37,041 nt of DNA from Promethearchaeia archaeon. Lineage in GTDB: Archaea > Asgardarchaeota > Lokiarchaeia > Sigyniarchaeales > SOKP01. The notes under the pieces are model-generated. The model saw only the letters and a program-made list of their open reading frames with translations. It did not search any database and was not told the origin of the DNA. The stretch is from contig JAHQWL010000053.1 of the NCBI GenBank assembly GCA_029856155.1, forward strand, positions 1-37,041. The letters run 5' to 3'. Below are positions 1-37,041 of this stretch, piece by piece; the first letter of the stretch is position 1; every line of letters starts with the position of its first letter. The position numbers were made by a program, and so were the translations under genes.

Positions 1-2
1 TC

Positions 3-137
3 GACTTGGTTAAGAATGGATCACTTCAGGTTAAACCGTTAATTACCCACAAATTCCCACTTTCAGAAATTAATGAAGCTTTTGATGTTATGCGTCGCGG
101 AGAGGGAATTAGAATACTAATATTATGTCAAAAATAG
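3..137 (+). CDS. 3' end of a Zn-dependent (MDR family) alcohol dehydrogenase, probably 6-hydroxycyclohex-1-ene-1-carbonyl-CoA dehydrogenase (Had/BzdX-like); 5'-truncated by the window
   Basis: Frame 3 reads DLVKNGSLQVKPLITHKFPLSEINEAFDVMRRGEGIRILILCQK*, a typical MDR C-terminus (ITHxFPLxxINEAF...G.R). The substrate is inferred only from its position before bzdN. Confidence 0.7.
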   Translation, partial: DLVKNGSLQVKPLITHKFPLSEINEAFDVMRRGEGIRILILCQK

Positions 138-204
138 AGGTTTAATAAAATTTTTAATTTATTTTTAACTTTCCAATATAGATTGAATCAAGGGGATAAA
201 AAGA

Positions 205-1326
205 TTGTTTGAACAATTTAAAGATTGGTATGAAAATCGTCATGAATATGCAAAGAAGTGGAAAGAACGTACTGGTGGAAAAGTAATAGGAACTTTCTGT
301 ACATATGTACCTGAAGAAATTCTCTATGCTGCGGATATTCTACCAGTAAGAATATTAGGCAGCCACGAACCACAAGATGTCTCCGAACCGCATATATTTG
401 CTATGTTTTGTCCTTTCTGTCGTGATTGTTTAGCACAAGGATTAAAGGGTAAGTTTGATTATCTCGATGGAATTACGATTGCTCAAAGTTGTCTCCATAT
501 TAGACAAGCTTTTACGAGTTGGGATCTCCACATTCCAGTGGATTTTAAATATTATTTACCACATCCCATGAATGTTCAAAGCCCTCGTGCTGTTCCTTAT
601 TTAACAGAAGAATTAAAGGCTTTCAAGAAAGCAATTGAAGAATGGACAGGGAAAGAAATTACTGAAGAGGATCTCAAACGAGGAATTGAGATTATGAATA
701 CTAATAGACGGCTTTTACAACAAGTATACGAGCTTAGAAAACAACCAAATCCACCATTAACAGGTCTAGAAGCAATGCTTATGGTGGTATCCTCACAAAT
801 GGTTGATAAACGAGATCATAATAAAGCTTTAGAAGAACTATTAGAAAAACTTCCTTCAAGAACTTTAGATGAATCTGGTGAGCGCCTTATGATAGTAGGT
901 TCTGAAGATGATGATACGAAATTTGTTGCTATGGTTGAGGATTTAGGTGCGCGATTTGTTATTGATGACCATTGCACTGGTTCTCGCTATTTTAATAATA
1001 AAGTAATATTGGATGGAGATATACTAACTGCAATATCCAAAAGATATGTAGAACGTACTCCATGCCCAAGTAAAGATTGGCCTCAAAGATTGGGACTTGA
1101 AAATATTGTTAAGTTAGCTAAGGAATACGGAATACAAGGAGCAATCTTAATACAACAAAAGTTTTGTGATCCATGGGAATTAACACTCCCAAAAGTGAAA
1201 GAAGCTTTGGAAAATGACGGAATTCCGACATTGTTTCTTGAGTTTGATGTAACCGTACCCCTTGGTCAATTTAAAACTCGTGTTGAAGCATTTTTAGAAA
1301 TAATAAGAGAGGAGGATCTTTTTTAA
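205..1326 (+). CDS. bzdN: Benzoyl-CoA reductase, Bzd-type, subunit N (HgdB/BcrC family)
   Basis: [47 protein letters not shown] and C-terminal EEDLF motifs; TTG start after AGGGGA; first gene of an N-O-P-Q-ferredoxin order. Confidence 0.9.
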
Positions 1327-1342
1327 GGAAGGAGGAATTAAA

Positions 1343-2656
1343 ATGATGGAAACTAAATATCCGACAGAGCAATTAAAGTGTTGGAATAAAGCTAAAGCTC
1401 TTAGAAAAAATTATTATAAAGATTTTGCTGAGGCTCATGATAAAGGAGGCCTTCGATGGGTAGGAGGAGCTTGGTCTTTTGATGCTATTCCTGCTGGTTT
1501 GGGAGATGATGTTTATTCACTAACAGGAGAGCCTTATGGCGCAACTGTAGCATTTAATGATAAATTTGCTTTAGAATGCCATGAAGCTACTGAAGCGAGG
1601 GGCTTTGCGCGGGATCTATGCTCTTATATGCGTAATTATTGGGGATCTATACTTATAAACAAATATGCATGGCCGCAATTTTCAGAAGAATTCCCTAAAC
1701 CTGATTTTATTTGGCAAGATCATATTTGTTGTTCACATGCTAAATGGTATCAAGTTGCAAGTGAGCTTGAAGGAGGAATTCCAATGTTCGACATTGATGT
1801 ATCAGTAGGACCATATGAAGAATTAACAGAACATAAAATTAATTATATTGTTGGTCAGATGCATGATGGTATAAAATGGCTCGAAAAAATCACTGGAAGA
1901 GATTATGATGATGAACTATTAATTAAAGCAGTTAAAAACGAATTTCGTACATGTCATTATTGGTCGGCAATTTGCGAGCTTAATAAGGCAATCCCAGCTC
2001 CTTTAGATGAAAAATCAATGTATTCTTTATACGTTCTTGGTACTTTAAGAAAATCAGCTCAATGGACAGCAGATTTTTATGAAAAGGAATTATATCCTGA
2101 GGTAAAAGATCGTGTAGCACGAGGTATAGCTGCCGTAGGAAACGAAAAATGTCGAATTATGACAGATACACAACCTCCATGGGCATTTTTGAGAATATTT
2201 CGCTATTTAGAGCAATACGGTTGTGTCTCTATAGGGAGTCTTTACACTTTTGGTCTTATTGGGTTATGGGAAGATAAAGAAGATGGGAGTTGGGGTCCAA
2301 AGACTATTCCTGATATTGAGATAACAAATCGAGATGAAGCACTAAGAGCTCTGGCAGATTGGAATTTAAGTAGGCCGGAATGGCAACATTTTTACCATCC
2401 AAAACTCAAATCTGATATGATGATTAGGATCGCAAAGGAATGGAAACTGGATGGTGTATTTTTGCACTTTAATAGAGGATGTGAGGGTTTAAGTCTTGGA
2501 ATCGCAGAAAATCGTCTAGCTATCCAAAAAGCAGGAATACCAACCATGCCCTTTGAAGGCAACATGGGAGATGAGAGAGAATTCGATCTTGAGCGAACTA
2601 TGAAGCGTGTAGATGCTTTTATGGAATCACTTGATATGGAGAAGATAAAATACTAA
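1343..2656 (+). CDS. bzdO: Benzoyl-CoA reductase, Bzd-type, subunit O (HgdA/BcrB family)
   Basis: [11 protein letters not shown]-terminus, [48 protein letters not shown]; RBS GGAGG. Confidence 0.9.
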
Positions 2657-2724
2657 TTGATTTATAGTATTAGATAATATTTTTAAGTTAAAAATTTAAG
2701 ATAAAAAATAAAAAATGGTTTAAT

Positions 2725-3510
2725 ATGATAACTGCAGGAATTGATTGCGGATCTAAAAATACTAAGGTCGTTCTTTTGAAAGAAAATAACATTTTATCAA
2801 CGGCTTCGGTATTAAGTGGATTTGATCAAGAAGAATCAGCAGAGCAAGCATTAAATAGTGCTCTTGAAAAGGCTGGAATTAAACGTGAAGATGTTAAACA
2901 TCTTACAGCAACGGGAGCTGGAATGGAGGCGATTTCTTTTGCTGACGATAATGTCACTACTATTACATGTGACGGTCGTGGAACATTCTTTCTTTTCCCT
3001 TCAACCCGTACTATTATCGATATCGGAGCAGAAGAAGGATTGGTAGTAAAAATCGATGAGAAAGGAAAAGTCAAGGATTTTGGAATAAATGAGAAATGTG
3101 CTGCTGGAGCTGGTGCGTTTATAGAAGCCATGTCGAGAGCATTAGAAGTAGATATCGAAATTATGGGAGAACTTTCTTTAAAATCAACTAAAAAAATTCC
3201 TATGAACGCACAATGTACTATTTTTGCAGAATCTGAAGTTGTATCATTAATCCACCAAAAAACTTCTAAAGAAGATATAATTCATGCTGTTCATGATGCG
3301 ATTGCTGATAGAAATACAAGTATGGTACGTCAAATAGGTATTGAGAAAGACGTGGCATTGATAGGTGGTGTTGCGAATAATATTGGATTTGTAGATGCAA
3401 TGAATAAGAACTTAGGTTTTGATCTCTTAGTACCAAAAGATAATATCGCACCACAATATATAAGTGCTTTAGGAGCAGCACTTATAGCACAAGATAAAAT
3501 TGGAGGTTAA
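2725..3510 (+). CDS. bzdP: Benzoyl-CoA reductase ATPase/activase subunit P (BcrAD/BadFG ASKHA family)
   Basis: GIDCGSKNTK, ATGAG, IDIGAEE, NEKCAAGAGAF, AQCTIFAESE, GGVANN, ALGAAL. Confidence 0.88.
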   Translation: MITAGIDCGSKNTKVVLLKENNILSTASVLSGFDQEESAEQALNSALEKAGIKREDVKHLTATGAGMEAISFADDNVTTITCDGRGTFFLFPSTRTIIDIGAEEGLVVKIDEKGKVKDFGINEKCAAGAGAFIEAMSRALEVDIEIMGELSLKSTKKIPMNAQCTIFAESEVVSLIHQKTSKEDIIHAVHDAIADRNTSMVRQIGIEKDVALIGGVANNIGFVDAMNKNLGFDLLVPKDNIAPQYISALGAALIAQDKIGG

Positions 3511-3514
3511 AATA

Positions 3515-4402
3515 ATGTTAAATGCAGAATCAGAAAAAGAATATTGGAGATGGACCGAATCTCGTTATACAAACCCAGATCTAAAATGGGAATCCGCAGA
3601 TATTATATCAGCAGGTGTAGACGTCGGTTCGGTAAGTACTCAAGCCGTTATAATGTTAGATGGAGAAATTTATTGTTATTCAAGCATGCGAACTGGATCA
3701 AATAGTCCAGATAGTGCTAATAACGCTATGGATTGGGCGCTTGAGGGTACTGGTTTAACTTTGGATAAGATTCAATATGTTGTTGGAACAGGATATGGTC
3801 GAGTTAATGTTTCATTCGCAAAACGAGCAATTACAGAAATCGCATGCCATGCACGAGGAGCTAACTTTATTTATGGTCCAGAAATAAGAACAGTATTGGA
3901 CATGGGAGGTCAAGATTGTAAAGCGATACGTTGTGATCAACGTGGTAAAGTTACGGCTTTCCTCATGAATGACAAATGTGCGGCAGGAACAGGTAGAGGG
4001 ATGGAAGTGTTTGCAGATCTGCTTCAAGTACATATTAATGATGTAGGAAAAATGTCTTTAGACATTGAAAAAGAACCCGAACCAGTTAGTAGTACTTGTG
4101 TAGTCTTTGCAAAATCAGAAGCAGTGGGATTACTCAGAAAAGGATGGCCTAAAGAAAAAGTCTTAGCAGCATATTGTTCAGCTATGGCACATAGAATTGT
4201 AACTCTTTTATTACGGCTCGGAATAGAAGAAAAGTTTGCAATAACCGGTGGAATTGCTAAAAATATTGGAGTTGTTAAAAGAATCGAAGATGAATTAAAG
4301 CTTAAAGCTCCCGAGCCAAGTGTTGATCCACAAATTGCAGGAGCTATTGGTGCCGCTTTGTTTGCTAAAGCCCTTGTGGAGAAAGAACGAAAAAAAGCTT
4401 GA
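3515..4402 (+). CDS. bzdQ: Benzoyl-CoA reductase ATPase/activase subunit Q
   Basis: EYWRW N-terminus, GVDVGSVS, GTGYGR, EIACHARG, DMGGQD, MNDKCAAGTGRG, STCVVFAKSE. ATG 3515 is preferred over TTG 3500 because GGAGG lies at about 3502-3506. Confidence 0.9.
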   Translation: MLNAESEKEYWRWTESRYTNPDLKWESADIISAGVDVGSVSTQAVIMLDGEIYCYSSMRTGSNSPDSANNAMDWALEGTGLTLDKIQYVVGTGYGRVNVSFAKRAITEIACHARGANFIYGPEIRTVLDMGGQDCKAIRCDQRGKVTAFLMNDKCAAGTGRGMEVFADLLQVHINDVGKMSLDIEKEPEPVSSTCVVFAKSEAVGLLRKGWPKEKVLAAYCSAMAHRIVTLLLRLGIEEKFAITGGIAKNIGVVKRIEDELKLKAPEPSVDPQIAGAIGAALFAKALVEKERKKA

Positions 4403-4432
4403 TGTTCTTTTAAATTAAATAAAAATAAGAGG

Positions 4433-4729
4433 ATGCAAATGACAAAAGCTAATTATGGCTATAAGGATGGTTCAGGAGAATATTTTATCACCATCGATAC
4501 GGATTTGTGCAATTCATGTGGAAAATGTGTAGAAGTATGTCCAGAAGGCGTTCTTGAGATGGCAGAAAATGAGTTAGATCCATTAGGAGATGAGATTATT
4601 GCAAAAGTTTCTGAAGAGCACCGTAAAAAAATAAAATATTCATGTGCTCCATGTAAACCAGGTGGTAAAACAAAAGAACTACCTTGTGTAAAAGCGTGTG
4701 AGTCTGGTGCGCTATCCCATTCCTGGTAG
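4433..4729 (+). CDS. bzdM: Benzoyl-CoA reductase-associated 2[4Fe-4S] ferredoxin
   Basis: ANYGYKDGSGEYFITID, CNSCGKCVEVCP, split second cluster CAPCKP...PCVKAC, ends SHSW; last gene of the bzd operon. Confidence 0.85.
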   Translation: MQMTKANYGYKDGSGEYFITIDTDLCNSCGKCVEVCPEGVLEMAENELDPLGDEIIAKVSEEHRKKIKYSCAPCKPGGKTKELPCVKACESGALSHSW

Positions 4730-4740
4730 GTTATAATTTA

Positions 4741-4772
4741 ATTTAGGTTTTTCACAAAATTCTAACCTAAAT
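4741..4772. terminator. 9-bp perfect inverted repeat (ATTTAGGTT-N14-AACCTAAAT) right after bzdM; terminator hairpin or operator
   Basis: Arms 4741-4749 and 4764-4772 are exact reverse complements and begin 12 nt after the stop codon. Confidence 0.4.
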
Positions 4773-4878
4773 ACTTATAATATTTATCCTTATTATGGGT
4801 AATTTTTAAAAGTAAAAGAAATCTTAATTTTATTTGCTTTTAATCCATTTTAAAATTAATTTGGTGATAAATTTAATT

Positions 4879-5613
4879 ATGAGTGTGAAAGTTATAAAAG
4901 ATTATTATATTAAAAAAAAAGCGAAATTAATGAAGGATTTTGATTCAATTTTGCCTATTTTACAACAAATTTTCGCTAAAAAGCTTAGTGATGAAAAAGT
5001 TAATGAACTTTTTAATCTGATGAAAAAAGAATATGAAGATCTAATTCCTGAAATACCCTACATTGGAGGCAAAAAAAATATCTTTACCAATTACCTTATT
5101 GGAGGTGCGACTGTTCTAGCAATTATTCGTATTTTAGAAAAAGAACAATTTACATTATGGGATATTGGGGAATTTTTCTATAATCTTAGTGATATTAATA
5201 ACAAATTTAGAAAAAAAATGATGGAAGATACTGGCAAGGATCCTTCCCAATATCCTTTTGAAAAAGAGTATATGGATTATATGAAAGTTTTAACAGAAAC
5301 TTCACAGAAAAGAAAATATCCGGAGAATTGGGTGGCGGATTATGTAGAAGGCGATGGCAAAACTTTCGAATGGGGTTTTAATGTTTATGAATGTGGGATC
5401 CATAAATTTTTTAAAAAATATAATGCTGAAAAATATGTCCCTCTCATCTGTTTATCTGATTTTTCTGAGGCAAACATATTTGGTTATGGATTTTCTCGAA
5501 CCCAAACTCTCTCAAATGGAGCCCCTCTATGTGATCATAGATATATAAAAGACGTTGAAACACCTCGAGCATGGCCACCAGATAAAATACAAGAATTCAA
5601 ACTTAAACTCTAG
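4879..5613 (+). CDS. L-2-amino-thiazoline-4-carboxylic acid hydrolase-like family protein
   Basis: IPYIGG, ECGIHKF, ICLSD, RTQTLSNGAPLCDHRY family pattern; ATG 4879 follows GGTGA, so the TTG at 4834 is likely too early. Confidence 0.7.
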   Translation: MSVKVIKDYYIKKKAKLMKDFDSILPILQQIFAKKLSDEKVNELFNLMKKEYEDLIPEIPYIGGKKNIFTNYLIGGATVLAIIRILEKEQFTLWDIGEFFYNLSDINNKFRKKMMEDTGKDPSQYPFEKEYMDYMKVLTETSQKRKYPENWVADYVEGDGKTFEWGFNVYECGIHKFFKKYNAEKYVPLICLSDFSEANIFGYGFSRTQTLSNGAPLCDHRYIKDVETPRAWPPDKIQEFKLKL

Positions 5614-5656
5614 GAATAAAATGCCAAATGCAGGAAGTCAATTTAAGACTTTACTA

Positions 5657-6313
5657 TTAAATATTATATGAAACAATCCAAAAATACTTTAAGAATTGAA
5701 TTTTAAGATTTTTAACTTTTTTTCCTAGAGTATCACGTATTTCTTTCTTAGTTGGAAAATTTTTCAATATTTCATATTCACGTCCATCTTCTAATTTCCT
5801 TATTTGAAAAGTATTTCCATGAATATCCATTCTACTAATTGATGTTGAACTTTTCTTAATACGTCGATTATCAATAAAAACAACCAGAGCATTTAATTGA
5901 AGCTTTGAATGAAATAATGCAATAAAAGGTTTTAATTTTGGTTTTAATATATGAGACCACCAAAAACCAGCAAAACCAGCTGAAAAGTCGTCCTGAATTT
6001 TGTTTAATAGATAAACATCATCTTGAACAAAATTTACTTTATTTGAAGGAATTCCACGGCTTTTTGCTGTTTGAAGAACTTCATCGTTTATGTCAACAGC
6101 AGTGATAAATTTTGAAACAGATGCAATAGTATTAGTCCAATATCCAGTTCCACATGCGACTTCAAGCACATTTTGATCTTTAAATAAAGTTTTTAGCAGT
6201 CTATGAAGTTCCTTAATGTCTTTTTGACGTTCAGGTCTTAAATATGTTATATCATACTCATAAGCCCTATCTGAATAATATTGCTTGATATCGTTATCAA
6301 TTCTTCTAGCCAT
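5657..6313 (-). CDS. Class I SAM-dependent methyltransferase
   Basis: VLEVACGTGYWT motif I, AVD acidic motif II, FAGFWWSHI. Confidence 0.85.
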   Translation of the reverse strand: MARRIDNDIKQYYSDRAYEYDITYLRPERQKDIKELHRLLKTLFKDQNVLEVACGTGYWTNTIASVSKFITAVDINDEVLQTAKSRGIPSNKVNFVQDDVYLLNKIQDDFSAGFAGFWWSHILKPKLKPFIALFHSKLQLNALVVFIDNRRIKKSSTSISRMDIHGNTFQIRKLEDGREYEILKNFPTKKEIRDTLGKKVKNLKIQFLKYFWIVSYNI

Positions 6314-6604
6314 ATATATGCTAATTTAGTCAAATTATTGTTATATATTTATTATATAATCTTGATTTATAATGAAATGAAACATCCTCAGATTGATAGA
6401 TGTAAATATTAAATTTTCAATAATAAATATTGAATCAAGCCATATTTTTCTTAAGATTATTTCTATATACATTTAGAAACCATATTTTATATTAAAAGCC
6501 TGTAGAACGTTAAGACACTTTAATTTATCAAAAAAATAAGTCATTTGTAATTATAAGAAGAAAAAAAATTTTTAATTATATTTTTAGTCCATTACCTTTT
6601 TTAT

Positions 6605-6991
6605 TTATCCTTGAGATGTCTTATCCTTACGTATAGCCCAAAAAGTCCAAATGGCTCCTGCGAAATCAATGGCCCCAAAAATTAAAACAATAAAACTTAC
6701 TAATTGTAGTGCAACAAAAATGATCATGAAAATAATAACTGTAGCTCGTGTGTGAACTGTCCACATGAAAAATTTTTCCAACCCCTCTTCATCAAGAGCA
6801 GCGCGAATATAATAGTAAGCTAAGAGCACTAAAATCATTCCAAAAAGACGTGACATTATATCTGGATCTGTTGGGACCATAACTATTGAAAACAAGATTT
6901 CTGGTATAAATAAAAAGATAATTGCTATAATTATTAGATAAATTCCAAAAATAAAGACGGATAATGCGGCTCTACTCATATCTTTAAACAT
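6605..6991 (-). CDS. Small 4-TM membrane protein, unknown function
   Basis: Four hydrophobic segments; GAGGA RBS upstream on the minus strand. Confidence 0.7.
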   Translation of the reverse strand: MFKDMSRAALSVFIFGIYLIIIAIIFLFIPEILFSIVMVPTDPDIMSRLFGMILVLLAYYYIRAALDEEGLEKFFMWTVHTRATVIIFMIIFVALQLVSFIVLIFGAIDFAGAIWTFWAIRKDKTSQG

Positions 6992-7108
6992 TTTACTTAT
7001 TCCTCGTTTATTTTATTTTTGATATTTTATTATGGGATTTCTACAAAAATGTAAGAAGTCATTTTAATGAATTTTAATTTATTTAAAATTTTAAGTATTT
7101 TTTCAAGT

Positions 7109-7125
7109 GCGAACTTTATAAAAAG
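7109..7125 (+). promoter_or_regulatory. Archaeal BRE + TATA box candidate for the bzdV-like gene
   Basis: GCGAAC-TTTATAAA about 35-45 nt upstream of the start; fits BRE/TATA, but the background is AT-rich. Confidence 0.45.
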
Positions 7126-7157
7126 TAATTAATTTTATGGTTAATTTTATTTAGAGA

Positions 7158-9689
7158 GTGTTTAACATGGATACTATATCAATTACTATTGATGGTACTA
7201 AGGTCGATGCAAAGAAAGGAATTAGTATTTTAGAAGCATCTCAAAATGCTGGTATTTATATCCCAAGTCTCTGTGCACATCCTGATTTGCCTCCTTTAGT
7301 TGGATTAAAGCCGAATAAGGAAGTTTTTCAAGGAAATTCTAAATTCAGAAATACTCAATCTAAAGAGCATCTAGGATGTCAGCTTTGTTTAATTAAAATA
7401 GAAGGGGTGGAAGGATTAGTAACATCATGCAATACCATTGCTGAAGAAGGTATGATTATCAGAACTGATTCATCAGAAATTCAAAACTTGCGGCGTGAAA
7501 AGTTGATGAATATACTTTCAAACCATCCTCATGCATGTTTAATATGTGCTCAGCGTGAGGGTTGTAGTCGTGAACCATGCTCACCTAATGTTCCGGTTGA
7601 AGAGCGTTGTTGTCCAATCTTAGGGAGATGTGAATTACAAAAAGTTGCGGAATATATTGGTATTCGCGAAGACACTCCACGTTATAAACCTCAAGGACGT
7701 GCGATTATTGAAGACGAACCACTTTTTATTCGAAATTATGAATTATGTATAGGTTGTACTAGGTGTGTAAGAGTATGTAGAGATGTTCGTGGTATTGAAG
7801 CTTTAGGATTTGTATATTCTAATGGAGAAACTATAGTTGGAAGTCTTGCACCTTCTCTCAAGGAATCTGGATGCAAGTTCTGTGGAGCTTGTGTTGAGGT
7901 TTGTCCTACAGGAGCACTCACAGATAAAAATATCCTATGGGCTGAACGTGAAAAATTGCTTGTTCCTTGTAGAAATAGTTGTCCATTAGAAATTGATGTG
8001 CCACGTTATATTCGATTAATTTCAGAGAAAAAGTATACTGAAGCAGCAGCAGTGATCCGAGAAAAAACACCTTTTCCTTCAGTTCTTGGAAGAGTGTGTT
8101 TTCATGATTGCGAAATTGAATGTCGTCGGAGTCAAATTAACGAACCTATTGCCATTTGTGCTTTAAAACGTTTTGCCATGGATCATGATAATGAATTATG
8201 GAAATCAAAAATAAGTATTAAACCTTTAACGGGGAGAAAAGTTGCTATTGTAGGTTCAGGTCCCTCTGGATTAACGGCAGCATATTACTTAAGAAGGTTA
8301 GGGCATTCAATCACAATTTTTGAAGCTAATTCTTATTTAGGAGGTATGTTAAGGCTGGGAATTCCTGAATATAGGTTACCACGAGCAGTTCTTCAGAAAG
8401 ATCTTGATCATATTTTAAGTATAGGAATTGAAGTTCAAACTGATAAAGTCGTAGGTGAACATTTATCAATTGAAGATTTGAAAGAACAGGGCTTTAATGC
8501 TATATTTTTAGCTATTGGTGCTCAAAATACTAAAAAGCTTAGTATTAAAGGTTTAGATCTCCCAAATATTTTATGGGGTCTTGATTTTCTGAAAAAAGTT
8601 AATCTTGGTGAAGAAGTAAAAGTATCAGATAGTGTTATCGTTATTGGTGGAGGAAATGTAGCTATAGATGTAGCTTTAACAGCTAGACGCCTAGGGGCTA
8701 AAGTGGTTCAATTAACCTGTCTAGAATGTAGAGAAGAAATGCCTGCTCATGAATGGGAAATTCAAAAAGCAATTGATGAAGGGATAACGCTTAACTGCTC
8801 TTGGGGACCAAAAAATGTTATTGATAAAGATGGTAAAATATCTGAAGTTGAGCTAGTTCATTGCGATTCTGTCTATGATGAGAATAATTTATTTAGTCCC
8901 ATTTTTAATGATGATAATCTAAAATCTATTAAAACTGAAATGGTTATTCTAGCAATAGGGCAAATTCCCGATTTATCTCTATTAGTGAGTGAAAGCAAAA
9001 TTAATATTTCGACATCTGGTTTAATTCATGTAAAAGAAGGAACTCTAGAGACCGATATACCTGGAATTTTTGCTGGTGGCGAGGTTATAAATAGTCCCAG
9101 CTCTGTAGTTGATGCAATAGAAATGGGGCGAAGAGCAGCTTCTTCAATTGACAAATATTTAGGGGGAAATGGGGAAATTGATGACATGTTTATCGAAACA
9201 GATGTTCCTAATCCAAATTTAGGACATGATGATAGTTTTTATGATAAACCACGTGTTCAAATGCCATTCCTGTCTATAGATGAACGTCAAAACAGTTTTA
9301 ATGAAATTGAATTAGGATTTAATGAGGAATTAGCAATTGAAGAAGCTAACCGATGTTTAAGATGTGATTTACGCTTTGAAATCTCTCCTATAGTGCTACC
9401 ACCTCAAAGATGGTTAGAATTAAATTCAGATAATATACAATCTGTACCTGAAGTTGAGGGTGTGGTACAAATATTAAACGAAAATCAAGAAATAATCTTA
9501 ATTCAAGGAACTCCTAATTTACGCAGAGCAATGGAAGAACAATTGGCATCAAATTCTAATGCTTGTTTTTTTGATTACGATGAAGATCCAATGTTCACAA
9601 AAAGAGAAAGTGAATTGCTTCAACAATTCATGCAACAATTTGGACGGTTCCCAGAAGGGAATGAAGATTTAGATGATGATCTCTTTTAA
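7158..9689 (+). CDS. bzdV: BzdV-like NAD(P)H:ferredoxin oxidoreductase (2Fe-2S + 4Fe-4S module fused to a GltD/NfnB-like FAD/NADPH domain and a small C-terminal domain)
   Basis: IPSLC...GCQLC...VTSC [2Fe-2S]; HPHACLIC; CIGCTRCVRVC and CKFCGACVEVCP; PCRNSCP...GRVCFHDCE; GSGPSG, GGGNVA, FAGGE; EANRCLRCD; proximity to bzd operon. The start may be ATG 7167. Confidence 0.75.
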   Translation: MFNMDTISITIDGTKVDAKKGISILEASQNAGIYIPSLCAHPDLPPLVGLKPNKEVFQGNSKFRNTQSKEHLGCQLCLIKIEGVEGLVTSCNTIAEEGMIIRTDSSEIQNLRREKLMNILSNHPHACLICAQREGCSREPCSPNVPVEERCCPILGRCELQKVAEYIGIREDTPRYKPQGRAIIEDEPLFIRNYELCIGCTRCVRVCRDVRGIEALGFVYSNGETIVGSLAPSLKESGCKFCGACVEVCPTGALTDKNILWAEREKLLVPCRNSCPLEIDVPRYIRLISEKKYTEAAAVIREKTPFPSVLGRVCFHDCEIECRRSQINEPIAICALKRFAMDHDNELWKSKISIKPLTGRKVAIVGSGPSGLTAAYYLRRLGHSITIFEANSYLGGMLRLGIPEYRLPRAVLQKDLDHILSIGIEVQTDKVVGEHLSIEDLKEQGFNAIFLAIGAQNTKKLSIKGLDLPNILWGLDFLKKVNLGEEVKVSDSVIVIGGGNVAIDVALTARRLGAKVVQLTCLECREEMPAHEWEIQKAIDEGITLNCSWGPKNVIDKDGKISEVELVHCDSVYDENNLFSPIFNDDNLKSIKTEMVILAIGQIPDLSLLVSESKINISTSGLIHVKEGTLETDIPGIFAGGEVINSPSSVVDAIEMGRRAASSIDKYLGGNGEIDDMFIETDVPNPNLGHDDSFYDKPRVQMPFLSIDERQNSFNEIELGFNEELAIEEANRCLRCDLRFEISPIVLPPQRWLELNSDNIQSVPEVEGVVQILNENQEIILIQGTPNLRRAMEEQLASNSNACFFDYDEDPMFTKRESELLQQFMQQFGRFPEGNEDLDDDLF

Positions 9690-9741
9690 ATTGAAAGAAA
9701 TATAAATAAAAAAGTAAGAAATGAATTTTTTTTGATTAATT

Positions 9742-11790
9742 ATGTATAACTATAAAAATATTTCTGTAATCTCTATTTTAGGTATTGTAGCTTTTCTTTT
9801 CATAGAATCTTTTTATAATGTTTTTGTTGATATTAACGCTTATATTTTTATGAATTTCTCAGAATTCCTAACTTTAATACCTACACTGTTAGTTCTTGTA
9901 TTTATTTTAATTGTTGAATTTTTCTTCTTTATATCAAGAAAGATCAAGAAAAAATACAAACCTTACATCTTAATTTACATTATTACAGGAATTCGAATTT
10001 GTTCTCAGTTTATTATCATTCCCAGTATAATTTTTATGCTAAACTTCCTTATGTTATTTTCAATCTTGATATTTTTCATGGGTTTCCTACTTCTAATGGA
10101 AATGAGTGAATCTTATATAACTTTCCCACAATTAATGGGAGGTCTGATAATCGGATTAGGGATTCAATTTATATTCTTAACTATTAATATTTCTTCAAGT
10201 CTTACTTCAGATGTTAGTAAAATTATTCCTATTTTTGTTTTTGTCGGTTTATTAATCCTTTTTAATAATTATATTTTTTTGCCTAATGATTTTGAGAAAT
10301 TCATATCTAGCAGAAATGAAAATATTAAGGATACAAATAGAAAATCTATCTCGTTATTTCATTTTATAATATTGGGAGTTCTATTCATCTTTTCAATGAT
10401 GTGGATCTTCAATCCAATGGCTCTTTCTGCATATGATATAATAAATCTCAGTATTAATGGTTTAATTCCAAATTCATTGAATGTTTGGCCCAGTTATGGT
10501 TTTACTTATTATATCTTTTTAATATTTCTCAGTGCTATTTTAAGTTATATAGTAACTATGAAGTTCATATTAACTCTAAATCAGAATATAATAAAGATCA
10601 TCTTCATATCATCTATTGGAGCTACAGCTCTCCTAACTGGACTTGGAATTTTTATAATAGAAAATGATTTTTCTATTTTATCTTCAATTTACATGTCACT
10701 AATGACCGTAATCGGTGTTTTTTCTATAGTTTTATATATTTCTTATTTATTCCTTTTTTATTCTTTTAATTCTCCTAAAACGCTACTGAAAGGAATTTTC
10801 ATTTTTTTCCTTACCAGTTTCTTCTTCATTATACTCCATGTTGAAATTCTATGGAGTGAATATATGTCATTAATATCTCATCTAATAATCCAAATAATGA
10901 CTGGTTTGGCACTAATTATACTTTATGAGATAAATAATTTGAAAAGTTCACTGACATTGAAAGAGCATTCAATCCATTTAAGTAAGCCAATTGTTATATC
11001 ATTTATTGGAATTTTCATAATTTATGGAATTTCAATAGGAATAGTAGTTAACGCTCACAAATTAGTTTCTGTACAAAAACCAAATCCTACTTTCATGATT
11101 TGGAATATACACAACGCTATTGGTGATGACGAAATATTTAATCTGGATCGTCTTGTACAAGACATTAAAGAGAATGATCCAGATATTTTGGGGTTAAATG
11201 AAGTCGATTTAGGCGCACTTAAAACTTCTTTTATAGATTTACCTTCATATTTTGCTCATAAGCTTAACATGTATTATTTTTACGGCTATACTTTTTATAA
11301 ACACTATGGAAATGTTATTTTAAGCAAATATCCTATATTGGAAGCAGAAATTATTCCATTACCGATTACCGATCAATCTAATGAACCTCGATCTTTAATT
11401 AAAGCCAAATTTCAGATAAATTCATCAATATGGACGGTATATGTTACTCATTTATCTACGAGTTCAGATGACAGGCTAATTCAAGTTCCATATATAATTA
11501 ATGAAATTCAAAAAGAAATCTCATTTGAAAATATCATATGGATGGGTGATTTTAATCTTGAACCCAGTTCTACAGAATATTCATTGATAAATAGTACTTC
11601 AACTCTGAATTTTACTGATAGTTATAGATTCCTTAATTCTGATCCTGGTTATACGAGTCATTTTGATGAAAATCATATTCCACGTAAAAGAATTGATTAT
11701 ATTTTGTGTTCTCCAGATTTGATACCACAGATTAGTGAGGTTTATTGCTCAATTAGCTCTGATCACTGTGCTGTTATAACACAATTTTAA
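9742..11790 (+). CDS. Polytopic membrane protein with C-terminal endonuclease/exonuclease/phosphatase (EEP) domain
   Basis: About 430 aa of TM helices followed by WNIH, LNEVD, YGNVILSKYPI, THL, GDFN, RIDYI and SDH catalytic motifs. Confidence 0.85.
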   Translation: MYNYKNISVISILGIVAFLFIESFYNVFVDINAYIFMNFSEFLTLIPTLLVLVFILIVEFFFFISRKIKKKYKPYILIYIITGIRICSQFIIIPSIIFMLNFLMLFSILIFFMGFLLLMEMSESYITFPQLMGGLIIGLGIQFIFLTINISSSLTSDVSKIIPIFVFVGLLILFNNYIFLPNDFEKFISSRNENIKDTNRKSISLFHFIILGVLFIFSMMWIFNPMALSAYDIINLSINGLIPNSLNVWPSYGFTYYIFLIFLSAILSYIVTMKFILTLNQNIIKIIFISSIGATALLTGLGIFIIENDFSILSSIYMSLMTVIGVFSIVLYISYLFLFYSFNSPKTLLKGIFIFFLTSFFFIILHVEILWSEYMSLISHLIIQIMTGLALIILYEINNLKSSLTLKEHSIHLSKPIVISFIGIFIIYGISIGIVVNAHKLVSVQKPNPTFMIWNIHNAIGDDEIFNLDRLVQDIKENDPDILGLNEVDLGALKTSFIDLPSYFAHKLNMYYFYGYTFYKHYGNVILSKYPILEAEIIPLPITDQSNEPRSLIKAKFQINSSIWTVYVTHLSTSSDDRLIQVPYIINEIQKEISFENIIWMGDFNLEPSSTEYSLINSTSTLNFTDSYRFLNSDPGYTSHFDENHIPRKRIDYILCSPDLIPQISEVYCSISSDHCAVITQF

Positions 11791-11820
11791 TTATGGGAAA
11801 TTTAATCTTAGTTATCTAAT

Positions 11821-13014
11821 TCAATCGTTCTTTAGTTTTTCTTTCAAAGCTTTCGTTAATATCGGTATAACTTCACATAGATCACCCACAATTCCATAAT
11901 TTGCCACATTAAATATCGCAGCTTCAGGATCTTTATTAATTGCGATAATGATATCGCTACTTTTCATTCCTACTAAGTGTTGGATTGTTCCTGAAATTCC
12001 GCAAGCAATGTATATCTTTGGAGAAACAGTATTTCCACTTTGTCCGACTTGTTGTGATTTTGGAATCCAGCCTAAATCAACAGCAGCTCTGCTCGCTCCC
12101 ACAGCTGCATTTAATACATTGGCTAAGTCCTCAATCAACTTAAAATTCTCCTTATTTCCAACACCTCTACCACCAGATACAATAGTATCCGCTTCACATA
12201 CGGGAATACCACATTCGAAAGCATTTCCCCTGATTACTTCTTTTGTTTTTACCTTTAAACCTTGAAGATCTACGTTTACCGGCACTTCAATGATTTCTGC
12301 ATTATTACCAGCTTGAATCGGTGCCATTTCCATAACGTTTGGTCTGACTGTTGCCATTTGGGGGCGTGTTGCAGGACAAATAATATCAGCCATAATATTT
12401 CCACCAAATGCAGGTCTTGTCTGTAATAATAATCCATCTCGTATTGACAAGCCAGTACAATCGGCAGTAAGCCCCAATTCAAGAGTTGCAGCTACCCTTG
12501 GTGCAAGATCCCTTCCATTTATTGTTGCAGGATATAATACAATATTTGGGTTATATTTTGAAATTATTCCTGTAATTACAGAAGAATAAGTTTCAGTATG
12601 ATAATCCCTAAGAGCTTCATGTTCAGCAACATATATTTTGTAAGCACCACGCTTAGAGAACTCCTGAGAAAACCTTTTTACATTATCTCCTAAAAGTAGC
12701 ACACAAGCTCTTTGATAAATAATATCTGCTAATTCTCTTGCTTTACCCAACAATTCAAATGAGACATTTCTAACCTTTCCATCTTTTATTTCAGCAACAA
12801 CCCATACATCCTGATACTTTGAAAAGTCAATCTCTTCAATTTTTTTCCGCTGAATTGTAATTGCCCCTACATTACATTGATCGACACATGCACCACAAAG
12901 AGTACACTTATCTCCTATCACCGCTATTTTTTCTACAATTGTTATTGCTCCAAATGGGCATGCTTTTTCACATAAACCACAACCCGTACATTTTTTCTTG
13001 TCTACTATAATCAA
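11821..13014 (-). CDS. etfA: Electron transfer flavoprotein alpha subunit with N-terminal 2[4Fe-4S] ferredoxin domain
   Basis: CTGCGLCEKACP, CTLCGACVDQC, GLTADC, RPAFGGNIMA, VSGGRG, QVGQSG, GISGTIQH, AINKD. Confidence 0.92.
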   Translation of the reverse strand: MIIVDKKKCTGCGLCEKACPFGAITIVEKIAVIGDKCTLCGACVDQCNVGAITIQRKKIEEIDFSKYQDVWVVAEIKDGKVRNVSFELLGKARELADIIYQRACVLLLGDNVKRFSQEFSKRGAYKIYVAEHEALRDYHTETYSSVITGIISKYNPNIVLYPATINGRDLAPRVAATLELGLTADCTGLSIRDGLLLQTRPAFGGNIMADIICPATRPQMATVRPNVMEMAPIQAGNNAEIIEVPVNVDLQGLKVKTKEVIRGNAFECGIPVCEADTIVSGGRGVGNKENFKLIEDLANVLNAAVGASRAAVDLGWIPKSQQVGQSGNTVSPKIYIACGISGTIQHLVGMKSSDIIIAINKDPEAAIFNVANYGIVGDLCEVIPILTKALKEKLKND

Positions 13015-13015
13015 T

Positions 13016-13804
13016 TTAAATCACTTTATCTTTAGATAATAATTCAATTAATTTTTGAACCGAAACTTCAGGAGTTTCTTCTTTAATAACAACCCCTTGT
13101 TGTCTTGCAGGTGGAGAATAAACCTTAATAACTTCAGTTAATGACCCATTTAACCCATAATCATCCTTATTACCTCCGAGTTCATCTGCATCCAAGGTAG
13201 AGAATGGCTTTTTATTTGCTTTCATTATACTCATCATGGGAGGATTGGTTGGCTCAAAGGAAGATGGTGTTGTTCCAGTTATAAGTACTGGAAGTCTTAC
13301 TTCTACAATTTTGTACCCATCATCTGTTTGAACTTTTGCTGTTAATTTTTTACCTACTAATTTTTCAACACTTTCACAGTGTGTTATCTGTGGAATCCTT
13401 AATTGAGCTGCAATTTCAGGTCCTACCTGAGCAGTGTCTCCATCAATTGCTTGTAGACCACAGAAAATGATATTAAAATTACCAATTTTCTTGATACACT
13501 GAGTTAAAGTATATGATGTTGCCCATGTATCAGCACCAGCAAAAGCTCTATCACTTAGTAAGATGGCTTTGTCTGCCCCTAATGCTAGACATTTCAATAA
13601 AGCTTTTTTAGCTTGAGGTGGTCCCATGGAAATAACAATAATTTCATCACCTTCTTGTCTGATCTTAATAGCTTCCTCAAGCGCAAACTGGTCGAAGGGA
13701 TTTAGAATACTGGGGATACCCTCTCTTATTAATGTGTTGGTCTCTGGGTCAATTTTAACTTCAGTTGTATCTGGAACTTGTTTTACACATACAATAAATC
13801 TCAT
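13016..13804 (-). CDS. etfB: Electron transfer flavoprotein beta subunit
   Basis: VCVKQVPDT, NPFD, SMGP, FAGADTWAT, QAIDGDTAQVGP; start taken at MRFIV (13804). Confidence 0.92.
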   Translation of the reverse strand: MRFIVCVKQVPDTTEVKIDPETNTLIREGIPSILNPFDQFALEEAIKIRQEGDEIIVISMGPPQAKKALLKCLALGADKAILLSDRAFAGADTWATSYTLTQCIKKIGNFNIIFCGLQAIDGDTAQVGPEIAAQLRIPQITHCESVEKLVGKKLTAKVQTDDGYKIVEVRLPVLITGTTPSSFEPTNPPMMSIMKANKKPFSTLDADELGGNKDDYGLNGSLTEVIKVYSPPARQQGVVIKEETPEVSVQKLIELLSKDKVI

Positions 13805-13893
13805 AGTTTCATCAAAATTCAAATAAGATTCTATATTCAATCTCAATCTTTTAAGAGTTAAATAAAAATATTAAAAATATAAAAAAAAGTTAA

Positions 13894-15078
13894 TTAATAT
13901 TGTTTCTTACCAAGTAGCTCTCTCGCTACAATCATTTTCATTACTTCTTTTGTTCCTTCTGCAAGTGAAAATGATCTAACAGCTCTCCATGCAGCTTGAT
14001 CAAGGCATTCTCGTGAATATCCAAAAGCTCCTTGCCATTGCATGACATCATTTATAGCATCACAAGCCCAGTCTGAGCAGAACATCTTAGCTTGAGCTAC
14101 GATATTACTTGTTTCGAATCTACTTACCTTGCCTTCTTGTTCTAAGTCAATAGTCTTTAAAGCTTTATAACCCAAATCCCTTAACATATTCAATTTTGTA
14201 TAGTGTTCAGCCAGTCTAAAATTTATTTCTTGATATTGCGCTAAAGGTTTTCCAAATGATTTTCTTTCTTTAATATAACTAATTCCGTTTTCTAATGATT
14301 TCAAGCCAGCTGATGCGCAAATTACAGAAATTAATGCCCTTGCGTATTCATATCCTTCATGGAGTATGTAGAATCCTTTGTTTTCTTCTCCTAATATATA
14401 ATGTTTTGGGATTCTTACATTATCTATAGAGAACCCACCGCATGAAATCCCCTCTCTACCTAAATCGTTTATATAGGTAGGTGTAATTCCTTCAGCAGTT
14501 AAGGGTAAATAAAATGTAGTCATTCCTCTTGTCCCACGCTCAGGAGTTTGATGAGCAATTGTGATATGTCCGCCACCGTGTGTTACTGCCTCTCTTACGC
14601 CACTAATGTACATTTTTTCACCGTTCACCACAAATCCATCTCCATCTGGCTTTATAGTTGTCTTAGTAGCGCCTACATCAGAACCAGCATCACTTTCAGT
14701 TGTAGCGATTCCAAGGAACCATTCTCCTGAGACTGTTTTTGGAAAAATTTCTTGCTTTGCTTCTTCAGTTCCATATTTATTTAAAAGAAAACCCCATGAT
14801 GCAGGGACCAAGTAATATACACATGTGGAGCCAGTGCAATCCGCTTTTGCTAATTCTTCTGCTATAACACCGGCACTCACAGCATCTAATCCAGGACCAC
14901 CATACTTTTCATCTGCTGTACACGTCATAAGTCCTAATTCTGCCATACCCTTGACTACATCTCTAGGTATTGCCTTAGTTTCTTCCATTTGAAGAGCAAT
15001 TGGAGCTATTTTACTTTGAGCAAATTCCCTTACACTTTCCCGAATCATTTCTTGTTCTTCAGTAAATTTGATACTCAT
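13894..15078 (-). CDS. Acyl-CoA dehydrogenase (possibly cyclohexane/cyclohexene-carboxyl-CoA or another aromatic-pathway acyl-CoA)
   Basis: FTEEQEMIR, TESDAGSD, VNGEKMYIS, GEENKGF, RKSFGKPL, QGAFGY, AEGTKEVMK; co-oriented with etfBA. Confidence 0.88.
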   Translation of the reverse strand: MSIKFTEEQEMIRESVREFAQSKIAPIALQMEETKAIPRDVVKGMAELGLMTCTADEKYGGPGLDAVSAGVIAEELAKADCTGSTCVYYLVPASWGFLLNKYGTEEAKQEIFPKTVSGEWFLGIATTESDAGSDVGATKTTIKPDGDGFVVNGEKMYISGVREAVTHGGGHITIAHQTPERGTRGMTTFYLPLTAEGITPTYINDLGREGISCGGFSIDNVRIPKHYILGEENKGFYILHEGYEYARALISVICASAGLKSLENGISYIKERKSFGKPLAQYQEINFRLAEHYTKLNMLRDLGYKALKTIDLEQEGKVSRFETSNIVAQAKMFCSDWACDAINDVMQWQGAFGYSRECLDQAAWRAVRSFSLAEGTKEVMKMIVARELLGKKQY

Positions 15079-15214
15079 ATATCTTACCTTTTTAATAATA
15101 GTTAAACTGTATACCTTTTAATTGCTAAAAATTCTTAAGGTTTATTGTTCAATTAGAAGGTCAAATTAATTGGGAATAAAATGGGTCGAAAAAACTAAAC
15201 AGTACTTATTAATT

Positions 15215-15622
15215 CTACCTTTCTACAATGGTAAATCCTTTTTTTTCTAAAATATCTATTGCTTCCTCGATAATTGTGTCTTCAACACGTAATATAAGCA
15301 TAGATTCATCTTTTACAAGGGTACTATAGAAATAATCAATATTTATCTTGTGTTCTCCTAAAGTTTTTGGTATCTCATAAAGCGCTTTAGGATGATCATT
15401 CAATCTAACAGCAATGACATGAGTAGTAGAGATAAGAAAATCTTTTTTTTCTAATAAGTTAATGCACTTTTCTGGGTTATCAACTAAGATTAATATTAAC
15501 CCATATTCACTTGTTTTTGCTACTGTTAAAGCTCGAATAAAAATTTTGTTATCCATAAGAAGTTTTATAAAATTAGCAAGTTCACCGGGTCTATCTTCTA
15601 AGAACACTGAAAGTTGAATCAT
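15215..15622 (-). CDS. Tandem ACT-domain protein
   Basis: MIQLSVFLEDRPGEL and a second repeat LNDHPKAL...INIDYFY; true start likely ATG 15622. Confidence 0.8.
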   Translation of the reverse strand: MIQLSVFLEDRPGELANFIKLLMDNKIFIRALTVAKTSEYGLILILVDNPEKCINLLEKKDFLISTTHVIAVRLNDHPKALYEIPKTLGEHKINIDYFYSTLVKDESMLILRVEDTIIEEAIDILEKKGFTIVER

Positions 15623-15727
15623 TTTAACCAAATTTTTAAAAAGTAAATAGATGTTAAATTTTAATATTCCGTTTTTTTTAAACTTAGTAAGAAAATTATT
15701 ATGAATATATGATTTTAAATTAAACTG

Positions 15728-16498
15728 ATGTTGAAGGATTTTTACGATAAACACAAAAATTTTTCCTTTAGAACTCTATCAGAGTACTATCTATCTCCTG
15801 GAATAAGATGTAAATTTGATTTATTGAAAGAAAATATTAATTTTAAAAGAAAATTTTCACATGGCATTGATCTTGGTTCATCTGGAAATTCATTCCTCTC
15901 TTTTCTAGATAATATAAAGCAAAAATCTTTCTTTGATATTTCAGACATTCCATTAAAGCAATATACAAATAAAGATGTATGTTTCCCTCTGTGTGGAGAT
16001 ATTAATAACTTACCATATAGAGATGAAGCATTTGATTTTATAAGTGCTCTCGATGTTTTAGAGCATGTTAAGAATGATAACTTAGCAGTATCAGAAATAG
16101 GCAGGATCCTAAAGAAAAATGGGATAGCTGTAATAACAGTTCCTCACAGAATGAAATATTACACAATCCAGGATAAAATAATAGGACATTATAGACGGTA
16201 TGAAATAAAACAGATTATTTCTCTTTTCAATAAATTTAATCTAAGAAACCTAAGAATCTTTGGCGTTTATGGGCGATTAATGATAATAGCAGATATACAA
16301 TCTACGAATCCTAAAAAAATTGAACAGAGTCTTATTCAATTAAGAAATAAATACGAATCCAATGTTTTATTTCGAAAATTTTGGAATATTATTGTAGGAA
16401 TTCTGTCTAAGTTTATGAAAATAGACGCAAAATATCAGTCTAACAAAAAAATTAGGAACATTGGTTTAATTTTTATAAAGAAAGAATTATATGTTTAA
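15728..16498 (+). CDS. Class I SAM-dependent methyltransferase-like (type 11)
   Basis: IDLGSSG (degenerate motif I), GDINNLPY, FDFISALDVLEH, ITVP, GHYRRY. Confidence 0.78.
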   Translation: MLKDFYDKHKNFSFRTLSEYYLSPGIRCKFDLLKENINFKRKFSHGIDLGSSGNSFLSFLDNIKQKSFFDISDIPLKQYTNKDVCFPLCGDINNLPYRDEAFDFISALDVLEHVKNDNLAVSEIGRILKKNGIAVITVPHRMKYYTIQDKIIGHYRRYEIKQIISLFNKFNLRNLRIFGVYGRLMIIADIQSTNPKKIEQSLIQLRNKYESNVLFRKFWNIIVGILSKFMKIDAKYQSNKKIRNIGLIFIKKELYV

Positions 16499-16505
16499 GA
16501 ATCAA

Positions 16506-16910
16506 TCAAGAAACTTCCTTTTTCAATTTTTCAAAAAGTTTTTTGTATTCCTCGATATATTTCTCATCATTTGTTTTCTCAATCTTTTTAAGGAGTTCGA
16601 CTGATTTTGTTAAAATTTCAGATTGCTTTTTGATTTTTTCATAAAAGATTTTCTTTGTATCTTGAGTTTCTGCTGTTTGTAATTTATCCTCAAATTCTTT
16701 TATGGATGTTTTAATTTCTTTCTGAGATTCAATTACAGAAGATGCCAATTGTTTTTTTCTTTCTGCTAATTTAATACAATTTTTACAAACAATTTCTTCA
16801 TTATTCTCTTGTTTTCTTAATTTTTCTCCTTTTGGCATCATAAAAGGATTTTTACAACGATCACATGCAACCAATTCAAGTACTAACTTGTCAGTGTTAG
16901 AATCGGTCAT
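16506..16910 (-). CDS. Zn-ribbon (CxxC...CxxC) plus coiled-coil protein, unknown function
   Basis: CDRC...CKNC followed by about 85 aa of E/K-rich helical sequence. Confidence 0.7.
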   Translation of the reverse strand: MTDSNTDKLVLELVACDRCKNPFMMPKGEKLRKQENNEEIVCKNCIKLAERKKQLASSVIESQKEIKTSIKEFEDKLQTAETQDTKKIFYEKIKKQSEILTKSVELLKKIEKTNDEKYIEEYKKLFEKLKKEVS

Positions 16911-17043
16911 ATTTAAGAGAGAAATGAATTTTAATTTATAATAATTTATCCATAATTATAATCTTGACTTAATAATATATTATTATTCTATTAAGTTCTC
17001 ACTTTATAGAAAATTAATAATAGCTTAATGTATTTGACATTAT

Positions 17044-17838
17044 ATGGATACAGTTGTAGTTATTATTTTATTAATTGCGGGATTTCTTTTCGGAACCATT
17101 AGCTCTGTAGTTGGTGTAGGGGGTGGTATTTTTTTTGTAAGCATTATGGTTCTATTATTACTTCTTCCTATGAATGTCGCTGTAGATACTTCTGCTTTCA
17201 TAATATTAATTTCTTCTGGGGCGGGATTCTTTACTTATTTCAAAGAAGAAAGACTACATCTTAAACAAGTTATCATTTTTTCTTCATTTTCGATTTTGGG
17301 TAGCATCATGAGTACTATTTTATTCTTGTTTGTTGATTTGGGTGAAAGTATTTTAAAAATTATTTTTGCCACAACAATACTGATAGCTGGCACAAACATG
17401 ATATATAAAGCAATTAAATCAAGAAGATTTAATCCTTCTCAAGAAAAATATGAAAAGAATTTCATACTCTGTGATCATGATTATCAAACTAATTTGAAAA
17501 AATCAATACCATTATTTATTTTAGCGGGGTTTACTGCTAATTTATTAGGTATTGGAGGAGGTATTATCAATACTCCAGCTCTTCACATAATTCTTCATTA
17601 TCCCATTCATAATGCAACAGCAATTTCTACGGGCATAATATTTTTCACTGCGATATATAATACTATTGCTAAAAGTATTATAGGTAAAATAAACTATTTA
17701 ATAGGAATTTTAATTGGCATTGGGGCTATCTTAGGCTCAATTTTTGGAGCAAAAATATCTGGAAAAATACCAAAGAAAACCCTGCAACTTTTGGTTGCTG
17801 TTGTGTTGATGGGTTTAGCAATTAGAATGTACTTTTAG
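17044..17838 (+). CDS. Sulfite exporter TauE/SafE family membrane protein
   Basis: Duplicated GVGGG / GIGGG motifs, about 8 TM helices, A.STS-like motifs, GSIFGAK. Confidence 0.85.
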   Translation: MDTVVVIILLIAGFLFGTISSVVGVGGGIFFVSIMVLLLLLPMNVAVDTSAFIILISSGAGFFTYFKEERLHLKQVIIFSSFSILGSIMSTILFLFVDLGESILKIIFATTILIAGTNMIYKAIKSRRFNPSQEKYEKNFILCDHDYQTNLKKSIPLFILAGFTANLLGIGGGIINTPALHIILHYPIHNATAISTGIIFFTAIYNTIAKSIIGKINYLIGILIGIGAILGSIFGAKISGKIPKKTLQLLVAVVLMGLAIRMYF

Positions 17839-17850
17839 GATGTGATTTTT

Positions 17851-17863
17851 AAAACTTTATAAA
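17851..17863 (+). promoter_or_regulatory. TATA-box candidate for the ubiquitin-like gene
   Basis: AAAAC-TTTATAAA, the same core as the element at 7109-7125; strong RBS GGAGGAAGGA directly before ATG 17946. Confidence 0.3.
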
Positions 17864-17945
17864 TCTTAAAATTTAATTTTTAATTTAAGACACGTTAAAA
17901 ATAACTTTTCTAATCCAAATTTAAATATAAACTAGGAGGAAGGAA

Positions 17946-18176
17946 ATGGTAAAAGTTAAAGACCTCGAGAAACTTATGGATGATTTCATGATTGAACTAG
18001 ATGATAAATTTATTGATATAAAACCTTATCTTCTGAATGAATTTGAATGGGAAGTAGATCCTATGAAGAAATCTCAATTTATAATAAGAGGTATTCCAAT
18101 AGAAGATGATAGGAAATTGAGTAATATTTTGAAATCATTTTTAGAAGATGAAGTTATAAGTCTTAAAGAAGTTTAA
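17946..18176 (+). CDS. Ubiquitin-like (beta-grasp) protein without C-terminal di-glycine
   Basis: Manual alignment to ubiquitin: VKDL/VKTL, IELDDKFIDIK/VEPSDTIENVK, VDP/IPP, QFIIRGIPIEDDRKLSN/RLIFAGKQLEDGRTLSD, EDEVISL/KESTLHL; 76 aa; strong RBS. Confidence 0.68.
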   Translation: MVKVKDLEKLMDDFMIELDDKFIDIKPYLLNEFEWEVDPMKKSQFIIRGIPIEDDRKLSNILKSFLEDEVISLKEV

Positions 18177-18244
18177 ATATGAAAAGTTGATTTAATCAAA
18201 TTTTTGATTAATAATTGTTTTGTTATCAATAAAGTAAAAATAAC

Positions 18245-19351
18245 ATGGTGGAATTAATTATAACAGAAAATGAAAGTAAACCTGAAATCACTATTAGCAA
18301 TCAAATAAAAAAATTTGCTATAAACGGTCTTTATGGATTTAATACGATTATATTAATTGGTATGGGTAGACGTTTGGGCATTTTTAATTACTTATTTGAA
18401 AAAGCTAAATCATCACCTAGTTCTGGTAAATATAATGAAGTGATTTTCACTCCGATTGAACTGTCCGAAAACCTAAATTTAGATTTTACGTATTTAGATG
18501 GTTGGCTTCATTTGGCACTTGAATGTGGTATACTTGAAATCTCAAATTCAGAAAAGAAAATTTTGAAAACAGCTCCTTATGTATATGATTTACTTATCGA
18601 TAGAAGTAATGAGTTTTATATTGGGGGAACACTCGGTGCATTCTATTACATGGCTCCAGCTCAGGATATTTTAATAGAGAACTTTAAAACCGGTAACGTA
18701 TGGAGCATATTGGATTTACCCGGAGATATTATGAGAGACCTACAAGAACGTGGGGCAAGGTTTGGAACGTTAGTAGAAAGATTATTTTCTAAAAAGTTTG
18801 AGTTTTTTTGCAAAAATCTACAAAAGCGGAGTATTATATTTGAACTAGGCTGTGGTTATGGATTTAATCTTGAAACTTGGGCAAAAAAGTATAAAAAAGC
18901 TAGATTTGTAGGAATTGATATCGATCCTATAGCATTAGCACACGCAAAAAAATTAATAAATAAAAATAATTGGAATGAAAGAATTGAAATTTTTGAGATG
19001 GTAATTGATGAATTTGCCCGTTTCTTTAAGGAAAAATTTGATTTGATTATATTAAATCAGGTTCTCCACGAAATGAACACTGATGAGAATTACCGAAGAG
19101 ATGTATTTAAGAACCTCTATTCCTTGTTGAAGGATAATGGGATTTTACTTATTGGAGAGAGTATGATTCCTGATACATTTGCTCCAGAAAAGAGATTTCA
19201 ACTTTTTGATATTACACATAAGTTCACAGAAGTAAAAGCTTCCTTATTTTACAATGAAAAAAGCTTCAGAGAATTTATTGATATAACACCATTTTCTAAA
19301 GCAAATTTTATAAAAGAAGGTGGAGATAGTATCTGGGTAATAAAAAAATAA
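18245..19351 (+). CDS. SAM-dependent methyltransferase with N-terminal winged-helix/dimerisation domain
   Basis: GRRLGIF...YLDGWL N-domain; FELGCGYG, GIDID, FDLI...VLHE, LKDNG. Confidence 0.85.
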   Translation: MVELIITENESKPEITISNQIKKFAINGLYGFNTIILIGMGRRLGIFNYLFEKAKSSPSSGKYNEVIFTPIELSENLNLDFTYLDGWLHLALECGILEISNSEKKILKTAPYVYDLLIDRSNEFYIGGTLGAFYYMAPAQDILIENFKTGNVWSILDLPGDIMRDLQERGARFGTLVERLFSKKFEFFCKNLQKRSIIFELGCGYGFNLETWAKKYKKARFVGIDIDPIALAHAKKLINKNNWNERIEIFEMVIDEFARFFKEKFDLIILNQVLHEMNTDENYRRDVFKNLYSLLKDNGILLIGESMIPDTFAPEKRFQLFDITHKFTEVKASLFYNEKSFREFIDITPFSKANFIKEGGDSIWVIKK

Positions 19352-19400
19352 AAAAACCTATCATTTATTTAAAATTTGCCTTTTTAATTTGAGGGAAAGA

Positions 19401-19559
19401 ATGGAGTGAGATACCTCTTTATTGGAAAGGGCGAAATGTGAAGAAAAAGATCATAATTGGAAAAAAGTAGCTAATTTATATGAGCAAATATCAAAGATCT
19501 TTGTTGAAAAGAAAGAATTAATAAAAGCAGCAAAAGTACCAAATAATGTATTTTTTTAA
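19401..19559 (+). pseudogene. Decayed N-terminal fragment paralogous to the downstream TPR protein
   Basis: ME*DTSLLERAKCEEKDHNWKKVANLYEQISKIFVEKKELIKAAK aligns with PLIKEAKNEEKNYNWEKAADLYEQAAKTNLDRKKLKTAAN; in-frame TGA at 19407; own RBS (GAGGG). Confidence 0.75.
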
Positions 19560-19632
19560 GATAAATTTTAATAATACAAAAAAATAATTAATGAATTAGT
19601 GAAACCATTAGATTTTCAAAAAAATCTTTAGC

Positions 19633-22600
19633 ATGATTGTTTGGAATAACCAAGAAGAACCTTTAATTAAAGAGGCGAAAAATGAAGAAAAGAATTATAA
19701 TTGGGAGAAAGCTGCCGATTTATATGAACAAGCAGCTAAAACAAATTTAGATCGGAAAAAGTTAAAAACTGCTGCGAATATTTATATTAAACTAGGGGAT
19801 ATATGCATTCGAGCCATTTATGCATCAGAAATTAGAGAAGACTATTTAAATTGGAGTAAAAGGTCTTTTAAAGCTTTTCGAAAGGCGGAAAGTCTTTTTA
19901 TCAAAACTAATGATAAACTTCTGAGTGATGAATGTAATGCTAGAGCACTTGGCGTAACAGGCTTTGTTATTACGTCACTTGAAGAGGCGAGAAAAAATAT
20001 AAAAAAATCAGTTGATATTCTTTTAGAACTTATTGAAGAATATTCAAAAGCAAATGATACTAAAAATTACATAAGATTGTTAACTCTGATCGTAGACCCA
20101 ATGAATAGATACGTGTTTTTATGTTCTAATCCTTCTGAAATAGAGTATTATAGTCAGCTTGGTCGTAATTTAATAGAAAAGGCTTGGATACTTCTAAAAG
20201 AAATTGATACAATCGAAATTAGAAGTAGGCTATTATGGGCCGAATTTTTATTAATGTTAAATATTAATAGGTGGACAGAACTTACTTATGGAGATAAAAA
20301 GCAAGAAAAAATCTATAAAAGATTTTTAAAACGATGTGAAGAATCATTAAATTTAGCGCAAACTAGTAATGATGAGATTAATCATTATATTCTTGGAGAG
20401 ATTTATGGTATAACTGGCTTTATCTATTGTATATTTGGAGGTTTACTTGTTGAAGAAAAAAAGGAACGAGTAAAGTTTGCTGAAAAAGGATTCGAGTTGT
20501 TAGAAAAATCTATTGTATTTTATAAAAATTCAAGAAATATTCTTGGAGTTATCTCTTCTATATATGGGATAAACTATCAAGCTGGTATTTTTGGTAGATT
20601 TGAATACCTACAGAAGAGAATTCTAAACGATATGCGTGAAGTACAGAAATTAGATAAAATTTTTGAAAATTTATATACGGGGCCTTATTGCTTTATGGAT
20701 TTTATACCTATTGATTATTATAACCAATTCGCAAGCAGAAGTTTTTTAAGGGGTGATATACGGAAGTCTTATGCTAAATTAGGAATTGAATATGCTAATA
20801 AAGCATTAAAAAGACTTGCATTTGGACCTTATATTACTTTTGTTTATCAGTATATAACTCATTTTTATTCACAATTAGTTATTCTTGCTACAGAAGATGA
20901 TCCTTTAGAGGACTATCTTCAAAAAATGTTCTTCTACGCCAACAAAACTGAAAATCTCTCAAAAGAATATAAAGGAGGAAATGCAAGATCAGCGGGTTTC
21001 ACTTCGCTTTATAGAGCATATAAGACTCTTGCTGATATTTCTAAAGATAAGGAAGAAAAAGTTAAAAATTTAGAACTTGCTATAGAAGCTGCAAAGAATA
21101 ATATTAGATATTCAATTGAATCTTATAGGATTTATTTATCAATTCAAATACGTTTAGCTCTACTTCATGAAGAATTAGGTATTTTAACTACTGAAGAGAA
21201 ATCCCTAATACAAGCAAGAGAGTTATTTCTACGTATACTTATTGATTCTTCAGAAAAAGGTTATTATTATTATACAGCTGCTTGTCATGAATACATTGCT
21301 CGTTTAGAAGATCGTTTAGGAAATCATATAACTTCTGCAGAATATTATCAAAAAGCACAAAAAGCTCATGAAGATTCATTATCATCAATTGAATATAAAC
21401 CGCTGAAGGAAAGAATTAATGAAAAGATAAAATATACTAAAGCTTGGAATTTTATTGAAGAGGCTAAAGCATATCATAAAAGTGAAAATCATATAAAAGC
21501 CAAAGAAAACTATGAAGAGGCAATTGAGATCTTAAAAACGCTACCTAGTTTTAATTATGAAGCAGCTTATTATGGAGCTTGGATGGTTTTAGAAGAAGCT
21601 GAAGATCTTAGTAAAAAGGAAAAATATGATGATGCCATAATGAGCTATGAAAAAACAAGAGATCTTTTCGATAATGCTATCTTTACAATTAGATTTATTA
21701 GGAAAAGTGTTAGAAGGTCAAAAGAATTAAAAAAACTTGAGAAAGTTGCTAAAGTTAGGATGAATCATTGTTCTGCTAGAATAAATCTTGATGAGGCAAG
21801 AATTTTAGGAAAAAAAGGAGATCATATTGCCGCTGCCGAAAAGTTTAGCAATGCAGCAACTCAATTCAGGGATATCTGTGCATTATATAAAATTAAAAGA
21901 GAACGAGCTGAATTAGAAGCAATATATCATCTCTGTAGAGCCTGGGAAAGCATGGAATTAGCTGAAAACTACGAGGATCCGGAAAGATTCGCAGAAGCAG
22001 CAAACTTATTTACAAAAGCTAGCGACTACTTTACTGAGAGCAAATTAAAGTTCCTAGCTCAGGGTAATTCATCCTTTTGTTTAGCTCTAGAAGAGGGATG
22101 TAAATTTGATCAATCTAATGATTTTAAAGTTAAAACACGATTGTATCCAAATGTTAAATCAATTCTCAGAAAAGCAGCAAATTTATATGAAAAAGGTGGT
22201 TTTAAAAATGGTTCAGATTGGGCACTTGCAACATCAACTTATTTCGATGCTGCTTGGTATTTAATCCAAGCCGATAATGAATTAGATGTAAATAAAAAGC
22301 AAGAATTTCTAAATTACGGATCAAATTATCTAAAGTTATCAGCAGAACTTTTTCATAAAGCTGGATATAAAGACAAAGAAAAAGAAGTTTTAGAAAGATT
22401 AGATAGAATAATCAAAGAAGAAAAAATACTCGTTTCCGCCCTAAACACAATTCATAAACCCTCTGTTTCAAGAAGTATAGAAGGTATTATTACGCCTTCA
22501 TGTCCAATAGAAACAAGCCAATCACCACGGATTGGTGAAATTCAACAATACTCTGAAGAAGTAAGTACATTCTTAGAAAGGGATAGTAAAGTAAAAAAAG

Positions 22601-22881
22601 ATGAAATTGAATACAGCAATTTATTAAAAGAGCATCCAAAATCAGCAAAAAATAGGAAAATACCAGAATTAACAACTAGAGAAAAGAAAGAGTTAGAAAA
22701 ACTTGAATCTGAGCTTAAAATTGAACAACAAAAATTCATCTGTGTCGTCCATAAAGGAGAAATTGTAGGGACTGTATACATTTGTCCGAATTGCAAAACA
22801 CAATATTGCTTGACATGTGCTTACTCATTAAAAGCAAAAGGAGAAAAGTGTTGGATTTGTAACGAAGAAATAAAACCTTAG
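19633..22881 (+). CDS. Large TPR/SNAP-like alpha-solenoid protein with C-terminal RING-like Zn finger
   Basis: Repeated EA...AA..YE.A helical hairpins; C-terminal C-x2-H-x10-C-x2-C-x4-C-x2-C-x10-C-x2-C (22741-22860). Confidence 0.8.
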   Translation: MIVWNNQEEPLIKEAKNEEKNYNWEKAADLYEQAAKTNLDRKKLKTAANIYIKLGDICIRAIYASEIREDYLNWSKRSFKAFRKAESLFIKTNDKLLSDECNARALGVTGFVITSLEEARKNIKKSVDILLELIEEYSKANDTKNYIRLLTLIVDPMNRYVFLCSNPSEIEYYSQLGRNLIEKAWILLKEIDTIEIRSRLLWAEFLLMLNINRWTELTYGDKKQEKIYKRFLKRCEESLNLAQTSNDEINHYILGEIYGITGFIYCIFGGLLVEEKKERVKFAEKGFELLEKSIVFYKNSRNILGVISSIYGINYQAGIFGRFEYLQKRILNDMREVQKLDKIFENLYTGPYCFMDFIPIDYYNQFASRSFLRGDIRKSYAKLGIEYANKALKRLAFGPYITFVYQYITHFYSQLVILATEDDPLEDYLQKMFFYANKTENLSKEYKGGNARSAGFTSLYRAYKTLADISKDKEEKVKNLELAIEAAKNNIRYSIESYRIYLSIQIRLALLHEELGILTTEEKSLIQARELFLRILIDSSEKGYYYYTAACHEYIARLEDRLGNHITSAEYYQKAQKAHEDSLSSIEYKPLKERINEKIKYTKAWNFIEEAKAYHKSENHIKAKENYEEAIEILKTLPSFNYEAAYYGAWMVLEEAEDLSKKEKYDDAIMSYEKTRDLFDNAIFTIRFIRKSVRRSKELKKLEKVAKVRMNHCSARINLDEARILGKKGDHIAAAEKFSNAATQFRDICALYKIKRERAELEAIYHLCRAWESMELAENYEDPERFAEAANLFTKASDYFTESKLKFLAQGNSSFCLALEEGCKFDQSNDFKVKTRLYPNVKSILRKAANLYEKGGFKNGSDWALATSTYFDAAWYLIQADNELDVNKKQEFLNYGSNYLKLSAELFHKAGYKDKEKEVLERLDRIIKEEKILVSALNTIHKPSVSRSIEGIITPSCPIETSQSPRIGEIQQYSEEVSTFLERDSKVKKDEIEYSNLLKEHPKSAKNRKIPELTTREKKELEKLESELKIEQQKFICVVHKGEIVGTVYICPNCKTQYCLTCAYSLKAKGEKCWICNEEIKP

Positions 22882-23033
22882 ATTTGGTATAAGTAAATCA
22901 AATAAATGCGCAAAAAACGTTAAATTATGATTTATTGAATCAATATAAAATTATAATTTTCTCTCTAAAGTTTTATATCATTTTAAGGATAATTAAAAAT
23001 AACTTTAAAGCAAAATTTTAAGGTTATATTTTC

Positions 23034-23849
23034 ATGAGTAAGGGATTTAAACTTCTTCGAGTTGAATATATATTTTCTGTAATAATACCATGTCTATTAT
23101 GTATATATTTGAATAGTTATGATATAGTTTCTCAAATCTGGATATTAGCAGGTTTTTCTTTTTATGCTATTACAGGAAACACTCTTAATGATGTCATTGA
23201 TATGAAAGATCCTAATGAAAAAGAGACTTTAGAAAGAGTGAAGGGATATGCTAGAAAAGAAATACTTGTTCTTGCTCTCGCAAGTTTTTTGTTAGGAACC
23301 ATGTGTTTTATAAATGATATTTATGAGCATCCTATTCTCGGGATCTATTTAGCACTTATTGTTTTTATGGTTGTCTTTTATTGTCTATTCAAAAAGCTCG
23401 TTATTATTAATCATATTATTTTAGGTATATCTCATATTATTTTGCCTTATTTTATGATTAAAATTAATGCTGGAGATGTTTTTTTGAATGTTTTTCCCAA
23501 AATGGAGTTATATGAATCATTAATACTAGCAGCTATAACAGCCGTAGCTTTTACCGGGCAAATGGTTCATGAAATGATAGATGGAGATTCATTAGCCAAA
23601 TTAAAGCCAAAAACTTCTCAATTGGTAATTTGGGTTGCTTGTATTATATCATTAGGTATAGCAGTAATTTCATTTATCATCACAAATTACTATATTTTCT
23701 TACCAATTGTATTTTTTCCATTTGGAATTATGTATATTTATAGAAAACCTAGAACCGATTTATTAGGAAGAACGTCACTAAAAGACACTGGAATCATTTT
23801 AGGAAATCTTATGTTAGTGTATATCATTATTTTAATATTGGCTCCATAG
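23034..23849 (+). CDS. UbiA superfamily prenyltransferase
   Basis: NTLNDVIDMKD Asp-rich motif I, degenerate motif II HEMIDGD, about 8-9 TM helices. Confidence 0.75.
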   Translation: MSKGFKLLRVEYIFSVIIPCLLCIYLNSYDIVSQIWILAGFSFYAITGNTLNDVIDMKDPNEKETLERVKGYARKEILVLALASFLLGTMCFINDIYEHPILGIYLALIVFMVVFYCLFKKLVIINHIILGISHIILPYFMIKINAGDVFLNVFPKMELYESLILAAITAVAFTGQMVHEMIDGDSLAKLKPKTSQLVIWVACIISLGIAVISFIITNYYIFLPIVFFPFGIMYIYRKPRTDLLGRTSLKDTGIILGNLMLVYIIILILAP

Positions 23850-23921
23850 CAAAAATAAGTATTATATTAATATCTACTAATATTAGTTAAATTGATTTAA
23901 GTATTTTAAAGGGGATTAAAA

Positions 23922-25193
23922 ATATCTAAAATAAGACCAGTAAATAAAGAATTTTTTTCTAACTTTGATGAGAAAGCATGCACTCGCTGTGGTGAATGCT
24001 TTCATAAATGTCCAGTCATGCTACTTCCTAAAGATACAGCAATTGATGAGATTAAAAAATTAATTATGGGAGAGAAGACTAAACACGTATTAAGTGAATG
24101 TCAGAGCTGTTTTTCATGTAATTTTTATTGTCCAGAGAATGCCCATCCCGCAGGTCTTGTTTTACAGCGATGGAATGAGCAATACCAAAAAGAAGGACTG
24201 AAAGTGAGAGCAAAACATTATATGACCCTTTATCCATATTATCCTAACTTCCGCTCCTATGTTATGGAACATTTACCAGAAAAAACAAAGGATCTTGTTA
24301 AAAATTGGGCTTCTTTAGAACCTTTAAAGGGAGATACACTGACCTATCCTGGTTGTAATATCATAACATTTGCTGAACTCACACAAGCTAGTTTTTTTAA
24401 GGATTTAGATATAAGAGGTCGTTTAGAATATTGTTGTGGTGAAACTTTATTTCGAACAGGATACACAGAGGAACTTTATCAGATTACTAAAAGATTAGAC
24501 AAGTGGTTTAACATTTTAAAACCAAAAAAGTTGCTTGTATTATGCACAGCAGGGACTAATGTGTTTAAGTATGTCTTGCCTCGTTACGGTTTAACGTACA
24601 AATTTGAAGAGATTAAACCATATATTCAATATTTATGGGAAAAAATTCAAAAAGGAGAAATTCAATTTAAAAAAAAATTAGAGATGACTATATCTATTCA
24701 AGATTCTTGTTATGCTAAGATGTTTGGGGATGAATACATGGATTTGCCTCGTAAAATTTTGAAATTAGCTGGGGCAACAATTATTGAAACTGATTCTTCT
24801 CGAGAGAATATTCGTTGTTGTGGTATTGGAGCGGGTTTTTCAGTTGACTCATCGTATCATTCATTTAAAATAAGATCTTCTGCAATAAGGAATTTTAAAG
24901 CTTTTAAAAATACTAAAGTAGATGCTGTATGCGTTTATTGTGCTGGCTGTTTAGCAACATTTGGAGGTAATAAAAAATTATATTTTAAGAAACTAAAAGT
25001 GTATCATATTATTGAATTAATACAGATGGCAATTGGAGATAAACCAACATTAACAAAGAAAGCTAAAAAAGACAGAGGAAAACATTTTTTCTGGGGTGCT
25101 GTTAAAAATCAAATTCCTAAGCTATATTCTAAAAAAACTTTTAAAATTGAAAAGATTCCTGAAAATCCACCTGATTATAAAGAGGCTTGGTAA
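23922..25193 (+). CDS. Fe-S oxidoreductase, HdrD/GlpC-like (2[4Fe-4S] + CCG domains), paralog 1; probable ATA start
   Basis: The frame is open upstream of ATG 24018 and encodes CTRCGECFHKCP; then CQSCFSCNFYCP, YPGC...CCG, DSC...CCG...CAGC. Confidence 0.82.
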   Translation: MSKIRPVNKEFFSNFDEKACTRCGECFHKCPVMLLPKDTAIDEIKKLIMGEKTKHVLSECQSCFSCNFYCPENAHPAGLVLQRWNEQYQKEGLKVRAKHYMTLYPYYPNFRSYVMEHLPEKTKDLVKNWASLEPLKGDTLTYPGCNIITFAELTQASFFKDLDIRGRLEYCCGETLFRTGYTEELYQITKRLDKWFNILKPKKLLVLCTAGTNVFKYVLPRYGLTYKFEEIKPYIQYLWEKIQKGEIQFKKKLEMTISIQDSCYAKMFGDEYMDLPRKILKLAGATIIETDSSRENIRCCGIGAGFSVDSSYHSFKIRSSAIRNFKAFKNTKVDAVCVYCAGCLATFGGNKKLYFKKLKVYHIIELIQMAIGDKPTLTKKAKKDRGKHFFWGAVKNQIPKLYSKKTFKIEKIPENPPDYKEAW

Positions 25194-25195
25194 AA

Positions 25196-26557
25196 GTGAG
25201 TAAAATTAAGAGAATATCAGGTTTTAGAGAAGATCTATGTAATTTGTGTGGTGAATGTCTACATTTATGTCCTGTGTTAAAACTACCTATTGAAGAGGCA
25301 AAGGAAGAGATTAAGAACTTAATTGAAGGAAAGGAATCCAAATATGCCTTAACTAAATGTAATACGTGTTTTTCTTGTAATTTGTATTGTCCTCAAAATG
25401 CAAATCCATATAATTTGATACTTGAGAGATGGAATGACCTTTACAAAAAAAGAGCAGCTCCGTCATTATATCGTTTTGTGTGTCCTACTGAACAAAATAA
25501 TATTTGGCAACTACTAAATATTTTTTTATCAAATCAGGAAAGAAGATGGATTTATAAATGGTTTAATTATATCCCAAAACCTAATGATACCCCATTATTG
25601 ATTGGAAACTATACCCATTTATTTCCATTTATAATAGGTGGAAGTAAATTATTAGATTATTTTAAACCTATTGACAGAATTGATCAATGGGAAGGTGGAG
25701 CATATTTATACCAAGGTGGATACTTAGATGTTGTACAAAGGATCGCTCAGAGAACAAAAAATGATTTTGACAATTGGGGTGTTAAGAAAATTGTTGCTTG
25801 TTTAGATGCGGTCGAATATATATTTAAGGATGTTCATCCTAAAGAGATGGGAGTAGTTCATACTCAAGAATTTGTAAATTTTAACCAATGGTTATTAGAT
25901 AATATTAATTCTGGTGAAATTCAATTAAAAAATCCGCTAAATTTGAAAGTAACAGTTCATGATAATTGTTATTCTAAAACTTTAGGTGGTACTTATTGGG
26001 AGGTTCCTCGAGCAATATTAAATAAATGTGGATGTCATATTAATGAAATGAAACATAATAGAAAAGATTCACTTTGTTGCGGATTCGGCGCAGGATCTTC
26101 TTGGGTAAAAAATATTTCAATCCCATTTGATATTATTTCGGAAGGTTTCAAAAAATTCAAAGAAGCAGAAGACACAGGCGCAAAAGCTTTAATATCCTAC
26201 TGTGGGGGCTGTATTTATTTATTATGGGCGATTAAAGAGCTGAAACGAAGTAAAATAGATATATTCCATGTTATTGAAATTGTAAGAATAGCTATGGGAG
26301 AAAAACTGAATTATCCGCAGGATCACATTAAACGAGCATGGGATATTATAGCAATTATATCTTATTCCCTACTACTTTCTGTTCTTAAAAAGAATTTTTT
26401 CATAAAAGAGTTAACATATGATAAAAATTTCAGTACTTTCCTACCAAAAAGATACACTCTTTTAAAAATAATGAGAACTTTATTTAATATCTCATTTGTA
26501 AGAAAGGGTTATGCTTTACTTTTTCGTTTGTTAATGCCAATTTTAAGAACTAGATAA
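25196..26557 (+). CDS. Fe-S oxidoreductase, HdrD/GlpC-like, paralog 2
   Basis: CNLCGECLHLCP, CNTCFSCNLYCP, HDNC...CCG...CGGC; first CCG domain degenerate; start GTG 25196 (or TTG 25187). Confidence 0.85.
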   Translation: MSKIKRISGFREDLCNLCGECLHLCPVLKLPIEEAKEEIKNLIEGKESKYALTKCNTCFSCNLYCPQNANPYNLILERWNDLYKKRAAPSLYRFVCPTEQNNIWQLLNIFLSNQERRWIYKWFNYIPKPNDTPLLIGNYTHLFPFIIGGSKLLDYFKPIDRIDQWEGGAYLYQGGYLDVVQRIAQRTKNDFDNWGVKKIVACLDAVEYIFKDVHPKEMGVVHTQEFVNFNQWLLDNINSGEIQLKNPLNLKVTVHDNCYSKTLGGTYWEVPRAILNKCGCHINEMKHNRKDSLCCGFGAGSSWVKNISIPFDIISEGFKKFKEAEDTGAKALISYCGGCIYLLWAIKELKRSKIDIFHVIEIVRIAMGEKLNYPQDHIKRAWDIIAIISYSLLLSVLKKNFFIKELTYDKNFSTFLPKRYTLLKIMRTLFNISFVRKGYALLFRLLMPILRTR

Positions 26558-26699
26558 ATTCAAATATGTCTTATTGAAAATTAAGGTTTTATTAAAATTC
26601 ATTATAGAGTGACTTTTTAAATATCTTTAAAAAATATTAAATAATTACCTCATATTCGAAAGACAATTATCGATTAAGATATCCAAATCAACATATTAA

Positions 26700-27953
26700 T
26701 TGTATTTGGAGGAGTTACTCATATCTAATACAGATTCTCAAAATTCAATAGATTATATTCAACAAAAAGATGAATTTGATTATTTGAAGAGTTTAATTGA
26801 GTCTGTTGATAAGGGAAAATGTGTTGGTATATTATTACACGGGCCTCCTGGTACAGGTAAGACATTATTAGCTATTTCGCTGGCACAAAATTTTAATTCT
26901 TCTTACTATATAATTGATGGATCTCCTGATCTTGATAGAAGAGATATTGAAGGTAATTGGGAACTTATTAAAGGAGCGACCAAATTTAACTATGGTCCAT
27001 TGACTTTAGCAATTAAAGATGCGAATAAACATGGAATTTCCTTTGTTATCATTAATGAAATAAATGCTATCAGAGAGAATGAACAAATATCTTTAAACTC
27101 CTTATTATCTGAATACCACATTAATTTGATCTCCAAAGGGTTTGAGAAACATGAACTTACTTCTAAAAGTAAGTTAATAATAATAGGAACCATGAATAAG
27201 GGAGTTGCCGGAATAAACAAACTTCAAGAAGCGTTTGAAGACCGATTCATAATAAGCCCGGAAATAAATTACCCCTTAAAAAATAAGGAAATTGATATCG
27301 CTACTAAAATGTCGGGTTGTAAAGAAAAAATCGCTGAGATTGTTGTAGATGCAGCGCGACAAATAAGAAAACAAGCCATACAGGACTTCTCAATTACAAA
27401 AATCTTCTCAACTCGTTTAATTGTTAATTTTTGTATGTTAATTTCCAAAATGCCTCCCAAATTTTTAAAAAATAATATTGAAAATGTAATTTTAAACAAA
27501 CTTGGAAATACTCCTGAAGAAAAAAAGTCAATCGCAATGATACTAGATGGTAAAATGTTTGAAAGCAAATTAAAAGAAGAACTAATTAATAAAGCAGGTG
27601 TTACATTAGTATGGGAGGAAGCTATTGATAATTTCTCAGTAGATCAGATTATTTTAAAAACCAAATCGTGTTTTGAGAAATATATTAAGACTTGGGGAAA
27701 AGGAAATACAATTAAAAAAAATGGAAATATAATGTGGAAACCATTACAATGGATGTGGAATAGACACAGATTGATTTTGCAGGAATATATCAAGCTAACA
27801 GAATTATTAAGATTACCCGTAATCTATAAACAAGAAACAGGAAAGGACCATATCTACAATGAAGTTTTAACATTAAATTACATTCGGTGGCTTTATCAAC
27901 AGAAAATAGAAGAATTAACAAATTTTATGGCAAAAATATTTCCAGTAATATAG
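26700..27953 (+). CDS. MoxR-type AAA+ ATPase (CbbQ/NorQ-like) with C-terminal extension
   Basis: Walker A GPPGTGKT, GPL, Walker B IINEIN, GTMN, AFEDRF, YP, STR lid. The start could be ATA 26721 after GGAGGAG. Confidence 0.85.
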   Translation: MYLEELLISNTDSQNSIDYIQQKDEFDYLKSLIESVDKGKCVGILLHGPPGTGKTLLAISLAQNFNSSYYIIDGSPDLDRRDIEGNWELIKGATKFNYGPLTLAIKDANKHGISFVIINEINAIRENEQISLNSLLSEYHINLISKGFEKHELTSKSKLIIIGTMNKGVAGINKLQEAFEDRFIISPEINYPLKNKEIDIATKMSGCKEKIAEIVVDAARQIRKQAIQDFSITKIFSTRLIVNFCMLISKMPPKFLKNNIENVILNKLGNTPEEKKSIAMILDGKMFESKLKEELINKAGVTLVWEEAIDNFSVDQIILKTKSCFEKYIKTWGKGNTIKKNGNIMWKPLQWMWNRHRLILQEYIKLTELLRLPVIYKQETGKDHIYNEVLTLNYIRWLYQQKIEELTNFMAKIFPVI

Positions 27954-27996
27954 ATATCAAATCAAATTGATTCAAAAGTAAGAGTATTTTAAAAAA

Positions 27997-29877
27997 ATGG
28001 CAGAATTATTTGATCTTTTTGAAAGAGATTCTTTTACTGATATTTTAGCACTAACTAATATTGGAAAAAGAATTAGTGGAAATAATGAAATCTTGATCCA
28101 CTTCTTAAATGGAGTAGAAGCTGTATATACAGATTGTAGATTTATATATTTACCTAAAAAATATAAATCAGAAATCAAAGATGCTCAAGGACTTGTAGCT
28201 CATGAAAGTGGACACATCGGGTATGGTTCATTTGAGCTTGCATTCAAAAAGCTAGTTAATGCTCTTGTCGATAAATATAAAATACCTCATCTTTTTGTAA
28301 AAAATGTTGTAAATGTCGTTGAAGATGTAAGAATTAATGCTATTAATAATAAAAAATTCCCAGGTTTTTATAGAAATCTAAGATTATTAACAAAAAAAAT
28401 GTTACCTAGATTGATATCTAGGATTGAAAAAGCTAAAGATATTTTGCTCTACATTAATCTTTATCTTGAAGAATATGAAGGTTTTCAGTCGAAACCTACT
28501 ATAAAAGATATCAAAATGAGTGAAGATGATTGGAAGGGGATTTCCAAAGTTAAACAATTCTTATTTAAAAGTTTAACACCCAGTTCTTCAATAATTTCAT
28601 GTGATTTAATATGTAAAATCCTCAAAAAGTATTTTTCTTTAGAAGAAATGAATACAACGAAGGATATTAATGGTCTTCAAGGTAAAAATAACAATACCAT
28701 CCATCAAATCGAAAATTTATCTAAAAATAAGAAAAATCAAGACAAGACTAAATTAGATAAAACTAGTGAAGATCTTATTGAAAAACTTAAAGAAATCAAC
28801 TTAGAACCTAAAGATTTAGATGAATTAATTGGAGATAATGAATCAAAAGAAGAAAGTAACAAAAGTAAAACTAAAAAAAAGAAAAATAAAAGTAAAAAAA
28901 AGTCAGAAATTAGTGAATCACTTGAACAAGCATTTAATATCGATTTATTAGAATGTGATCTTGGCAAAAAGCAAAAAGAAACGAAATTAAAAGAAATCTC
29001 AAAATTAGTAAAAGAAGCAGAAGAAGCAATGAATGAGCGTTTGATTTTCTTAGAAAAAAGGGAATACTTAATTATTCCTCATAAAGATAAAGGAAAACGG
29101 AATGTAAAAGACACTAAAATTGAAAATGAGAGAATGATTCCTTCTGGGATGTCTTACTCTCAAATAAAAGCAAAATATATGAATACGATAAAAAAAATGA
29201 AACTGATTTTTTCAGATTTAAAAAACAAATCGGGTATTGATTCATTTCAGAAAAAAGGGCGATTAAATAATAAATTTGTAAAGGCGGTTACAAGCGATTA
29301 TAAATTTAAACAATGTTTTACAAGGAAATTGTTAAATAAAGAATTGAGATTATTAGTTTTAGTCGATATAAGTGGTAGTATGAGGGGGATAAAAGTACAA
29401 TCAGCTAAAATAGCATTGGTTATACTATGTGAAGCTCTTGAAGATATTGCAAAAATTAGAATTGTATTATTTACGGGTACATTCCATGCATTAAATATTT
29501 TAGTAAAAGATTTTGAGGAAATGCTTAATCCTCGCAAAATTGATAAATTTGGATGCCATTCAAGAGAAGGTCAAAACATTGATGGTGTGTCCATAAAACA
29601 TGAAGCAAATAAATTAGATAAAGATGATATTATTATTGTTATTTCAGACGGCCAGCCAGCAGCTAATGGTGGTTACAATTTAAATGATGCAATTCCGGAG
29701 ATTCACCAAGTGAGAAAAAAATTTAAAACTTTCGCATTCTCTATAGATTCGCAAGGAGAATACTTAAATAAAATGTATGGGAATGATTGGGTTTTAACTA
29801 ATTCTAGTAATCAAACAGAATTAGGACAAAAGATGATTAAATTTTGCCAAATAATTGCCCGTGAATTTTTTAGATAA
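27997..29877 (+). CDS. VWA-domain partner protein (CobT/NorD-like) with N-terminal HExxH motif
   Basis: AHESGH, NVVEDVRIN...FPG, charged linker, KGRLN, MIDAS DISGS and ISDG. Confidence 0.85.
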   Translation: MAELFDLFERDSFTDILALTNIGKRISGNNEILIHFLNGVEAVYTDCRFIYLPKKYKSEIKDAQGLVAHESGHIGYGSFELAFKKLVNALVDKYKIPHLFVKNVVNVVEDVRINAINNKKFPGFYRNLRLLTKKMLPRLISRIEKAKDILLYINLYLEEYEGFQSKPTIKDIKMSEDDWKGISKVKQFLFKSLTPSSSIISCDLICKILKKYFSLEEMNTTKDINGLQGKNNNTIHQIENLSKNKKNQDKTKLDKTSEDLIEKLKEINLEPKDLDELIGDNESKEESNKSKTKKKKNKSKKKSEISESLEQAFNIDLLECDLGKKQKETKLKEISKLVKEAEEAMNERLIFLEKREYLIIPHKDKGKRNVKDTKIENERMIPSGMSYSQIKAKYMNTIKKMKLIFSDLKNKSGIDSFQKKGRLNNKFVKAVTSDYKFKQCFTRKLLNKELRLLVLVDISGSMRGIKVQSAKIALVILCEALEDIAKIRIVLFTGTFHALNILVKDFEEMLNPRKIDKFGCHSREGQNIDGVSIKHEANKLDKDDIIIVISDGQPAANGGYNLNDAIPEIHQVRKKFKTFAFSIDSQGEYLNKMYGNDWVLTNSSNQTELGQKMIKFCQIIAREFFR

Positions 29878-29922
29878 GGCGGCTTTTTATTCTTTAGAGA
29901 AATTATTATAGATTTTTATAAG

Positions 29923-30504
29923 ATGCCTAATAATACTTTAATTCTTGTTCGGCATGCTGAAACCAGAGTTGATGATAAGAACAAGATATCAAAATGGATT
30001 CTAACTGAAAAAGGTCGAAAAGACGCAATCAAGCTATTTAGTTCGGATTTTTTTGATGACGTAGATATAATTATTACGTCAGATGAAGAAAAAGCATATC
30101 AAACCGCTCGTCCTTTATCAGAACGACTTCATAAAGAAATAATTAGAGAAAAAGACTTAAATGAGATCTTAAGAGATTTTGGTAAATATTTAAAAACTAA
30201 AGCCGAATATCTCAACACCATGAAGCTTTGTATTGAAAATAGAGACCAATCATATAATAAATGGGAATCAGCAAATCATGCACTTAATAGATTCTCAAAG
30301 AAAATTCAAGAAATTGATTCAAAATATTCAAATATGAAAATTTTAATTGTAGCGCATGGTGGAGTAATAAATCTATATTTTGCAGAAAAACTCGGACGAT
30401 TAGATAAAGTATTTCAAAGAACATCTACAAATACATTTTGTGATTTTGGAATAATTCAAAATAAAAAAGTTATAAAAGATATCGCTATAAATGATAATTT
30501 ATGA
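29923..30504 (+). CDS. Histidine phosphatase superfamily protein
   Basis: LVRHAET, TS...AYQTA, LNE, VAHGG. Confidence 0.85.
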   Translation: MPNNTLILVRHAETRVDDKNKISKWILTEKGRKDAIKLFSSDFFDDVDIIITSDEEKAYQTARPLSERLHKEIIREKDLNEILRDFGKYLKTKAEYLNTMKLCIENRDQSYNKWESANHALNRFSKKIQEIDSKYSNMKILIVAHGGVINLYFAEKLGRLDKVFQRTSTNTFCDFGIIQNKKVIKDIAINDNL

Positions 30505-31544
30505 ATTCAATGTTCCTAAAAAAGGCTAAATATCAAAGAAAGATTGACGAGAATTACTCTCAGTGTTTAACTTGTGAGAGAAGGTGTAAGATTCAAAAAG
30601 GAACAGTGGGTTTTTGCCAATCTCGACTTAATAAGGATGGAGAAATTTATTCCATTGTTTATGGACTAATTCCTGCTCTATCCTTTAATCCAATAGAAAA
30701 AAAACCTTTATACCATTTCTATCCGGGTAGCAAAGCAATAACAATAGGAACTTATGGCTGTAATTTTACATGTTTTTGGTGCCAAAATCATCACCTTTCG
30801 AAAACAAATCCTTTAAGAGCTAGTCAATTTGCCACATCTGATGAATTTATATCTCCTAAAAGACTTATTGAGATCGCATTAAAAAAAAAATGCCAAGGAA
30901 CATCAATATCCTTTAACGAACCTACATTACTGTTTGAATATTCATTAGAAGTATTCAAGCTAGCAAAACAGCATGGATTATATAATACTTATGTTACAAA
31001 TGGCTATATGACTGAAAATGTTTTAAGAGATTTAGTAGATGCAGGTTTAGATGCTGTGAACATAGACATAAAAGGAGATTCTGATATGGTTAAGAAATAT
31101 TGTGGTGCAGATGTAGATAAAGTATGGAGAAACGCCAAGTTAGCAAAAAGTTTAGGTGTTCATGTAGAGATTACTACCTTATTAATTCAAGGATTTAATT
31201 CTGAAGAAAAAATTGTTAAGAAACTTGCTGAAAGAATTTTTAGTGAACTAGGCGAATTAACACCCTATCATATAAGCCGGTTCTTTCCTCATTATAAATC
31301 ACAAAAATACGGACTTTCTGAGCCAACACCTTTGGAACTTTTATATAATGCTTATAAAATTTCAAAAGACGCTGGGTTAAAACATATTTACCTAGGGAAT
31401 CTACCTACAGTTGATTATGATAATACTTATTGCCCAAAATGTTCTAAATTAGTTATAAAAAGAAAAATTTTAGGTGTCAAAGAGTTATATTTAGATTCTG
31501 GGGGAAATTGTAAGTTTTGTGGATTTCCAATTTGTATTATTTGA
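30501..31544 (+). CDS. amrS: AmmeMemoRadiSam system radical SAM enzyme
   Basis: CLTCERRC...GFC, PIEKKPLYHFYPG, GCNFTCFWCQN, NEP, TNGY, NIDIK, EITTL, SRFFP, YLGN, CPKC...CKFC; ATGA overlap with the phosphatase. Confidence 0.88.
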   Translation: MNSMFLKKAKYQRKIDENYSQCLTCERRCKIQKGTVGFCQSRLNKDGEIYSIVYGLIPALSFNPIEKKPLYHFYPGSKAITIGTYGCNFTCFWCQNHHLSKTNPLRASQFATSDEFISPKRLIEIALKKKCQGTSISFNEPTLLFEYSLEVFKLAKQHGLYNTYVTNGYMTENVLRDLVDAGLDAVNIDIKGDSDMVKKYCGADVDKVWRNAKLAKSLGVHVEITTLLIQGFNSEEKIVKKLAERIFSELGELTPYHISRFFPHYKSQKYGLSEPTPLELLYNAYKISKDAGLKHIYLGNLPTVDYDNTYCPKCSKLVIKRKILGVKELYLDSGGNCKFCGFPICII

Positions 31545-31659
31545 TTTTTATTCAAAACTTTTTTTCACAAATTCAAATAAGATGTAGTTTTTAAATAGCA
31601 CTTTGTAATTATTTTTAGAAGTACAAAAATTCAAATTTCATCTTTTAAAGGTTTAAAAA

Positions 31660-32802
31660 ATGGCGAAAAAACCATCACCCAAAAAGACACCATCATCAAA
31701 TTCTTCACCTTCAAAACTTACTCCGACTAAAAAACCAATATCGAAATCCACAACGACAAAAATTCCTCAAAAAAATCCCTCTCAAAAACCAAAAACATCA
31801 GTAAAGCCTAGCCAAAAAAAACCAATAGATAATCTAACAATATTAAAATCTTCTCCTTATTTAAAGGATTCATCAAAATCTCAAATTTCTAAAAAACAAT
31901 ATACTTTAAAAGAACTGTTTGAGAAGAATCTGCTTTCTCAACAGGGAGAAAAAATGGAAATAGTCTTAAGTGGTCAATATCAAGATGCTCTTGATTTAAT
32001 GTATGAAGCAGATGCGTCAAATCTCTATCCAATTTTAGTGGGACCACCCGGAATTGGTAAAACAACTTTATGTCGATTTTATGCCCAATCAAGGGCAGAG
32101 ATCACTGGCAATGATTCGTTTGAGTGGATAACCTTTGATGAATCAACTAAGCCTGCTCATCTTGTTGGAAGTTTCAATCCCGCAACTACGATACAAAAAG
32201 GATTCTCTTTTGAAGCTTTTAATCCAGGACCTTTAATAAAAGCTATGTTAAATGGTGGTGTATTTCTTGCAAATGAAATCAATCGAGCAACAGAATATAC
32301 TCAAAATTCACTATTGGAACCGCTAGAAGAAAAAACTCTTGCAATACCACATATAGGAAGAATGAAAGCATCACCAGGATTCTTTTTCATAGGTGCTATG
32401 AATCCATCTGAATTAGTCGGCACACATAGATTAGGTGAAGCCTTAAAAGACAGGTTTAATGTATGGATTGAGCTTGATTATCCTGATAAAAAGACGGAGA
32501 TGAAGATAATTGAACATAATAATCCTTATTATAAAATAAATGAAGGTACACTTGAGAAAATATATCTAATAATTAATCGAACTCGTACTCATCATCAAAT
32601 CCAAACACCTGCTAGTTTAAGGAGTGGGATCGCGCTGGCACGCCTTACCGGAGTGGCACAAAAGAAAGTTAAAAAGGATCCCGATAAAATTCTTGGAGAT
32701 ATTGCTAGTAATGTGTTATACGGAGCGATACAAACAAAACCTGGAGTTAAAGCTAATGATGTTATTAAAAGTATCATTTCTCAAGTTGTTGGTTCGGCAT
32801 AA
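31660..32802 (+). CDS. MoxR-type AAA+ ATPase with about 80-aa K/S/P/T-rich disordered N-terminus
   Basis: GPPGIGKT, PGPL, Walker B FLANEINR, QNSLLEPLEE, AMNP, ALKDRF, LDYP, SLR lid. Confidence 0.88.
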   Translation: MAKKPSPKKTPSSNSSPSKLTPTKKPISKSTTTKIPQKNPSQKPKTSVKPSQKKPIDNLTILKSSPYLKDSSKSQISKKQYTLKELFEKNLLSQQGEKMEIVLSGQYQDALDLMYEADASNLYPILVGPPGIGKTTLCRFYAQSRAEITGNDSFEWITFDESTKPAHLVGSFNPATTIQKGFSFEAFNPGPLIKAMLNGGVFLANEINRATEYTQNSLLEPLEEKTLAIPHIGRMKASPGFFFIGAMNPSELVGTHRLGEALKDRFNVWIELDYPDKKTEMKIIEHNNPYYKINEGTLEKIYLIINRTRTHHQIQTPASLRSGIALARLTGVAQKKVKKDPDKILGDIASNVLYGAIQTKPGVKANDVIKSIISQVVGSA

Positions 32803-32839
32803 ATTAAAAATTTAATTAATTTAATTGGGAGTAAAGATT

Positions 32840-35452
32840 ATGATATTATTTCCAACTAATCCAGTTTGGTTTTCTCTCAAGTTTATAAACGCTTTGAGAA
32901 AACATGAAAAGTGTATAATCAAACCATCTGTTAGGCAAGCTATTGCTATGTGCAAACTGATCTTCGCAAGATTCTTAAATAGGGGTATGTGTGATATTGA
33001 AGATTTTTTAGAAGTTGCAGTTGTAACAAGTCCTTTAGAAAATCAAGAAATAGCTAGACAGATCGCAAGAGAGATTCTAACTTATATAGATCCTTCGAAA
33101 AATACAATCTCTAGTGAAATAAGAAATCTTGATATTTTTGATCATACTAAACCTAAGGACTTAATCGATGATATAGAACAAGATTTTAGTGATTTGGATG
33201 AAATTTATGATGATTTGCAGTTCTTAAAAGATTATTTTGGTGAAATTGAAAACCTAGATTTGGAAAAGATGATGGAGTCGACTTTTAATACTTTTTTTGA
33301 TAGATTCTCTAGTGAACTTGAAGAAGATCCCTATAAAACAGCCCTAGATGTAATAGAAAGGAATGCAATTGTTAATTTTGATAAAATTCCAGATCTTAAA
33401 TCTTTGCTAGAGAGAACAAAAGATGTTTTGCGTAAAAAATTAAATCATTTAGAGCCAGAAGATATTGATTTTGCGAAAAAATTAGGAATTCTTGATGAAA
33501 TAATTGAGAAATCTAGCGTACCTAGAGAAAAAATATTGTCTCAATTTGCTAAAGATAAAGCTTCAAGTAAAGTAGAAAATGAAAAACGAAAACAAGATGA
33601 TTCAATGGGATTTAAGAAATCTTTAGAAAGAACTTTTCAAAAGAGTTTTTATGATGCTTTAAATCTTGCTGAATTTGGTTTAAAAGGGAAAATATTAGAT
33701 AATAAAGGAAAAGAAACTATGAAAAAACTTCTTAAAGAAAGTTTGAAACAGGGAAGTCGAAATCTCAGCGATTTATTTAGAGCAACTAAAGTAATGGGGT
33801 CTAATCTTGATTTTGAAAAGCAAGAATTAAATGATATTATTGATAATAGTCTAGATTTACCATTTAAAGATGCTCTTCAAAGTGTCAAGAATTATGATCA
33901 ATATTTTGGAGGTGATCTAAGTGATAAATATTTAGAGAAAGTTAGTAAGGAGTTAGATACTTTCGATAAGAAACACAATCTAGAGGATATGCGAAAAAAC
34001 CTGATAAAAAATCCGACAAAAACCCCCTCATGGCGAAAATTATTATCTAAAACAATCGATAAAGAAGTTCAAGAACTAAAACAAGATTTTACTAAACCTG
34101 GTTTATTAAATGCCCAAATGAAAAATTTAGCAGATTCATTAATCGCTTCTCAAGATGAATGCTCTGATTTTGTATGTAAGACTCAATTATCTACTAAAAT
34201 CCAAGATGTAGTAAATAAAACCACAGAAATTCCAGTAAGTAAAAATGTATTAAGAAATCTTGTTAAAAATTTTAATGAAATGGGATTTCTTCCTAACCTT
34301 GATTCTATCAAGAAAGCAGGAAATCAATTAAAAATGTCAGAAGCAGAAATTCTTAGTTTGATAGAAGCAAATTTTAAATATTTCAAGAAAATGGTGGAAG
34401 AACACTCGACCACTTATCAAGGCTACAAAGATTATCTTAAACAATTAAAACTTACACCTCAACAAATTGATCAAATTATAAGAACCGCTATGGGAACAGC
34501 ACCACCTAAAAATACTAATTTAGATGCGCTAAGTGCTTTAAGTGAAAAATTTTTATCTCAAGTTCTTAATACTGCTGAAAGAATGGGTGATGCTGCTTTA
34601 GATTCTGCATTTTCTTCATTAGGAGCAGGTAGTGGGTTAGATCTTCTCGAGCAATGGTTTTTTTCAAGACATAATATCTCTGCAAAGGTTAAAACAAAAC
34701 TAAAAGAGATTATTAAACACATTATGATAGATCTTGGGATACGTTCGGCAAATTCTCTAATTGGTTCAGCTAATTCAGGTCCAATTGTAGAAAATATAGT
34801 AATTCCTTATACACCAGGTGATGACTTTGAATTAATAGATCTTGAAGAAACAATAAACAATTTACTTGAAGGTGGTAAAACAGTTGATTTGATTTCAAAT
34901 GATGATTTTTTAGTAGCTAAGACTAGCCAAGGTCTCCGTTGTTTAGTGCTTGAATTAGATATTAGCGGTAGCATGACTGGTCAGAAATTATCGCAGATGG
35001 CACTTTGTGCTACTATGTTGGTTTATGCCTTCAAACCAGAAGAGTTAGCTCTTACATTTTTTGAGTCTAATACTCACAGGGTAAAAAATCTTGATGAGGA
35101 TGTTGAATTAGAGAAGGTTGTTGATGAATTACTAGATATTCAAGCTAGAGGTGGTACTTGTATTAATTCTGCTCTTAAATGGGCGAATCAGCAATTTGAG
35201 AAAAAGGCTCGATCAAAACACAAACTAAATGTGCTCTTCACTGATGCTGATGTATTTGATTTTAAGAATAGCTTACAAGAATTGAAGAAAATGAGTGAGA
35301 AGAGTGTTAAATTTGTTATGGTTGTTCCCAAATTTAATTTTTCTCCTATTATGGCAAAAAAAATGGTTGAAGAAGCTAATGGAGTCCTTTTAACTTTAAA
35401 TCAGTGGAGAGAGTTTCCAAAATTGATATCTGAAATCATTACTAATCAATAA
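32840..35452 (+). CDS. Large VWA-domain protein (CoxE-like MoxR partner)
   Basis: IDLEETI pre-VWA motif, DISGSM, GGT, FTD MIDAS elements; long helical N-region; ATG 32840 after GGGAG. Confidence 0.85.
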   Translation: MILFPTNPVWFSLKFINALRKHEKCIIKPSVRQAIAMCKLIFARFLNRGMCDIEDFLEVAVVTSPLENQEIARQIAREILTYIDPSKNTISSEIRNLDIFDHTKPKDLIDDIEQDFSDLDEIYDDLQFLKDYFGEIENLDLEKMMESTFNTFFDRFSSELEEDPYKTALDVIERNAIVNFDKIPDLKSLLERTKDVLRKKLNHLEPEDIDFAKKLGILDEIIEKSSVPREKILSQFAKDKASSKVENEKRKQDDSMGFKKSLERTFQKSFYDALNLAEFGLKGKILDNKGKETMKKLLKESLKQGSRNLSDLFRATKVMGSNLDFEKQELNDIIDNSLDLPFKDALQSVKNYDQYFGGDLSDKYLEKVSKELDTFDKKHNLEDMRKNLIKNPTKTPSWRKLLSKTIDKEVQELKQDFTKPGLLNAQMKNLADSLIASQDECSDFVCKTQLSTKIQDVVNKTTEIPVSKNVLRNLVKNFNEMGFLPNLDSIKKAGNQLKMSEAEILSLIEANFKYFKKMVEEHSTTYQGYKDYLKQLKLTPQQIDQIIRTAMGTAPPKNTNLDALSALSEKFLSQVLNTAERMGDAALDSAFSSLGAGSGLDLLEQWFFSRHNISAKVKTKLKEIIKHIMIDLGIRSANSLIGSANSGPIVENIVIPYTPGDDFELIDLEETINNLLEGGKTVDLISNDDFLVAKTSQGLRCLVLELDISGSMTGQKLSQMALCATMLVYAFKPEELALTFFESNTHRVKNLDEDVELEKVVDELLDIQARGGTCINSALKWANQQFEKKARSKHKLNVLFTDADVFDFKNSLQELKKMSEKSVKFVMVVPKFNFSPIMAKKMVEEANGVLLTLNQWREFPKLISEIITNQ

Positions 35453-35475
35453 ATCAATAATCTTAAAATATAGAG

Positions 35476-37041
35476 GTGTTAAGTGTAGATTTAAAAAACA
35501 ATCTTAAAAATGCAGACTTTTTCAGGAGACATGTCCAAGGAGCTAGATTTAGTAGAGGAACTAATATCCCTAATAAAAATATTATTAATTTTAATGTTGA
35601 AAAAGATCCAGTTATTAAAGTAATAGCAGAACTTCAAGGATCAGGTAATTCTCGGTATGTCATTAATATTTTTCAAGATAATTCTGGATTTAAAATCATA
35701 CATGACTGTCCTGATTTTAAAAAAGGTACAAAATTTTGTAAACATATTGTTAAAATTTTATTATTACTTGAAAATCACGTTTGTCAAACAATTTGTCAGA
35801 GTATTTCCAGAATGTTTTTTACCTCAGATTTTGGATTGGTTAAAAAAAGCAAGACGACCAGTTATATTCTTAAAGCTGAAGATTTAATTAAGCAAGCTAA
35901 ATATTATGAAGCGATTAATTTCCTACATCAAGCATTTGATGAATCGAGAGATTTTGAATATATCTTAAAAATAGGTGAAATTACATTAAAACATGATTTG
36001 TATGATCAGTTCTTAAAGTATTCTGTACAATTCAAGGAATTAGCAGATAAATATTTAACTGAATACCCAAAAGTTATAGGCACAGCAATTTCTAAATTCG
36101 AGGATTTTAACTTTTCAAAAAAAGTTGAGATCTTAGGCAATACTCAAACTTTAATGATGAATTTTCCAAAGCTTCTCATGATGGATGTTTTAAAATATAT
36201 TAAAATAAATGAAATTGAGGAACCAATTCTAAGATACATGCTATTGCATAAATTTGAATCTGAGCTTTATATCAAGGATTATTTTAAAGATTTTCATGAA
36301 GATTCTAAGACTAATTTGAAAGATATAATGGATAAAAGGACATTAGATTTACTTAATGAAGCTTTATTAAATATGGAACCAGAAGAAGAAATAAAAGCAT
36401 TTATTACGATATCACAGAACTGCAAATTTAACAACTATAATATAATTTTTTCTAAAGTACAGGAATATATGAAAAAATTAAAGGATATTTATTTAGAAGG
36501 TTTAAAATTAAAGCATGCATTTCTTCGGTCCTTAGTTATAGCAAATACGCAAAACGATAAGTTAAGACAAATGAAATTTATTAAGAAATATAATTATCCC
36601 ACTCTAATCTGGACTTCACCATACAAGAATGAAACCCCCTTACATTATTATATTCTTGAAAAGTGTGGATTTGAGAGTCATCATCTGGAATATACTGATA
36701 TAAACAATTTTATTGAAAATTATCCAATATTTAAAGATATTTTCGGTGGAAACAATCCAGTAAGTTATGAAACTAAAAATTTTTGGGGTGTCTCTGAACC
36801 TAAAATAATAAATACTGTCCAAACTAATCAGAATGTTGAATTAGATTATGAACTGAATTTACAAAATATTAACAAATTTATTTTAATTGAATGGGATTTG
36901 GCACAAAAACCAATTTTAGGGAGCTATATCTGCCAATTTTCAGATGGATATCTTATACCGGATGGAACTCATCCTCTAACACATGAAACACAACCATTTG
37001 ATATCATATTATGTGAAAAAAATCCAGTAGCAATAAAGAGC
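35476..37041 (+). CDS. SWIM-type Zn-finger protein, 3'-truncated by the window (absent from the ORF track)
   Basis: Open frame from about 35476 to the window end with no stop seen: ...RFSRG...ELQGSGNSRYVINI...IHDCPDFKKGTKFCKHIVKILLLL..., followed by helical repeats. Confidence 0.8.
   Translation, partial: MLSVDLKNNLKNADFFRRHVQGARFSRGTNIPNKNIINFNVEKDPVIKVIAELQGSGNSRYVINIFQDNSGFKIIHDCPDFKKGTKFCKHIVKILLLLENHVCQTICQSISRMFFTSDFGLVKKSKTTSYILKAEDLIKQAKYYEAINFLHQAFDESRDFEYILKIGEITLKHDLYDQFLKYSVQFKELADKYLTEYPKVIGTAISKFEDFNFSKKVEILGNTQTLMMNFPKLLMMDVLKYIKINEIEEPILRYMLLHKFESELYIKDYFKDFHEDSKTNLKDIMDKRTLDLLNEALLNMEPEEEIKAFITISQNCKFNNYNIIFSKVQEYMKKLKDIYLEGLKLKHAFLRSLVIANTQNDKLRQMKFIKKYNYPTLIWTSPYKNETPLHYYILEKCGFESHHLEYTDINNFIENYPIFKDIFGGNNPVSYETKNFWGVSEPKIINTVQTNQNVELDYELNLQNINKFILIEWDLAQKPILGSYICQFSDGYLIPDGTHPLTHETQPFDIILCEKNPVAIKS

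What the first reader, a model, noticed from the sequence alone, without database searches (positions are those of the whole stretch)
17946..18176. Stand-alone 76-aa ubiquitin-like protein lacking the di-glycine tail
Seen (manual alignment): equivalents of ubiquitin V5-K6, L8, D21, K27, P38, I44, G47, E51-D52, R54, L56-S57 and L69 are retained, K48 is Ile, and the chain ends LKEV with no GG. It has its own strong RBS. The pattern looks closer to eukaryotic ubiquitin-family domains than to ThiS/MoaD/SAMP. Established: Asgard archaea encode ubiquitin systems, and GG-less Ubls such as Hub1/UBL5 act non-covalently. Inference: an unannotated non-conjugatable Ubl family acting as adaptor, decoy or regulator. 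This is the best candidate for a novel element in the window.
Basis: partly seen in the sequence, partly recalled or inferred. Interest (0 to 1): 0.8.

Follow-up and report, generated by a model that had tools for sequence, protein, structure and literature searches.

The report
Tail-less remodelled ubiquitin paralog, Lokiarchaeia
This small gene of a Loki-type Asgard archaeon encodes a diverged copy of the archaeon's own ubiquitin that has lost the Gly-Gly attachment tail and is predicted to have a helix in place of its first hairpin, so it probably acts by binding partners, not by being attached to them; it occurs in only two genera and some close relatives lack it.

Summary
The 76-codon ORF at 17946-18176 (+) is real. 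It has a GGAGG Shine-Dalgarno 6 nt upstream and is single-copy. Median dN/dS is about 0.09 across 15 orthologues.

It matches no Pfam, NCBIfam or PDB sequence family. An AlphaFold2 model (pLDDT 96) finds only ubiquitin-fold proteins in three fold searches, but weakly (Z 4.0-4.7, TM about 0.5).

Profile-profile comparison links it to the Lokiarchaeial 'ATQAGG'-ended ubiquitin: P 7.7e-5, score 27.8 against a shuffle maximum of 16.8. It does not link to ThiS/MoaD (P 0.026).

The chain ends at the equivalent of ubiquitin R72. None of 126 homologues has a Gly in its last 8 residues.

The first beta-hairpin is predicted to be replaced by an amphipathic helix. The I44-patch positions are only partly kept.

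The family was found in two genera of one family (43 of 400 Asgard genomes searched). It is cleanly absent from the same locus in three near-complete congeners.

In the second genus its stop codon abuts the start of a radical SAM gene. The link to the neighbouring methyltransferase and RING-like protein is not conserved.

Function is untested. This scan met the same family before on other genomes, and I found no publication describing it.

The parts
17856..17864 (+). TATA-like box TTTATAAAT in the TauE-Ubl spacer; candidate promoter
   Evidence: The spacer from the TauE stop through about 17908 is nearly identical in congeners that lack the Ubl gene. There it precedes the methyltransferase gene directly. 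The promoter role is inferred, not shown.
17934..17939 (+). Shine-Dalgarno AGGAGG, 6 nt before the ATG
   Evidence: Read directly from the sequence.
17946..18176 (+). CDS of the 76-aa tail-less ubiquitin paralog (P0001)
   Evidence: ORF. 164 homologues of 74-81 aa. Median pS 0.565, pN 0.097, dN/dS about 0.09. AF2 pLDDT 96.1.
17955..17984 (+). Residues 4-13: predicted amphipathic helix in place of ubiquitin's beta1-beta2 hairpin
   Evidence: DSSP on the model gives H4-13. Hydrophobic moment of residues 5-15 is 0.69 at 100 degrees and 0.09 at 170 degrees. Asgard ubiquitin beta1 and beta2 show the reverse pattern.
17979..18128 (+). Residues 12-61: the core that aligns with ubiquitin (beta2 remnant, alpha1, beta3, beta4, short helix)
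   Evidence: hhalign to Lokiarchaeial ubiquitin: query 13-61 to template 19-65, 28% identity, P 7.7e-5. hhalign to 27 Asgard Ubls: query 12-61, P 7.8e-5. K26 is invariant and D54 is kept in 33 of 36 members; these are the K27/D52 equivalents.
18153..18173 (+). Residues 70-76: the last strand (beta5 equivalent); the chain ends at the ubiquitin R72 equivalent with no tail
   Evidence: Model E70-75. VIA aligns model 76 with Ub 72. A joint MAFFT alignment puts the end opposite the R of the ...RTxGG ending.
18201..18224 (+). T-rich stretch after the stop codon; possible archaeal terminator
   Evidence: Sequence only. Inference, untested.

Best explanation
The gene encodes a lineage-specific paralog of the Lokiarchaeial ubiquitin. 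It keeps the ubiquitin core: alpha1, beta3, beta4, the short helix and beta5, with the K27/D52-type pair. It has lost the entire flexible C-terminal tail, and its first hairpin has probably been converted into an amphipathic helix.

Its C-terminus is the end of the last strand and contains no Gly. An E1 therefore cannot adenylate it in the canonical way, and it cannot be attached to other proteins. It is under strong purifying selection, so it is in use. The most likely mode of action is non-covalent: a small ubiquitin-fold binding module or accessory subunit.

Shown here: the gene is real, selection acts on it, it is homologous to ubiquitin, the tail loss is conserved, and it is dispensable. 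Inferred: the helix replacement (a model plus sequence periodicity) and the non-covalent mode of action. Unknown: the partner.
For: - Real gene under selection: dN/dS about 0.09.
- Fold: AF2 pLDDT 96.1. The ESM Atlas model of its own cluster agrees, TM 0.74.
- Fold searches: the Foldseek top 50 are all ubiquitin, NEDD8, SUMO or UBL chains with about 20% identity. VIA-wide's top hits are SUMO-2, Atg12, ISG15, a bacterial Ubl, YukD/EccD and Hub1, Z 4.0-4.7.
- Profile comparison: hhalign to Lokiarchaeial ubiquitin scores 27.8, P 7.7e-5, against a shuffle null of 10.4 +/- 2.1 with maximum 16.8. That ubiquitin type is itself firmly ubiquitin family (P 2.4e-8 to canonical Asgard Ub; PF00240 over cut-off).
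- ThiS/MoaD control: only 16.2, P 0.026.
- Tail: no Gly in the last 8 residues of 126 members.
- Stand-alone: no longer or fused form found.
Against: - No Pfam ubiquitin hit at E up to 1.
- Fold scores are low for a true ubiquitin fold (Z 4.7, TM about 0.5), and hhalign probability is only 62%.
- The alignment behind the model is shallow (Neff about 2.3).
- I could not inspect the model's coordinates, so where the N-terminal helix packs is unknown.
- There is no expression data.
- No partner is identified. The gene is absent from near-complete genomes of the same genus, so whatever it does is not essential.
Confidence: 0.7

Rival explanations
1. It is specifically an accessory subunit or partner of an enzyme in its conserved neighbourhood. 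The candidates are the AmmeMemoRadiSam-type radical SAM enzyme (c7, window 30501-31544), the UbiA-family prenyltransferase (23034-23849) and the alpha/beta hydrolases. This would resemble beta-grasp subunits such as TmoB and would have nothing to do with the ubiquitin system. It is a more specific version of the non-covalent reading.
For: - In genus g11 the Ubl stop codon is followed directly by the ATG of the radical SAM gene (TAG-ATG or TAA-ATG) in 4 of 4 loci. That gene scores 255 bits on TIGR04337, cut-off 220.
- In two more distant loci an alpha/beta hydrolase follows within 9-38 nt.
- A UbiA gene lies within six genes in 21 of the 25 loci tabulated.
Against: - In this genus the radical SAM gene is 12 kb away and overlaps a histidine phosphatase gene instead.
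- The radical SAM gene, UbiA and the rest of the locus persist in genomes that lack the Ubl.
- The downstream neighbour differs between lineages: c7, c6, c8, c4 or PurU.
- No fusion protein was found.
- All these genomes belong to one family, so shared order may be inherited and not functional.
Confidence: 0.2
2. It is a decoy or regulator of the archaeon's own ubiquitin system. A tail-less ubiquitin mimic would occupy an E1, E2, UEV/ESCRT-I, JAMM or proteasome-side binding site without being transferred. This is also a more specific version of the non-covalent reading.
For: - It descends from the Lokiarchaeial ubiquitin.
- The genome has Ubl genes and an E1-like gene on other contigs.
- The beta3-beta4 loop motif RGIPI is almost invariant: R48 36/36, G49 35/36, I50 32/36, P51 34/36.
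Against: - No ubiquitin-system gene is linked to it in any of the 25 loci.
- The I44-patch equivalents are only partly kept: position 46 is hydrophobic but variable, mostly Met; 74 is Lys or Arg; 72 varies.
- The L8-loop hairpin is predicted to be gone.
Confidence: 0.15
3. It is not a ubiquitin homologue. It is an unrelated small alpha/beta or helical protein, for example UPF0297/IreB/ReoM-like, and the resemblance is convergent or a modelling artefact.
For: - The best profile hit among PDB sequences is the UPF0297 protein 6tif, over 67 columns at E 0.13.
- There is no Pfam ubiquitin hit.
- Fold Z scores are in the range the tool calls common.
Against: - E 0.13 is not significant, and no member reported a Pfam match to the IreB family.
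- ReoM/IreB is all-helical as far as I recall, whereas the model has strands at 43-47 and 70-75.
- Sequence-profile and structural alignments to ubiquitin agree on one register.
- The score is about 8 sd above the shuffles.
- The structural K27/D52-type pair is kept.
Confidence: 0.1
4. It is still a covalent modifier, activated through its C-terminal Ile or Val by a non-canonical enzyme.
For: None directly. Some Ubls end in a single Gly or other residues, and this genome's own second Ubl type ends ...STAG.
Against: - The C-terminus is inside the last strand, with no flexible tail.
- There is no Gly in the last 8 residues of any member.
- No E1, E2 or JAMM gene lies next to it in the 25 loci.
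Confidence: 0.03

Closest known systems
Lokiarchaeial 'ATQAGG'-ended ubiquitin (Pfam PF00240; own-genome copy at G000:C52:101469-101657, loci L007 and L120)
   Same: Best profile-profile match: score 27.8, P 7.7e-5, 28% identity over 47 columns. Shared motifs in register: E-x-D/P-P...IK, EY/EF...NP/DP, QF-I-x-K/R-G, and an acidic D/E pair after beta4. Similar size. Occurs in the same genomes.
   Different: The ubiquitin ends ...TQAGG, with or without a short cap, and reaches the Pfam cut-off (35.8 bits); this protein does neither. The ubiquitin has beta-type periodicity at its N-terminus, while this family has a helix-type pattern. The ubiquitin was found in other genera of the family and in a second family of the order. 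The tail-less form is in two genera only.
Hub1/UBL5 (eukaryotic stand-alone Ubl without Gly-Gly that acts non-covalently in splicing; own knowledge; PDB 4pyu)
   Same: Stand-alone, about 73-76 aa, ubiquitin-type fold, no Gly-Gly, so it cannot be conjugated canonically. It appears among the structural matches (Z 4.0, 59 aligned residues).
   Different: It matches no better than SUMO, Atg12, ISG15 or ubiquitin (all Z within 1 unit), and no specific sequence link was seen. Hub1 is a complete beta-grasp ending in Tyr-Tyr (own knowledge). This protein ends KEI or KEV and is predicted to lack the first hairpin. The similarity is in mode of action, not family membership.
Non-conjugated prokaryotic beta-grasp proteins: YukD/EsaB and the EccD N-terminal domain (PF08817), TmoB (PF06234)
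   Same: Small ubiquitin-fold proteins or domains without a conjugation tail that act as subunits or adaptors. They appear among the structural matches: 7b7j Z 4.3 and 6lar Z 4.0; Atlas rows 3 and 6, TM 0.53-0.56.
   Different: No sequence relationship was detected. This family's sequence signal points to Asgard ubiquitin itself. It has no type VII secretion or monooxygenase gene context.
ThiS/MoaD/SAMP sulfur-carrier type Ubls (PF02597)
   Same: Same broad beta-grasp superfamily. They are abundant in the same genomes (118 of 121 searched).
   Different: hhalign scores only 16.2, P 0.026, inside the shuffle range. They end in Gly-Gly and this family does not.
Glycine-less ubiquitin-like gene heading gatDE in Helarchaeota-type Asgard
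   Same: According to that note, another tail-less ubiquitin relative in Asgard archaea that sits as the first gene of an operon. This parallels the g11 arrangement here, where the Ubl heads the radical SAM gene.
   Different: Different lineage and different downstream genes. I did not compare the sequences.

Membership tests
Ubiquitin family (Pfam PF00240) | Scores over the Pfam gathering threshold | tested here: not met
   No PF00240 hit at E up to 1 for P0001, and none at E up to 10 for any of 36 members. The ORF is not among the PF00240 matches in its own genome at E up to 0.01.
Ubiquitin family (Pfam PF00240) | Significant profile-profile similarity to bona fide members in the structurally correct register | tested here: met
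   hhalign to Lokiarchaeial ubiquitin 27.8, P 7.7e-5. hhalign to 27 Asgard Ubls 27.2, P 7.8e-5. Shuffle maxima are 16.8-18.4 in 550 shuffles. The register matches the structural alignment. Probability is only about 62%.
Ubiquitin family (Pfam PF00240) | Beta-grasp fold (beta1-beta2 hairpin, alpha1, beta3, beta4, 3-10 helix, beta5) | tested here: inconclusive
   The alpha1 to beta5 part superposes on ubiquitin, SUMO and Atg12 (55-67 residues, rmsd 2.8-4.0, Z 4.0-4.7, TM about 0.5). The hairpin is predicted as helix 4-13 with only single-residue bridges at residues 3 and 21. This is a prediction only.
Ubiquitin family (Pfam PF00240) | Buried Lys27 / Asp52 pair | tested here: met
   K26 is kept in 36 of 36 members and D54 in 33 of 36, at the aligned positions. 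That they form a salt bridge is assumed from ubiquitin (own knowledge).
Conjugatable ubiquitin-like modifiers (Ub, NEDD8, SUMO, SAMP, Urm1) | Flexible C-terminal tail ending in Gly (usually Gly-Gly), mature or after processing | tested here: not met
   The chain ends at the R72 equivalent. There is no Gly in the last 8 residues of 126 members.
Conjugatable ubiquitin-like modifiers (Ub, NEDD8, SUMO, SAMP, Urm1) | Linked or dedicated E1/E2/JAMM genes | tested here: not met
   None appears among the clustered genes within about 8 kb in the 25 loci; the recurrent clusters were given family names, and clusters seen in only one or two loci were not searched against any family library. The genome's E1-like gene lies on contig 44 next to a different Ubl.
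ThiS/MoaD/SAMP (PF02597) | Profile similarity to the family, and a C-terminal Gly-Gly | tested here: not met
   hhalign to 30 Asgard ThiS/MoaD proteins scores 16.2, P 0.026, within the shuffle range. There is no Gly-Gly.
Hub1/UBL5 | Specific sequence or structural closeness to Hub1 beyond the general ubiquitin fold; C-terminal Tyr-Tyr | tested here: inconclusive
   4pyu scores Z 4.0, tied with dozens of other Ubls. The protein ends KEI/KEV, not YY. The HIND-binding surface was not testable without coordinates.
UPF0297 / IreB / ReoM | Significant sequence match | tested here: inconclusive
   The profile against PDB gives 6tif at E 0.13. No member reported a Pfam hit to that family, though HMMER filters drop most weak matches. 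The model has beta strands, and the structural matches are overwhelmingly ubiquitin-fold proteins.

The most novel reading that the evidence does not exclude
The amphipathic N-terminal helix folds back over the former I44 face of the sheet. That would make a 'self-capped' ubiquitin that can no longer be read by ubiquitin receptors. This remodelled fold would then have been recruited as a dedicated small subunit of the AmmeMemoRadiSam-type radical SAM enzyme or the UbiA neighbourhood. It would be a case of a ubiquitin gene re-used as a metabolic enzyme subunit inside Asgard archaea.
Probability: 0.1. Interest if true: 0.6.

Novelty: new variant of a known kind. Interest (0 to 1): 0.42.

Why it matters
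[quoted passage not shown] This family shows that, inside one Lokiarchaeial family, a ubiquitin gene duplicated, lost its conjugation tail, remodelled its N-terminus and was then kept under strong selection. Eukaryotes took the same route repeatedly to make non-conjugated Ubls such as Hub1 and UBL domains.

It is a small, soluble and easily expressed protein. Its structure and partners could show how plastic the ubiquitin fold is.

Its importance is limited. It is confined to two genera, is dispensable, is not ancestral to any eukaryotic Ubl, and has no known partner.

Tried and rejected
- Sequence family searches found nothing usable. Pfam gave only sub-threshold noise such as Spore_Cse60 and UBA_ARI1. 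NCBIfam gave nothing. phmmer against PDB sequences gave a riboflavin kinase at E 0.65.
- The profile against PDB gave UPF0297/ReoM at E 0.13. I kept it only as a weak rival.
- The protein language-model look-up found no usable hit.
- AF2 on the single sequence was poor, pLDDT 65. Only the run with the alignment was used.
- Search for fused or longer forms: none in 143-2000 aa proteins (weak evidence). Only two odd longer calls turned up among 1.84 billion representatives. One of them, P0121, sits on a single 949-bp contig and may be a chimera.
- Expression: no RNA holder is listed among the public runs, so I can say nothing about expression.
- The 'Ubl + methyltransferase + solenoid-RING module' idea is rejected as an obligate unit. 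c8 and c9 occur without the Ubl in G185, G224 and G183. The Ubl occurs without them in g11 and several g1 loci.
- A link to the AmmeMemoRadiSam trio is not supported in this genome. AMMECR1 and Memo are on other contigs.
- Literature: four full-text searches and two papers read found no description of a tail-less Lokiarchaeial ubiquitin paralog.
- I could not obtain model coordinates. The packing of the N-terminal helix and the surface conservation were not examined.

Full report
**1. The observation**

The window carries an ORF from ATG 17946 to TAA 18176 on the + strand. It encodes 76 residues ending LKEV. AGGAGG lies 6 nt before the ATG. The stop-to-stop frame is only 81 codons. No ORF of 40 aa or more overlaps it on any frame. 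The window is AT-rich (27-37% G+C) and belongs to a 4.1-Mb Asgard genome that is 97% complete.

**2. It is a real gene, in a narrow family**

- A search of 5.8 billion proteins found 164 relatives.
- A filter-free HMMER scan of 1.84 billion 50%-identity representatives found only 10 clusters.
- Across 15 orthologous coding sequences the median synonymous difference is 0.565 and the non-synonymous 0.097. That gives dN/dS of about 0.09, which is strong purifying selection.
- Among 400 genomes of the phylum the family is in 43, all in one taxonomic family: genus g1 (35 of 53) and genus g11 (7 of 10). It is always single-copy.
- It is missing from several genomes of the window's own genus that are 99-100% complete.
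- In G185 and G224 the locus is otherwise identical, and the TauE gene is followed after 75 nt by the methyltransferase gene. In G183 TauE is followed by the large TPR protein. tblastn finds no remnant of the gene.
- The gene is therefore maintained where it is present, but it is dispensable.

**3. Fold**

- AlphaFold2 with a 36-sequence alignment gives a confident model (mean pLDDT 96.1, pTM 0.83). Its elements are a bridge at residue 3, helix 4-13, an extended stretch, helices 22-24 and 26-32, strands 43-47 and 50-51, helix 58-64 and strand 70-75.
- The ESM Atlas model of the family's own cluster agrees with it (TM 0.74).
- Foldseek against the PDB: the top 50 hits are all ubiquitin, NEDD8, SUMO or UBL domains. 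E is 0.02-0.09, TM about 0.5, about 60 columns, 16-24% identity.
- VIA-align against 48,161 representative chains, run independently of Foldseek: SUMO-2, Atg12, ISG15, a bacterial Ubl, EccD/YukD, FERM F1, ubiquitin and Hub1, at Z 4.0-4.7 with 55-67 aligned residues.
- The Atlas lists RAD23, YukD, TmoB and Rad60-SLD clusters.
- The scores are low in absolute terms, and the tool warns that Z under 8 can be a common arrangement. The consistency of the hits is what carries weight here.
- The part that superposes is alpha1 to beta5 (model 8-76 on ubiquitin 13-72).

**4. Homology to ubiquitin, tested by sequence**

Pfam does not recognise the protein. Profile-profile comparison does.

| Comparison | hhalign score | P |
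|---|---|---|
| Family vs human ubiquitin (single sequence) | 13.9 | 0.055 |
| Family vs the genome's ...STAG Ubl (single sequence) | 18.5 | 0.01 |
| Family vs 27 Asgard Ubls | 27.2 | 7.8e-5 |
| Family vs 12 Lokiarchaeial 'ATQAGG' ubiquitins (28% identity, 47 columns) | 27.8 | 7.7e-5 |
| Family vs canonical ...RTxGG Asgard ubiquitins alone | 18.9 | 0.005 |
| Family vs 30 Asgard ThiS/MoaD proteins | 16.2 | 0.026 |
| Ubiquitin vs ThiS (accepted remote relatives) | 26.1 | 2.8e-4 |
| 'ATQAGG' ubiquitin vs canonical Asgard ubiquitin | 44.5 | 2.4e-8 |

- Column-shuffled nulls give a mean of 10, sd 2 and maxima of 16.8-18.4 over 550 shuffles. The family's matches to ubiquitin stand well above this. 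Its match to ThiS/MoaD does not.
- The closest relative is the Lokiarchaeial 'ATQAGG' type, which also reaches the Pfam cut-off.
- All alignments use the register that the structural superposition gives.
- E69, which is invariant, sits opposite the conserved Asp of Asgard ubiquitins.

**5. What has changed relative to ubiquitin**

- (a) The tail. The chain stops at the R72 equivalent, inside or just after the last strand. None of the 126 members has a Gly in the last 8 residues. Endings are KEI, KEV, RES and similar. Canonical E1 activation needs the flexible Gly-ended tail (established knowledge), so conjugation is very unlikely.
- (b) The N-terminus. Residues 5-15 have a hydrophobic moment of 0.69 at 100 degrees and 0.09 at 170 degrees. 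Beta1 and beta2 of Asgard ubiquitins show the opposite, about 0.22 and about 0.55. This supports the model's helix independently of AlphaFold.
- (c) The I44 patch. Position 46 is hydrophobic but variable (M, V, L, I, F, with one Q). Position 74 (the V70 equivalent) is Lys or Arg. Position 72 (the H68 equivalent) varies. By contrast the beta3-beta4 loop RGIPI, Y28 and W35 are nearly invariant. These are candidate functional surfaces (inference).

**6. Genomic context**

I clustered the ORFs of 25 loci. They share this backbone:

ACT protein - methyltransferase - 134-aa zinc-ribbon/coiled-coil protein - TauE permease - Ubl - variable segment - UbiA-family prenyltransferase - ... - radical SAM (c7) - alpha/beta hydrolases - MFS transporter.

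- The variable segment holds the wHTH-methyltransferase c8 (11 loci), the large TPR/MIT protein with a C-terminal zinc finger c9 (8 loci), or PurU on the other strand.
- c8 and c9 occur without the Ubl, and the Ubl occurs without them. The proposed Ubl + methyltransferase + RING module is therefore not an obligate unit.
- The most suggestive link is in genus g11. There the Ubl stop codon is followed at once by the ATG of c7 in 4 of 4 loci.
- c7 is an AmmeMemoRadiSam-type radical SAM enzyme (TIGR04337, 255 bits, cut-off 220).
- In two more distant loci an alpha/beta hydrolase follows within 9-38 nt.
- In the window's genus c7 lies 12 kb away and overlaps a histidine phosphatase gene. c7 also persists in genomes that lack the Ubl.
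- AMMECR1 and Memo genes are on other contigs.
- No E1, E2 or JAMM gene is near the Ubl in any locus. The genome's Ubl and E1 genes are on contigs 24, 44 and 52.
- The first ~70 nt of the spacer upstream of the Ubl, with a TATA-like TTTATAAAT, is retained in the Ubl-less congeners, where it precedes c8. Ubl and c8 may therefore share a promoter here (inference).

**7. Mechanism**

The best-supported reading is a ubiquitin paralog that cannot be conjugated and acts by non-covalent binding (confidence about 0.7). The partner is unknown. The two more specific versions are:

- a subunit or partner of a neighbourhood enzyme, best candidate c7 (about 0.2);
- a decoy or regulator of the ubiquitin system (about 0.15).

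The remaining rivals are non-homology, that is a convergent fold or a modelling artefact (about 0.1), and non-canonical conjugation (about 0.03).

**8. Comparison and novelty**

- It works like Hub1/UBL5 or like prokaryotic non-conjugated beta-grasp subunits. It is not a member of those families: structural scores are tied across all Ubls.
- By descent it belongs to the ubiquitin family. It fails the Pfam threshold and the tail criterion, and its fold is probably altered.
- I found no publication describing it.
- This scan had already met the family on other genomes. One follow-up (e1-5604727) reached the same reading. I saw that note only after my own tests, and my results agree with it.
- I rate it a new variant of a known kind, of moderate interest. 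It is a clean example of ubiquitin-fold plasticity inside Asgard archaea, but it is narrow, dispensable and without a known partner.

Noticed in passing
window 19633-22881 (+), and 19422-19559: This 1082-aa protein has an MIT-like N-terminus (29.8 bits, just under the cut-off), TPR repeats and a C-terminal Cys/His finger with only a weak RING hit (E 0.17). Orthologues in congeners are 946-1285 aa. Residues 1-1006 of the G185 copy align at 44% identity, so the length difference is at the C-terminus. A 45-aa ORF just upstream resembles residues 11-50 of the protein and looks like a partial duplicate remnant.
   Followed up: partly
window 30501-31544 (+); L084-L087: The radical SAM gene scores over the cut-off for TIGR04337 (AmmeMemoRadiSam system radical SAM enzyme). 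It is unlinked to AMMECR1 (contig 1) and Memo (contig 13). Here its start overlaps the end of a histidine phosphatase gene. In genus g11 its ATG directly follows the stop codon of the tail-less Ubl. Congeners searched carry a second paralog at 37-38% identity (own genome not searched).
   Followed up: partly
L104 (G185:C46), L105 (G224:C19), L106 (G183:C45): The Ubl gene is cleanly absent from an otherwise collinear locus in three near-complete genomes of the same genus. The first ~70 nt of the spacer after TauE are retained and then lead straight into the methyltransferase gene.
   Followed up: yes
L008:1369-1701 and 1786-3045; L009:1003-1428 and 1474-2271; L010:1369-1701 (own genome, contigs 44 and 24): The genome has a second Ubl type of 110-141 aa with an acidic or low-complexity N-terminal extension, ending ...IPASTAG. 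One copy lies next to an E1-like (ThiF-type) gene. There is also a 265-aa membrane protein with a C-terminal UBL domain.
   Followed up: no
L121 (a 949-bp metagenome contig), protein P0121: A 109-aa call joins a Cys-rich 50-residue N-terminus to residues 18-76 of the Ubl. It was seen once on a very short contig. It may be an assembly chimera or a rare fusion.
   Followed up: partly
window 16506-16910 (-): A 134-aa protein with a Trm112-like zinc ribbon (sub-threshold) and a long charged coiled coil. It is conserved next to the methyltransferase and TauE genes in 24 of the 25 loci. No family assignment.
   Followed up: no
window 23034-23849 (+): A UbiA-family prenyltransferase with only a weak Pfam match (37.7 bits) and no NCBIfam family. 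It stays within a few genes of the Ubl across both genera and in the more distant loci.
   Followed up: no
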